Source of the DNA: Naegleria gruberi
Taxonomy: Eukaryota
Assembly (NCBI GenBank): GCA_000004985.1
Contig: GG738869.1
Length of the DNA stretch: 64,000 nt
Strand: one strand, 5' to 3'
Both the position numbers and the translations under genes were made by a program. Below the pieces are notes generated by a model. It made no database searches. It was not told where the DNA came from and saw only the letters and a list, made by a program, of their open reading frames with translations. Below are positions 1 through 64,000 of this stretch, piece by piece (position 1 is the first letter of the stretch; the number at the start of each line of letters is the position of its first letter).

Positions 1-851
1 CCACTCATCAAGGACTTGATTGCTCCAAACTTTGTATTGGAAATGTTTTTGAACATTTCAATGTTGATGAGGAAACCATTAATTATTTGGGACATGTCGT
101 TGGAATGTATTCAGATGATTCATTTGTCAATGAGACTGCTTGTGAATTTATTGAAAAAGTTTCACTTTATGAGGAATCTCTTAATGAAAATGGGAAATCA
201 CCATTTCTTTATCCTAAATATGGATTGGGAGAGTTGACTCAAGTGTTGAATCGTTTTAGTGTATTGAATGAAGCTACTTGCATGTTGGATGCACCAGTTG
301 AGAAGATTCATTATGATGAGAATGGACATGTTTGTGGTGTTGAATCCGATGGGATAATTGCCAGATGTCAAATGATAATTGGTGATTCGAGTTACTTTAC
401 TGAGAGAGTTCAATGTGTTGGAAAGGTAATCCATGCAGTTTGCATTCTTTCTCATCATCCAATTCCCCAAGTATCAAATTCCTGTCAAATCATCTTCCCA
501 AAACCTCAAAATCACAAACATGACATTTACTGTCGTGTATTGAAACACAATCAGGAAATTGCTCCAAATGGAAAATTCCTAGTCTCCATCTCTACCATTG
601 CTGAAACACAAGATCCAGAATCAGAAATTAAGGATGTTCTTGCTTTATTGGAACCAATTGAGGAAAAGTTCATCTCCATTCGTATGGTTAATGAGCCAAC
701 TGAGAATTTGAATGATGGAGTATTCATTACCAAGTCATACGATGCCTCAATGCACTTGGAATCATGTGTAGAGGATGTTGAAGATTTATATGAGAAGATT
801 TGTGGAGAAAAGCTTGATTTTACCAAATTCCAATCTTCATTCTTATTGTAA
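1..851 (+). CDS. GDI: Rab GDP-dissociation inhibitor (GDI), 5'-partial. The window starts inside the gene; the frame is open from nt 3 and the stop is at 849-851.
   Basis: Translation carries GDI hallmarks: SPFLYPKYGLGELTQ (canonical LYPLYGLGELPQ), VCILSHHPIPQVSNSCQIIFP, LLEPIEEKF. The upstream frame (nt 3-86) continues with an INYLGHVVGMY-like segment. Confidence 0.85.
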   Translation, partial: THQGLDCSKLCIGNVFEHFNVDEETINYLGHVVGMYSDDSFVNETACEFIEKVSLYEESLNENGKSPFLYPKYGLGELTQVLNRFSVLNEATCMLDAPVEKIHYDENGHVCGVESDGIIARCQMIIGDSSYFTERVQCVGKVIHAVCILSHHPIPQVSNSCQIIFPKPQNHKHDIYCRVLKHNQEIAPNGKFLVSISTIAETQDPESEIKDVLALLEPIEEKFISIRMVNEPTENLNDGVFITKSYDASMHLESCVEDVEDLYEKICGEKLDFTKFQSSFLL

Positions 852-932
852 ATATTACATGCATGCACACCACCAGAGGTTCTTCTTACCTTTTTGTTGC
901 ATCTTCTCCATAACATGTCCATAAAACAACTT

Positions 933-2183
933 TTATTCCTTATAATTTATAACAGATTCAAGAGCTGGATTCAACTCGATGGCTTTCTTAAAATCGAGTT
1001 GTGCCTTCTCTGTTTCCTGCATGTTTTGATAGACATTACCTCTCAAATGATAGGCACTTGCATGGAGAGGAAGAAGCATTTCCATATGAGGACCAAGTGT
1101 TGGTACAATTTCAATAACTCGAGTGAAATCATCGAGTGCCTTACTATAGTCCTTTGTGAGCGTGAATGCAATTCCTCTATTAAAGTAACCACCTGGGAAA
1201 TTTGGATTCAATTCTATTGCTCTTGTCAAATCAACTATTGCCAAATCATAGTTACTAATCTTACAATAGGCATTTCCTCTATGCATCCAACTCATTGAAA
1301 AATCAGATTTGAGTTCAATAGACTTGGTAAAATCATCAATTGCCTTATCAATTGATTGATATCCAAAATGCAAGTTTCCTCTATTGTAATAACAGTCGAA
1401 TGATGGCTCCAATTCAATACACTTGGTATAGTCGCTCATGGCATTCTCATACTCACCAATGGCACAGTACGAATTTCCTCTATTATAATAAAAATCTGAA
1501 AAATTTGGATCCAAATCAATTGCCTTTGAGAAATCCTTGATTGCCAACTCTTCTTCTTCCATTCTAGTATATAAAAGTCCTCTATTATTGTATGCTGCAT
1601 GGAATGATGGATCCAGCTCAATAGCTCTGGAAAAATCATCCATTGCCTTTGAATTATCAGACATCTCCGAATAGGTAACACCTCTATTGTAATGAAGTTT
1701 ACTCAATACATTAGGTGCAGAAAGGAGTGAAATTGCCTTTGTAAAATCCTCAATAGCAAGATCACCCTGTCTGGTAATTTGATAAATTAATCCTCTCTGT
1801 GAATAGGCATCTCCAAGATTTGGTTCATTCTCAATGACCCTATTGAAATCATCCATTGCCTTTGAATAATCCTTGAAATAATTCATGAAAATCAATCCTC
1901 TCTGAAAGTACAATTCATTCTGAGGTGTTGGATTTTCTCTAATTAATTGATTCAACTCGGCAAACTTTTCCTCACTCTTATCCACTTGAATAATGAGTGG
2001 TGTTTCATCTTGTTGATTTTGTTTAATTTGATGATGAAAATTATGAACAATATTTATCTTTCCGAGTGTTGTTACTAATGATGATATTCCAACCCTCTTG
2101 AAAGAGGACAATTTTCTGGTATCTCCACCAACACTATTTACTATAAACTTTAAGCTAGGATTTGATAGTATTCTTCTAAACAT
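933..2183 (-). CDS. Tetratricopeptide (TPR) repeat protein, 416 aa, single ORF
   Basis: About 10 tandem 34-aa repeats with the pattern AxxDFxKAIELxPxxxxxYxNRGxxY. Convergent with the GDI gene. Confidence 0.7.
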   Translation of the reverse strand: MFRRILSNPSLKFIVNSVGGDTRKLSSFKRVGISSLVTTLGKINIVHNFHHQIKQNQQDETPLIIQVDKSEEKFAELNQLIRENPTPQNELYFQRGLIFMNYFKDYSKAMDDFNRVIENEPNLGDAYSQRGLIYQITRQGDLAIEDFTKAISLLSAPNVLSKLHYNRGVTYSEMSDNSKAMDDFSRAIELDPSFHAAYNNRGLLYTRMEEEELAIKDFSKAIDLDPNFSDFYYNRGNSYCAIGEYENAMSDYTKCIELEPSFDCYYNRGNLHFGYQSIDKAIDDFTKSIELKSDFSMSWMHRGNAYCKISNYDLAIVDLTRAIELNPNFPGGYFNRGIAFTLTKDYSKALDDFTRVIEIVPTLGPHMEMLLPLHASAYHLRGNVYQNMQETEKAQLDFKKAIELNPALESVINYKE

Positions 2184-2578
2184 TTTTTTGAATTGTTTAA
2201 TTGTTTAACTCCGATATTTGCTTTAATTTTCTAATCAATTATGTTATTGAGGAAGTGGTTTAACTTGGGGTTAATCATTACATGATTCCTTATTAATTAC
2301 AATCAGAGGATTCTAAATGAAAATAATCATCATCTTCTATTAATGGCTTGTCAGAGAGAAATCCAAAGCTCTTTTTATGTTCTTCTTCTCTAATGGGCAT
2401 GATGTTTGATAGCAAGAACACAATCATCTTTTGGTTCTTCGCTCCACCATAAACCTTTTCTGTGTTTTCAAAGCACTGAATGACTCAAGTCATCATACGA
2501 TCTTAGCTTGATAATTTAAATACCTGTGTGATGATGTGTTGTTGATCACTTAATCAATTTTTAATATTAGAAAAAAAA

Positions 2579-3151
2579 ATGTTCATCAACAAACGAGTTT
2601 TTATTGCCCTGATGGTGGCTTTCGTATTGGCTTTGAGTTTTGCTTGGGCTAAACCAGAAGATCAGATGGAAGGAGTAACAGAATTGACCGATGCTACCTT
2701 TGAAAGCTTTATCAAATCGAACAAATATGTTGTTGTAGAATTTTATGCTCCGGTAGGTGTTGTTTAATGTACTTTTTGATTTTAAATGTCGATCGTGATG
2801 ATTATAATGATGATTAATGATATGGTGATGATGAATATTCCATATGATAATAATATTATTGATTGGATAATTGTGTTGGAATTATAGTGGTGTGGACATT
2901 GTCAACAATTTGCTAAAAGTTTAGGAAGACTTGGAAAGTTAATTTCTGGATCAAAGAGAGTTGATATTAAGATTGCTAAAGTGGATGGTGACAAGTATGA
3001 ATCATTGGCTAACAAGGTCAACTTGGAAGGTTTCCCAACTCTTTATTTATTTAAGGATGGAAATGTTAAGAAACCAATCACACACGAAGGTTCAATGACA
3101 ACAAAGGGTGTCCTCGATTTTGTCTATGAAAATACCAAGAAAAAGAACTAA
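2579..3151 (+). CDS. Secreted/ER thioredoxin-domain protein (PDI family, CGHC active site). Two exons: 2579..2752 and 2888..3151; intron 2753..2887 with GTAGGT donor and TATAG acceptor.
   Basis: N-terminal signal peptide MFINKRVFIALMVAFVLALSFAWA. Exon 1 ends ...VVVEFYAP and exon 2 begins WCGHCQQFAK.... Splicing restores the thioredoxin active site APWCGHC, and the frame checks (174 + 264 nt). Confidence 0.8.
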
Positions 3152-3335
3152 ATTATTTATTAAAACATTGTAAATTATTATTTATTTAATTGGATGAAAT
3201 CAAATTTATTTAATTACTATAGTATAAGAATCGAATAAATTCAAAGCTTGAACTACATTCTGATTTGGTGAAATACTCTTTTTTAGAAATCAACAAAATA
3301 TTATAAATTAAATATTAAAGTTTTTAAGAAGAAAA

Positions 3336-4562
3336 ATGCAACATTTACAGTTCGTTCCTTCTCCTGAGGAGATTGGCTTTATCAAATCCATTCCTTCGAT
3401 AACATTTTGCAAAATGCACGGATTGGGAAATGATTATATTTACATTAATTGTTGTAATTTATTACATTCATCAGAAGCTAATGATTTCCGAATCTATCTA
3501 AATCATCAACATAATCTAATTGAATATTGTATTCAAAAGTTGTGTCATCGAACATTTGGTATTGGAGCTGATGGTGTAATTTTCATCACGAATCCAACAC
3601 CAGAATTATTGGAGAATGAAACAAATCATCATCAAATAATTCATTGTCAAATGGAAATGTACAATTCCGATGGATCGAGTGGAGAAATGTGTGGAAATGG
3701 ATTGAGATGTGTTGCTCAGTTTGCCTGTGATCGTTTGGTGGAGAGTGGTAAAATTAAAAAACAAACACTTGAGGGAGGACAACTTGGATATAGAATCAAT
3801 GTACAAAGTAATAGAGGAAAGAGATTGTATCAATGTATTTGTTATGAGGATAGGTCTACATTTTCCAAATCTTCACCTCTGATGGTTGAGATTGAGATGG
3901 GAAATTTACAAACAAAAAGTGTTAATTTCTCATTTGAAAATAATTCAAATTCTATTGAATATGTGGAACAGGAGGAGAATTCAATTAGGAAAATCATTTT
4001 CAAACAATATTTGGATTGTGAAATTCCTCTGTATTGTCTTTTGGTACCTAATCCACATGCCATTTGTTGGGTTAATGAAATTTCTTCACAGAATGAGATT
4101 GATAACACAATGAAAGCAGTCGATTCATTCCCACTTCATACAATTGGTCCAATCATTGAAAATTTGAAACAATTATTTCCAAATAGGACCAATGTAGAAT
4201 TCATTGAAACCATTTCAGCTCAGCATATTGAAACAAATGATTCACCTCTCATCAAATCATTAAAATCCAATTGCATTCTCTCTGCCCGTCAACGTACTTG
4301 GGAGAGAGGTAGTGGAGAAACCAATGCATGTGGGACTGGAGCTTTTGCTGTATCTCAAGTTCTCTACTTGAGAAATGCCATCACCAATTCAATTGGCAAT
4401 ATTCCAAATACTGCCACAGTCAGAATATCCCTCAATGGAGGTGATTTATGGTTCAGATATCACAAATCAAATCCAACTTCACTCGATCATATTCAAGTCA
4501 ACATGATTGGTTCTGTCAATTATTCTCACACAGGCTCCTTCAAATTATCAGATTATCAATAA
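3336..4562 (+). CDS. dapF: Diaminopimelate epimerase (DapF)-family protein, 408 aa, intronless, with host-like AT-rich composition
   Basis: All three DapF signature blocks are present: FCKMHGLGNDYIYIN (FxKMHGxGNDF), YNSDGSSGEMCGNGLRCVAQF (NADGSxxExCGNGxRC, Cys73 equivalent) and ERGSGETNACGTGAFAVSQ (ERGAGETxACGxG, Cys217 equivalent). Relative to the ~275-aa bacterial enzymes it has a 25-aa N-terminal extension and insertions. Confidence 0.75.
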   Translation: MQHLQFVPSPEEIGFIKSIPSITFCKMHGLGNDYIYINCCNLLHSSEANDFRIYLNHQHNLIEYCIQKLCHRTFGIGADGVIFITNPTPELLENETNHHQIIHCQMEMYNSDGSSGEMCGNGLRCVAQFACDRLVESGKIKKQTLEGGQLGYRINVQSNRGKRLYQCICYEDRSTFSKSSPLMVEIEMGNLQTKSVNFSFENNSNSIEYVEQEENSIRKIIFKQYLDCEIPLYCLLVPNPHAICWVNEISSQNEIDNTMKAVDSFPLHTIGPIIENLKQLFPNRTNVEFIETISAQHIETNDSPLIKSLKSNCILSARQRTWERGSGETNACGTGAFAVSQVLYLRNAITNSIGNIPNTATVRISLNGGDLWFRYHKSNPTSLDHIQVNMIGSVNYSHTGSFKLSDYQ

Positions 4563-4880
4563 TAAACAACCTTTAAGCTCCTTCCATACAATTCCAAAAA
4601 CACAAAAGAACATTAATGAAATAGCCTGAAACTTTCCATGTTTAATATTTTTCATTTATTTTCTCTTCAATCTTTTGCCAATTCTTTCGAAGTCTCGGAA
4701 AAAGGTGAAGCTTTAGAAAAAAATATCATCACCAAGTTTGCGGAAGCCTTTTTTCTCTCTTGTTGTGTTAGTACCACCTCTTCTCGACTCGTCGTGTTGC
4801 TATTTTTCTCTGATACGCTATAGAATCTTCTTCTTTGGACACCAATTTAAAAACAACTTGGAATATTTGGATAATAGGAA

Positions 4881-7340
4881 ATGAGCAAAAATTCCGAACA
4901 ACAACAACAGCAAGTGGATCCTCTTGCCGATCCTATTGTCGATACAATTACTAATGAACCTGCTACTGATGAAACTGGCTTTATTACTACACCATTTCTT
5001 GGTATGGAATTTCAAAGTATGCCTACTATGGGATCTTTGCAAGATAAGAGTAAGAAAGGAATCAACATTCATGTAGAAAGTGTTGAAGATGCCATTTCCG
5101 AAGTTAATGCATATGAATTGGACTTTTTAGTTATGGATATTTCTATTCATAAACAAACTCATCAACAACAAAAGAAGAATACGCCAAGTCAACCTACACT
5201 TTTGGATTTAAGACAAATTTGCCACAAGCACACAGTTTCTTCTAGACGTTATTTGTTTAGAACAACAGATTGGTCTCACTGTATGGTCGGAAAGGTAGAT
5301 GAATCTGCTTTCCAAGCTGCTTTTGGAATTTACAACAATAACAATAAGAAATTATTATCTTGTGAAAAGCCATACGAAGTTCCTGCAATTGATGAATATC
5401 TTTGCGGACAGCCATCCCCTGTTAAAAAGACAAAACAGAATAATACTCATGCCATTCCATCAACTGCTGGTACTCTTTCACAAGTTCATTTACAAGCTCA
5501 AGCTGCCAAGTTAATCATTCAACAAGAAATTCAATGGGCTTCTCACTTGTGTATTCCTGCTGTTCTTTTCCCAGAACCTCAAGGAAGAGAAATGACCATT
5601 GCTCTTGCTCAATTCATTAACAAGATTCTTCCAAGTATGGGAAGTACTGCTATTTGGGTTCGTTTCAGTGCTCAAAATTATCATTTGTGGAATTTGATGA
5701 GAACCATGTGCCAAAGCCATAGCTTACTTGTTCCAGTTTTGGATGTGAAAAATAGAGATATTGAAGAATTGGCTCAATCATGTAAGCCAACCCAAGTAGA
5801 AGGTGACAAGAAGAAGAAAAAGACAGCAAATACACCTGAAACTGCCCAACATTATCCACATGAAGCCTTTTGGAATCCTTTCGAAAAGCAAACATTCGGA
5901 TGCGAAAATCCACTTGTCACTGCCTTATCTGTATGGATTGCAGAAAATGTGAGAACAATAATTTTGAACTTGGACAATTTTGCTGCTCCACAAAACAATC
6001 AATCACACTTTTTGAATGAGGGATTGGAACAATTTATCAGAAAATCATTCAAATATGATATTCAATTTATTTTCAGTGCTGGAGCAGATGCCTCTCCAAA
6101 TATGAAGATTTACAAGAGATCAATCATGTCATTATTTGAAAATTGCCCAATCTTGTCTAAGGTTGAAGCATTCAGCAAGTCTTTCCGTGACTTTTTACAA
6201 AGACCATTACAACCACTCATTGATAACTTGGAAAGTCAAACTTATGAAGTTTTCGAACGTGATCCAATCAAATATCTTCTCTATGAACAAGCTGCTGAAA
6301 AGGCTCTTGTTGATTTGTATGAAGCTAAGAAGGCCAAACTTGCCAACGACCCAGAAGCCCTCAAGAATATGCGTGTCATTTCCATGGTTTTGGGTGCTGG
6401 TAGAGGTCCAATTGTTAAGGCAGTTTTAAGAGCTGCCAGAACAGTGAATGTTCCAGTGCTGGTTTATGCTGTAGAGAAGAATCCAAATGCTCTCAGTCAT
6501 TTACTCTACTATAGAAAGACTATTTGGAGTACATTTACTCATGTCAATGGTCGTGATAACTTGGATGTTCCAATAGTGGAAGTCATTCAAAAAGATATGC
6601 GTGTGTGGAATCCACCTGAAAAAGCAGATTTATTAGTTTCTGAATTGTTGGGATCTTTTGGTGATAATGAACTGAGTCCAGAATGTTTAGATGGTGCTCA
6701 ACGTCTCTTAAAGGACAATGGAGAAGGTATTTCAATTCCAGCCAAATACACCTCCTATGCAAGCCCATTGTGTAGTTATAAGGTCTGGACTGAGGTTAAG
6801 AACCTTTGTAAATCTACAACCTTTGAACATGCTGCTTTTGAAACTGGTTATGTATGTTTAGTCCATCGTGGTGTTCCACTAGATAAGCCACAAAGATGTT
6901 TCACTTTTGTCCACCCAAATCCTCAAGTCACAGAAGATCTTAAGGAAAAGGAAATACTTCGTGACCATGAAGATGATAGCTCGACTCTTCATGTTCCACT
7001 CATTAATAATGACAGATACGTCTCCCTTAAATTCAAATCACAACAAAATGCTGTTGTCCATGGTTTGATTGGTTACTTTGATTGCCAATTATATAAGGAT
7101 GTTTGGATGAGTATTCTGCCAGATACTTTCTCAACTGGTATGTTCAGTTGGTTCCCAATATTCTTCCCAATTGAAAACCCAGTTGCTGTCAAGAAGGGTG
7201 AAGAAATTGGTGTTCAAATCTGGAGAAATTGTGATATGGACATTGGCAGAAAAGTCTGGTATGAATGGTGTGTCACAACAAATGGCACATGTTCAAAGCT
7301 CCACAATAGTCAAGGCAAACACTATTACATTTCCCTCTAA
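4881..7340 (+). CDS. PRMT5: Protein arginine N-methyltransferase 5 (PRMT5/Skb1/Hsl7 family), 819 aa, single exon
   Basis: SAM-binding motif MVLGAGRGPIV, then LLVSELLGSFGDNELSPECLDGAQ and a C-terminal beta-barrel region. The N-terminal TIM-barrel-like part has a poly-Q at the start. Confidence 0.9.
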   Translation: MSKNSEQQQQQVDPLADPIVDTITNEPATDETGFITTPFLGMEFQSMPTMGSLQDKSKKGINIHVESVEDAISEVNAYELDFLVMDISIHKQTHQQQKKNTPSQPTLLDLRQICHKHTVSSRRYLFRTTDWSHCMVGKVDESAFQAAFGIYNNNNKKLLSCEKPYEVPAIDEYLCGQPSPVKKTKQNNTHAIPSTAGTLSQVHLQAQAAKLIIQQEIQWASHLCIPAVLFPEPQGREMTIALAQFINKILPSMGSTAIWVRFSAQNYHLWNLMRTMCQSHSLLVPVLDVKNRDIEELAQSCKPTQVEGDKKKKKTANTPETAQHYPHEAFWNPFEKQTFGCENPLVTALSVWIAENVRTIILNLDNFAAPQNNQSHFLNEGLEQFIRKSFKYDIQFIFSAGADASPNMKIYKRSIMSLFENCPILSKVEAFSKSFRDFLQRPLQPLIDNLESQTYEVFERDPIKYLLYEQAAEKALVDLYEAKKAKLANDPEALKNMRVISMVLGAGRGPIVKAVLRAARTVNVPVLVYAVEKNPNALSHLLYYRKTIWSTFTHVNGRDNLDVPIVEVIQKDMRVWNPPEKADLLVSELLGSFGDNELSPECLDGAQRLLKDNGEGISIPAKYTSYASPLCSYKVWTEVKNLCKSTTFEHAAFETGYVCLVHRGVPLDKPQRCFTFVHPNPQVTEDLKEKEILRDHEDDSSTLHVPLINNDRYVSLKFKSQQNAVVHGLIGYFDCQLYKDVWMSILPDTFSTGMFSWFPIFFPIENPVAVKKGEEIGVQIWRNCDMDIGRKVWYEWCVTTNGTCSKLHNSQGKHYYISL

Positions 7341-7631
7341 ATTATTAACTTCCTTCCCTCCTAAACAATCACACACTCCCCAAATTTTTCTTTCCCTTTT
7401 CTTCTCATTTCAATAAATCTAAAGAGTTTCATTTAATGTTTTCATTTTGATTAAGGATTCTTGAAAAGATAACACGAACTCAATTAAGCATTTTACCAAT
7501 TAAATTGAATCAGTTTAAAATCATATCTCTTGAATTTCTTCAAGCCAACACTTGATTCCGCCAACAACATCAAGTAAAACATTAAAAAAAATAATTTCAA
7601 AAATAAATTTTTAAAAAAAATACAACAAAAA

Positions 7632-8318
7632 ATGAGCGCTGTTGTCGAATATCTTAAAGCCCCAGTGCACGACCTCTTTGCCTGGGCTCGTATTAGTTCT
7701 ATGTGGCCTGTTACTTTTGGTTTGGCTTGTTGTGCTGTTGAAATGATGCACGTCGCCGCTGCTAGATATGACTTGGAACGTTACGGTATCTTCTTTAGAC
7801 CAACACCTCGTCAATCCGATGCCATGATTATTGCTGGTACCTTGACAAACAAAATGGCTCCTGCTCTTCGTAAAGTTTGGGATCAAATGGCTGAACCACG
7901 TTACTCTGTTTCTATGGGTTCTTGTGCCAATGGTGGTGGTTATTATCACTTTTCTTATCACGTTGTTAGAGGTGCCGATCAAATTATACCTGTGGACGTT
8001 TACGTTCCTGGATGGTAAGTAGTTTTTGTTGTTGTTATTAACTTGTTTTCACAGCCCTCCAACCGCTGTATGTATTATTGTTTTATTATTAGCAAAATAT
8101 TAATATTGTTTTTTGGATAATTTGGATATGTTAAATATAATGGAAATATATAGGAAGCTTTATTATATGGTGTTTATATGCTTCAAAAGAAGATTAAGAG
8201 AAATCCATACAGAAAGGAAATTATGGAACAAGATTTTAACCAACCTGGTAAATTATATAGAGCTGAAAAGGAATTGAGCGTTTCTGATAATTTGAAACTT
8301 TTGAAACAACAAGAATAA
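7632..8318 (+). CDS. NDUFS7: NADH:ubiquinone oxidoreductase 20-kDa subunit (NDUFS7/PSST/NuoB). Three exons: 7632..8014, 8055..8067 (13-nt microexon) and 8154..8318.
   Basis: Exon 1 reads ...[16 protein letters not shown]...[10 protein letters not shown]...IPVDVYVPG plus TG. The microexon C CCT CCA ACC GCT completes the invariant CPPTA. Exon 3 reads [17 protein letters not shown].... Donors are GTAAGT and GTATGT; acceptors are CACAG and ATATAG. The frame checks throughout. Confidence 0.85.
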
Positions 8319-8411
8319 TTTATATATAAATAGTAACGAAGCGAATGAAAAAACCTCAGTGAGTTTCGACAATAAAGAAAGGGTCACTGTTTAATCATTT
8401 TCTTTAGTATT

Positions 8412-9452
8412 TTACAAAATGTTAGCTCTGTGTAAATTACACAACAATTGATTATAGTTGAAAAGAGGTCCATATTGCATATCATGCCAATAATTGACTG
8501 CAACCACAACACCTTCCTCATTGTGGTCCTGAGCCACTTGATGAAGCCATAAAGATGGAAGATATAAAGCATCTCCAGGTCCAATCTCCACTTTGAATGG
8601 AGTGGCATGCTTATATCTTGGGTAAACTTGAATGATTTCCTCTCTAGTTTGTTTATCTGGATCAACATCAATCCAAGGGACTTGCGTATCTTCATCTACA
8701 ATCTTCCATTCATTATCTTCAAAATGATAGTGAGCTTCATTATAATTCTTATAAGGCACATTTACAACATCTGTTGGAGGATAAAGTGTAAAGATTTTCT
8801 TTCCAGCCAATACACAATAAATATTCTCATATGGATCCTTATGTAAACTAGAAGTAGATTGACCATCTCCAATCCACAAATTAACAGCATCTGGTAAATT
8901 ATTAAAAGCTCTCACAGCAAATCCCAATTGTTCTGGAACATCTTGCATGAGTTCTTGAAATTCCTTTGTTAAACTTGAATTTTGATGTTGAGCATAGAAG
9001 ATAGTATTCCATGAATTCATTCCATTAAATTCCTCTTCCTCCTTATCTGGTAAATTATTAAATCTCCTCTTATTAGTCATAAATTGCATAAATTGATTAA
9101 ATTTCATTTTCACTTCCATAGGTTTAATAAATTTTCCTTCATGCACAGCATCAGCCTTTCCATTTGGTGTACAAGCCACAGAAATTTCCTTATCGGAAAG
9201 AACTTGTTTCAAATATTCAACATTCCACTTTTCAGAGGCTGGCCATCCTTCCAAAGCATTCCTAAATATCACTGGTTTATTAGCACTAATATAATGATGA
9301 ACAAAATTTAAAACATCATCCTCATCTTCATAAACTGGAAATCCGTAAAGTTCATCAACTTGTCCTTCCTCTCCGTAGGTTTCCTTGGTTTGTTCCGAGA
9401 GGAGGTCTAATTGTTCGTGGAGCAGGGTTTTCAGTGTGTCGTTTGCGCTCAT
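8412..9452 (-). CDS. JMJD7: JmjC-domain protein, JMJD7 ortholog (2OG/Fe(II) hydroxylase/peptidase), 346 aa
   Basis: Collinear match to JMJD7: PVIFRNALEGWPASEKW, ISVACTPNGKADAV, PDAVNLWIGDGQSTSSLHKDPYENIYCVLAGKKIFTLYPP, VPWIDVDP, GDALYLPSLWLHQVAQ, VNYWHDMQYG. Confidence 0.9.
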   Translation of the reverse strand: MSANDTLKTLLHEQLDLLSEQTKETYGEEGQVDELYGFPVYEDEDDVLNFVHHYISANKPVIFRNALEGWPASEKWNVEYLKQVLSDKEISVACTPNGKADAVHEGKFIKPMEVKMKFNQFMQFMTNKRRFNNLPDKEEEEFNGMNSWNTIFYAQHQNSSLTKEFQELMQDVPEQLGFAVRAFNNLPDAVNLWIGDGQSTSSLHKDPYENIYCVLAGKKIFTLYPPTDVVNVPYKNYNEAHYHFEDNEWKIVDEDTQVPWIDVDPDKQTREEIIQVYPRYKHATPFKVEIGPGDALYLPSLWLHQVAQDHNEEGVVVAVNYWHDMQYGPLFNYNQLLCNLHRANIL

Positions 9453-9630
9453 TTTTTTTTAATTTGTTTTTTAATTTTTTATCTAAATATGGAAGATTTA
9501 AAAATTGCTTTATTTGGATGGTTGAGTGAAAAATGTTAAAGAATTCATAGAATTTTTGAGAATATTTTAAAGAAATAGTTGCAAAAATTCATCTTCTTTA
9601 TTGAAAATTTTAAAATATTTGTAATTTTAA

Positions 9631-11301
9631 TTAAATGAAAGGAAGATCACTTGTTGGAGATTGAGGAGAATTTGGAGAAGTAGTGTTCATATTCAAAGCA
9701 AGTGTTGATTTGAATTGAAAATGAGTTAGAGAAAGAATATCCGATATTTCCTTTTCGAGATTATCCAAAATTTTTGAATGGAGAATGTCCACAGTTTCGT
9801 ATGAGCCTTGTCTATTGTTATAGAGATCGATTTGGTGGATAATCCATTCCATACTACCAAGATAAACAGATTCTGATTGAATGGAATCATGAATTTCAAA
9901 AATGATTTCGTATTTGATTCGTTCTAGATGGGAAAGTTTCTTTTCAAGTTCATTCGAAACTTGCTGAATATAAATGTCTGCTCCTTTAGCCAAAGACTTT
10001 TCCGCTACAAACTCCTTTGTAATTTCATATAATTTGAGCTGACAATCTATTGAATCTTTACAAAATTCTTTAAAATATTGAATTCTTTCCAAAATTGAAA
10101 ATGGAATTCCAACCTTTGCCTTTTTACAAAATGTTTTAAATTCATCTCGCATTCCAATATCAGCCATCGTATCCTTCAATATATTAGTACTCTCAATCCT
10201 AACTTTCTTCTCATTTCGTATCAACTTTCGTCCCAACATTAAATAAACTAATATTCCAACAGGAATAACAATCACACAAGCCAGACACGACAAGACCAAC
10301 ACTGAAATTCCACTCGCTATGGTAAACTCATCAATTCTATTGCACAACAAGTAAATATCCTCCAATATCTCAAAAAACTTTGTTTCGAATAGTTCCATTT
10401 CATATTTAAATGTTCCATTATAATATTTGACATTGTAAACATTAAATTGTTGATAAAATTCATCCAATTTCGTATAATTTGAAGTATAATTACTCAGCTT
10501 ACAAAACAACCCAATCATTTCTGTCCAATTCTGATAAAGTGGCAGAAACACTTCCTCACCATTCGAATTTCCCATAAACGAATGTTCATAACTGTCAGGT
10601 ATTAAGGAAATCATTTTAAAAACCGATTGATTATAATCAAGCAGTGTATAATTAAGCATATCACAAAAATCTGAATAATTAATCGTTTCCAAACTATTAT
10701 TAAGAGCACTCAATTCTAACATGTCTCGTAAATAGACGAAAGAAGATTTAACTGAATATCGACTAATGAGTAGTTCCTTAATGGGAACAAATTCGGCTAT
10801 TCGTGATGGGACAATGATGGCGAGGGCAATGATGAGTAGAAACAAAATATTGATGAACATGGCCATGGTGGCAAGTAATGGAATTAATCCGAAACGTTTC
10901 GAACAACAATTGATTTGTTTTTTTGATAGTGAACGAGCCAAATCATCAACATGATTGGTTTCGTCCCGAATTTCCTCTATACCTGCTGGTAATTGATCTT
11001 CTATCCTTTCATCCTCAAATAGTATCCTCGGTTGACTTTCGAATACATTTTCATTCTCCACAAAAACACTTCCTTCATCATTTTCATAATTATTTGGTGA
11101 TTGAATTGAAGAATAACTTATTGCCCTCTTCAATTCAAAAGTAGACGGCTTGCTATATGATGGTGGATCATTTAAAAGCATTTTTATGATTCGTAAATAA
11201 GTTATTCGAAAGGAAAGAAGTAGAAATAGAGATAAAAACAACATAAAAAAAAGGCATTTCAGAGTACTTACGAGTAGTAACTTGAAACAAGAAAATGCCA
11301 A
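9631..11301 (-). CDS. Two-pass membrane receptor-like protein (TM1, then a ~180-aa N-glycosylation-rich ectodomain, then TM2, then a ~200-aa cytoplasmic region with an RGS-like segment). The true start is probably an internal Met (e.g. MLLNDPP...).
   Basis: Hydrophobic segments FGLIPLLATMAMFINILFLLIIALAIIV and ASGISVLVLSCLACVIVIPVGILVYLML flank a domain with 8 or more NxS/T sites. The cytoplasmic part has FKTFCKKAKVGIPFSILERIQYFKEF, resembling the RGS core (FxxFLxxEFSEENLxFWxAxEEFK). It is a paralog of the adjacent + strand gene. Confidence 0.45.
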   Translation of the reverse strand: MAFSCFKLLLVSTLKCLFFMLFLSLFLLLSFRITYLRIIKMLLNDPPSYSKPSTFELKRAISYSSIQSPNNYENDEGSVFVENENVFESQPRILFEDERIEDQLPAGIEEIRDETNHVDDLARSLSKKQINCCSKRFGLIPLLATMAMFINILFLLIIALAIIVPSRIAEFVPIKELLISRYSVKSSFVYLRDMLELSALNNSLETINYSDFCDMLNYTLLDYNQSVFKMISLIPDSYEHSFMGNSNGEEVFLPLYQNWTEMIGLFCKLSNYTSNYTKLDEFYQQFNVYNVKYYNGTFKYEMELFETKFFEILEDIYLLCNRIDEFTIASGISVLVLSCLACVIVIPVGILVYLMLGRKLIRNEKKVRIESTNILKDTMADIGMRDEFKTFCKKAKVGIPFSILERIQYFKEFCKDSIDCQLKLYEITKEFVAEKSLAKGADIYIQQVSNELEKKLSHLERIKYEIIFEIHDSIQSESVYLGSMEWIIHQIDLYNNRQGSYETVDILHSKILDNLEKEISDILSLTHFQFKSTLALNMNTTSPNSPQSPTSDLPFI

Positions 11302-12602
11302 TCAATGAAATACGTAAAAACGTCAAGGCCAATCAAGAGACTACTTTCACAACCAAGTCTTCATCTCTTGATTCGAATATGCCAACTAGGCGAAAGATTG
11401 TAAAGTATTTGAGACTAATCTTGTTGATAGGATTCATTATCAACTTTTTATCTTTCATTTCAATTGCTATTATTTCAATATTATCTTTTCAAAGTTCTAA
11501 TTTTTCATTATCAACTGCCATATACAAATATGGAAATGCATATTTGGGTTATGATGAAATGGAATTGGCAGAATTTTTAGTATTACTGACAAGAAAGGAG
11601 AAATTCATTCAAAGATATTATCATTCAAAGAATGAATTGAATAGTTCACTTTCGTATGCTTTTCAAATAATTTCGAATGAAAATTCTTCTTGGATTCCAA
11701 CTCACGAATGGTTCCAAATTGAAAATCACGTAATGGAACTAGTCAAGAGTGGAAACTATTCTCAAGCTTACTCAGTTTCAACTTCTCCAGAACACAAACT
11801 AGCAGATCTTCGATTTATCCAATTTTTAGATTCAGTTCTCGCTCAATTATTCCAAATCAGTGAAACAAAAGAAGCAGAATATATGAAATACACAACTATT
11901 GATCTGGTTGTGGTGATTCTCTGTTTAGGAATTGCCATTCCAATTGTTTTATTAATTTTCATTGGAGTTATTAAATTGGATCGAGATTCAAAGAAGAGAT
12001 TGGAGAAGGCAAGGGCAGTTTCGGTTATTCATTCGATTTCTGATCCGTTTCTGAGACCCAAGTTTAGAAAATGTGTTGAGAATGATGAGTTGGTGTGTTT
12101 TGAATTCTTGGAGAATGTTCAATTGTTTAAGGAGAAGAAGAGATCTATTCATTCGACTATTCAGTCGATTCTAGACGAAATGAAAAAAGAAATGATACCT
12201 AATGATGAAGAGGATGATGCTAGTTCATTGAATGGAATTAGCCCACTAACCCTTTCTCCTGATTTATTCTTACAAATCAAGTCAGAAGATGATCAAATTA
12301 AGGCAATTGACATTTACAATCGTTTTCTCAATCCTAAAGAAAATCAGAAACACATCAAATATAAGAATCATGAAAAGATTTTGGAGGAAATTAATCATCA
12401 GAGTAATCAAGACCTGTTGTCCACTGTATTCGATCAGGTACAAATTGAAATTGCTAAAAAGCTCATCAAATCTCATGAATTATTCTCCAAATCTCAATCT
12501 TTCTCCACTCAAGACATTGAAGACCAATTGCTTTCCTATAGATTTGAATATCTTTCAATATTCAAACCTGAAAAACGAAACAGTCTATTCACATCAAAGT
12601 AA
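11295..12602 (+). CDS. Paralogous two-pass membrane receptor-like protein with an RGS-like cytoplasmic segment, 435 aa. Divergently transcribed from the previous gene.
   Basis: Same architecture: TM1 LRLILLIGFIINFLSFISIAIISIL, an ectodomain with NxS/T sites, TM2 LVVVILCLGIAIPIVLLIFIGVI, then FRKCVENDELVCFEFLENVQLFKEKK (RGS-like). Confidence 0.45.
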   Translation: MPINEIRKNVKANQETTFTTKSSSLDSNMPTRRKIVKYLRLILLIGFIINFLSFISIAIISILSFQSSNFSLSTAIYKYGNAYLGYDEMELAEFLVLLTRKEKFIQRYYHSKNELNSSLSYAFQIISNENSSWIPTHEWFQIENHVMELVKSGNYSQAYSVSTSPEHKLADLRFIQFLDSVLAQLFQISETKEAEYMKYTTIDLVVVILCLGIAIPIVLLIFIGVIKLDRDSKKRLEKARAVSVIHSISDPFLRPKFRKCVENDELVCFEFLENVQLFKEKKRSIHSTIQSILDEMKKEMIPNDEEDDASSLNGISPLTLSPDLFLQIKSEDDQIKAIDIYNRFLNPKENQKHIKYKNHEKILEEINHQSNQDLLSTVFDQVQIEIAKKLIKSHELFSKSQSFSTQDIEDQLLSYRFEYLSIFKPEKRNSLFTSK

Positions 12603-12705
12603 AATCTACACAGAATTAATTTATTCTAAACTCCTCACAAATGCCTGAAGAACATCTGAAATTTAACATGATTACGTTACTAAATTGATTATTACTTATA
12701 TAGAT

Positions 12706-14118
12706 CTAATTACCAGTTGGTTGAGGTTCAAAAGGTAATTGACTCAATCTGTCCTTTAATTCCTCATTCTTCAAATTTGAGTATTTTGTGTTTGATCTTT
12801 TTCTTTTGATTAAGACTGCCAACACTACAATTCCAATTAACAATGCCACACAACCAACGATAGCAAGAATTGATGAAATGATGATAATCAATGTTGTGGT
12901 TGACATTGGTGAAGAATTGTTTTGATTTCCGTTAGTATTGCTGTTCATGATATATGATTTTTGAGGAGTAGGTCCAACATTCACACATTCTGTGAAATAT
13001 TTGTTATTTGTTTGACCTTGAGGACATGGTTGACAAGATGCTCCATTAATTATATAGTTATCATCGCAATATGGAGAGAGTACATTAATAACAGAGTTCT
13101 TATTCGAAACATATATTACTCCAAGATAACACTTCAAGTATGCTTCATTTTCATAGGTGTAAATGGTGTCAATGATACCATTAGTTACCTTTCTAATTCT
13201 CTTATTGAGAGAATCGTTGAAAATAATTGAACCTTGTGAAGCACATATTTGAGATGGATTATGAATTCTTGCTAATTTAGCTGAACCCTTATCACCGGTA
13301 AAACAATCAGAACATGGATCAAGATCAGGAAATGGTCTTCTATATTGTACACCGACTGGAGTTGAGAGAATGTTGTTTTTCATGTCCACCTTTCGGATAA
13401 GATTATTTCTCGTATCTGAAATGAAAATGTTACCCTCCTCATCCATTGCAATACCAGTAGGGTAGTACAATGGAATTGACCGAGGAGGACCATCAGTACC
13501 AATGAAATTATCTGTTCTTGGTATCACGCCTGCAATTGTTGAAATAGTTGTATGAATCGTCACCCTTCTGATAACATAATCAAATGACTGAGCAACGTAC
13601 AGATACGTTCCTGTGGGATCAATAATCAATCCAGATGGGGTGTTAATGTAAACATCTGTTGCAAACCCTCCCTCACCCAAGTTTGGATCGGAAGTTGTTG
13701 CTGCCTTTCCTGCAGTAATTACTATTCGATTTGAATTGAGATATAAAGATCTAACTAAATTATACTTTTCGTCTGTAAAATGAATGGTATCACCGTGGTA
13801 AACCATTTCTTTCACAGATGGCAAGTATGCAGCATTGGCTTGTTCATAAGATGATGACGGAAAGTAATTTTGTGGTGGTTGACCTGTCTGACCAGCTACA
13901 ACATTCAATTGACCATTAGAATACTTATTAATAGTGGCTCCATTGAAATAGAAAAACTCAGCCTTGGATTTGAATGTGAATGCTTGTGCTTTGATGTTAT
14001 CAACAAACTTGTCTGCTTTGAATTTGATTGGAATTTGGGAGTTAACATGTAACCACATGTGTTGATGGACACACAAAAACACCAACACTGTAACTTGAAG
14101 AAGAACAGGCAATTGCAT
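12706..14118 (-). CDS. Type I membrane protein with an NHL-repeat (beta-propeller) ectodomain and a Cys-rich stalk, 470 aa
   Basis: Signal peptide MQLPVLLQVTVLVFLC. Repeated NHL-like units (GGFATDVYINTPSGLIIDPTGTYLYVAQ..., YYPTGIAMDEEGNIFISDTRNNLIRKV, ...NDSLNKRIRKV). Cys-rich CDDNYIINGASCQPCPQGQ, then TM LIIIISSILAIVGCVALLIGIVVLAVLI and a short basic tail. Confidence 0.55.
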   Translation of the reverse strand: MQLPVLLQVTVLVFLCVHQHMWLHVNSQIPIKFKADKFVDNIKAQAFTFKSKAEFFYFNGATINKYSNGQLNVVAGQTGQPPQNYFPSSSYEQANAAYLPSVKEMVYHGDTIHFTDEKYNLVRSLYLNSNRIVITAGKAATTSDPNLGEGGFATDVYINTPSGLIIDPTGTYLYVAQSFDYVIRRVTIHTTISTIAGVIPRTDNFIGTDGPPRSIPLYYPTGIAMDEEGNIFISDTRNNLIRKVDMKNNILSTPVGVQYRRPFPDLDPCSDCFTGDKGSAKLARIHNPSQICASQGSIIFNDSLNKRIRKVTNGIIDTIYTYENEAYLKCYLGVIYVSNKNSVINVLSPYCDDNYIINGASCQPCPQGQTNNKYFTECVNVGPTPQKSYIMNSNTNGNQNNSSPMSTTTLIIIISSILAIVGCVALLIGIVVLAVLIKRKRSNTKYSNLKNEELKDRLSQLPFEPQPTGN

Positions 14119-14710
14119 AGGAGGTTTTTTTAATGTTGAATATTTTGTAAATTCGATATTGACAAAAGATGTCAGTCACCTGAAAGAGATGATATTGACA
14201 CCTTTACATAAATATATTAGGCACTTCTAAAAGCCCATTTAACAATCAATTTTGTAATGAACTCCTCAATTTCTTGACCTTTTGATTTCCTTTTCTTCAG
14301 AACCAATTTGACATGTGAATTAGCAGATGCAGCTCCCCATTCGGATGCTGTTGCAATTAATAATGAATTTTGGAAAGTAAACGAAAGATAGGGTAGATAA
14401 TTATCAAGAGAAAGCATTTAGCACAATGAAAATTTTCTTCAAGGTATTGGAAGTACTGGATGGCGGAGAATAATAAGCATAGTTTCCAACACATAACACC
14501 ATCAATACGCCTCTTCAATCTCCTTGATGATATTAGGAACCTGAGGCAAGTTTTCATTTCAATCCTTTATTGTTGTTTCGTTTATTTTAAAAACTAAGGA
14601 AAAAAATCTCAATCCCACCATGCAAGTCGACAACGTTCTTCCGAACAAGATTATAAGAAACGTAAATGTACGTTAACTTGACACAAATTGTTCATTTATC
14701 TAATTAATTT

Positions 14711-15298
14711 TTATATAGAGAGTATTTCATTAATCATACAGAAGTTGTTGAAATGATGAGAAATGTTGGTCTTGATGAGAATACTATTAAAGGTTTGGAC
14801 CAAATTCACAGGTGCTAGATGTTTCACCGTATCAATCCTTAAAGAAATCAGCAAAAGAGACCACGAGGAAGGATGGTGGAAAGAAGCACTGGATGAAATT
14901 CTTCCTTGCTGTAACAATAATAGGAAGGCTGTAGAGGAAATTATTTGGTTATTGATAAGATGATATGTGCCAAGAGAAAAAGATTTGGAGTGGGTTGAAG
15001 CTAAACTCTCTAAGGTTGATAGGAATGGTTTGTAGTAATTCCACATGTTGACCATTGTAGTAATTTCCTCATAATTATTTCTCACTACCAAGAAAGTAGA
15101 CTCCCCATTCATCAGATGATTGTGCAAATATTTCAAGATTACACCTACCAACAGTTCAATTACTGCTAACATTAGAAATCTCTGATGGAGTGCTGATATA
15201 GACTGTTCGATTTCATGTGAGCTTTGAGTTGTTTGCAAACAACCTGCAATATTCCAATCAAAATTTTTGAAAAGAGAGCTATGGTCAATTTGTAACAA
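14711..15298 (-). CDS. Hypothetical protein (195-aa ORF). It may be an exon of a larger minus-strand gene spanning roughly 14217..15298.
   Basis: Long ORF in an otherwise gene-dense region. No recognisable domain. The downstream minus-strand ORFs 14357..14557 and 14217..14417 could be additional exons. Confidence 0.25.
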   Translation of the reverse strand: MLQIDHSSLFKNFDWNIAGCLQTTQSSHEIEQSISALHQRFLMLAVIELLVGVILKYLHNHLMNGESTFLVVRNNYEEITTMVNMWNYYKPFLSTLESLASTHSKSFSLGTYHLINNQIISSTAFLLLLQQGRISSSASFHHPSSWSLLLISLRIDTVKHLAPVNLVQTFNSILIKTNISHHFNNFCMINEILSI

Positions 15299-15521
15299 TA
15301 ATTATCCATCTAATAAGAGCTATGGATAATTTGTATTTCGAAATATCTGCTACTATTTTCCAATTTAAAATTCTGCAAAGGAAAAAGTAAATATTCGGCA
15401 CTAACCAAACTTGGTATTACTAAAATGGAATCATTTCAAATTCGTCCAATATTTCATATAATTCAACAACTCAATAAATACTCAGCACTCCAAACATTCA
15501 AAGTTTTTCATATAAAAAAAG

Positions 15522-16817
15522 TTGAAAATGTCATCTCAAATCCAAAAAAACCTACAAGAAGAATGTCCAAACAAACCAATCAATGCTGCTACTGCTACCT
15601 CTGAGGAGGAGGGCACAGTTTTGAGATTTTATCCTCAGGATATTACCGTTACTCGAAACCAACCTCTCCTCGAAATGATAGAGAAATGTTACGTCCCCCA
15701 AGTCTTTAAAGATGGTCCTCAAGATGCTGAGATGAGTATTGTTGGTGGAAAGATTAAAATGTCTCAGATTGACAAGTTGATTCCACGTACTCCAGGATTT
15801 GATAAGTTACATACCTTCACAGCTGCCAAGTTGACTGCAAATATGTGGCGAGACACTGTTAAGGTGTTGAGAAAAACATTCCCTGACGATAAAAAGTTGA
15901 GTAAGGCAGCTGAATACTGGGATAAGATGCCAAGTGGAACTCTCCAAATTAGTCCATATGGTTTGGAAGACGAAAAGAATGCCTACTATTCACGTGGTAA
16001 TGGTAGTATTGAACTAAAGTTTGGTTATTTCACTGATGACAAAGGAGATACAATTTACACATGTCAATCATCTGACATTGTTGCTCATGAAACTGGACAT
16101 TATGTACTGGATCATTTGCGTCCAGAATTCAATGATTCTAGAAATGTGCAAACTGGTGGCCTTCACGAAGCATTTGGTGATATTTCTGCCTTAAGTTTCG
16201 TATTTGCTGATGATGCCATGGCTAGAGCATTAATTAATTTAACATTTGGTAACCTTCATGCTTCAGCAAACAACTTCGCTGCTAACTTGGCTGAGGAATT
16301 TGGTATTTCATTGGGAATGCCTGGTTATCTCCGTAGTGCTGATGATGATTACAAACTTTCTCAGGGTGAGGAAGAGGTCCACTTCGTATCAGAGGTGTTT
16401 ACTGGCGCTTATTATGATGCCCTTGCAAGTGCTTTTAAGGCAGCTACTCAAGAATTCACTGAATATAATTCAGTCACTTTGTTGCAGGCAGTGAGTGAAT
16501 ATGCTCGTAACCTCCTACTGCATGCCATTGTAACTGTTGGAGGAAAATCACCAGATTTTGTTGATATTGCCAATCGATTGTATGAGATTATTGACCTCCA
16601 TAGTCAGAATGCACCTGCAAAAGTAGCTTATTTGCAAAAGTTAAAGTGGAAAACTTACTTTGAAACTGAGTTTGAGCGTCGTGAGGTCAGTAAACCTGTT
16701 AATCAATTACGCTATGCTGCAAAAAAGAGGGATATGGTAGCTGAACAAGTAAGACAAGTAAGACCAGAGAAGGAAATCTTAACAATGGTTTGTGGTGCAC
16801 ACACTCTTCAAAATTAA
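15522..16817 (+). CDS. Thermolysin-like (gluzincin) zinc metallopeptidase, 431 aa, with no signal peptide
   Basis: HExxH motif VAHETGHYVLD, followed 19 aa later by GGLHEAFGDISAL. This matches the HExxH...GxxNEAxSD layout of the M4/M36-type third zinc ligand. Confidence 0.55.
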   Translation: MKMSSQIQKNLQEECPNKPINAATATSEEEGTVLRFYPQDITVTRNQPLLEMIEKCYVPQVFKDGPQDAEMSIVGGKIKMSQIDKLIPRTPGFDKLHTFTAAKLTANMWRDTVKVLRKTFPDDKKLSKAAEYWDKMPSGTLQISPYGLEDEKNAYYSRGNGSIELKFGYFTDDKGDTIYTCQSSDIVAHETGHYVLDHLRPEFNDSRNVQTGGLHEAFGDISALSFVFADDAMARALINLTFGNLHASANNFAANLAEEFGISLGMPGYLRSADDDYKLSQGEEEVHFVSEVFTGAYYDALASAFKAATQEFTEYNSVTLLQAVSEYARNLLLHAIVTVGGKSPDFVDIANRLYEIIDLHSQNAPAKVAYLQKLKWKTYFETEFERREVSKPVNQLRYAAKKRDMVAEQVRQVRPEKEILTMVCGAHTLQN

Positions 16818-17878
16818 TTATGTATATATATAAACAGCAATTAGTGAGTATTATTGGATGTGCACTTCTAAGATATTCTTCACATCACATTCTCTAATAG
16901 CTGATTGAATATGGCAAAATCCTCCACATCGATCTCTATTGATTAAAACTTTCATCGTCCCATGAGGTGCATATTCTGGATCAAAATCAAAGGCAATTTA
17001 AAATTGGACATTTGTGGCCATTTTCAAATTCACACTAATCAACATATTTCAATGCTTCATTGATTGTAATGAATTCCTAATAAACACCATGAACTGTCCA
17101 CTGTAACTTATATTCATAAAATGGCGCATTTTCAAACAGAGAGATTTCAGTAAACTATTTAAATTTATGCCAGGTTTTGAGATAATGGTGGGCTTAGAAT
17201 TTAACGAAAATGGTGTGCCTTCTTGTTTGCCCTCTTCGATGTGTTTTAAGCTATGGGAGTACACTTCAATTTCCTTTTTGCTTAAAATTTTTATCTCAAA
17301 ACGCGGCATTAATGGGAACAGGTGGAAATAATGAAATGGGATGAATCAGGAATGGTAGAATTAGTGGTTGACTAAATTAGAGAGGGAAATTCTTTGGGTT
17401 TATCTAGTAATTTCCTTAATATGTTCAATGCTATGTTTTACATTTACTTGGACTATTGTTTGAGAAAACAGTGGATTACAGCTTCTGAAGTCAAAACTGG
17501 AGAGGAGTTTTATTTCGAATATGATATTCACAATTATGAGCATATCAACAATTTTCCATCTGCTAGTACTGCACATGATACTTGCATTGACTGACAAAGA
17601 TGGTGAAATTGTTTTTATTAGGTTTTGTTTGAAATGTTTAACCGGAGAAGAAAAGCAGATGAATATGTTGATGAGAACCATATGAAGAAAATTGATAATT
17701 TCCAAAAATTGTTGGATACTTTGCATTGGTGGGGAAAGTAAAGAGCTGATTTTCTGAAATTATACCTAAACAGGACACTTTCAGTCATTCTCCACCCAGA
17801 GCTTGAATCTAGAAAAGATAGAACTAATAAAAAAGAAGAAATAGTTGAAATTTTCAATTTACTTACAATGGAAGTTCA

Positions 17879-19213
17879 GTGTTCAAAGAAATTAAAAAGA
17901 ACAATCTTAAAAAAAAAATGGGCAATCAATACTCACTTCCACCACACACAAAAGAAGATTTGAAACAAATCCCCAAGAACGATTTGCTCAAATTAAAATT
18001 CGATATGACAATTAAACAGAAATTGGCCGAGTCCATGATCGGATCAAACTCTTCATCATCGTCGTCGGTTGTCAATTTAATTTTCGATACGGATATTGGA
18101 AGTGATATTGATGATGCGTTGGCTTTGGTTTCAGTGTTGAATTTACCGAGAGAAGCCGTGAATGTGTTGGGTGTGACAACTGTCTATGGTTATGTTGAAG
18201 TGAGAAGTCAGGTAGCTTCGAGGATTGTTCAAGCATATGCAGAGGATGAATTTGCATCGAGTGGAAGAGTGGTGGATATTCCTGTATTGACTGGATCTCA
18301 CTATTCAATTGATGATCCAATTGTTTTGGATCCATGTTGGCATGCAAATACGGAAGGAATTGGTTTATTCAAAGATGAGGAAATTGAAAAGATGAAACAA
18401 TATCAAAATTGTTATTTGGATAGAAATGAATTAATGAAACAACACTCAAAGAAGGCAGCTGAATTTATTGTACAAAAAGCTAAGGAATTGAATGGAAATT
18501 TGGTGATTGTATCATTGGGTGGATTGACCAATGTTGCAATGGCCTATCAAATGGATAACAATTTGACAAAATTAGTGAAACGAGTTGTTTTTATGGGAGG
18601 TGGAGTAGTTCCAGTTGGAGGTACCATTCCAGATAATTTTGAAAGAGGCGTCGAATATCATTGCCACTCAAATCACAATATTAGACAAGATCAATTTGCT
18701 GCCAATGTAGTTTTTTCAGCTGGATTTGACGTTTATTGTGTTGGACATACTGTTACTCATTCAGTTTGGTTTGAAGGAAAAACAGTTGACTTTTTGAGAA
18801 CACTCTCATTTCACAAAGGACAAAATCCATACGAAAATGATAATATTATAGAATCTTATGATCCACAATATCCTAAAATGGCTCATATTCTTGGTACATT
18901 ATTGGATGTGTGGCTCAAACATCGAAGCGTTGTTTTTAGTAAGACAATCAAGGGAACTTGTCCACATGATGCCTTAACAACCTATGAAGCAATTTTCAAT
19001 CAACAATTTATCAAATACGTACGAGGACACTTTATTGTAAATGAAACTGATGGCAAAGTTTGTTTCATCTATGATCCAGATTATGGTAAGGTCAATGTGG
19101 CCATTGGTTTTCAAAACGATCAAATGCCAGCTCAAATGCTCTCCCTCCTTTCTGAATCTCTATTGAAAGCTATTCCAAAAGATGATTTACATCTCTATGG
19201 ACTCCATTTGTAA
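17879..19213 (+). CDS. Inosine-uridine-preferring nucleoside hydrolase family protein, 444 aa
   Basis: Signature N-terminal aspartate cluster NLIFDTDIGSDIDDALAL (DxDxxxDDxxAL), then GVTTVYGY and the C-terminal HD...T region. Confidence 0.8.
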   Translation: MFKEIKKNNLKKKMGNQYSLPPHTKEDLKQIPKNDLLKLKFDMTIKQKLAESMIGSNSSSSSSVVNLIFDTDIGSDIDDALALVSVLNLPREAVNVLGVTTVYGYVEVRSQVASRIVQAYAEDEFASSGRVVDIPVLTGSHYSIDDPIVLDPCWHANTEGIGLFKDEEIEKMKQYQNCYLDRNELMKQHSKKAAEFIVQKAKELNGNLVIVSLGGLTNVAMAYQMDNNLTKLVKRVVFMGGGVVPVGGTIPDNFERGVEYHCHSNHNIRQDQFAANVVFSAGFDVYCVGHTVTHSVWFEGKTVDFLRTLSFHKGQNPYENDNIIESYDPQYPKMAHILGTLLDVWLKHRSVVFSKTIKGTCPHDALTTYEAIFNQQFIKYVRGHFIVNETDGKVCFIYDPDYGKVNVAIGFQNDQMPAQMLSLLSESLLKAIPKDDLHLYGLHL

Positions 19214-19508
19214 ATTCATTGAAGTGACCCCATCCAGAGAGAAGGAACATTTATGAAAAAAGAGATGGAAATTGTTGAATAATCTTGTGAATTTAATTTG
19301 TTAATAATTGAATATTTTTTTCATTCAATTAACTGGTTTATCTAGCAATAGCTCATTACCAATTTAATCCAATAATATCATCTCTTAATGTTTTTTGAAA
19401 ATTCAAACCTTCTTCTTGGAAGAGAATCCTGTAAATTGAGCTTTGCATCATAAATAACAAAGGTCCATTGTGTAAAGCGTTATTTTCCTCTTTAGAACTC
19501 TAAAAAAA

Positions 19509-21791
19509 ATGCATCAGCAAGTTGGAATAGCAAGTAGCTACCAAACGTCATCCTCATCGACGCCCAGCATTTTGCTAAATACTACTTCATCTTCGGCATC
19601 TTTGAATCATCATCAGCAGCAGCAGCAACAGTATCATTCTCAAGGTGGGGGATATCAACAACAAATCAATATGATGAATAATTATAGTAATAATAATAGT
19701 ACATCATTGGGAACCAATAATAATAATAATTTGGATACTATGAGTGGTGTTAGTTATGAAAGGCTTGGAGGAACGGAGAATAATCCGTATCCTTCGTTTC
19801 CTCTTAATTTGAGAAGAAATCAGAATAATCAAGTAATTGCTCCTTCACCCTCATCTACAACAACAATTAATTCAATCAATAATAATAATAGTAATAATAA
19901 TAATAATAATAATACTAACAAAACAGGATGTTGTGGTGGATCGAATAAGAATAATCAACAAGCAAACACCACCAGTAATAATAACGTTTCTCCCAATAAT
20001 CCACCTCAAGGAATGCACTATTGTGCTTGTAAAAACTCATATCAACCTGGAGCCTCTGATTGTGAGTTCCAACAATTCATTACCAAATTTGCCAACGTTC
20101 CGAATACTACTCCATCACCCAACTCTGGATCGACTTCACCTCCTTCTAGTGTCACACCAGAGGATAACTTATCAATGCACACTTCAACTGTTGAGAAAGC
20201 TCTTCCGAAAGCCAATACATCCTGTTTATTGTGTAAATTAAGACATAGAAAGTGTGACTATAGTCATCCTTCCTGCACACATTGTATGAAAGAAAATAGA
20301 CAGTTTTGTCTCTACATTAGTAATGTAAAGAGAGGACCAAAAAAGCAAAAGGATGATGTGGATAGTATGGACCTGGATACAATCACCAAAGATAATATCG
20401 ACACTATTTACAAGACTATATATCAAAATATTTCTAATATCAAAGCTGATAATGAAGTGGTATCAAAGTTGTCATTCCAATTATTCAGTAAAATTGTTGA
20501 CAAGCTTCTTCCACGTTCGGCAAAAGAAGATATCTATGAATTAATGAGGGTAGCCTTACATCCAACGAATGAGGTTTTTTCTGGTGATATGGATCATTTC
20601 TACAAGTATTTTTACAAGATTGGAGAAAAGGAAATTGCTCTCGTTTCTATTTTGCAAGCCATAGCCCTTCAAAGATTAAATTACAAACAACTGGCAGCTA
20701 GACTCTATGAGAAGGCAAGATCAAAGATGTCTGTCATATTTGATCATGTATCGGATTTTAAACTCATTGCTGTTTATGTATTTGTGGCAATCTACTTGTT
20801 GGGAGATGGTGACAGACCAAGAGCTGAATACTTTCTCAATCATGTTAAATTCTATGTTAAAGAATTTCAACCAACAATGCACGAAGCACAATTTCTACTC
20901 AGAACTGTACTTTTATCAGAATCAATTTTGCAAGATAACTACGACCAACTTCTCAAACACTACGAAAATATTCTCCTCTTCTTTACACCTCAACAACACG
21001 ATCCTGAAAATTTACCTCAATCTGCCATCAATAGTATTTCCAGTTATATTGTAAATTCAAATGAGAAAATGTTCAAACCTGGAAGATGTAGAATTGGAGA
21101 TGCTGATTCTAATGGAGAATTGAAAAGGCAACTGATTCATTTGAGAGAAATTATTGATAAGAGTAATCAGGAATATCCAATTGGTTATCAACATTTATTG
21201 GACTCACTACTTAATTCTAATGATGATATTAACAATTTGTGTATTAATTTCAAACCTGAGAGCTCTGAACCTTTAGAACAGAAAATTGAACAAATTAATA
21301 TGGCCATCGAGAATATAAGAAAACAATACGGAAGCTGGGATTTTCTTGGAAACACTTTCATATCCATGCTATACAGCATTGTAATTTTACACAAGCACAA
21401 ATCATTCAACACTGATGAAATTTCAGTGGATGCTGTCAAATGTGCTGACATGATTACCAAATCAACAGAGTACGATGATTTTTCACTTTCTTCATTCCCT
21501 GCCTCCATTCCTCTCTCAATTGCCTGTAAAATTCACATGAGCTCTATGAGAAATATCCTTCGATCATCCACCCTCATCATTCACGAATACTCAGAACAAT
21601 TGAGAAACTATTTACAAAATGATTGTGATGCTCTCCAAATGCTCACTGCTAAATTCCCCCTTGTTGAGAAGAGATTCTCAACCTTGGTAAAAGATGCTCA
21701 ACAAGCATTAGGAAAATATGCAGAAATGAGAATGACTCAACCTCAAAGATTTGTTTCCCTTGACTCTATTTCCAAACATTTCCACATGTAA
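19509..21791 (+). CDS. Zn(II)2Cys6 (Gal4-type) zinc-cluster transcription factor with a poly-Q/poly-N N-terminus, 760 aa
   Basis: CLLCKLRHRKCDYSHPSCTHCMKENRQFC fits C-x2-C-x6-C-x6-C-x2-C-x7-C. The N-terminus has HHQQQQQQYHSQ and a (AAT)n-encoded poly-Asn tract. Confidence 0.75.
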   Translation: MHQQVGIASSYQTSSSSTPSILLNTTSSSASLNHHQQQQQQYHSQGGGYQQQINMMNNYSNNNSTSLGTNNNNNLDTMSGVSYERLGGTENNPYPSFPLNLRRNQNNQVIAPSPSSTTTINSINNNNSNNNNNNNTNKTGCCGGSNKNNQQANTTSNNNVSPNNPPQGMHYCACKNSYQPGASDCEFQQFITKFANVPNTTPSPNSGSTSPPSSVTPEDNLSMHTSTVEKALPKANTSCLLCKLRHRKCDYSHPSCTHCMKENRQFCLYISNVKRGPKKQKDDVDSMDLDTITKDNIDTIYKTIYQNISNIKADNEVVSKLSFQLFSKIVDKLLPRSAKEDIYELMRVALHPTNEVFSGDMDHFYKYFYKIGEKEIALVSILQAIALQRLNYKQLAARLYEKARSKMSVIFDHVSDFKLIAVYVFVAIYLLGDGDRPRAEYFLNHVKFYVKEFQPTMHEAQFLLRTVLLSESILQDNYDQLLKHYENILLFFTPQQHDPENLPQSAINSISSYIVNSNEKMFKPGRCRIGDADSNGELKRQLIHLREIIDKSNQEYPIGYQHLLDSLLNSNDDINNLCINFKPESSEPLEQKIEQINMAIENIRKQYGSWDFLGNTFISMLYSIVILHKHKSFNTDEISVDAVKCADMITKSTEYDDFSLSSFPASIPLSIACKIHMSSMRNILRSSTLIIHEYSEQLRNYLQNDCDALQMLTAKFPLVEKRFSTLVKDAQQALGKYAEMRMTQPQRFVSLDSISKHFHM
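19878..19916 (+). repeat. (AAT)n microsatellite encoding poly-Asn inside the Zn2Cys6 gene
   Basis: aataataataatagtaataataataataataataat is directly visible. Confidence 0.9.
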
Positions 21792-21856
21792 ATTTCCTTT
21801 GAGTCATATTCTCATAAATGCTCGGAAAGATCTAACGAATAAAACTTTCAGTTACA

Positions 21857-22894
21857 TTGTACTGGATATTCCCGCTCAAAACTACAGTTTTTATTTTTGA
21901 AAAAAACAATTTAAAAAAAGAGTTACCGCTCTCTTCTTCATCAGCTATTCTTCTCTTCTTGAGTACTAGTAAAAGCAGCAGAATGCCTCAAAAGTTTAGT
22001 ATCTATGAAACATCGTACAACTCGAGTCATCATGGAGCTCAACTAAATGATAACCTTAAAAATCCAATCCACAAGAAGGCACCACTTTCCGACAAGATGA
22101 CCTACACAGCTGACCACAAAGAACACCACTTGGCAAGTACTGTTGCCGATTATGCAATTGAAATGAATGAAGATACTGGAACCTACACCCTCATTCATCC
22201 ACCCTCAAAATATCACTCCGAAGCCAAATCATCATTCTCCAACAGACCTCTTGCTCCAAATAATGACCAAGTACATCAAGAAAATAAGGAACACATCAAA
22301 AATCTGGAACAAGACATGAAAGTCACAATGGCCATGCCAAAGGATGATCCAGAATCTGTAGAAATGTTGGGTATTTACAAATCAACAACTCATGCTCACT
22401 ACGACAAGACCAAAGTGTTCGATACAACCCAACCACAAACCATTATTTATAGAGATCAACAACAGAGAGGAAAAGTCAAGACAGGATTTAAATCGTTTAC
22501 TCATACTGATGATATGAGTGCACCTAGTTCGAAATTCCTTGTGGAAAATTTGGATATTCAAGCAAAGGCTTATCCTCAATCATTTGCTGCAACAACTAAC
22601 CTTGGAATGATACCAACAACTAAGGAAGAGTACAATCATATGGATGAAAAATTTGAGCAACAAGCCACACTTAAAAATCGTATGATGAAATCAACTTTGG
22701 AAAAGCAAAATCAGCCAATTAATGAGCACTATATTTCTGAGCAAAAATCTCAATATGCTGCCAAAGATCCTGAACATTACCAAGTTGATAAGAGTTTTGT
22801 AAAACCTCAAGTATTTAGTTATCGTATTGACACTGTAAATGGAACGCCGTGTGTCAAGGCAAGTTATACTCAACCGATTGTACCATCAAATTAA
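21857..22894 (+). CDS. Hypothetical protein. The likely start is an internal Met (MPQKFSIYE... near 21983).
   Basis: 345-aa ORF, hydrophilic, with no recognisable domain. Confidence 0.35.
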   Translation: MYWIFPLKTTVFIFEKNNLKKELPLSSSSAILLFLSTSKSSRMPQKFSIYETSYNSSHHGAQLNDNLKNPIHKKAPLSDKMTYTADHKEHHLASTVADYAIEMNEDTGTYTLIHPPSKYHSEAKSSFSNRPLAPNNDQVHQENKEHIKNLEQDMKVTMAMPKDDPESVEMLGIYKSTTHAHYDKTKVFDTTQPQTIIYRDQQQRGKVKTGFKSFTHTDDMSAPSSKFLVENLDIQAKAYPQSFAATTNLGMIPTTKEEYNHMDEKFEQQATLKNRMMKSTLEKQNQPINEHYISEQKSQYAAKDPEHYQVDKSFVKPQVFSYRIDTVNGTPCVKASYTQPIVPSN

Positions 22895-22924
22895 GTTTTG
22901 AATACCAATAAAGACGTGTGTAAT

Positions 22925-24088
22925 TTAGAGCAATTTCAAAAAGTCACTTGCTGAAGTGGTTTCCTTCTTATTCTTTTTCTTTTTTGAAGAATTATTCTTA
23001 CTGGCATTATTCGATGAGTTTGAGTCATCTCTCTTTCTCTTCTTGTCATCTTCTTTTGGAGCTGCTTGTGGTTTTTCCTTCTTTTGTGAATCAGTTGATT
23101 GATTCAATTCACTTCCTGAATTGTTTTGTTTCTTATTTTTCTTCTCGTGTGGATTATTGGATGGAATAGTCGATTTTTCCTCTTGTTTTGAATGGGGTTG
23201 TTGTTTTGGATGTTTGGATTCTTCCCTTTGATTTTGGGTTTCACTCTTTTGTTCTGTTTTTTGTGTTGTTGGAACAATTTGACTTGCAATGGTCTTATCA
23301 AATGGAATTATTAAATATTTCTGGCATTGTTTACATTTGAAAGTGAGTACATTATTATTGGCATCCTTTTGAGAACAAAGACAATAGACAATATGAGACC
23401 ATTTCATCTTTTCATTCTTTGTAGTGAAAAATTGTTTCAAATTGAGTGAACACAACTTGTCTCCCTTTGTAACATCCTTAATAACAATCTTTGTTGAATT
23501 TTGTTTTGCCAACTGATATCCAGTATTTCTATCCAGAAATGAATGTCCACAAAATTGACAAGATTTTACATAATTACTAGAATGTCTACTAACACTATCC
23601 GAACAAGCACTTTCCAAATGAAACCTCCTCATATAAAATTCAGCCAACTCGGAATCCTTTTCTTGCATAGCTTCAGCTAATTTAATTAATTGATTTTGCA
23701 AATTAATATTTAAATCATTTTCCGTAGCAATAAGGTTATTATCTAATGATGAAGAGTTTGATTTTTCTATTGTTGTAGCAGAATTCAATGATGATGTTGT
23801 TGCTGCTGCCGATGAAGAAGATGAAGAAGATGAAGGCTTTGAATTTTTCTTCTTGGTTGCTGCCTTGGAACCTTTCGGAGCCTCCGTCAAATCAAGTTGA
23901 TGAATTTGTTGAATCTTGTTCTTATTTTCAATAATTGTTTGTGATTGTTTGACGAGTTGCTTCTTCTTGATATTGGACAAATCATCCAACATTTTCTTCT
24001 GCTTGATGAATGAAAACATTTTTTTATTTGTGTGTTTTTTAAAATTGTAAATGGTTGCAATTTCTTCTTGAAACAGAGAGCAACACAA
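22925..24088 (-). CDS. Lys/Ser-rich probable nuclear protein with a putative zinc-ribbon (two CxxC pairs). The likely start is MFSFIKQKK.
   Basis: SCQFCGHSF ... FKCKQCQKY about 55 aa apart. A long basic/Ser-rich C-terminus (KKRKRDD...KKKKNKK) suggests a nuclear localisation signal. Confidence 0.4.
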   Translation of the reverse strand: MCCSLFQEEIATIYNFKKHTNKKMFSFIKQKKMLDDLSNIKKKQLVKQSQTIIENKNKIQQIHQLDLTEAPKGSKAATKKKNSKPSSSSSSSSAAATTSSLNSATTIEKSNSSSLDNNLIATENDLNINLQNQLIKLAEAMQEKDSELAEFYMRRFHLESACSDSVSRHSSNYVKSCQFCGHSFLDRNTGYQLAKQNSTKIVIKDVTKGDKLCSLNLKQFFTTKNEKMKWSHIVYCLCSQKDANNNVLTFKCKQCQKYLIIPFDKTIASQIVPTTQKTEQKSETQNQREESKHPKQQPHSKQEEKSTIPSNNPHEKKNKKQNNSGSELNQSTDSQKKEKPQAAPKEDDKKRKRDDSNSSNNASKNNSSKKKKNKKETTSASDFLKLL

Positions 24089-24152
24089 GATTTTACAAAA
24101 TTAGTAGTATATTATTATTACTTTGTTACAAACTCTCTAAAAATACATAAAC

Positions 24153-25535
24153 TCATTTGTGTTCATTTTGTTGCATCATTGAGTTAAACCAAGTTGAAAC
24201 ATTGTGAGAAACGACTGTGAATTGATCTCCAAGATAGTTGGAAACTTCCTTGGTCTTGGAAGCAACATCTTTGGCTTGTTCTCCAAGATACCAAGCAATG
24301 TCTGAACCTGACATGTTTGTAATGTCTCCAGATGTAAATGGATTCTTTCTTGAATTACTACTGGCAGCTGAACCAATACCTCTATATCTGTCAGCATTGT
24401 TATTGGATGATGATGTGTATGATTCTCCGTATGGGGAATTGTTACCATAACTACTGCTGCCATTGTTATTATTATTATTTGAATATCCACTGCCAATTCC
24501 ACTATATCTGTCGCTATTATTATTGTGAGATGAATTTGATGTTGTTGATGCGGATTTCTTCATAGTTGGTGTAGTAACCCTATGGTCATCATCCTTATCC
24601 CAATCATTGTTGAAAAAGTCATCATCATTAATATTTTCTTGTTTTTCCACAACCACTTCCTTTGTTCCGAAAATATCATCATCCAAGTTTGAACTACTAT
24701 TCTTTTTGGATGAATTCTTTGCCTTGCCGAATGAATCTTGAGAGAAGATATCCTTGCTGCTTGATGAATTGGATATTGTTCTTCCTGGTTTGATTTTGAA
24801 ATTATTATTCGATGAACTGCTTGTCAGCACTTTATACTTTGGTTCAGAGGCAGTTGGAGATGGAGTAGATGTCTCCTTCAACATTTCATCCTCAAAACTC
24901 CAATCATGATTGTTAGAAGTATTGGAAGGTGGTGCTGATTTGACTTTTTCCTCGCTATCAGTTATTATATCAGTGTTAACTGTGAGTGTTGGCTTTTTAT
25001 CTGAAGTTCCACTGTTGTAATGTTGTATTAATTCAATGATAATAATAATTGTATAATTATTTGATAGAATCAATCCATACAATATTGATAGATGATGATG
25101 ACACGATAACATTATATTAAATAATTATTATGGATAGATAACATTAAATTTGATGAAAATTAATACTACTACAAACCTCTTTTGTTGTACTTGTTGTTTT
25201 AAGAGAGCAGCATATTCCTTTGCAGCCTTTGAATTATACTTTTGAGCAATAGGCATCCTATCAATTCCCTTGCTGGTAAAATATTCTCTTGCCTTCTTAT
25301 TTCCTCCGTTTACCATTGCTTGTGTATGTTCATCAGACCACTTGTCCAATGTGGCTGATTTGACAAAACTAACATCAACTCCCAAACTTCTGTGCACTCC
25401 CGAACATGACAAACAGAAGAAAACACCAAATGTAATTGAACACCAATCAGGATTTTTGGTTGTACAATCAATACAAACTTTGTTCTCTGGCTTTTCACGG
25501 AGCTTCTTCAAAATACGTTGATTCTCTTCAGACAT
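24153..25535 (-). CDS. ArfGAP-domain protein with an S/N-rich C-terminus containing an NPF motif (AGFG/Hrb-like). Two exons on the minus strand: 25535..25177 and 25011..24153; intron 25012..25176 with GTTTGT donor and ACAG acceptor.
   Basis: Exon 1 reads CIDCTTKNPDWCSITFGVFFCLSCSGVHRSLGVDVSFVKSATLDKW (C4 ArfGAP finger). The splice joins ...QQVQQK to SGTSDKKPTL... in frame (359 + 859 nt). The C-terminus has SRKNPFTSGD (an EH-domain binding NPF). Confidence 0.7.
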
Positions 25536-25812
25536 TCCAAAATTGTTATTTTAAATATAAAAAATCAAATTTAAAATTGTTATTGTTGCGGTGATGAAGT
25601 TTGAGAGTTTTTTTTCTTTTGGATTTTTTTTAGAATTTTTTCTGAATGAGGTGAAGGGGTTTGCTGACGTAGACAGGTAAAGTGATTTTCAGCAGCTATT
25701 AAGATGTTCATTGGAAAGTAAATTGTTAGGTAATGTATTGTGCATTGTGGAGGGATTTTTTGGATAATGATTGGTGGTTAGTATTTTAAAGTAGATTTTC
25801 TGATTCAGGGAT

Positions 25813-27255
25813 TTAATTTTGATCAAGTTGTTCATTTCTCAAATCATACTTGTCTTCAGTTATTCGGATGAGTTTTGGAAATCGTTCCTTAGTTAATATT
25901 TTAAGGTTGATATTGTCCATGGATTGAACTTCGAGGTATTCAAGTTTTGGGAAGTGACTCTCAGAGGTGAACAATTTTGTGGCTAACTTATTTCCATAAA
26001 GAAATAGATTTTGTAAATGTTTTAGATTGTTGAGACCTTTTAAACTAGTCAATTTGTTGTGAGAAAAGTTCAATTCCCTTAAATCCACCAATTTGGAAAC
26101 ATCGGCTGATGATATTCTATTGACATAGATACCTAATTTTTGAAGTTTAGTCAAATTCTCTGTTATTAATTCGATGGAAGTTATCTTATTATTTCCCAAA
26201 TCTAGGTCTGTTAAATTTGTCATTTGGGAGATGTGCAACAACCCTTCGTTAGAAATTTCATTCCCTGTCAAGAAAAGTTTTGTTATTGAGGGTAATGCTG
26301 ATACGAATAGACATCCTTCATTCCCCAATCTATTATCCATCAATTTTAAAGATCGAATCTCTTTCATTCCATTAATAAATGATAACTGATCAATAATATT
26401 ATCGCTCATATCAAGCTTAGTGAGTTTTTTCAAGCTATTTAAATGATAGCATGCTTCACTACTCAAATTGCACGACTGAATTTTCAAACTTTTCAAATAT
26501 TTCAAATTGGAAAAAAATTTGAAACATTCATCAGTCACTTCACTCATTTGAGTCAAAGTCAACGATTCCAAATTCTGAAACTCTGACATTTCATCATATT
26601 CTAATTTTGTAAATGTACATTTTCCAATTTTCAAAACTTTTAAACTCTTTTTGATATTACACACCAATACTTTCCATGAATTAAATCCCATTTTCACATT
26701 AAATATTACAAATTCTTCCAATGGAGAAACAATATTCTCCCAAAACTCATTATTCTTCAAGTATCTAATTTCTATTCGTTTCAAACTCTTGCAATTTCTC
26801 ATCAATTTTGCATTCACCACTTGACTTCCCTTAAACACAATTTCCTTCAAATTATCCAATCCTTCCAAACATTGACATTGTAGAATAGTAGCATTTGGTT
26901 CCAATCTCTTTACAACATGAATACTCTCCAAATTCCTCATGTATTTTCCCAAATATTTGATACACAATTTCGGAGTGGAAAGATGTGCAACATTATGAAA
27001 AATTCCCTTCTTCATGACCTTTTCAAAGGAATCAATCTGTTTCGTATCACTGATAATAACATGAACATTCCTCACTTGCAAAACCATATAATTCCAACAT
27101 CTAGAAACTTGTCTACATTTGAACAATTCTTGAAACGATAAATGGACGAATATTTGATGAATGTACAAATCCCGATCAAAATGAAGGCATTGATTCGATA
27201 GAAATTCTTGTTCGTGGAGAACATGACAGTTAGCGGGATGATTAGTATTGCCCAT
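25813..27255 (-). CDS. F-box / leucine-rich-repeat protein, 480 aa
   Basis: N-terminal F-box-like IHQIFVHLSFQELFKCRQVSRCWNYMV, followed by more than 12 LRRs (LxxLxLxxNxIxxxG pattern). Confidence 0.65.
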   Translation of the reverse strand: MGNTNHPANCHVLHEQEFLSNQCLHFDRDLYIHQIFVHLSFQELFKCRQVSRCWNYMVLQVRNVHVIISDTKQIDSFEKVMKKGIFHNVAHLSTPKLCIKYLGKYMRNLESIHVVKRLEPNATILQCQCLEGLDNLKEIVFKGSQVVNAKLMRNCKSLKRIEIRYLKNNEFWENIVSPLEEFVIFNVKMGFNSWKVLVCNIKKSLKVLKIGKCTFTKLEYDEMSEFQNLESLTLTQMSEVTDECFKFFSNLKYLKSLKIQSCNLSSEACYHLNSLKKLTKLDMSDNIIDQLSFINGMKEIRSLKLMDNRLGNEGCLFVSALPSITKLFLTGNEISNEGLLHISQMTNLTDLDLGNNKITSIELITENLTKLQKLGIYVNRISSADVSKLVDLRELNFSHNKLTSLKGLNNLKHLQNLFLYGNKLATKLFTSESHFPKLEYLEVQSMDNINLKILTKERFPKLIRITEDKYDLRNEQLDQN

Positions 27256-27567
27256 TTTTTTACTGTTGTTTTATTTCGAATCTTCAAAGATAGGTCTTTA
27301 ATTTGTTATATTTATTGTGCATTTCTATAAAAGAAAGGTGGCAATAATAATACTGAAATCAGCTGCTGAGTAACATACATGTCAACTACTTGTTAAGGAA
27401 AGTTGATTGTTGGCCACACCATTTTCAATATACTTTACAATTATATTCCAACATTGTAAACACCATTGTTACAATAATACAACTTTTTTAAAGACCCTTT
27501 TCACTATTCCACAAATCCATTCAATACATCCTTTTTCATCCATTAAACCCAAAACAAACACATTACA

Positions 27568-30496
27568 ATGATCATCATTTCCACCTTGCTAAGCACTCAC
27601 CCATCACCAAAACACACATTTTCCCACCAAAAAAAAATGTTTGCCAACAATTCCACTACAACCACCACCACAACATCAGCAATAACAACAAACTCTTCTG
27701 TTGGTGGTGGAGGTGGTAGTACTGCTTCTAATGTTGCTGTTCATGGAGGAGGAGGTACTAGTGGTTATTCTTCTCAGCAGCAGCAAGAGGGAGGTAACAA
27801 CAATAACAATAATAATACATCATCGATGAATAATAGAAGTAGCAATGCATCACTTGGAATGATTTCGAGTACGACCTCATATTTTGATCTGGATTCGAAT
27901 GTGGAAAAGACAATTCCTACAAAGACGATGGCACCCTATGTGTTGCAGGGAAAGGAGTTGGCAGAGGCTGGAGTTGAAGATACGAATTGTTTGATAAGTG
28001 TTCCATTCTCAATTCCGTATATGGAGGTTTTTATTGATAAGTGTCAAGATTTACCAACAAAATTGAACAGTAGTGGATTATGTGAGTAAGTAGTTAATAG
28101 AGTGATCGGTTGTTTATTGATCATGATGATTTTTCACATTCGTCTGGTTTCGAATAATATTTTCAAATTAATTATAATCATAATTATGAATATATTACAG
28201 TCCGTACATTGTACTCTCAGTGATTCAATTGGGAGATTCCGAGTTGAGAGACTTTTCTCAACTTCCAACGAATGAAGAGTTTTGCAAATCTTCCAAAATC
28301 AAAAAAAACAATAATCCAACATGGAACGGTAAAGAAAGATTTCTAATGGCTGTTCCTCCTCAAGTATTTTCCACAACTTCTTCAAGTTTAGGGGCAATGA
28401 CCATGTCAGGAGCATCCATTCAAACCTCTTCAAGTCAATCGTTTACTATTGGATCTAAAAAGACTGGAATTTCATTTAAGGACAAAAAGAGCAAATCCAA
28501 TGATAATATATCTCCTTCAAAGAGCTCAGATAATATTGGTTTTAAAAATCAATATTTATTGATTCAAGTGTACAGTTATGATCGTTTAAAGAAGGACAGT
28601 TTTATTGGATCTGCAAGAATTGGTCCTCTCTCAAAGTTACCTTATGGTGTCATGTTGAGCAAGACAGTGCCACTTCACGAGTCTGGCTCTGGAGCAACTT
28701 GTAGCCTGAGATTTATTGCGCACAATTTTGGATTATCTTGGGAAGAGTTTGAAGAAATGGATTCTGCTGACAATGACTTTTTGACATTTAAACCTGTTTG
28801 TGCTGATGTAAGTTGTTAACTTGATTTGTGTTAACACATTATGTGAAAATAGCCTGTGAAAGCAGTTTTGGACAAAATTTCAGGTTCTCGCTATGCAGGG
28901 CAATTTCCAAATCCAAAGGATGAAGTGAGATTTGCCACCATGCTTGCAAATAAGAAACACATATTGGAAACCTATCTTAATAAGGATTGGGTAGAAGTGG
29001 TCCCAACACAAAAGAGATCTATTCCAAAACAACGGGATTTATCAGACAAGGATAAAAAGACACCAACCTCCTTCTCACCTTCTAATGAAATGATTCCTTC
29101 AAATTCAGTAACAACATCTCCTTCTCCAACTCATTCGAGTGTAGTTGCTGTAGATTCACCAAGACTTTTCAATGTCAATCCAACACCTCCTCAACAACAT
29201 GAAAATCAATTGAGTACAGCCGCTGAATCTCCAAATATGAAAGAAAGTCAGTCAGAGGATTCTCTCAATAATCAAAATACTAACAATCAAATTGAAGATA
29301 CCAACACAAACAATTCAAGTAATTCTTCAGACCACGAAGAAGAAGAGGACGAAGACGAGGCAGTTACTGAAGAAACAGTCTCAGACGAAGAAGAGGATGA
29401 TGAAGAAGAGGAAGCAGAAATGGACAGCAAGGAAATGAAAGAGTTCATTCAAGAGCAAGAAAAACAACTTCTCAAAGGAAAGGTTGACATTAAATTGATC
29501 ATTGTAGATCAGGAGAGAGACCAGAAATTCAAAAGTTCTGCCAGAAAATTACTCTCACCCATTCTTTCCAAGTTTGGTTCAACCAAAAATCTCTCAAGTT
29601 TTGGAATGTTTCATAGTTCTCTACTGATAGGTAATTGGATTTTGGAATGGAATGATAGTGCTCTGTGTGTACCAAGAAGAACTTTATCTAAAGCTGCCCT
29701 ATTTTGTGCAGATTTGGAACCAATCACAACATTGGAAGATTTGAACCAAGTTGTTGACAAAATTGCTGATGTAATTGTTGAGTGGAACACTACCAAAAAG
29801 TACAAACCAATGGGAGGAAACAGATGTGTCTATGGTAATTGCCAAGATTTTGTAGAGGCTGTCCTTTCTCGGTTAGGTATCAAATGGCAGATTGAAAATC
29901 CGTACATTAGATACTTCTTTGAACAATTGAAAAAGAAAGGATCTACAGATCTAAAACTCTTCTTTAAAAAGGAAGACGCTGACCAAGAAAATTCCTTCGT
30001 ACAAAAGTTTAAACTTCTCAGCCAATCTGGGTCAACAGCAGGACAGGGAACCTATTCTATCAAATTTGCAACTCATGAACAATTGGATCAATTTGTATTG
30101 AGATGTCTGAGGATAGATCCAATGATGAAAACAAACTATCCTGAAGTGTGGGGAATACTCAAAGGTTTTGATAGAGCTTTCTGGCTGAGACATTTGGCCT
30201 GGGAAGAAATGAAAGAAAGAAAACGAAGAGAACTTGTCTCTATTGAAAGAAATCTGTTCAAAATTAGTCAATTAAGAAGGGCTAACAAATTGACAGAAGA
30301 AGACAAGTCCAAAGAGAATAAGCTTTTCGAAAGAGCTTCAGAAGTTCAAAAAGAAGTTGAACGAATTGAAAAAGAAGGTAAACCAGTCAAACCATTTATG
30401 GGTAAACAATTGGATGAACGAAAGGAATTGGTAGAAGTTGATCTTTGTCCCTTCTCCAATCCTCTCACAACCTATTCCATAAGATTATACAATTAA
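27568..30496 (+). CDS. C2-domain protein with an acidic coiled-coil region and a C-terminal PPPDE-like (permuted papain fold) domain, about 922 aa. Three exons: 27568..28085, 28201..28807 and 28853..30496.
   Basis: Exon 1 ends ...KLNSSGLC plus GA. Exon 2 starts T CCG TAC..., giving GLCDPYIVLSVIQLGDSELRDF...KIKKNNNPTWNGKERF (C2 with DPY and NPxWN motifs). Donors are GTAAGT and GTAAGT; acceptors are TTACAG and AAATAG. The third exon contains GMFHSSLLIGNWILEW ... GGNRCVYGNCQDFVEAVLSRLGI, resembling the PPPDE His/Cys blocks. Confidence 0.6.
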
Positions 30497-30636
30497 TATC
30501 TCCATAATATTACTTCAAAACAACCCCATTTCAATAACAAACTGTTTCTAACATGTTTATTTCAATACTATCTTAGATGATTTGGTGCAATTTCAAATAT
30601 CACCCGAAAAGATTCTCAATAACAAGTTAAAAAAAA

Positions 30637-31497
30637 ATGTCGCAACAAGCATCTTCGTCATCATCATCCGACGAGACATTCCAACTTCCTGCACACCTGA
30701 CAAATAGTTACTTCTCAACAAATCCTCACATTAAAACCATTCCGGGTTTATATGTATTTGCCAATTACATTACCAATGAAGAGGCACGTCAAATTATCAA
30801 TACTCTCGATTCACAGGAGTGGTGTCATGAAATTTGTCGTCGTCAACAACATTATGGCTACTTGTACTATCATACAAGACAAAATATTCCCAATTTACAA
30901 CCAACAGAACAAGAGGTTTCACCTCTGAAAAGTTTGGAATTTGACAAGTTTTGGACAGAATTATTTTGGGAAAAGATGGTCAAGAGAGATGGATTGTTTA
31001 ATATTGATGTTGCACACAAGTGGTGGGTGAATAAGGAAAATAAGAGTGAACCTCAATGTTTAGTGAATGAATACATGTCAAGTCAGGGAATTGCTTCTCA
31101 TGTGGATAATGTGAATGCTTTTGGAGATGTCATTGTTGGAATTTCACTGTTAAAACCTGTTTATATGACATTTAGAAAGGATAAATTGGAAACTAGAATT
31201 CTTTTACCACCTAATAGTTGTTATGTTTTGACAGGAGAGTCGAGATTTGAGTGGAGACATGGAATTACACATATGAAACAAATTCATGTTCCTTCACAAT
31301 ATATCGTTCCTGAATTGAATGAAAATGAAAAGGATTTTACAGTTCCACGAGATGAGGATGATGAGGATAATGATGGAAGTAAATTGTACATTCGTGAGGA
31401 GGGTTACAGAAGAATTTCACTCACTTTCAGATTTATCAAATTGGAAGGAACAAAGAGAGTTGATGAAACTGCTCCAGAAACTGATGCCTTATGGTAA
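30637..31497 (+). CDS. AlkB-family 2OG/Fe(II) dioxygenase (ALKBH4/6-like), 286 aa
   Basis: QCLVNEYMSSQGIASHVDNVNAFGDVIVGISLLKPVYMTF (HxD iron ligands) ... SRFEWRHGI (distal His/Arg), similar to ALKBH6 [21 protein letters not shown]...ISLG. Confidence 0.7.
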   Translation: MSQQASSSSSSDETFQLPAHLTNSYFSTNPHIKTIPGLYVFANYITNEEARQIINTLDSQEWCHEICRRQQHYGYLYYHTRQNIPNLQPTEQEVSPLKSLEFDKFWTELFWEKMVKRDGLFNIDVAHKWWVNKENKSEPQCLVNEYMSSQGIASHVDNVNAFGDVIVGISLLKPVYMTFRKDKLETRILLPPNSCYVLTGESRFEWRHGITHMKQIHVPSQYIVPELNENEKDFTVPRDEDDEDNDGSKLYIREEGYRRISLTFRFIKLEGTKRVDETAPETDALW

Positions 31498-31564
31498 CTC
31501 TTGAAATATTCGACAACAATACTCCAACTCTTTTCACAATGTGAATAAATATACTTGAAAATTC

Positions 31565-33037
31565 TTATTTGATGAATACACAAGATGCGTGGGCAGTAAA
31601 TCTCCAAGGTGGATGATGTGTTAACATGTTGAGAAATTGGGTTCTTTTGAAATTTACATTGTCGTTACTGAGTGAAATTTTGTTCAGTTTTGTGAGTGTT
31701 CTGCTTTCAAAAAGAGTTTCAATATCTGTTTGTTCAAGTGCATTGCATGAGTTGAAAGATAAACTCTGTAATAAGGGAGCATTGGCTTTGGATAAGAGAC
31801 TGATGGACTGGCTTCCGAGAGGATTGTTAGATAGGTCCAATCTCTCCAGATTAGAAAGAATACTACCTTTTGCTAAATTTGAAAATACTTCACAATCAAG
31901 TTTACAAAACGTAAGTTTCAAATATGAAAGTGAAAATGAATTTGCTCCTCCCAATGTTTTTGCCATTTGTGAATCGAAATAAATTTCTGAAAGATTCAAA
32001 ATTTTGAGGGTATTCTTGAATAGTTCACTTTCGCATAATTTCATGATTGTTTGAGATTTGATAGGATTTTTTGAAAGATCTAGCTCTGTAAGCTTTTTAC
32101 AACCACTGAACATATCTCCAACATCAGAGCAACTGATATAATTATCCCTCAACTTAAGAACCATTAAATTTGAAAAGGTTGGATTTTTACAAAGAATTTC
32201 CAACGAATTCTTTACACAATTTCCTTCATTGTAATTTTGCATTACACTTGTAAAATCCAAATATGTTAAATTGGTCAAAGTTTGCGAATTTGCAAAGAAA
32301 GAAACCATTTCATTTGTTAACCTATTCAATGAAATTGTCAATTTCTTTAACTTTTTCAAATGAGGACTTTTTGCCAATGCTTGAATTCCCAATAATTGAA
32401 ATTTAGTAGCTGTTAAATTCAACTCTGATAAATTTTTACAAATTACTGCACTATTTACAAGTGAAATAACACCCTTATCTCCCAAATTATTCTCATTCAA
32501 TTTCAAAAATTCCAATTTTGGGAAATTCTTATTTCTAGTAAATGGAATAATATTCACTGAATCCAATATATTGAAAGGAATATCCAAAATCCTCAAATTT
32601 CTCAAAGTTTTACAAGATCCTAGAATGGAAGGTAAATTTTCATTTCGATCCCAAATTTCCAAATGATAAACTCCATTCAAATATTTGCATTTCAATATAT
32701 TTTCAATATTCTTACTGCCAGATAATTTGATTGGTAGGGAACTACCTATTCTCAACCACTGACGACCCACCAGTACGAAACTTTTGAATAATTCAATGAA
32801 ACTTTCGTCCGTGATGATATAACTAAAAATCTCTAAAAGGATATCATCAGCAAAAACTTGATGTTCATATAATTGATAATCTGTACGTGGTGATGTTGGT
32901 GATGATGGCGATTCGCTGACATTTATTGCATTCTCTTCTGCATCTTCTTTAGTTTCATGTAAGTTAGAAATTTCGTCTACTTTCTTTTTTTCGGAAACAA
33001 CATTTCTATCATTAATTTTGCCTTTTGCATTTCCCAT
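31565..33037 (-). CDS. F-box-like / leucine-rich-repeat protein, 490 aa
   Basis: N-terminal DDILLEIFSYIITDESFIELFKSFVLVGRQW, then repeated LxxLxLxxN LRR units. A paralog in type of the gene at 25813..27255. Confidence 0.6.
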   Translation of the reverse strand: MGNAKGKINDRNVVSEKKKVDEISNLHETKEDAEENAINVSESPSSPTSPRTDYQLYEHQVFADDILLEIFSYIITDESFIELFKSFVLVGRQWLRIGSSLPIKLSGSKNIENILKCKYLNGVYHLEIWDRNENLPSILGSCKTLRNLRILDIPFNILDSVNIIPFTRNKNFPKLEFLKLNENNLGDKGVISLVNSAVICKNLSELNLTATKFQLLGIQALAKSPHLKKLKKLTISLNRLTNEMVSFFANSQTLTNLTYLDFTSVMQNYNEGNCVKNSLEILCKNPTFSNLMVLKLRDNYISCSDVGDMFSGCKKLTELDLSKNPIKSQTIMKLCESELFKNTLKILNLSEIYFDSQMAKTLGGANSFSLSYLKLTFCKLDCEVFSNLAKGSILSNLERLDLSNNPLGSQSISLLSKANAPLLQSLSFNSCNALEQTDIETLFESRTLTKLNKISLSNDNVNFKRTQFLNMLTHHPPWRFTAHASCVFIK

Positions 33038-33348
33038 TTTTTTTTCAGTATTCTACAAATATTATACCCTTCAATACTACCAACTAAAATCATCATCACA
33101 GCTCATCAAATAAATTTAAAATCATCATCACGAATATTCAATTTTCTGTGATGATGAACATCTACAGCGCTAAAAAATGAGCCGTTAAAACCAGAAAAAA
33201 GTTGAAATAAAAAAAATGGTAATGCACCACGGGTTGTAGAGAAGAGAACAATTTTCATATTTAAAACTTTAAAAACACAGCCGAGTCGAGTCTCTCTACC
33301 AAATATTTTGTACTTTACGGAATATAAGTTGTTTGTGCAAGTCATTCA

Positions 33349-34953
33349 ATGCCGCCACCACCACATCGTGAATCATCAACATCAACATCATTAATTAGAA
33401 ATACCTTACCTATTTGTATTAGTACTCATAATAATTTTAATAGCCGGAAACCTGAAATAACAATCATGGGTATTGGTTCATCTTCACCTACTCCACCTCC
33501 TTCAACCAACATCCCCATCAATAAGAAGAATTATTCAAAATCAACACCATCCACTTCATCACAGGTGTTATTATCAGTGAAAGAAAAAACAATTTCATTG
33601 CCACCACAGAAAACTAGTTTTACTTCGACGACAACAACAACATTTAAACCACAAAATGCAAAATTCAAGGAAATACCAATGAAACCTTTGAGTGAGTTGA
33701 AGAATATGCTTTCTTATTATGATGATTTCGGAAGTCTTTATTTCAACTCTAATTTAATCAAAGACTATGCAAAGGAAATAACAATTTTATTGACATATTC
33801 CATACATAATGAATACATTTCTAATATCAAAGATAACCTTGATAAGGCACTTATCAAGTTCTTATCGATGGATGGACATGCAAAAAACAATAACGATATA
33901 GAAGAGTTTTTGGATGATTTCAAGTCACTTCATTTACAATGTTTCAAAATTCAAAAAGCTACCGAGGAGAAACAATCTGCAAATTATCTGCATTTATTCA
34001 CACAAACAGTTGCTAAAAACCACGACATGTCAATATCGGATTTAATTGGTTGTGTAAAGAAATTTGCGGACGAATTACCAAAATATACTGAGCTGCATGC
34101 AAGATCTAAGAAAAAGAGGAAAATAGATGTAGTGTCGGATGAAAAAACAGAATGTATAACGAGGATGAATGAATCCCTGACGAGGGCTGAAAAGTATATG
34201 AAAAAGTCCAAGACTGAAATTACCGATTATGCATCACATTTACTGGATGTTGCTCCTTCACCTACTGTTCAATTTCATACCCATTCCACGGAAGAGTGTG
34301 ACAAGTTTTTATTTCCATTCAGAGGGGATGTATTGGAATTGGATAAATATCAGTATCCAACACTATTTGAATGGTCTCAAGAAACTAAATTACATATGCA
34401 ACAAGATCTGAGTGGAAAAATCTCCTCTTTTGGAGTACCTTCAATAGAGAAGGGCATGGAATTTTGTGTGAGATTTACATGTGAACAACTTTCTCCAAAA
34501 GTAACTGGAAAACCTCTCCCTGTACATTTACAAAAACTATTGAATTATTTTGATGAAATTGATTCTCTATCTAATACAATAACAGACAATGAAACTTCTA
34601 AGAATACAAGACACATTGCTGACGTTTCTGATTTAATTCTGCACGATCCTGTGGAAAATAAGATGAAATTAATGCACCCCTACTACCAATATTACTACTA
34701 TCACTACTATCTTTCACTTTACAACTCATTTGAGAATGAAAAACCAGAATCAGAAGAGAATCCATTCCTGAGTATGGCTCCTCCTAAAACAAAACCTCTC
34801 AATCGTCCACTATTTGGAAAGAGAGTAAGAAATATGAGAAATGCTCATCCTGACGAAACTCCCACACTCGAATCTTTTCCCTCTTTTGAATTTGGATTTC
34901 CCTATAATTTATCTAGGAATAATTTACAAACAGATCAAGGACATACTCACTAA
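33349..34953 (+). CDS. Hypothetical protein (534 aa; S/T/P-rich N-terminus)
   Basis: Long ORF with no recognisable domain. Confidence 0.35.
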   Translation: MPPPPHRESSTSTSLIRNTLPICISTHNNFNSRKPEITIMGIGSSSPTPPPSTNIPINKKNYSKSTPSTSSQVLLSVKEKTISLPPQKTSFTSTTTTTFKPQNAKFKEIPMKPLSELKNMLSYYDDFGSLYFNSNLIKDYAKEITILLTYSIHNEYISNIKDNLDKALIKFLSMDGHAKNNNDIEEFLDDFKSLHLQCFKIQKATEEKQSANYLHLFTQTVAKNHDMSISDLIGCVKKFADELPKYTELHARSKKKRKIDVVSDEKTECITRMNESLTRAEKYMKKSKTEITDYASHLLDVAPSPTVQFHTHSTEECDKFLFPFRGDVLELDKYQYPTLFEWSQETKLHMQQDLSGKISSFGVPSIEKGMEFCVRFTCEQLSPKVTGKPLPVHLQKLLNYFDEIDSLSNTITDNETSKNTRHIADVSDLILHDPVENKMKLMHPYYQYYYYHYYLSLYNSFENEKPESEENPFLSMAPPKTKPLNRPLFGKRVRNMRNAHPDETPTLESFPSFEFGFPYNLSRNNLQTDQGHTH

Positions 34954-35194
34954 ATTATTATAAACATATTTGTAAATATTATTTTTCATGAGTTGTGAAT
35001 CTGTTTCATTTAAAACATAAAATTTTGCTTTTAAATTTGGCGCCAAAGCATTTCTTGCTAACACAAGAATTTAAAAAAATACTCAACACAACTTCCACTA
35101 AAAACCATCATCACACTTTCAGAGTTTTACTTTGATAAACATTTTTATTCCGAACAAGTCAACACTCTTTGAAGAACTCACACTTAAATAATTA

Positions 35195-38100
35195 GTGGAT
35201 AATTATTTCGAGATGAGCTCCCACATAGTAACATTGAATACTCAAGAGGTTAGAGAAAGAAACAAGAATCGGAATGATAAACCAAAAGAAATTGAACAAA
35301 GAAATCCGTTTTACGACCAAGGACAAAGTTTGATCAGGTCCAGTCTAATGAAACTTCAACAGGAAGAAATTAATACTTATGAATTCAAGTATTTTTCGAA
35401 CAAACCAAAGAAGGTTTTCAGTACATCGTTTAGTATATCTTTGAGAAATGATATTTTACGGTTTTCAGGAGAGGACACTCTTTTTACACCAACATTTTTA
35501 GGAAAAAGAATGACTGAGGATGAATCATCAGATGAATCATCTGAGGAAGGTACAAAGATAATTATTGAAGTAGGCAGTAGTAGTGACGAAGAAGAGGAAT
35601 TTGCATTTAATGAAACAGAAGTTGATGGTCGACCAATTATGGAAGCAATGGATTATAGCAGTACTAGTGGATCAGATGAAGAGGAAAGCGAAGAAGAAGG
35701 AACAAGTGAAAGTGATGAAGAAACAATATCTAGGACTAGTAGGAAACGCACTCTTGATGAAAGAGTAACCTATCCAACCTATGATAGAGACTCATTCAAA
35801 TTCACTCCTATTCAGACTAGTGAGGAATTGTATCAGGAACTTACCTTAAAGGATTACCAATTGGAAGCCATCAACTTTTTATTCAATAATTACTGTGAAA
35901 ATAGGCCATCCTGTCTTGCCCATGAAATGGGTTTAGGAAAAACAATTATATCACTTTCAACACTAAACATAATGTACAAGAAATTAGGAGTATTTGGACC
36001 ATTTTTGATAGTTGTACCTTTAATTACTTTGCCTAACTGGGAAAGAGAGGCAAAGAAATGGTTGCCTCAATTTAAATGTCATACAGCTTGGGGAACTGCT
36101 GTAAATGGCACCAAAGCTAAAGCTCTTGAAGACACATCTAAATTATATTCTGAATCAGTATCTGAACAGACCCCTTTACTTGTATTGACGACATACGAAT
36201 TTTTGAAAGAAACTACTGTGACCAGAAAAAAATGGGCTTGTGTTATTTTCGATGAAGCTCACAAACTCAAATCTCAAAAAACTCAAGCAAGAAAAAACGC
36301 TGAGAAATTGAAGAAGGAATATTTTTTTCTTTTAACTGGTACTCCAATGCAGAATTCTCCAGAAGAGCTATGGAGCTTGTTGAATTTACTGGATCCCCGA
36401 GCGTTTCCTAGCTATAAGTTATTTGAGGAAAAATATGGAGAGTTGGAGACCGAAACTGCTATTACAAACCTTAAAACAGCAATTGCACCTTACTTGATAA
36501 GAAAGACGAAAGCACAAGTTTTGCATGCAGAAATGCCACCAAAAGAAGAAATCCTTATTGAAATTGAATTGAGTTCAATTCAAAAGTCTGTATATAGAGC
36601 TATTGTTGAGAGAAAAGTGAACTTTTTTAGAAAACAGTTTGCCTCTAAACAAGATTTAACATACATTGTAAATAGTCTGAGATATTGTTGCAATCACCCT
36701 TGTCTCATATCTGGAATGGAAGAATATCTGAGAGATGAACAAAAACGTGATGATAAGGGTATTCTCATTTATAGCTCTTCTAAAATGGTTGTGGTTCACA
36801 AACTTCTTAAGAAATTTAGGGATGCCAATGAAAAGACATTGATACTCTCTCAATTTTTGGAAATGTTGGATGTTTTGGAAAGTTATTTACAATCAGAACA
36901 AATATCATATGTTAGAATAGATGGATCTTGCCCTTCAGAGGAACGACAACGTTACATTGACAAATTTCAAACAGATTCTGAATGTAGAGTTTTTCTACTC
37001 TCTACCAAAATAAGTCAAGGTATTAATTTAACAGCTGCAAATCATGTGATTATTTATGACTCTGATTTTAATCCTTTCAACGATTCACAAGCAGCAGCAA
37101 GAGCTCATAGAATAGGTCAAACAAAGAAAGTATTTGTTTACAGATTGGTAACAAAGGATTCCTATGAAAAATATATTATTTCTAGGGCTAGTAAAAAGTT
37201 AGGAAGAGAAAAATTAGTTTTGGCAGAATCAGATAAATCAGATGAAGATATTACTGCAGAAGAAATGCAGAGAATGATAAAATATGGAGTCTACTCACTG
37301 TTTTTGAATAAGGAACAAAATATCAATAAGGACAATGAATTGATGAACACAGATATTGATAAGATTCTGGAAAGATCCAGTAAAATTGGAGTTGAAGGAG
37401 AAGAGGATGGTTCCTTAGTAGATGTTATTAATCGAGTTACTGGTAATGATAAATCAATAGAAAAACAAACATCGAACGAGGTTATTAAGAGTGTATACTT
37501 TGTTCCCGTAGAGGAGGTTAGTGATGTTGCATTAGATGATCCAAACTTTTGGGATAAGACATTTCCTGATTACTGTGACATTTATACACTGGAATCCAGA
37601 TTAGAAAATGTTAAACCATTTGAAGCTCATGAATTTGAGAGCTATTTCAAAAAATTGGTCCATGTTGCGACCGAATCTATCAATAGAAGACAAAAGGTTT
37701 CTGAAGAGACAGAGAAGCTCTCTCGAGTTGTTGAAGAAGACAAAAGAGGCTTGCCAACAAAAAATCAATTACATACTTTTTTACTCAAACTTAACTCTCA
37801 AAGATACAATCACCACTATCACAGTCTACAAAAAGATCACCTAGACCAAGTTCAGAAATGGATAGATCAACTAGAAACAAAAACTCTTAGAAATAAGAAA
37901 GTGTGGGCTTCTAGTTCAGATAACATTAAGAAGCAGGAAAAAAGATCTTCATCCAATGTTAATGATCATTTAGATTCTGATGCTGAGTTTGATGGATCAG
38001 ATAGTGATGATGGAGATAATACTGATGACGAATTTGAGTGTGACCAGAATGAATTGGTGAGAGAATCTGAAAGTTTACATAACATTAATATCAAGACTGC

Positions 38101-38383
38101 ACCTCCCAAAAAGAAACAGAAAACAACCCGTAGTAATAGAGGTATTCGAGAGAAGTCTTCTGAAAATGAATCAGAAAGACCACACAAAAAACCAACAACT
38201 CATAAGAAAGAACTCAAGTTTGAAAAAAGTCAAGTTTCAAATCATTTACCTCCACCAACAACAAGACAGGACACAATGAAACAGCAACCAACAACAGGTT
38301 TTTGGCCCAGCCATATGCAGAACACTCCTCTTCAATTGTTTCATCCAGTGGAAGCTCCTCTACAAATCCTTGTTCAGCACTAA
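35195..38383 (+). CDS. SNF2-family chromatin-remodelling ATPase, 1062 aa, with an acidic N-terminus
   Basis: Helicase motifs DYQLEAINFL...LAHEMGLGKT (I), DEAHKLKS (II), LLTGTPMQNSPEELWSLLNLL (III), and helicase-C LSTKISQGINLTAANHVIIYDSDFNPFNDSQAAARAHRIGQTKKVFVYRLVT. Confidence 0.85.
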   Translation: MDNYFEMSSHIVTLNTQEVRERNKNRNDKPKEIEQRNPFYDQGQSLIRSSLMKLQQEEINTYEFKYFSNKPKKVFSTSFSISLRNDILRFSGEDTLFTPTFLGKRMTEDESSDESSEEGTKIIIEVGSSSDEEEEFAFNETEVDGRPIMEAMDYSSTSGSDEEESEEEGTSESDEETISRTSRKRTLDERVTYPTYDRDSFKFTPIQTSEELYQELTLKDYQLEAINFLFNNYCENRPSCLAHEMGLGKTIISLSTLNIMYKKLGVFGPFLIVVPLITLPNWEREAKKWLPQFKCHTAWGTAVNGTKAKALEDTSKLYSESVSEQTPLLVLTTYEFLKETTVTRKKWACVIFDEAHKLKSQKTQARKNAEKLKKEYFFLLTGTPMQNSPEELWSLLNLLDPRAFPSYKLFEEKYGELETETAITNLKTAIAPYLIRKTKAQVLHAEMPPKEEILIEIELSSIQKSVYRAIVERKVNFFRKQFASKQDLTYIVNSLRYCCNHPCLISGMEEYLRDEQKRDDKGILIYSSSKMVVVHKLLKKFRDANEKTLILSQFLEMLDVLESYLQSEQISYVRIDGSCPSEERQRYIDKFQTDSECRVFLLSTKISQGINLTAANHVIIYDSDFNPFNDSQAAARAHRIGQTKKVFVYRLVTKDSYEKYIISRASKKLGREKLVLAESDKSDEDITAEEMQRMIKYGVYSLFLNKEQNINKDNELMNTDIDKILERSSKIGVEGEEDGSLVDVINRVTGNDKSIEKQTSNEVIKSVYFVPVEEVSDVALDDPNFWDKTFPDYCDIYTLESRLENVKPFEAHEFESYFKKLVHVATESINRRQKVSEETEKLSRVVEEDKRGLPTKNQLHTFLLKLNSQRYNHHYHSLQKDHLDQVQKWIDQLETKTLRNKKVWASSSDNIKKQEKRSSSNVNDHLDSDAEFDGSDSDDGDNTDDEFECDQNELVRESESLHNINIKTAPPKKKQKTTRSNRGIREKSSENESERPHKKPTTHKKELKFEKSQVSNHLPPPTTRQDTMKQQPTTGFWPSHMQNTPLQLFHPVEAPLQILVQH

Positions 38384-39897
38384 GTGCTAATAATCAACAA
38401 CCAGCTCAAATAGTAAATGCTCAAAGCCCAGCCACGAACCAAACAAATAGACAAAGGAGAACAAACAAGAAACCAACACAAACTCAACCAGTTCCACAAC
38501 AAGCAAGCTCTTCGAACACACCAACAAACCAAACACATGGTTACCCCTTACTGCCACCAACAAGTAATCAACCTTCAATAATGTTTGGTCATCCAAATTA
38601 TAGGGAACAACCACCAAGTCAACCATTGGTCTCACTAACAACTCTTTCACCTGAAATACTTAGTCGTCTATCTCAAGCACTACAAACTGTTCCGAAGCCT
38701 ATTCTACAACCACAATCAACCAATAGTTACCAAAAACTTGTAGCTCAACAACAACAGCCAACTTACCTAAAATCCACAACACCAAATCCTCCAAAAAATG
38801 TTCCAACACTTGGTCAGCAACAAATGGGCATACCACAACCAACAACAACAAAATTAATGGATCATTTAGCACATACTCAAATGCCTCCAACTCAAAAACC
38901 TCCCCAACCAGTGGCAAGCTCCTCTACAATCAGAGCTAATAATCAACAACCAGCCCAAACAGCACGTCTATCAAGTGTGTCATCCTCATTTAATCACCAT
39001 AGTACCACCCAATCACAAAATCAAATACATAATCCAACACCACAACCATTTTCGACCGATTTCGATTTGGGTGATCGTAGAACAAATCAGCCAACACATG
39101 GTCGTCCAGTACCATTCAATTATCAACCACCAATGAATCAGAATGCTAGTTATCCAACAACAGAACAATCTACAAATTTGTTCCGTGACGTTAGACAGAA
39201 TCCTGCTTCATTCCAACAAATGGTACAAACAATGAATTTGAACACTATTAAGGCATTAGGTGTACAATATTTAAGATACCTTTCAGCCTTAAAAAGTAAC
39301 TATTGGGGTAATGACAAGCAACAACTGGTTTCGAATTGTATCAATCTGTTGACCATCATCAAGACGCAATGCAACAAGATTGTTTCACAACAGCAGCAGC
39401 AACAGCAACAACAAAACAATCCATACAATAATCCTTTCCATACAAATCCATTTCCTCCTCAAAATGTCAACAATATTCCAACAACTACAAATACTTCTAC
39501 CTATCAAGCATATTACACACAAAGTACGCAAAGGGACGGCACAAGAACAATGACCTCTACCACTACTACAACCTTCCAAAATACACCCCTCCATAATCTA
39601 TCAATGATACCTAACAATCCAAATACTGCACTTCAAACACAACACCAACAGCACGGCCGTGTAGGCATTGAATACTATAGGTCAATAATTTCACAAGCCA
39701 ATAATCAAACTGCTCAATCTTCAACAATGACCCGAGTTCAAACCACCTCTTCACCAATCAACAATAACACAACAACACTCCAACTACCTCCCCAACCAAC
39801 AACGTCGACATCTTCCTCTACAGTAGTACAACCGTCCTTGGTTGACTTAAATGATAATACAGACTATATCAATAACTGGTTCAACTTTGAACATTAA
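38302..39897 (+). CDS. Gln/Pro/Thr/Asn-rich low-complexity ORF (531 aa). It overlaps the 3' end of the SNF2 ORF in another frame. It is either a separate gene or a frameshifted C-terminal tail.
   Basis: Open frame with the repeated motif ANNQQPAQ and a poly-Q (CAG/CAA)n tract. It has no independent ATG near the overlap (the track start is a TTG). Confidence 0.35.
   Translation: MAQPYAEHSSSIVSSSGSSSTNPCSALSANNQQPAQIVNAQSPATNQTNRQRRTNKKPTQTQPVPQQASSSNTPTNQTHGYPLLPPTSNQPSIMFGHPNYREQPPSQPLVSLTTLSPEILSRLSQALQTVPKPILQPQSTNSYQKLVAQQQQPTYLKSTTPNPPKNVPTLGQQQMGIPQPTTTKLMDHLAHTQMPPTQKPPQPVASSSTIRANNQQPAQTARLSSVSSSFNHHSTTQSQNQIHNPTPQPFSTDFDLGDRRTNQPTHGRPVPFNYQPPMNQNASYPTTEQSTNLFRDVRQNPASFQQMVQTMNLNTIKALGVQYLRYLSALKSNYWGNDKQQLVSNCINLLTIIKTQCNKIVSQQQQQQQQQNNPYNNPFHTNPFPPQNVNNIPTTTNTSTYQAYYTQSTQRDGTRTMTSTTTTTFQNTPLHNLSMIPNNPNTALQTQHQQHGRVGIEYYRSIISQANNQTAQSSTMTRVQTTSSPINNNTTTLQLPPQPTTSTSSSTVVQPSLVDLNDNTDYINNWFNFEH
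39388..39417 (+). repeat. (CAG/CAA)n tract encoding poly-Gln
   Basis: caacagcagcagcaacagcaacaacaa is directly visible inside the Q/P-rich ORF. Confidence 0.9.
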
Positions 39898-40566
39898 TAC
39901 TGGGATAAAGAATATTTTGAGTATTGTTTATAATATGTAATATAATCGTTATTTGCTCATTGGTAAGTTTGGGAATAGTACTTTCATCTGAAGAGATATC
40001 ACTTGCTTTCTTCAATTCATGCTTTACTATGATGTTCTCCTTCCTGTGTGTTTTATATAAAGGATTCTTTATCTTAGTAAATAAGCACAACTAAATATTA
40101 TGCAGAAGTTGAAAAACAAGCCGAGAATTTGAAAGTGCTCAATTATCAAGTCACAATATTTTTCTTCAACACTATACGAATGTTTCCCGTAATGGACATT
40201 TGCAAGCCATTGATAGTACTTTTTCCAAGAACATTTCTACATCGAATGAAACATATCTTACTCAGTAACGGCCCTTAGTTGACTTTTCAAATGATAACAC
40301 AAAATCAACTTGAACAGTATTTGTGTGAAATAGGTACTCATGGCTTCTAATTCAACTCCTTGGTTCTGTCCGTAAATAAGGAATTCAAAGATGAACAATT
40401 AGATTGTCTACTCTTGACACATAACGTATAATTAGAACTTGAATTAGAACCTGATCAACAATATTATTAAAAAAATTCCTAGAGTAAATCTTCTCCGTGA
40501 TAGCAAATACATCATCAAAAAACAACAACACGTGTTCTTTACTCTCTGAAACAAACTGTACATAAA

Positions 40567-43197
40567 ATGTCTTACTTCAAGCCTTTGGAAATTAAGAGTA
40601 TTTTGACTAAAAAGACTGACCAATTGGATCTTGTCAGACCATTAACAAAATTTATTTCGATACAATATGGAGAACATATTTTGAAAGATTATGAAACTCC
40701 AATCTCTGCCCTTCAACAACGTAGAAATGAAATGAGAAATTTACAAGAGAAGAGTGAAGGATCAAGGGATTTATGTATTAGGTAAGGTTATTGTTCCGAT
40801 GACAATATTTATTAATATTATTATTATTTCGTGATTAGATATGCTGTTGATATGATGCAAGTTGCTAGCCATTTCCCAATTGATACAGGTGTTCAACGTA
40901 TACAAGTACAATTCTCTTGGTATGACAGTCTTAGTCGTGCTAGAACAACACAAGGAAATTCAAATTTTGAAATTGCAAACGTTTTATTTAATAGTGCTGT
41001 TTTATCTCATCAACTTGGTACATCACAAAATAGAAATTCCGAAGAGGGTTGTTTGGAAGCAGCCAAACACTTCCAAAGTGCTGCCGGAATGTTTACCTAT
41101 ATTCAAAAGAAGGTGTGTCCAAATATTGTAGAAAAACTTAATCAAGATTTAACAAACGAAGCTTTGGAAGCATTAGTTTTAATTTGCTTAGCCAATGCTC
41201 AACAATGTATTTGCGAAAAAGCTCACAAGAAGAATATGAAAGGAGCAATTTTATCAAAGTTATATATGGGTGCTAGTCATAGTTACAAGCTTGCTGCTGA
41301 AGTTATTGATGCCTCCAACACTACAAAGAATCTCTTTGACAAGACATGGAAGTCCTATCTCAGATTTTGTCAACACTACTTTGAAGCTTTGGCATCCTAT
41401 CTTATTGCTTTAGATCTTCATGAGGAAATGTGCATTGGCAAGGAAATTACAAGAATTATCCATGCTCAAAATTGTCTTGTTGATTGTTCCGAGCAAAGAG
41501 TGACTGGTAATTTAAAGCTTGTTATGGATGAATTGGATCAAGTACTCAACAATTTGTTAAAGACTGCTCAACATGAAAATTCAAAGATTTATCACGATCG
41601 TGTTCCTGAATTGAAGGATTTGGAACTTGTTGAAGCCAAGACAATGTCAAAGATTCAAGAAGTTAATGAAATTTCCGATTTATTGAAGGAAAAGATTGCT
41701 GATCCATTCTTTAACCTCTTCCCTATTCCAGTTATGGAAGCCAAGCAAAAGTATGAAGAAAATATCAAGAAGAGAATGAATGAAGTTTTTGTTCAAGCTC
41801 GTCAACATCGTGAATATATTAGAAATGAACTTTCAAAGATGGGACTCCCTGGATCAATTTTGATGGTTGACCAAAAGTCAGGATTCCCAGATGAGGTTCA
41901 CCACAAGATCTCCAAGATCAACTTGGAAGGAGGTATCAATAGATTATTTGAATTGAAGCAAACATTGGATGAAATGTCTGGTGAAACCAAGAATCAACTC
42001 GATTCCATCACTAAAAAGCTCGATGAAGAACAAAAGGAAGATGATGAATGTCGTATGCAATACGGAGCTAACAGATGGCCAAGATTGGAAAGCGCCAAGC
42101 TTACTAGCAATTTGAGAAAGCAAATAACTGACTATCAACAAAAGCTGAAGATTGCCATCAACTCTGATAGTTTGATTGATAAGAAGATTTCTGAAAACTC
42201 TGAAGGATTCAAATGGTTCTCTCTCGATAGTAAGACTTTGAATGACAAGATGCCACAAAGTCTCTCTCAAATCATGGAACCAAGCTCACAATTTGGCAAG
42301 TCATATTCTGACCTCAAGTTATATTTGGCACAACTTGACGATATTCTTGAACAAGAACTTGCCATTGAGTCCAACATTTCCAATTCATTCAAATTACAAG
42401 ATAAGGAGATTGAACTCAAACTTTTAGCTTCTCAAAGTAATTTGGAATCTTCTGTACAACAATTATTACAAGAACAAGAAGCCAAGTTTAAGGAACTTTT
42501 GGTTGATTTCCCACAAAAAGAAAATACCTATCTCCAATCCATTCAAGAAGCAAACAGAACTTTTGAACAACACAAGTCTCAAAATTCTATTCAAAGTCAA
42601 AGAGAACAAATTTTACAATTCATTTACAATGCTATCAACAAGTATAATGAAATTAGTGCCAATTTGCAAGAAGGTATCAATTTTTATACAACAATGCAAG
42701 AAATTACCAAGAAACTTGCTAATCGTATTGATGACTTTGTTTTTGCCAGAAGAACAGAAAAACAAGATATTATGGTCAATATTCAACAACAAATTAGTGG
42801 TGTTACAATTGATCCACAATATAATTATTCCTCTTCACAACAACCAAAACCAGTCCATGGTTCAAACACTCCTGTATATTCATCATCCACTATAACTTCT
42901 CAACCAACAACCACCAATACAACCAGCTCATCGCAATACCAACCTCAATATCAATACCAACCAAACGCTTATCAACAACCACCACAACAATATCAACCAC
43001 AAGTTGCCTACCAACAACAACCTCAATACCAACAAGCACAACCATATATGCAAGGAAGTGGTAGCTTTACTCAACCTCAATTCCAATACGTACAACAACA
43101 ACAACAACAACAACCTTACTACAATCCAAACGCTCAATACCAACAACAACAACAACCTTCGTATCAGAATCCTAATCAACCCCAATACAGAAGATAA
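40567..43197 (+). CDS. BRO1-domain protein (ALIX/Bro1 homolog) with a YQ/P-rich C-terminus. Two exons: 40567..40781 and 40839..43197; intron 40782..40838 with GTAAGG donor and GATTAG acceptor.
   Basis: The splice joins ...SRDLCI(R) to YAVDMMQVASHFPID.... BRO1 features: FSWYDSL, NVLFNSAVLSHQLG, coiled-coil V-domain-like middle. C-terminal QYQPQYQYQPNAYQQPPQQYQ repeats. Confidence 0.8.
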
Positions 43198-43316
43198 ATA
43201 AGCTCGTACCATATTAATATCAATTAAACCCATTAAACCGCACCAGTGTAGTCTCAATTAGCTCAATATTTTAATATCGTAATACATAATTACTAGCAAG
43301 AGAGAATAAATATTTT

Positions 43317-44444
43317 GTGGGTGCCGTGACCATTCCAAGACACGATACAATATCATCTCCTTTTTTCAGATTTCTGTCTCCTTCCAAAAAAGTCTTTGTT
43401 ATTGCACTTGAAGTACCAAGCTACTTTTTTCTAGCTAATTGCTTTTCCATTTACATCACAACAAAAAAACAACATAACATTCTCTTTATGATTGTGCCAA
43501 CCTCACCTCGTTCGCAACCATCATTGATTCTTGGTAAAAGAGGAGAATCCCTCCTCTCCTCCAACTCTGTGCACCAAAACACTGATCACCAAACAAATAA
43601 TGCCTTCAAACAATCCCTTCTTGATAAGAAACATCATTACCTACCACCACAACAACAAGTGTTTTTATGTTATGAGAGAATGCCTTCATCACTGCCTGTT
43701 TTTCAACAATTAGATCAAAATTCAACTTGGCCTACAATAGAAAACAATTCTTGTAATTGTCCTTCACCACCAGCTATTATACCTCCTCCTAAGAATACAT
43801 ATTATAATAACAACCCTAATAGAAACTCATCGATACCAACCACTACAAATAATCATCACCACTCAATAACCAATTGTTATGCTGCCCAGCAAATCCCCTC
43901 TTTTGGTAATATGGTTCACCATATTGTAGAAAAGGGATTTCACCACCACAACCCAAATAACAAACGAACAAGGGATGATAATCAAGATGATGCCAATAGC
44001 ACAGATGATAACCGACAATACCAATCAGATATTGTGCCAATGACCAATACTCAAAAGAGAAAGATTGATAATTCCTCCTCGACACTTAAATCTGAACCAA
44101 CAGGATATCAACCTTTGGAAGATTCTACTCTTCTCTTTTTGATGGATCTTGTATGTAAAGTCGTTGAAAAGAAGGAACCTGTACATTCACCCAATTTCAA
44201 TTTGTCCTCGGATCTGATATCGTGTAGTGTAAGCAGTAATAATAGTCATTGCTCAAGTCCACAAACAACACGATCAGTTAAATCCTCTCCAATACCTATT
44301 GCCAATGATGAGTATTCAAATCATGCTAGTAACAATGATGCTGTATCTCATCAGTCATCATCTTTATCATCTTTACAAGAACAGAACAGAAGCAAAAAGC
44401 CACACCGAACAAGTGTCTTGACAATAAAAGAGTTGTTGAACTAA
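43317..44444 (+). CDS. Hypothetical S/N/P-rich protein
   Basis: 375-aa ORF of low complexity. Possible internal start MIVPTSPRS. Confidence 0.3.
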   Translation: MGAVTIPRHDTISSPFFRFLSPSKKVFVIALEVPSYFFLANCFSIYITTKKQHNILFMIVPTSPRSQPSLILGKRGESLLSSNSVHQNTDHQTNNAFKQSLLDKKHHYLPPQQQVFLCYERMPSSLPVFQQLDQNSTWPTIENNSCNCPSPPAIIPPPKNTYYNNNPNRNSSIPTTTNNHHHSITNCYAAQQIPSFGNMVHHIVEKGFHHHNPNNKRTRDDNQDDANSTDDNRQYQSDIVPMTNTQKRKIDNSSSTLKSEPTGYQPLEDSTLLFLMDLVCKVVEKKEPVHSPNFNLSSDLISCSVSSNNSHCSSPQTTRSVKSSPIPIANDEYSNHASNNDAVSHQSSSLSSLQEQNRSKKPHRTSVLTIKELLN

Positions 44445-44675
44445 GATTCTTAAAACCTTTCTGATAATCTCTTCCATACTCATGTGGTGATGTTTGATAA
44501 CTTTTTCCTAATACTCATAAGAGATTTGTCTCTTTCCAATGTGCTTTAGAACTATTCTTGATTGAGGCTTTTGAATTTTTCCACTGAAAGAAAGAGATTA
44601 TACCTTTGCACTGCACCTTTTTAATATCTCAACTCAATTCATCATCATTTAAAAGAATAAAACAGTAAAATAAAG

Positions 44676-45332
44676 ATGCAACAGCCAGTGATTCTTGAAT
44701 CATTCATGATTTTGAATAGAAAAAAAACCTTCAACTCAATCATGAACGTGAACAATCAACATACTGCAACGACAGCTTCAACTGATGTTGAGCATGACCA
44801 TGAAGAAAGTGAGACAATTTCAGTGATTTCAGTCATTATGCCAAATATCCACGAAGATAACAGTAAAAGAGAATTGGATTACTCGAATACCAAGCACCAA
44901 TATAAGCAATGTGATATGTTTGGAAGAAAACATGACTTTCAGTGTGGGAAGAATGTTGAGCCGAAGTTGCGAAAGTACGAGGTTGAACCTTTTTTTAGTA
45001 CACACAATGATTCGAAATATCAGAAATCATTAAAAAGAATGTCACCAAAGCAAACAACTGGCAAAATCAAGAAGGAGAAACATAGAATGCGCACAAGCAA
45101 AATCACTACGATAGCTTTGAGTCCTGTTGTGGAAAAAGAAGAGAAAGAAAACGAAACATTGAATCAAGAGGATACTCCTCAACCAGAACAAACTAATCTC
45201 AATTCAGTTAACAAGGAGAATGAAAAGATGGTAATTGATTCCACCACAAGTTTTGATGTTTTCATGATCATGTTTCTAGTTGGATTATATACAAGCAGAA
45301 AATATGGACAAAAACACAACTCTAATTCATAA
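44676..45332 (+). CDS. Hypothetical protein with a hydrophobic C-terminal segment (possible tail anchor)
   Basis: 218-aa ORF; C-terminal FDVFMIMFLVGLYTS. Confidence 0.3.
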   Translation: MQQPVILESFMILNRKKTFNSIMNVNNQHTATTASTDVEHDHEESETISVISVIMPNIHEDNSKRELDYSNTKHQYKQCDMFGRKHDFQCGKNVEPKLRKYEVEPFFSTHNDSKYQKSLKRMSPKQTTGKIKKEKHRMRTSKITTIALSPVVEKEEKENETLNQEDTPQPEQTNLNSVNKENEKMVIDSTTSFDVFMIMFLVGLYTSRKYGQKHNSNS

Positions 45333-45420
45333 CAACTTGCAATAATAAACAACACACTGATTAATAGATTAGTATAATATTTCTTTTTATTTCGAAGAAA
45401 TGGAATTATTGGAATCTGGG

Positions 45421-46723
45421 CTAAAGGTTAAAATCGAATTGTTCCTTATTGCATTCATTGCAAGTTGGAGTTTCAGGAACACCTTTCAAATTCGAAACAA
45501 AATGACTAATCAAAGCTGCATACCACATTACTGCACGATTATTAACCTGTTGAAGACAACTCAATGCAATATAAGGACAATACTTTTTACGTGGAAAGAT
45601 AATATGCTTGGGTTGTACCTTTATATTGTCGGTTTGATCTAGTTTCATTCCAACAATAATCACTTCACATTCAGGTTCCACTCGTTTGATAGCTCTGAAC
45701 CAATTTGGCGTATTTTTATAAGTGATTCTACTCGTAAGATCAAAGCTAATGATACACGCTGAAGCATTTACATAATAGGCATCTCTGAGTGCACCAAATT
45801 TTTCAGGACCAGCTGTTTGGAGTTAAATCTTCTCATTTCAAATCGAATGAAAACTTACCTGTATCCCATAAATTGAGATTTGTTTCCAAATTGCCAATTT
45901 TCAATTGGTACGAATTGACTTCACATCCCATAGTTACTAGATATCGTTTATCAAACTGAAAATCATCATTCATTGATCTGCAAAATGTAGTTTTTCCAAC
46001 TAGAAATTATTAGATTGTGAAATATTTCACAAATTACAACTTACCTCCACCATCTCCAATAATCAAAATCTTTTTCGTTTCAGTATTGTTGTTTAAAGTT
46101 GATGAAGAGTCAACCAATTGATCCTTATGTTGAAATAAGGAAGAAACTATGGAAATTTGCTTGTTAGTTGATTCACTTGCATTCACACTTGGTAATTTCC
46201 TATAGAAATGTGAAAAGTAAAAGTTGAACAGTTCCAATCTCGATTGAAATAATTCCATTAAACGTTGATTCTCAATTGTGGAACCCTCATTCATTGATTT
46301 AGTATCATCAACAACTATATTTTCCTGATTATTGGAATTTCTTGATACTTGATTCTTCTTTAAAATTCCCTCTCTTGTCAATGAATTTTCATACTTTACA
46401 ATAAATTTCAATAATTCATCTCTAATAATATATCGAACTTGTCTAATTGAAAAATTATCAATCAAATGGACTTGTTTAATTTCCTCCCCTTGATCATCAT
46501 CCATTTTCTTCACCTCTCCGAATCTTCTTTTCAAATATTCATTCGCCAATTCATATCGAAAAACCTTACAAACTCTTCCCACTGAAAAAATCATATCAAG
46601 AACATCAAAATATTCGCAGATTTGATAGAGCCAAATCTCTTTCGGAAGATTGATTGCCACTGTGGCAAGAATGTTTGATTCTTCTTCTTCTTGTTGTTCC
46701 ATTTTATTTTGTTTTGAGATCAA
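45421..46723 (-). CDS. F-box-like domain fused to a divergent Ran-like small GTPase, about 403 aa. Three minus-strand exons: 46723..46045, 45999..45859 and 45812..45421; introns 46000..46044 (45 nt) and 45813..45858 (46 nt), both with GTAAGT donors and YAG acceptors.
   Basis: N-terminal LPKEIWLYQICEYFDVLDMIFSVGRVCKVFRYEL (F-box-like). The GTPase is reconstructed across the introns: KILIIGDGGVGKTTFCRSMNDDFQFDKRYLVTMGCEVNSYQLKIGNLETNLNLWDTAGPEKFGALRDAYYVNASACIISFDLTSRITYKNTPNWFRAIKRV...IIVGMKLDQ. This is collinear with Ran (GDGGTGKTT...WDTAGQEKFGGLRDGYYI...DVTSRVTYKNVPNWHRDL...CGNKVD), but with G3 Q to P and G4 NKxD to MKLD. Confidence 0.7.
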
Positions 46724-47015
46724 AGAGTTTTTGAAGAAAATGGAATTTTAATGGAAAGATTAGAAATTCCCGCCAAGAGAATTCAAACGATGAAGGATCG
46801 TGGGTTCGAGACCCATTGGTGGTATCAAATTTTTAGTAACTAATAATTAATTATATCAAAATTAATGAAACAATTTGCAATACTTATTCCAATATTGGAA
46901 TCAATGTATTGAATATATTTCAATATCTTTTTACAAAGACCTATGAGGTCAGTTGAATATTATCTTTCGAATGTCTCTCTCAATGATTATGATAACTAAA
47001 ATTCATCCAAAAAAA

Positions 47016-47918
47016 ATGTCAAAAGTCATCTTCTTGATTTTACTCTTGTGTTTCATCGGTGTCATTAACGCTTCTGGTTCTATTTTCAACCCAACCGATG
47101 CAGAAATTGATCAAATTATCGAAATGTCAGACTCTGAATTTTCTTCTGGCACCAAATTCGCATCCCTCACAACTTTAAATGTTCGTGAAGGTCCTTGCAC
47201 TGATAAGAAAATTGTTACCACACTCGGATCTGATGTTGTTGTTACCTATACTGGTAAATCCATCACTGCCTGTGGTCATACTTGGTTCTCAGTTTCTGGA
47301 ACTTTTGGACAAGGTTATGCCTCATCAACCTATTTGAGACAAGTTGTTAATCCTGGAGCTGGATCTGCTTTTAGAAATTCTGCTGCTCAATGGGCTGCTT
47401 CAAAGGCTGGAAGTTGTTATTCACAAGCCAATAGATATGGAAATCCATGTTATGATTGTTCTAGTTTGGTAGGTTGTTGTGGAGGTTGAATGGTGATTGG
47501 TGGAATAATCTAATTTTTTTATTGATTGATTGATATATTTGAATGTTTCTTGCGCCTATATTAGGTTCATCTTGCTTATAAACAATCTGGTAAGCCTAAT
47601 GTTCCACTCACTACCAGATTGTATCCTAATAGTGCTGTTAAGGAAATTAGTAAGAATGAAATTGCTGCTGGTGATATTTTGTGGAGAGAAGTAAGTAGTA
47701 AGAGTGAAAACAATTGTTCTGAACTCTAGCTCAATTATTATTAATATTAATATTTATATATTTATATTGAATGAAAATTGAAATTTTTGATTAATTAGGG
47801 ACATGTTGGCATGTATCTTGGCAATGGACAAGTGGTTAATGCTGAAAATGAAAAGAATGGTGTTAAAATCAGAACTTTTGCCAATTTCAGATATACCAAG
47901 ATTTATAGAGTTCTTTAA
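47016..47918 (+). CDS. Secreted bacterial-type cell-wall hydrolase: signal peptide + SH3b-like domain + NlpC/P60 cysteine peptidase. Three exons: 47016..47468, 47565..47690 and 47799..47918; introns 96 and 108 nt with GTAGGT/GTAAGT donors and TATTAG/AATTAG acceptors.
   Basis: Signal peptide MSKVIFLILLLCFIGVINASG. SH3b-like TLNVREGPCTDKKIVTTLGSDVVVTYTG...WFSVS. NlpC/P60 blocks AAQWAASKAGSCYSQANRYGNPCYDCSSLVHLAYKQSG (catalytic Cys in DCSxLV), GDILWREGHVGMYLGNGQVVNA (catalytic His). All splice junctions are in frame. Confidence 0.8.
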
Positions 47919-48030
47919 ATAAAAACTCAATTTATCTACCAAAAGAGAGAACTAAATTCTTATTCTCGGCCTGTTTGAAAAGCTGATGATAATGAGGCTG
48001 TTATACAGCAAAATTTTACTTATATGTGAA

Positions 48031-48111
48031 GCAGGGGTTCCCGAGTGGTCAAAGGGGGTAGACTCAAGTTCTACTGCGCAAGCTTCGTGGGTTCAAATCC
48101 CACCTTCTGCA
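48031..48111 (+). tRNA. tRNA-Leu (anticodon CAA), class II with a long variable arm
   Basis: Acceptor stem GCAGGGG/CTTCTGC (two G-U pairs) plus discriminator A. D-region CCCGAGTGGTCAAAGGGGG. Anticodon stem GTAGA/TCTAC with loop CTCAAGT. Long variable arm. T-arm GTGGG-TTCAAAT-CCCAC. Confidence 0.85.
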
Positions 48112-49324
48112 AATTTTGTATTTTTCTCCTTCAACTTTTTGCCCTCATCTCCTTTTAATATATCACTATCTTCAATATCATGTATAGTATCTACTCTGAA
48201 AATATTGTCTAATGATATAAAGTAGTCACCAAGAAATTCAACAATGATTACAAGCACCTCAAAATCCGTTCAATTAATGCAAATGAAACTTTACAACGAT
48301 TGTAAAACATTCACAATTAGGAATGATAAAATCCAAAACTAATTCAACTGTTCGTTCAATAATTATTTCACCCTTTTGGAATTCGACAAACTGTTTGAGT
48401 TCATTGTATTTCCAATACTTTATACAATCGACAACTTTCTATCGGAATCTCACAACACATGAATGTATACAACATTAGTGAATTATCCAATTCCAAGCCC
48501 ATTCACAAAATGAGAAAGAAAATTCAAATTAGCATTTAGAAGATTCACTTTTTTTAATTAATTGCTCTGAAAAGTCTTTTGGAAACTATTCGAAATTCCA
48601 AAATGTCGTATCAAGTTCAATAATTTGTCATCAAACAAGGATCCAAAATTAACACTTCAGGAATAAAACGAGTCTCTTCCGGAATATCAATGATATTCAT
48701 CCCAGATTTCTATTCGAAAGGCTCTTTAATAACTCGTTACAAAATAGTATCTGAAAAATATTCATGTGTTAACAGAACACCATAAAAAGAGATGATCCAT
48801 GAAATACAAAACATAATGAAAGCACTCTAATGTTGAATTATTGTTGAATTGTACACCTTTCGAATAGTATCAAACCTTTCGTCTACCATCTTGTTCACTT
48901 TTAAAAACACAGTAGACGAAACATGGATTACAACAATATAAGGATTCTGTTCAAAACATGGGTTTAGCATACTTTAATGGATTAAAAAACTCAACACCTT
49001 CCATCATTCCAACACTTTCCATTCAAATTAGTCAAGAATCCACTTTATTTATTCTAATCTTCCAATTTCAAGTAACATGTAACCATTCATTCCTTAAAAT
49101 TCAACACTTTCCAACTTCCTAATCCAGATTCATCTTTCCAAACCGAGTCACCGAGCGAATTGGTAATATGAACGGTTCTTGGGATTTGATTGTCAATTTA
49201 AATTAAAGAATACAAAAACAATCAGAGGTTTCTAAATGAAAATATGCAAAACGTTTGTTGCTAGCAAGAAGTATTTAATCGGATATCAGATTGTTGTTTT
49301 CACTTTCAAAAAAAAAATAACAAA

Positions 49325-50007
49325 ATGACAAGTGGCATGTTAATGACTATTAGTTCGAGTGTAGCTTCTCCAAAGAGGACAAGTGAAAGAAGATTACCGA
49401 ATGGATCTTTGAAGAAAAGTGAAGAACTTTCTCTTGATTCATCTTCAAGTAATTCGAATAGCTCCAATTCGAAAGGAATTTCAAAGAAGAGAAAGACTAG
49501 ATGTTGCAGAACTTTAGATAAAGAAGAAATAATCAAATACTTTTCAGTGAAAGAAGAAGAAGCAGCACAATTATTGAACGTTTCCAAGTCAAAACTCAAA
49601 AGAATTAAAAAAGGTAAGTTGATTTAATTTTTACAAATATAGAAAGTAACTATTATCATTCTGCAGAGATGGGTATTTCACGATGGCCATACAGAAGACT
49701 TGAAGCTCTCAAACAAGAACTCCACGACATTGAAGAAAGAATCAAAAATGTCAACATTCAATCCATCAAACCAACTTATTCGACATCTACTCAATTTTCC
49801 TCCTCCCCAATTTCATCATCTCAGCAACACCAACACCAACACCAACATCAGCAACTTTCCTTACAATTAGAAGAATCGATATTGAAGGGTTCTATCGAAC
49901 TCATTCATCACATCCCAAATATTATTGTAAAACATAGCAATGAACATATTAAGGAAATTGCTAGAAAAACCCAAAGAATTTCCCTCTCTAATTTGCTCAA
50001 CCTGTAA
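49325..50007 (+). CDS. RWP-RK domain transcription factor, about 209 aa. Two exons: 49325..49613 and 49667..50007; intron 53 nt with GTAAGT donor and CTGCAG acceptor.
   Basis: The splice creates ...EEIIKYFSVKEEEAAQLLNVSKSKLKRIKKG-EMGISRWPYRRLEALKQEL. The RWPxRR core spans the exon junction. Downstream is a His/Gln repeat (QQHQHQHQHQQ). Confidence 0.7.
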
Positions 50008-50968
50008 TTCTACCATTCCTCTGATTCATCCCATTTCATTATTTCTACCCATTCCCATATTAATAAATTTAAATAGTTCGAGTTTACTGAAAATCTCTCT
50101 GAAAATGCGCCAATTTTGCGATCTACATAATTTACAGTGGACAGTTCATGGTTTTTATTAGGAAGTCAAGATTCTGATTGGGTGAAGAGTTTCCTAATTC
50201 TTTCTATTCAGAGTTCTAGATAAAAACCTTATAAACATTCAGAAACCTTATTATTCAGTATGTATCGAATTAAACTTGTTGAATTTACACTGTCTATGAG
50301 GCAATGATTCTACTCTTCCTCGTACTCTGTGAAAGGTTTGTCCACGTGTCTACTGCTGGATATTCAACTTGTTTCATTACAATCAATGAAGTATTGAAAC
50401 GTGTTGATTAGTGTGGAATTGAAAATGGCCACAAATGTCCAATTTTGAATTGGCTTTTGATTTTGATAAAAAACTCTTTAGAATTGGAAAGTAATCGACA
50501 ATAGAAGACCTGAATTGACTTCTATTGATAGAAAATCCACAAAGACTAGATCTTCCCATATATGAAAACGTGCACGATTGCGTGTTATCTAAAATTGTTG
50601 AGTAAACCGAAGTAAGATTCGAAGAACGTCGTAACATTGGAAACTGTAGTTTTACAATGAAATCATTAAAAATCATTTGCACCATTTTGATCTACAGTAA
50701 AGAGTTAATTTAATTTGTTGAATTGTTCAAAAAACTGATGGACATGACAATTGAAACAAGAAAATAGTCCAGTAGCAAAAAATGTCATCCATTCATCACA
50801 AAGACACACCCACATTCTCTCAAGCAACTAGCCAATCAACCACCTCATCAAGTTGGCGAGAAGGAAATTGCAGCCCATCAAAATTCCATTAGCAAGGAAC
50901 GTCAAATTATCAAGGAAAGTATACGAAATTACAACAGTGGCAATGATCGAGATGACAAGAGATTACCA

Positions 50969-52048
50969 ATGGCCAATTGGTTCGATCAAGATTTAATAGT
51001 GGCCAATGTTTTTCTGAATTTAAATCCAATGGAAGTTTTTCATCCACACAGTGGTTGTTTGATGGTTTGTAAGGATTGGAATCAGATTATTTGCAGTGCA
51101 GAATTTGCAAAATATTACTTTGAAACTTCTTTTTGTGTTTCGACTCCTTTTTTCAATGATGAAAATTGTCAAGAATTTGATAATCTTGACTCCCCAATTG
51201 AGCATAATTTAGAGGAAGCAATTGAGAGGTACATTCTTGGCTTGGAACACAAAATTGATGATGAATATGAGGAAGAAGTCAATGATGATGAACAAACAGT
51301 TGATGCATTGGATTGTGTGAAATTGTTTGAAAATGAGCTTGGAACCAAAACTAAATTAATGTGGAAAAACAATTTTTATAGAAAGTTTCTGACACTTGTT
51401 TCAATAATGGAAAGAGGTGATTATCCTCCACTCTGTAATTCAGATTCAGTCTCAGATACAACTCCCCTCCACGAACAGATTGGAAAATTATTGAAACCTT
51501 TAAATCAAAATCAAATCGACAAATTGAATATTATTTTGAAGAAATTGCAATTTTCCAAATTGTTGACCAACTCTATCAAAACAAGATCAGGAAAAGTTGT
51601 AATATTCCATGACTCGGGTTTGCCCTATATTCTATCATCTTTTTACGCAAATGTTTGTCTTGGCAGTATTGTTGTGTTAAATGTCGAAAGGCAATTTAAA
51701 AGTCAACTGTCTATTTTCCTTCCCCCATGCAGTGCAGAGGAGGAGACAACATTTAGAGATGTTCTCTGTGGACTATTATCTCCAATATTGAATATTATTA
51801 AGGAACGGAAATCCAATATCAGAAGACCTCTCAATACATACATGCTATTTTCTCAACAAAAAGTGAATGAGATAAAACTAAAAAATCCAACATTGAAAAT
51901 AATAGAGCTAGCAAGGATAATTGTCAACTGTTGGGAAAATTTGAATGAAAATGAACAACAACTATTTGTTGAAGAGGAAAACAAACTGAAAATGGAATAT
52001 CAGAGACAGTTGGAAAATTTCCAGTACATTATTTCAGGTTTAAACTAA
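50969..52048 (+). CDS. HMG-box DNA-binding protein (359 aa; HMG box near the C-terminus)
   Basis: RPLNTYMLFSQQKVNEIKLKNPTLKIIELARIIVNCWENLNENEQQLFVEEENKLKMEYQRQLENFQ fits the HMG-box consensus (RPxNAFxLF...W..L....K..Y...A...K..Y). Confidence 0.65.
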   Translation: MANWFDQDLIVANVFLNLNPMEVFHPHSGCLMVCKDWNQIICSAEFAKYYFETSFCVSTPFFNDENCQEFDNLDSPIEHNLEEAIERYILGLEHKIDDEYEEEVNDDEQTVDALDCVKLFENELGTKTKLMWKNNFYRKFLTLVSIMERGDYPPLCNSDSVSDTTPLHEQIGKLLKPLNQNQIDKLNIILKKLQFSKLLTNSIKTRSGKVVIFHDSGLPYILSSFYANVCLGSIVVLNVERQFKSQLSIFLPPCSAEEETTFRDVLCGLLSPILNIIKERKSNIRRPLNTYMLFSQQKVNEIKLKNPTLKIIELARIIVNCWENLNENEQQLFVEEENKLKMEYQRQLENFQYIISGLN

Positions 52049-53618
52049 TCATTTAGAATAAATAACTAATAAATAGTATGCACATTGTTCTTAAAATGAT
52101 GATACTAATTGGAAACTATGTGAAACTCCCCTCCAATATTAATTTCTTTCCATGTATAAATTTAAGAACATGTGCTCATTAGAATCAATTCAAAGTTAGT
52201 CATTTAGAACATTTTAGAAATGTTCATATAATCAGATAAATTCCCAACAAAGAAATACTTTTGGAATCGATTTGAAAACTTTGAAATTAGAAAGTTTACA
52301 AAATATTTGAATCGAGCATATTTCCCAATTCAATGCTTAATCCATAAATGTTTTAAATTCTTCCAAATCCACTATTTGATGATTATGAAAATTCGCTAAA
52401 ATTCATCCAAAGACCAAATCTGGAGACTAATCATTTTAATACTTCTCCAAAACAAGTATCTTACAAATCCAAACTCATTGCCCATTTTACAAATATCGAA
52501 GTGTTTAGCCAATATAACTGATTTTTAGTCATACTTTCCCTCAATAATCAACAGTAAACATTCCAATTATCATATTTACCCATTAAGCCATAGCAACATT
52601 GGTTTTTTCGTTGAATTAATGCACTCCTCTTATTATTCTCCTATTTTCACAGTTTTTGGTGAGGCATTTACTTTTGTGAATGGATCGTAATGGCTTCCCA
52701 ATTATGACCAACAAACAACATTTTGACTGGCCACAACAATAGAGAGGTTCATTTCACTTACAATAAAATTATAGTTACTACAGTAATGTGATGATGGTAC
52801 TATTTGCATTGCATACATTACAATAGACACTTCATTGAAGAAGGTTCTTATCTCTCGGAAAGTTTTTTCTCTCTTATCTTCCGAAAATAAATTTGTCCAT
52901 CAAATAAATTAATATTGGTGATGATTAATAATTGTATTGGTGATGATAAAGTACTAGTGTTAGAAAGAAGAAGGTTGTTGGTCAATTTGTTTGTCAGGAT
53001 GAAGAGTTTAGTTCATCATTCATCTTGAAATTTTTTATTCTTGCAGGAGTTTCGTTTGTTGTGAAAAAGTTGTGTGGAATTTCATGATGATTAGAAAGCA
53101 AGCCAAAACATTTGTTCTCTTTAATATACGAAACAAGCCTAACTCCACCAACAGATTGAACAGTTTTTTGAAATTGCCAATGCACATTCCAAATATCCCA
53201 ACATTGCATGCACCTCCACAATGCCACTATCATTCAATGATGTGCTTTCTTTTCCATCAAATATTACATAATATTCAACATTTTGAAGTAGTTGTATCAT
53301 CATAGACGGCGACATGAAACTCTTTAAATTTTGTGTGTTGTGATGATAGTTAGTTGAAACATCAAGTCTACAATGCAAGAATCCTCATATGGTCTTTGCA
53401 TACTTCATAAGCCTTCTCACTCTCTGGACGTGTTGCAAGCCTGCTTATGACTTGTTATTGTAAATACATTCCGAACAAGTCAACCATATTTCAAGCCAAC
53501 CGCAAAGCACGATTTTGCCGTTGTAATTTTCATCGCTTGCTTTAAAAATGCTTTCGTCAGCGTTCTTTAATAATTTTCGTTTCGAAAAAAACAAGCATCA
53601 TACCAACTAACAATCAAA

Positions 53619-54950
53619 ATGGGTAAGGAAAAGTCACACATTAACGTTGTCGTCATTGGTCACGTCGACGCTGGTAAGTCAACTACTACTGGTCACTTGA
53701 TCTACAAGTGTGGTGGTATTGATAAGAGAGTCATTGAAAAGTTCGAAAAGGAAGCTGCTGAAATGGGTAAATCCTCATTCAAGTATGCTTGGGTTTTGGA
53801 CAAGTTGAAGGCTGAAAGAGAAAGAGGTATCACTATTGATATTGCTCTCTGGAAGTTCGAATCTAAGAAGTACGTCTTCACCATCATTGATGCTCCAGGT
53901 CACAGAGATTTCATTAAGAACATGATTACTGGTACCTCCCAAGCTGACGTTGCTATCTTGGTTGTTGACTCAACTAACGGTGGTTTCGAAGCTGGTTTCT
54001 CCAAGGATGGTCAAACTAGAGAACACGCTTTGCTCGCCTACACTTTGGGTATTAAGCAAATGATTGTCTGTATGAACAAGTTCGATGATGAATCTGTCAA
54101 ATACTCTGATAAGAGATATGAAGAAATCAAGTCTGAAGTTGGTAGATACTTGAAGTCTTTGGGTTTCCAAACTGAAGAAGGTAAGCCAAACTGTGTCCAA
54201 TTCGTCCCAATTTCTGGTTGGACTGGTGACAACATGATTGAAAAGTCTGACAAGATGCCATGGTACAAGGGACCATGTCTTTTGGATGCTTTGGATAACT
54301 TGGTTGAACCTGTTAGACCAACTGATAAGCCATTGAGATTGCCACTCCAAGATGTTTACAAGATTGGTGGTATTGGTACTGTCCCAGTCGGTAGAGTTGA
54401 AACTGGTAAATTGAAGCCAGGTATGGTTGTTCACTTTGCTCCAGGTCAAGCTGCTGATACTGAAGTTAAGTCTGTCGAAATGCATCACACTTCTGTCCCA
54501 GAAGCTGGTCCAGGTGACAATGTTGGTTTCAACGTTAAGGGTTTGTCCACCACTGATATTAAGAGAGGTTATGTTGCTTCTGATGCTAAGAATGATCCAT
54601 CCAGAGAAGCTGTTTCTTTCAATGCTCAAGTTATTATCATGAATCACCCTGGTGAAATCAGAAACGGTTACACTCCAGTTTTGGATTGTCACACCTCCCA
54701 CATTGCTTGCAAGTTCGAAACTATCATTGAAAAGATTGATAGAAGATCTGGTAAGACTCAAGAAGCTAACCCAGAAAAGATCAAGAAGGGTGACTCTGCT
54801 ATCGTCAAGATTGTTCCAACCAAGCCAATGTGTGTTGAAGGTTTCGTTGAATATCCACCTTTGGGTAGATTCGCTGTCAGAGACATGAAGCAAACTGTCG
54901 CTGTCGGTGTTATTAAGTCTGTTGAAAAGAAGGAACCTTCCAAGAAGTAA
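53619..54950 (+). CDS. EEF1A: Translation elongation factor 1-alpha, 443 aa, intronless, with strongly biased (highly expressed type) codon usage
   Basis: [76 protein letters not shown], and domains II/III are conserved. Codons are GGT/AAG/TTC/AGA-rich. Confidence 0.95.
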
Positions 54951-55083
54951 ATTTTTTGAACGGCTTACTAATAAAATCCAAATAGTGATAAAAAAATTTC
55001 TAAAAAACAATAGTTCAATTTCTTTTGTAAAATATCAGAAAACTAAATAATTCTCAAAATTATCATAATAAGAGGTCTGGGAT

Positions 55084-55091
55084 TATAAAAG
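55084..55091 (+). promoter_or_regulatory. Candidate TATA box (TATAAAAG) about 75 nt upstream of the purple acid phosphatase ATG
   Basis: TATAAAAG in the short EF1a-PAP intergenic region. Assigned by position only. Confidence 0.3.
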
Positions 55092-55162
55092 GGTGAATGA
55101 TTCGTGTTGGTGCACATGTGTGGGGTGGTTGGATTTGATATCATCTTTTAAAAAATACCACA

Positions 55163-57150
55163 ATGACTATCAAGCGAGGAATAATATCTTCAAACATGAT
55201 TTTGCAAAAACTGATAATGATGATCATTATAATTGGATTATTCATAAATTCCGAGATGATCAATGCCAATAGAGTTAACGTTCAGGAAATTAGGGAGGCA
55301 AGAAGTGGAATTAAACTTGCTCCTCTTCCGAATAGTAATTCTATGGAGGAATTAAAAGCCTTCAGAGAGGAAAATTATAAATTACTCAAGATTTGGAATC
55401 AAAAGAGAAAATTGAGAAATTCAAAGAGAGGATTTTATTCATCAGATGATTTTCAAATTAGACATGTTCATTTGGCATATACTCAACAACCAAATGAATT
55501 AGTAGTTCAATTTCATACATTTTCCTATCATGATAAATTGGGAAAACCACTGGTGAGGATTGGAAAGTCAGTCAATCAATTAAATGCTGTCTATCATGTT
55601 GGTGCTGTCACAACTGGATACGGAGATACCAATCATACAGGATTTGATCATGCAATTTTGATGAATAATTTGGAATTTGATACTACCTATCATTATCAAG
55701 TTGGGTTGGGAGTTGTGTCACCAAATGGTGTTCCACTCTTTACTGTCCAATCACCAGTCTATAATTTTACTACAAGAAGTGAAGATCCAGATGAAATTAC
55801 TCTTCTCTCCTTTGCTGATATGGGTGTTGTTTTTTCACCGCTCAATGTTAAGAGAATTCAGCAAAGAGTTAGAGAACATGCTGGTAATGGAAACTTTTTC
55901 ATTTGGCATGCAGGTGATATTTCTTATGCTGATTTTTACTTTGGGTTCATGTACCAATTTATTTGGAATTTATGGTTTGAGTACATGGAAGAAATCATGC
56001 CTTATGTTCCTTACATGGTTTCAGTTGGTAGGTTTTCATTTTAGAATAATAACTGATAATTTATGCATTACATTCAAATATGCAACATTGTTGTAACATT
56101 ACATTCAAATGAATACAGGTAATCATGAATATCAACCACGTCATCCTGATGTAGGTCAAGAGTACGAGGTGAGTATAATCTCTCAACGAATTTATCTGTA
56201 ATTTATCAATCATGTTAATAGTTTAATTTTGCCGCATTTAATCACAAGTTTTGGATGCCTTTGCGTAATGATTCTAGTTATGGACACAATATGTGGTATC
56301 ATTTTGATTTTGGTCCAGTAAGATTTGTCTCTCTCGATACAGAAACCAATTTTAAACATGCGCCATTTCCTCCAGTTTTCAATGGAGATCACGTCTCTTA
56401 TATAACCAATTCCTTAAAATCTACTAATAAGGACCAGACACCTTTTGTAATGGTAATTGGTCATAGACCTATTTATTCTGCTGTTCACGACTTTAGTGAT
56501 GCAAGTGGAAATGTTATTGGTCAATCAAAGGTTTATCAAAAGTTGTGGGAAGAATTGTTCCGTGAGACAACCGACTTGTTTATGGCTGGTCACGTACATG
56601 CTTACGGTAAGTAGAAGCAGTTGAGAGGTGCAGACATGACTTAGCACGACCTTAATAATTTTTTAAATTGGATTACACTCACTTCCTTATTCGTATTATT
56701 GGATTTCCAAAGAGAGACAATATCCAGTCTTTAATCAGACAATATATCCCATGCCTGATCCTCAACATTTAGTCTCACCTAATGTTACCATTCACATTAT
56801 TAATGGAAGTGGTGGATGCTTGGAAGGTTTGGAAGAGACTCAGTAAGTTTAAATTTTCACACTCTTTGTAATCTTTGTGTTCCATCGACCTGTTCCATGA
56901 TTCAACTCATGAATCTTGACTAATTTAATCTTTTTTGAAACCAATTTAATGGATTAATGCGACTACATTGTCTAGATGGTACAATAAGAATATTCCTTGG
57001 AATTACAAAATGTTTAATGGTGATGAAGGATATGCAATCTTAAAAGTCCAGAGAAATAGACAAACCAGGCAAGTCACAGCAGAGTGGAAATTTCACACAG
57101 CCACTGAACAACAGGTGATTGATTCGTTTACTTTGGTCAAAAAATATTAA
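55163..57150 (+). CDS. Purple acid phosphatase (calcineurin-like metallophosphoesterase). Five exons: 55163..56027, 56119..56168, 56222..56606, 56713..56842 and 56976..57150.
   Basis: The motifs are distributed across exons: GDISYADFY (GDxxY) in exon 1; GNHEYQPR (GNHE) in exon 2; VMVIGHRPIYS and MAGHVHAY in exon 3; ER completing GHVHAYER in exon 4. Donors are GTAGGT/GTGAGT/GTAAGT/GTAAGT and all junctions are in frame. The N-terminus is a signal-anchor. Confidence 0.8.
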
Positions 57151-57951
57151 ACCATTTTTGAAATTTTGTATTACCAGACTCTCAATACCACATTTATTTT
57201 CAAGAATATAGGCTCTAATTAATATTATTGAATAATAGATTGAATCAGTGAAATTTTATCTTGATCACTTGAATATTGAATCGTTCAATAAAATCACTGA
57301 ATGGAAATGAATATTATTCAGTAAATATCCTAACAAGGATGAGCGTACAATCAATAGGAACTTTTGTTTTACTCCTTATATGAATTTTGAATACTGTAAT
57401 TCTAAATAAGTTCGGCATCATGGCTCCAGTCCAAAATCGAGAAAGCACGCCAAACTTGGCTTACCCAGCAAATTTGTTTCTCAACCTCAACAAACGCTGG
57501 TAATCTTTGCGACTCAAAAAGACGCACACACAAGAAGGAAGTGAAGAGGTGCATCTCTGCCTCTCACGCACTTGTACCTTCATACTCTCAACCTCAAGTG
57601 CAGAATTAAGGCGGCAATTTTGAATACAACTCGAAAAAAAAGACAACAAACAACACACAACCCTCTCAAACATTGTACCTCCTTAGCAAGAGTTCCATCA
57701 CTGAACAAGCAAGAGGGCATTATCTGAATAGACATAATCACTAACACCTTAATCACATCAACAACAAGTGTTTGAAGCACTTCACCCTACTCTGAATACA
57801 TCCGTTCGTGTTAATTATATACCAAGTTAACACTTCAATATTCACTCAAACTATTATTAGCCAATCAGTTTGATATCATTATTGCACCTCCACTACTCGA
57901 TTTCACAAGTGAAAAAAAGTGCAATAGACACCCAACACTGAATCTGGTTTT

Positions 57952-58893
57952 ATGTTTGTGAAGAAAGTTCCCAATCTATCCTACATCGAAAAGATACGAG
58001 TAGTAAATCAATTACAAACTCAATCCTCTAGCAATACAAGCCTATCTGCTATACAACCAACCAATACTACTATAACAAGTACTAGTAACAACAATACCTC
58101 TAAACAGTCTAGTAATAAGCCTACAAGCTCTCTCTCAAATATGCTTTTAACACGCACCTACAACAATACTACTAATAACTATCACTACGGACACTATATG
58201 CCTCACAAAACAACATCAAACAAGACATCCAATGTGCAATTAATGGACCATCCAAACATTCCTCCATACTTGTTGGCAATGGCCAAGAACAGCCAAATTG
58301 TTCAACACGAGAAGGAATCTGAAAGAGTCAATGCATTCCAAAAGCTTACTATTCAAACTCCAACAACAACCCTCCAAACCAACTACTCAAGCTCCTCTCT
58401 CAATGTACTTGCTCAATCACCATGTAGTCCTTCCTCAATGCTTGACTCATCTCCAACACCAAACACCAAGAGTGATTCCAAATCTGTCAAGCGTTTCATT
58501 GCTCACTCTCAAACTCACAACTTGATCCAAAGGAATGATCTCGTCTTTATCAATATTGATGAAGAGTTGTCAATTCTTAATATGATTGATCCACTCTTCC
58601 ACGGAAAGATTGGTATCATTTCTGAGATTAGAGAAGACGATTGTGTCATTGAAGTAGTTGAGAATAATCAAAAGAATAATGATGACAATATGTGCTTTAT
58701 GAACATGACAGTCAATCAACCAATTTCACACAGCTTCCAACCTCAATCAATGTTAAGAAAGGAATTGAACAAGTCTTCTCGTCCTAGTGTGAGACCTTTG
58801 AAGAGAAAGATTGTTGTTCCAATCTTCTGTTTGTGCTTGGAAGATGCTGTTCTCAAGGAAAGACTCGCCAATAACAATGGATATCAAAGGTAA
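57952..58893 (+). CDS. Hypothetical protein (313 aa; S/T/N-rich N-terminal half). A 3' intron is possible (the ORF ends at AG|GTAACC).
   Basis: Long ORF preceded by an unusually CA-rich, less AT-rich leader (57460..57950). No recognisable domain. Confidence 0.35.
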   Translation: MFVKKVPNLSYIEKIRVVNQLQTQSSSNTSLSAIQPTNTTITSTSNNNTSKQSSNKPTSSLSNMLLTRTYNNTTNNYHYGHYMPHKTTSNKTSNVQLMDHPNIPPYLLAMAKNSQIVQHEKESERVNAFQKLTIQTPTTTLQTNYSSSSLNVLAQSPCSPSSMLDSSPTPNTKSDSKSVKRFIAHSQTHNLIQRNDLVFINIDEELSILNMIDPLFHGKIGIISEIREDDCVIEVVENNQKNNDDNMCFMNMTVNQPISHSFQPQSMLRKELNKSSRPSVRPLKRKIVVPIFCLCLEDAVLKERLANNNGYQR

Positions 58894-59568
58894 CCCTCAA
58901 CACAGTCTGTTTCAACTAGATTGTTGAACTGTAATTTGGTGTTAAAATACGGTGGATGGATCATGTTGAGTTCTCACTCTTGAGATTGAAAATCAGCAAT
59001 ATTCGCATGACCAAAGAAAACCAATAGATAAAGTAAGAAATAAAGTCCTCTTATCAAAATATAGAAATCAATTGTTCAAATCAAAGATGAGGGAGCACAA
59101 AGGAGTTTTACACGAACTCTAAATATTTGTGCATGTTACAGGTTCATCAACTTATTGAGGTTGAAGAATCCTCTATCAATTTTGAGAAGCTGTCGCAGAT
59201 TGTGTCCTGTAAGGTTCAATATTTCATGGTGGATACTTGAGTACAGGTTCAGGTCCATAACACCACCCCGACTCTTAATGGACGAGTATCCAATTATATC
59301 CTTTTCCTTTTGTAATGAAAAATAAGAAACAAAAGAATCGTGCTTAAGGCTAACTGGAATAAGAATCCTAAATAAACTGTTATCCAGTACGGATTCTTAG
59401 TGATTCATTGTATAAATTTTGATACAACGTATACTGCAATGAAAATATTCAAAATCTTAATATTCATTTCTAATTTCACTTATTAGAAACCTCTCTTACA
59501 ACTCACGTTTCACATTACATTGAAAATTGCAATATTTAATTTTTTAAAATTAAATAATTAATATAAAA

Positions 59569-61011
59569 ATGTCCAAACCGCCTTCATCACGTTATTGTCT
59601 CATTCAATATCGTGAAATTCCCAGTGAAATTTGGTATTGGATCATTTCATATTCGGATCATGATGAATTATGTAATTTGGAGAAGACTTGTAAATATTTT
59701 CGGAATGAATTGTTATCCAATGAAGGCTACATTCGTCTCATTGTCAATAATTTAATTTTAAATGATGAACAAGAGGATGATACAAAGTCTAAACGAAAAA
59801 CCTCTTCAATTTTGGATGATATTGATTCACCACTTTCTTCACCATCATCATACAATTTTAATAATAATTTTAATAAGGAAAGGATGCAAAATCAATTTAA
59901 AGAAGCCTCCGAAAGGATTATTCATGAAATTATGGCAGGACACTCGACACGATCCAAACAAATATTGAAGGAATATATTTTCGATAGAATTATGAAGGAA
60001 AATGTTTCGGAGAAGAGGAGGGAAGAGTTGATTAATTATTTGGTGGTTGATGAATTCAAGTTTCAATCGGTGAGGGATTTGTATATTGCATGTCATTTGT
60101 ATAATATTAATCCTTTCATTTCGTGGAAACAAACAATTCCATCAACAAGTAATGATGATACCTATAATAGAGCTCTTGTGAATAATTATGAGAGAATTAA
60201 GAGTGGGGATTTGTGTGTTCATTGGAAAGGAGTGGTCATACAGAATAGTCAAAATCTTCTCACTTGTTATTTGATTGATGATGATTTGTTCAATGTGGAA
60301 TTTTCATGTTTACCAATTGTAACATTGACCAATGTTAGGAATATTCAGAATTTTAATTATTTGGAAACCATAGAGTTTATTGGCAGAATTGATTCAATTC
60401 CCTACACGAATAGAACCAATAATAAGGTCATTGGATATATTCAGGGAGTTCACTCACTGGTAGATCAATTCAGTGGGTTAGTTTCTTACTATGTGCCAGC
60501 CTATTCTACAGTGGATCAATCATTCAAAAACAAACTTTATACACTGCTCACAATTCAAGGAAGTGGAACTCTCATAAGAAAGGTTTTATCCAACAGAATT
60601 GAGAATAGAAATCTGTCAATTTCAAAGTACAAACTATCATCGAAACACTATCTAGGAAATGTTATCAAGTGGAATAGTCAAATATTATGGAAGGTCGTTT
60701 TCAATTCTCACAAATACATGTTGGTGAGATCATTTGATAGAAATGACTCTCTGTTGCATATTGTTCATTGTGGAGGTAGTAGTGAAACTCTTCCAACACC
60801 TGGTCAGATAGTTTCACTCAAAGCTACAGCTGTCAATGATCGATTTTTCATTTTAAAAAGTATTGAACAGCTATCAGAAGAAGAGAATGATCAAGCCAAT
60901 GAAAATTTAAGATTCTCCCCAATTGTTAAAATAATTCTAGGATTATTTTGGCTATTTTATGTTTGCATTGCATGGATTGTTTCTCTAATAAGTGGATGGA
61001 AATTATTTTAA
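59569..61011 (+). CDS. F-box-like protein with a C-terminal transmembrane anchor, 480 aa
   Basis: N-terminal IPSEIWYWIISYSDHDELCNLEKTCKYFRNEL (F-box-like). C-terminal IILGLFWLFYVCIAWIVSLISGW hydrophobic tail. Confidence 0.45.
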   Translation: MSKPPSSRYCLIQYREIPSEIWYWIISYSDHDELCNLEKTCKYFRNELLSNEGYIRLIVNNLILNDEQEDDTKSKRKTSSILDDIDSPLSSPSSYNFNNNFNKERMQNQFKEASERIIHEIMAGHSTRSKQILKEYIFDRIMKENVSEKRREELINYLVVDEFKFQSVRDLYIACHLYNINPFISWKQTIPSTSNDDTYNRALVNNYERIKSGDLCVHWKGVVIQNSQNLLTCYLIDDDLFNVEFSCLPIVTLTNVRNIQNFNYLETIEFIGRIDSIPYTNRTNNKVIGYIQGVHSLVDQFSGLVSYYVPAYSTVDQSFKNKLYTLLTIQGSGTLIRKVLSNRIENRNLSISKYKLSSKHYLGNVIKWNSQILWKVVFNSHKYMLVRSFDRNDSLLHIVHCGGSSETLPTPGQIVSLKATAVNDRFFILKSIEQLSEEENDQANENLRFSPIVKIILGLFWLFYVCIAWIVSLISGWKLF

Positions 61012-61188
61012 ATAAACCATTGTCATAGATTACAATTTCCAATTTATTGCAACAAAACATTAGTTTAAATCAAAGAAAAAAATGCAAATCTCACAAAATC
61101 TTCCTTCTGCTGAATCGTATCACAAATTAATCTCTTCAATATTGGTAAACTTGATGAGGCCGTATCCATCTTCTCCGAAGGTATTTCA

Positions 61189-62079
61189 TTGCATCCACAA
61201 GAACCAGAATTATATTGCAATAGAGCTAATTGTTTCCTCCGATTAGGAGATGTTCAAAATGCTCTCCAAGATTACAATCACAGTTTAAAAATCAAACCAG
61301 ACTATGCAGAAGGTTTCGGCAATAGAGGAATGCTCTATTATCGAATGAAAGAATTCAATGGGGCATTTGATGATTTCACACGAGCTATTCAACTCAATCC
61401 AAATGATCCTATTCACTATTACAATAGGGGGAATATTTCAAGAAGGAGAGGCAATTATTCAGAGGCACTTAAGGATTATGATCGAGCATTGGAATTGAAT
61501 GCCAATTTTTCACAAGTACTAACAATGAGAGGTGCCACTTACTTTGAAATTGAAGAGTTTGAGAAGGCCATTGCTGATTGTGAGAGGAGTATTGCTTTGG
61601 ATCCAAGTGATAATTGTAATTTGTTGGTGAGGGGAAAGTCGTATTTCAAGAGTGGAAATTTAATTGCTGCCTTTGCTGATTTGATGGATTATTTGAAAAC
61701 TGAGCAGAATAATTCTGATGCTTTAAGTTATTTGGTCAAGCTCTACAAGATTATGAAGCAATTTGATACGGCCTATGAGTTTTTGCTTCATATTGGAGAG
61801 ATTGAGGGATTGAGCTTTGAGAATGTTTATGAGAGAGCTGAATGCTTGGAGGAAATGAAGAATTATCCTCTTGCTATCAAACATTGGACTGCAATCATGG
61901 ATAATGAGCCTCAAAATCCACGAATTATGGAAATCCTTTTGAGAAGAGGACAATGCTACATGGAAAATAAGGAATTTTCTAATGCTATTAAGGATTTCCA
62001 ATCAGTAATTGAGTCAACAAGTTCAGAAAATGAATTGAAGGAAAGTGCTAAACAGCTCATCCAAGCTTGTGAACAATAA
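61189..62079 (+). CDS. TPR-repeat protein (at least 296 aa). The 5' end is unresolved: the TPR frame is open from 61114 without an ATG, and the ATG at 61082 is in the +1 frame.
   Basis: Repeated AxxDYxxALxLxPxxxxxxxNRG units (e.g. GDVQNALQDYNHSLKIKPDYAEGFGNRGMLYY). See the frameshift finding. Confidence 0.6.
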   Translation: MHPQEPELYCNRANCFLRLGDVQNALQDYNHSLKIKPDYAEGFGNRGMLYYRMKEFNGAFDDFTRAIQLNPNDPIHYYNRGNISRRRGNYSEALKDYDRALELNANFSQVLTMRGATYFEIEEFEKAIADCERSIALDPSDNCNLLVRGKSYFKSGNLIAAFADLMDYLKTEQNNSDALSYLVKLYKIMKQFDTAYEFLLHIGEIEGLSFENVYERAECLEEMKNYPLAIKHWTAIMDNEPQNPRIMEILLRRGQCYMENKEFSNAIKDFQSVIESTSSENELKESAKQLIQACEQ

Positions 62080-62163
62080 TTCAAATATTTTCCACTTTGG
62101 TTGTAATTATAATTCCACAATTGTTTCTACATTCAATAAATTAATTTATTCTCATATTACTAT

Positions 62164-62540
62164 TTACATTACAATACACCATCCACTTTCCTTTTCTTCT
62201 TCCTTTTCCTCCTTCTTTTCAGCCTTCTTTTCAGCTGTTTTAATTCCAAATGTTCCTTTCACTATTTAATTATTTTCATATTAATTAATATTTAAAATAT
62301 TGTAATAAATAATATTTAAATATTAATATATTAACTTCATCATGATCAAAACCTACCAAAATTCATAGTTTTATGATAAGGACACTTGCTCACATCGGAA
62401 GCTCCTGCTGCTTTATGTAATTTTTGTAATTTTGTTTCATCCTTTGAATTATTTGCCACTAATTGAGCCAAATCATTCTTTTTCTGCGAAGAAGCACTCG
62501 ATGATGATGAAGAAACGGTTGCAACGTTCGTTGAAGACAT
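62164..62540 (-). CDS. Small (~93 aa) protein with a Ser-rich N-terminus, a Lys/Glu-rich tail and a C-terminal CaaX box (CIVM). Two minus-strand exons: 62540..62357 and 62261..62164; intron 95 nt with GTAGGT donor and AAATAG acceptor.
   Basis: Exon 1 reads MSSTNVATVSSSSSSASSQKK...SKCPYHKTMNF plus G. Exon 2, in frame, reads (V)KGTFGIKTAEKKAEKKEEKEEEKESGWCIVM-stop. The CT-rich plus-strand tract at 62180..62245 is its coding sequence. Confidence 0.45.
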
Positions 62541-63451
62541 TGTTTTTTTTGATTGAATTGTTTCCCGCCAAGCACACCAGTAAATTTTTCAATTTTAAAA
62601 AAAAAACAAAAAACACAACTTCAGTCCGTTTATTGAGGACAAATAGAATTGAATGCGATCATTACCTCATAATGATGATTTAATGATGAAGAATTGGGAA
62701 AGAAATTGTGAGAAGGAAAATATTAAGGAAATAATGTAATTTGATTGGATAATTAATATTTTATGCAATTAATTTGGGATAATGGGCTCAAGCGGAAGGA
62801 GAAGAATGGAATTGGTTCTTTTCTTACTTGTTATTACTTTAATTTATAATCAATTAATTTTAATTATTTATTATATATTTTGTTTGGAGAGTTTGGCTAG
62901 TGTTTGGACTACAGTGAAGAATTTGCAAAATGATATTAGAAATTGAATACACTTTGTGAAATTATGTATCCTAATGTGATGTAATGGAATAAATGACTGA
63001 AATCGCTAAATATGAATTAAATAAGAAGAACTAGCTTCATGGTTTGATGGAATTGTCACCACTTTCCAATAATCTCTCTTGAAATTTATCCTAAACTCAG
63101 ATGCAAATAGAAACAAAGATTCCAAAACCAACAATCGGCGAATATTGTACTACTCTCTTAACACTATTGTATTAAATTACAATGGAGACATTACAATTTT
63201 TGGAACTAGGATTATTCCTTCTTCAGGATTCGCTTTCGTTCTTGCTTCCATTTTTACGATTCACTTTCCAATAAAAATTAAAGAGTTCGGGCCTGCTACC
63301 AAATTTCACCATTAATATCACAATTGTAAAGACATGTCAAATCGATTCCCCACATCTATTTCTCACTTTCCATCTTGGCAATTAATTAGGTGCCAAGAGT
63401 CAAGTTTTTTCGCGGCCAAACAGGTTTCGATAATAAACAATTATTAAAAAA

Positions 63452-63886
63452 ATGGGTCAAACAATAACTGCACCATTATGTTCTCTAACACTATTCCTCA
63501 TCCTTCTTTCTCATTGTTTCGTATTGTCATCAGAAATTGCCTCCTTTCAGTCAGTTTCGTTTCCAGTTCTCAATGCAAACATTTTCAAACCAGTTCAAGT
63601 TAAGAATTTCGTTTTCATTCCACCTTACGATTCTCCAAGCTTGGATTTCTGTGCACCATTCGATGAGAAACAAAATTCCTCAGTAAAATTACTTGTAAGC
63701 AAAGTTTCTCGATCCAAGTTTCCAACACAAAACATGATTGAACGAAACTGTTTCAGATATTTTTGCACTCTATCTAACGAAACATCATATGAGCATTATA
63801 ATGCAACTCAGAGAATGTCAAAGAATGAATTATATAGAAGTGAAGTATGTTTTTTAAGAAATAGTCTCATTTCTCACACAGTTTAG
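63452..63886 (+). CDS. Hypothetical small secreted/membrane protein (144 aa)
   Basis: N-terminal hydrophobic LCSLTLFLILLSHCFVLSS after MGQTIT, and several Cys. Confidence 0.3.
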   Translation: MGQTITAPLCSLTLFLILLSHCFVLSSEIASFQSVSFPVLNANIFKPVQVKNFVFIPPYDSPSLDFCAPFDEKQNSSVKLLVSKVSRSKFPTQNMIERNCFRYFCTLSNETSYEHYNATQRMSKNELYRSEVCFLRNSLISHTV

Positions 63887-64000
63887 TTTGCTTTCCTTTT
63901 TAATTATTGTTTCTTATGCAATAGTTCAGAGGCAAGAACCTTCAGAGAGGCCATTTCCACTACAGAAAGGCCTACGTGTAGAGAGTTTCCCTCCACACAT

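What the first reader, a model, noticed from the sequence alone, without database searches (positions are those of the whole stretch)
47016..47918. Bacterial-architecture SH3b + NlpC/P60 peptidoglycan endopeptidase carried as an intron-containing, secreted eukaryotic gene
The encoded protein has a eukaryotic-type signal peptide, a bacterial SH3b-like domain and a complete NlpC/P60 catalytic core. The catalytic Cys is in DCSSLV and the catalytic His is in GHVGMYLGNG. This is the canonical gamma-D-glutamyl-meso-diaminopimelate endopeptidase architecture of bacterial cell-wall hydrolases. The catalytic domain is interrupted by two canonical spliceosomal introns (96 and 108 nt). Both introns are placed exactly so that the conserved blocks DCSSL|VHLAY and GDILWRE|GHVGMY are restored in frame. 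Composition is host-like. It is therefore a domesticated gene, probably acquired horizontally from bacteria. A plausible role is digestion of bacterial prey or endobacterial walls.
Basis: partly seen in the sequence, partly recalled or inferred. Interest (0 to 1): 0.8.

Follow-up and report, generated by a model that had tools for sequence, protein, structure and literature searches.

The report
Naegleria bacterial-type cell-wall hydrolase gene
This is a real, intact, intron-containing gene of the bacteria-eating amoeba Naegleria gruberi that encodes a secreted bacterial-type cell-wall-cutting enzyme; it is of bacterial ancestry, already in the reference annotation as an unnamed 'predicted protein', and belongs to a kind of gene transfer already shown in other protists.

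Summary
Exons 47016-47468, 47565-47690 and 47799-47918 (+), split by GT..AG introns of 96 and 108 nt, give a 232-aa protein. It is identical to the annotated Naegleria gruberi NEG-M protein XP_002676923.1 (NAEGRDRAFT_56173, 'predicted protein'). Pfam finds SH3_3 and NLPC_P60 above their cut-offs. The predicted structure best matches the Trichomonas vaginalis SH3b + NlpC/P60 enzymes, and Cys148, His195 and Asn207 align with the catalytic residues of solved enzymes.

The contig is eukaryotic: its neighbours include ALIX/BRO1 and HMG-box genes, and the gene's codon usage is host-like. A second near-identical strain has no indels in the exons but frame-breaking 2-nt and 17-nt indels inside the two introns.

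Homologs occur in Willaertia magna (intronless) and in uncultured relatives whose introns sit mostly at other positions. N. gruberi also has a paralog. The acquisition is therefore old, and introns were gained afterwards. The nearest prokaryotic relatives, mostly Bacillota and phage or mobile-element lysins, are at most about 43% identical, and the donor is unresolved.

The likely role is cutting peptidoglycan peptide stems of bacterial prey. The bond specificity, secretion and splicing were not tested directly here. This is a new member of a known kind and of modest interest.

The parts
47016..47468 (+). Exon 1 (aa 1-151). It holds the signal peptide, an acidic linker, the SH3b domain and the first part of the NlpC/P60 domain up to DCSSL.
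   Evidence: exact match to the annotated protein.
47016..47072 (+). Predicted signal peptide (aa 1-19, MSKVIFLILLLCFIGVINA|SG).
   Evidence: hydrophobic core with mean KD 3.5 and small residues at -3/-1. Homologs also start with hydrophobic N-termini. No SignalP run.
47172..47336 (+). Bacterial-type SH3 (SH3b, Pfam SH3_3) domain, aa 53-107. Cys61 and Cys86 are present or absent together across the homologs, so they may form a disulfide.
   Evidence: 30.3 bits against a cut-off of 27; beta strands 47-103; alignment showing C61 and C86 both present in L003 and L005 and both absent in W. magna.
47364..47915 (+). NlpC/P60 catalytic domain (aa 117-232), split by both introns.
   Evidence: 46.2 bits against a cut-off of 23. 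PDB sequence hits. Foldseek hits, with TM normalised to target of 0.73-0.81 for isolated catalytic domains.
47457..47459 (+). Codon of the catalytic Cys148 (DCSSLV), 9 nt upstream of the intron 1 donor.
   Evidence: invariant D147, C148 and S149; it lies at the start of helix 148-158.
47469..47564 (+). Intron 1: 96 nt, phase 0, GT..AG, with an in-frame TGA at its 7th codon. It is absent from the W. magna, L003 and L005 homologs, so it is lineage-specific.
   Evidence: (2-nt indel in the second strain).
47565..47690 (+). Exon 2 (aa 152-193).
47691..47798 (+). Intron 2: 108 nt, phase 0, GTAAGT..AG, 18.5% GC. An intron at the same site, 1 nt offset, is present in the L003/L004 homolog. It is absent from L005 and W. 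magna.
   Evidence: (17-nt deletion in the second strain).
47799..47918 (+). Exon 3 (aa 194-232 plus the TAA stop). It holds His195 (47802-47804) and Asn207 (47838-47840).
   Evidence: H195 aligns with the catalytic His. N207 aligns with His of 8er5 and Asn of CwlO.
46724..47015 (.). 292-nt intergenic spacer shared with the divergently oriented minus-strand ORF 46034-46723. Presumed promoter region (inferred only).
   Evidence: The region diverges more between strains than the exons do.

Best explanation
This is a functional nuclear gene of Naegleria gruberi (NAEGRDRAFT_56173). Its ancestor was acquired from bacteria, or from a phage or mobile element of bacteria. That happened before Naegleria and Willaertia diverged. 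The gene has since been fully 'eukaryotised': it has a signal peptide, host codon usage and lineage-specific spliceosomal introns, and probably extra disulfide-forming cysteine pairs.

After the two introns are spliced out, the mRNA encodes a protein of about 23 kDa once the signal peptide is removed. The signal peptide sends it into the secretory or phagolysosomal route. The SH3b beta-barrel docks it on peptidoglycan. The papain-like NlpC/P60 domain (Cys148-His195-Asn207) cuts the peptide stems of bacterial peptidoglycan, most likely the D-isoGlu-diamino-acid bond (DL-endopeptidase). This helps the bacterivorous amoeba kill or digest prey.

Shown here: the gene structure, domains, fold, conserved catalytic residues, eukaryotic context, purifying selection and indel tolerance confined to the introns. 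Inferred: secretion, the bond cleaved, the biological role and the direction of transfer.
For: - **Gene model.** It equals the reference annotation.
- **Domains.** NLPC_P60 and SH3_3 score above Pfam's cut-offs.
- **Sequence matches to solved enzymes.** PDB hits include the C. innocuum NlpC/P60 domain (8er5, E 8e-9), the B. subtilis DL-endopeptidase CwlO and MepS, with Cys, His and the third residue aligned.
- **Fold.** The AF2 model has mean pLDDT 83. The best full-length Foldseek matches are T. vaginalis NlpC_A2 and A1 (6biq, 6bim; E 5e-11), which have the same kinds of domain in the same order, but two SH3b domains rather than one.
- **Eukaryotic context.** ALIX/BRO1 and HMG-box genes are neighbours. 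Five other long ORFs of the window are exact matches to annotated N. gruberi proteins. Codon usage is host-like.
- **Second strain.** The exons show 696 identical, 3 mismatched and 0 gapped positions. The introns carry a 2-nt and a 17-nt indel.
- **Homologs.** Full-length homologs reconstruct cleanly with GT..AG introns at mostly different sites, and W. magna is intronless.
- **Selection.** Pairwise dN/dS is 0.23-0.53 with saturated dS.
- **Distribution.** N. gruberi and W. magna each have a paralog. About 3,400 library hits are otherwise dominated by prokaryote- or phage-type proteins.
Against: - No transcript or protein evidence could be consulted, so splicing rests on comparative evidence and on the reference annotation.
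- Both introns are multiples of 3, although each carries in-frame stops.
- Secretion is inferred from a heuristic only.
- The third catalytic residue is Asn rather than the more usual His, although CwlO also has Asn at that aligned position.
- The domain also matches Amidase_5, so amidase rather than endopeptidase specificity is possible.
- The NJ tree has no supported deep nodes. The donor, and whether there was one transfer or several, remain open.
- No hit labelled N. fowleri or N. lovaniensis appeared, so the gene may not be conserved across the genus.
Confidence: 0.85

Rival explanations
1. Same gene and fold, but the enzyme is an N-acetylmuramoyl-L-alanine amidase, or has some other stem-peptide specificity such as LD-carboxypeptidase or DD-endopeptidase, rather than being a D-isoGlu-diamino-acid endopeptidase.
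For: Pfam Amidase_5 ('bacteriophage peptidoglycan hydrolase') scores 32.8 bits over residues 122-222. The nearest prokaryote-type relatives carry Amidase_5, ELLD or PG_binding_1 annotations typical of phage lysins. Phage 'lysin', 'endolysin' and 'tail lysin' genes are hit by tblastn. The NCBIfam hit list includes the bifunctional DD-endopeptidase/LD-carboxypeptidase MepS.
Against: NLPC_P60 scores higher than Amidase_5. The best solved sequence and fold matches with assigned activity are DL-endopeptidases: CwlO and T. vaginalis NlpC_A1/A2.
Confidence: 0.25
2. The gene is a decaying or unexpressed relic of a transfer (a pseudogene), and the 'introns' are simply disruptive insertions.
For: Both insertions are multiples of 3 and carry stop codons.
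Against: - Both insertions have canonical GT..AG ends, and removing them restores conserved motifs exactly.
- The exons carry no indels and only 3 substitutions against a second strain, while the introns carry frame-breaking indels.
- All catalytic and nearly invariant residues are retained.
- dN/dS is below 1 against three homologs.
- An intron lies at the same site in the L003 homolog.
- The JGI gene model predicts the same splicing.
Confidence: 0.04
3. The sequence is bacterial contamination or a mis-assembly in the eukaryotic scaffold.
For: The domain architecture is typically bacterial.
Against: - It is embedded in a 747-kb N. gruberi scaffold between eukaryotic genes and next to a tRNA-Leu gene.
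- It has introns and host-like GC3 and codon usage.
- The same locus, with the same flanks, was recovered from an independent sequencing run, ERR1078381.
- The best bacterial identity is only about 43%.
Confidence: 0.01
4. The enzyme acts on an endogenous, non-peptidoglycan substrate, for example in cyst-wall remodelling or as a lipid acyltransferase like the eukaryotic LRAT/PLAAT branch of the NlpC/P60 superfamily.
For: The NlpC/P60 superfamily includes eukaryotic acyltransferases (general knowledge, not tested here). Naegleria forms cysts.
Against: The protein matches the classical P60 peptidoglycan-hydrolase branch and carries an SH3b cell-wall-targeting domain. No LRAT-type family appears among the hits. 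The signal peptide and cysteine pairs fit an extracellular or lumenal hydrolase.
Confidence: 0.05

Closest known systems
Trichomonas vaginalis NlpC_A1/NlpC_A2 (TVAG_119910, TVAG_457240; PDB 6BIM, 6BIQ): laterally acquired NlpC/P60 DL-endopeptidases (PMC6299479, PMC10461829)
   Same: Both are protist genes of bacterial ancestry with a signal peptide, SH3b and a C-terminal NlpC/P60 domain. These are the best full-length structural matches. The proposed role, attacking bacterial peptidoglycan, is also the same.
   Different: - Only 24% identity, and the two T. vaginalis SH3b domains are replaced here by one.
- The T. vaginalis triad is Cys-His-His; here it is Cys-His-Asn.
- The paper concludes that T. 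vaginalis acquired its genes independently of the other sampled eukaryotes.
- The Naegleria gene has two spliceosomal introns. No introns are mentioned in the T. vaginalis paper.
- No biochemical data exist for the Naegleria gene.
Willaertia magna hypothetical protein ABK040_009268 (P0003) and the N. gruberi paralog NAEGRDRAFT_65315 (XP_002679621.1, P0031)
   Same: They belong to the same heterolobosean gene family. They share the signal peptide, the 'CYSQ..R.GNPC[YF]DCS' motif with its cysteine pair, 'GD[IM]LW[RK].GHVG.Y.GN.QVV.AEN' and a C-terminal 'TK[VI]YR'. W. magna 009268 also has the SH3b domain.
   Different: - P0003 is 45-49% identical and P0031 43% identical to the window protein.
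- The W. magna gene is intronless.
- The N. gruberi paralog lacks SH3b.
- All are uncharacterised 'hypothetical' or 'predicted' proteins.
Bacillota, phage and mobile-element NlpC/P60 lysin domains of the 'GYSQxNRxGNPDYDCSS ... GDILWRxGH' type (Pfam NLPC_P60, Amidase_5, ELLD); solved relatives are C. innocuum CI_01448 (8ER5) and B. subtilis CwlO (8WT3)
   Same: They have the same catalytic-domain subfamily motifs and are 33-43% identical over the domain.
   Different: - They are prokaryotic or phage proteins, often parts of very long multidomain proteins or endolysins with PG_binding_1.
- They lack the cysteine pair flanking the catalytic loop: 23 of the 102 domains compared have it, and none of the named bacterial ones does.
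- They have no eukaryotic signal peptide or introns.
Other reported eukaryotic NlpC/P60 transfers: Acanthamoeba castellanii, Aspergillus and Metarhizium, and the house dust mite LytFM (PMC6299479, PMC5586350)
   Same: The concept is the same: a bacterial NlpC/P60 peptidoglycan hydrolase retained in a eukaryote that lives with or on bacteria.
   Different: These are different lineages. LytFM is a 14-kDa single-domain enzyme.

Membership tests
NlpC/P60 (Pfam PF00877; MEROPS C40) | Match to the family HMM above the curated threshold | tested here: met
   46.2 bits against a cut-off of 23, E 4.8e-12, residues 145-227.
NlpC/P60 (Pfam PF00877; MEROPS C40) | Catalytic Cys at the N-terminus of a helix, in a conserved D-C-S motif | tested here: met
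   C148 sits in DCSSLV. D147, C148 and S149 are invariant in 22 homologs. It aligns with the Cys of 8er5 and CwlO. The predicted helix is 148-158.
NlpC/P60 (Pfam PF00877; MEROPS C40) | Catalytic His on a beta strand, plus a third polar residue (His, Asn, Gln or similar) about 12 residues later | tested here: met
   H195 is nearly invariant. N207 (H+12) aligns with His in 8er5 and Asn in CwlO.
NlpC/P60 (Pfam PF00877; MEROPS C40) | Papain-like alpha+beta fold | tested here: met
   The catalytic half of the AF2 model has pLDDT about 87-97. Foldseek gives probability 1.00 to more than 40 NlpC/P60 chains, with rmsd 2.2-3.0 A over about 120 columns.
NlpC/P60 (Pfam PF00877; MEROPS C40) | Hydrolysis of peptidoglycan stem peptides (DL-endopeptidase activity) | not testable with these tools
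   Needs a recombinant enzyme and muropeptide analysis. Amidase_5 also matches, so the specificity is open.
Bacterial SH3 (SH3b; Pfam PF08239 SH3_3) | HMM match above threshold and a small beta-barrel | tested here: met
   30.3 bits against a cut-off of 27, residues 53-107. Predicted strands are 47-49, 54-57, 66-70, 75-85, 88-95 and 98-103. Peptidoglycan binding itself is not testable here.
Spliceosomal-intron-containing eukaryotic nuclear gene | GT..AG boundaries whose removal restores an uninterrupted, conserved ORF | tested here: met
Spliceosomal-intron-containing eukaryotic nuclear gene | The introns evolve as non-coding sequence, tolerating frame-breaking indels, while the exons do not | tested here: met
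   Against strain or allele L002, the exons have 0 gaps and the introns have 2-nt and 17-nt indels.
Spliceosomal-intron-containing eukaryotic nuclear gene | Spliced transcripts observed | not testable with these tools
   No RNA-seq access. The exact 232-aa product is on record only from the genome scaffold.
Laterally acquired eukaryotic peptidoglycan hydrolase (as defined for T. vaginalis NlpC/P60) | Patchy eukaryotic distribution against a mainly prokaryotic family, with the eukaryotic sequences nested among bacterial ones in a supported phylogeny | tested here: inconclusive
   The distribution is patchy and the family is overwhelmingly prokaryotic or phage. The deep nodes of the 117-column NJ tree have bootstrap below 30%, so nesting and the donor are unresolved.
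Laterally acquired eukaryotic peptidoglycan hydrolase (as defined for T. vaginalis NlpC/P60) | Orthology with the T. vaginalis genes (a shared transfer) | tested here: inconclusive
   Only 24% identity and weak sequence E-values of 3e-3 to 2e-2. No T. vaginalis sequence was included in the tree.

The most novel reading that the evidence does not exclude
The gene may be one member of a so far undescribed, widespread family of secreted NlpC/P60 hydrolases in amoeboid eukaryotes. Roughly 40 clusters at 50% identity share a signal peptide and a eukaryote-specific cysteine pair flanking the catalytic loop, which may form a disulfide. On this reading the family derives from one ancient transfer from a Bacillota phage or mobile-element lysin. 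It then diversified by duplication, lineage-specific intron gain and domain swapping. The swaps include paralogs in which SH3b is replaced by repeats of cationic amphipathic peptides that resemble antimicrobial peptides, which would amount to a natural 'membrane-permeabiliser + lysin' design for killing Gram-negative prey.
Probability: 0.3. Interest if true: 0.5.

Novelty: new member of a known kind. Interest (0 to 1): 0.3.

Why it matters
The gene adds Heterolobosea (Naegleria and Willaertia) to the protists that keep bacterial peptidoglycan hydrolases. Trichomonas has been shown to use such enzymes against bacteria. Here the gene's history can be read from its structure. Homologs with zero, one or two introns, mostly at different positions, give a clean small example of intron gain in a laterally acquired gene. 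The extra cysteine pairs suggest adaptation to the eukaryotic secretory pathway.

In practical terms, the gene is a candidate digestive or antibacterial effector of a model bacterivorous amoeba and a possible source of compact lysins. It does not change any concept: both the gene and the phenomenon are already in the databases and the literature.

Tried and rejected
- **Bacterial contamination.** Rejected on eukaryotic neighbours, introns, codon usage and recovery from an independent run.
- **Pseudogene.** Rejected on the intact spliced ORF, conserved catalytic residues, indels confined to the introns and dN/dS below 1.
- **Introner-like or repeated origin of the introns.** blastn of both introns against the window found only short low-complexity matches.
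- **Synteny between the window and the homolog loci L001, L003 and L005.** tblastx found only the gene itself, so orthology against paralogy of the environmental homologs stays open.
- **Donor identification.**
  - A 102-sequence, 117-column NJ tree with 200 bootstraps resolved only shallow groups: Ng_56173 + L003 at 98%, with L005 added at 86%.
  - An earlier Biopython attempt timed out.
The scan with A2 is biased by its search patterns.
  - Cluster look-ups of prokaryote-type hits returned no organism names.
- **AFDB fold search.** The library was unavailable.
- **Literature.** No held paper mentions NAEGRDRAFT_56173, D2VG09 or XP_002676923. Papers that hold both 'Naegleria' and 'NlpC' do not discuss this gene. 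The supplements of the T. vaginalis paper list no Naegleria sequence.
- **Other RNA genes nearby.** Rfam and ARAGORN found nothing in the gene region except the downstream tRNA-Leu.
Full report
**1. What is in the sequence**

The region 47016-47918 on the + strand reads as a three-exon gene.
- Exon 1 is 47016-47468, exon 2 is 47565-47690, and exon 3 is 47799-47918 with a TAA stop.
- Intron 1 is 47469-47564 (96 nt, GTAGGT...TTAG).
- Intron 2 is 47691-47798 (108 nt, GTAAGT...TTAG, 18.5% GC).
- Both introns are in phase 0. Both lengths are multiples of three, but each intron has in-frame stops, so read-through would truncate the protein.

**2. Where the window comes from**

Exact look-ups show the window is Naegleria gruberi NEG-M.
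- The spliced 232-aa product is identical to XP_002676923.1 / EFC44179.1 / UniProt D2VG09 (NAEGRDRAFT_56173, 'predicted protein') on a 747-kb scaffold.
- Four other long ORFs of the window are also exact matches to annotated N. gruberi proteins.
- Neighbouring genes are plainly eukaryotic: an ALIX/BRO1 protein at 40831-43197 and an HMG-box protein at 50969-52048.
- A tRNA-Leu(CAA) gene lies 113 nt downstream, at 48031-48111.
- The gene's composition is host-like. GC3 is 0.245 against 0.30 +/- 0.04 for 15 long ORFs of the window. RSCU correlation with those ORFs is 0.87, while individual host ORFs against the rest average 0.84.
- Contamination is excluded.

**3. The protein**

*Family matches*
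- Pfam finds NLPC_P60 (46.2 bits, cut-off 23, residues 145-227), SH3_3 (30.3 bits, cut-off 27, residues 53-107) and an overlapping Amidase_5 match (32.8 bits, cut-off 21).
- NCBIfam gives only partial, sub-threshold matches to named bacterial cell-wall hydrolases such as EntFM, p60/Iap, RipC and MepS. The protein is therefore not an equivalog of any of them.

*Matches to solved structures*
- By sequence, the best solved relatives are the Clostridium innocuum NlpC/P60 domain 8ER5 (E 8e-9), B. subtilis CwlO (5e-7) and E. coli MepS/Spr. The T. vaginalis enzymes match weakly.
- In those alignments Cys148 (DCSSLV) and His195 (GHVGMY) sit on the catalytic Cys and His. Asn207 (His+12) aligns with His in 8ER5 and with Asn in CwlO.
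- An AlphaFold2 model built from 22 homologs has mean pLDDT 83, and above 87 over most of the catalytic domain. It shows an N-terminal helix, a beta-barrel at residues 47-103 and an alpha+beta catalytic domain with Cys148 at the start of helix 148-158.
- Foldseek against the PDB ranks T. vaginalis NlpC_A2 and A1 (6BIQ, 6BIM; SH3b + NlpC/P60) first, at E 5e-11. Dozens of bacterial NlpC/P60 domains follow at rmsd 2.2-3.0 A.

*N-terminus and mature protein*
- The N-terminus (MSK + VIFLILLLCFIGVI + NA|SG) has the form of a cleavable signal peptide.
- The mature protein would be about 23 kDa with pI about 8.9. No dedicated predictor was available.

**4. Are the introns real?**

Three lines of comparative evidence support them, alongside the agreement with the reference annotation.

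(a) *A second strain.* A Logan assembly of run ERR1078381 (L002) holds the same locus from a slightly diverged strain or allele.
- Across the three exons there are 696 identical positions, 3 substitutions and no gaps.
- Intron 1 carries a 2-nt insertion and intron 2 a 17-nt deletion. Both break the frame, so they are tolerable only in non-coding sequence.

(b) *Homologs reconstruct cleanly with GT..AG introns at mostly different positions*.
- The environmental homolog L003/L004 (about 70% identical to the window protein in the ORF-derived fragment P0002; 57% over the whole tblastn alignment) has a 142-nt intron in the SH3b region. It also has a 114-nt intron at the WRE-G site, 1 nt offset from N. 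gruberi intron 2. It has no intron 1.
- L005 (58% identical in the tblastn alignment) has a single 59-nt intron in the SH3b region.
- The Willaertia magna gene (45%) is intronless.

(c) *Selection.* Pairwise dN/dS among the four coding sequences is 0.23-0.53 with saturated dS, and every nearly invariant residue is kept.

Intron 1 therefore looks like a lineage-specific gain. Neither intron has related copies elsewhere in the window. Transcripts could not be examined.

**5. Relatives and origin**

*Eukaryote-type relatives*
- A search of 1.84 billion representative proteins found 3,363 hits at E <= 1e-3.
- The best roughly 40 clusters look like eukaryotic secreted proteins. They are short, have a hydrophobic N-terminus and a C-terminal '...YRP[NK]', and carry a cysteine pair flanking the loop before the catalytic Cys ('CYSQ..R.GNPC[YF]DCS').
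- Named members are a second N. gruberi gene (NAEGRDRAFT_65315, without SH3b) and two W. magna genes.
- Some unnamed members lie on contigs with eukaryote-type genes such as MBOAT, WD40 and SH3_1.
- Several ORF-caller fragments stop at or near the position of intron 2, which hints at introns there too.
- The cysteine pair occurs in 23 of the 102 catalytic domains compared and in none of the named bacterial ones.
- C61 and C86 in the SH3b domain are likewise present together or absent together across the four aligned homologs. Both pairs would fit disulfides of a secreted protein, but this is an inference.

*Prokaryote-type relatives*
- The next tier is prokaryotic or phage. It comprises 'GYSQxNRxGNPDYDCSS...GDILWRxGH' domains annotated as Amidase_5, ELLD or PG_binding_1, phage lysins and tail lysins at 30-37% identity, and genomes of mostly Bacillota at no more than about 43%. 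The Bacillota include Clostridia, Faecalibacillus, Ruminococcus and Lachnospiraceae.
- The genome scan is biased by its search patterns.

*Tree*
- An NJ tree of 102 catalytic domains (117 columns, 200 bootstraps) supports only shallow groups: Ng_56173 + L003 at 98%, with L005 added at 86%, and Wm_002371 + P0043 at 100%.
- All deep nodes are below 30%.
- Bacterial ancestry is therefore the best reading of the distribution, and the acquisition predates the Naegleria-Willaertia split. The donor, and whether there was one transfer or several, are not resolved.

**6. How it most likely works**

*Shown here*
- An intact, selectively maintained eukaryotic gene.
- An N-terminus with the form of a signal peptide, followed by an SH3b domain and a complete NlpC/P60 active site.

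*Inferred*
- The protein enters the secretory or phagolysosomal pathway.
- SH3b binds peptidoglycan.
- The Cys148-His195-Asn207 triad cleaves stem peptides of prey bacteria. The most likely bond is D-isoGlu-diamino acid, as demonstrated for the structurally closest characterised eukaryotic enzymes, T. vaginalis NlpC_A1/A2 (PMC6299479), and named for CwlO.
- A different specificity, such as amidase, remains possible because of the Amidase_5 and phage-lysin affinity.

**7. Comparison with what is known**

- Laterally acquired NlpC/P60 genes are documented in T. vaginalis, where structures, activity, induction by bacteria and competitive benefit have all been shown. They are also reported in T. 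gallinae and T. tenax, Acanthamoeba, some fungi and dust mites (PMC6299479, PMC10461829, PMC12612818, PMC5586350).
- No held paper mentions this Naegleria gene.
- It passes every sequence and structure criterion of NlpC/P60 and SH3b membership. It is not demonstrably orthologous to the Trichomonas genes (24% identity).
- The differences worth noting are the spliceosomal introns with lineage-specific positions, the Cys-His-Asn triad, the single SH3b domain and the eukaryote-specific cysteine pairs.

**8. Verdict**

- This is a new, uncharacterised member of a known kind, already present as an unnamed gene model. Interest is modest (0.3).
- The most novel reading still open is that it marks a broad, undescribed amoebal family of disulfide-stabilised lysins, some fused to peptide repeats that resemble antimicrobial peptides.

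Noticed in passing
Related proteins P0042 (Willaertia magna KAL9645168.1), P0043, and P0009 (L007 5001-6206): In these paralogs the SH3b module is replaced by two to five repeats of short cationic amphipathic peptides separated by acidic spacers. Examples are 'SDKFFKKLGKLFKKALPYLKAGVKEYVNN' and 'KKIKIDDIFNWVGKGKQVYDIFKGMEDSE'. They are fused to the same NlpC/P60 domain. They look like antimicrobial-peptide modules joined to a lysin.
   Followed up: no
window 48031-48111 (+): A tRNA-Leu(CAA) gene lies 113 nt downstream of the hydrolase stop codon (ARAGORN; Rfam tRNA 48.7 bits).
   Followed up: yes
window 46790-46830: A T-arm or Pol III B-box-like motif (GTGGGTTCGAGACCCAT) lies in the intergenic spacer upstream of the gene. 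Neither ARAGORN nor Rfam calls a tRNA there. The stretch differs at several positions in the second strain. It may be a tRNA relic.
   Followed up: partly
L006 374-973 and 1161-1799 (GCA_016850925.1, contig JAESGV010005954.1): Two SH3b + NlpC/P60 genes of the same 'Cys-pair' family (P0005, P0036) sit in tandem on a 42% GC contig of an NCBI assembly whose organism was not identified here.
   Followed up: partly
window 46034-46723 (-): A divergently oriented 229-aa ORF lies 292 nt upstream of the hydrolase gene. It has no Pfam match. The two genes may share a bidirectional promoter region.
   Followed up: partly
L003 5093-5206 versus window 47691-47798: The intron shared between N. gruberi and the L003 homolog differs by one nucleotide in position: phase 0 (GAA|GT...AG|GGA) against phase 1 (GAAG|GT...AG|GA). 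The same protein sequence, WREGH, is encoded in both. This is an apparent 1-nt intron slide.
   Followed up: partly
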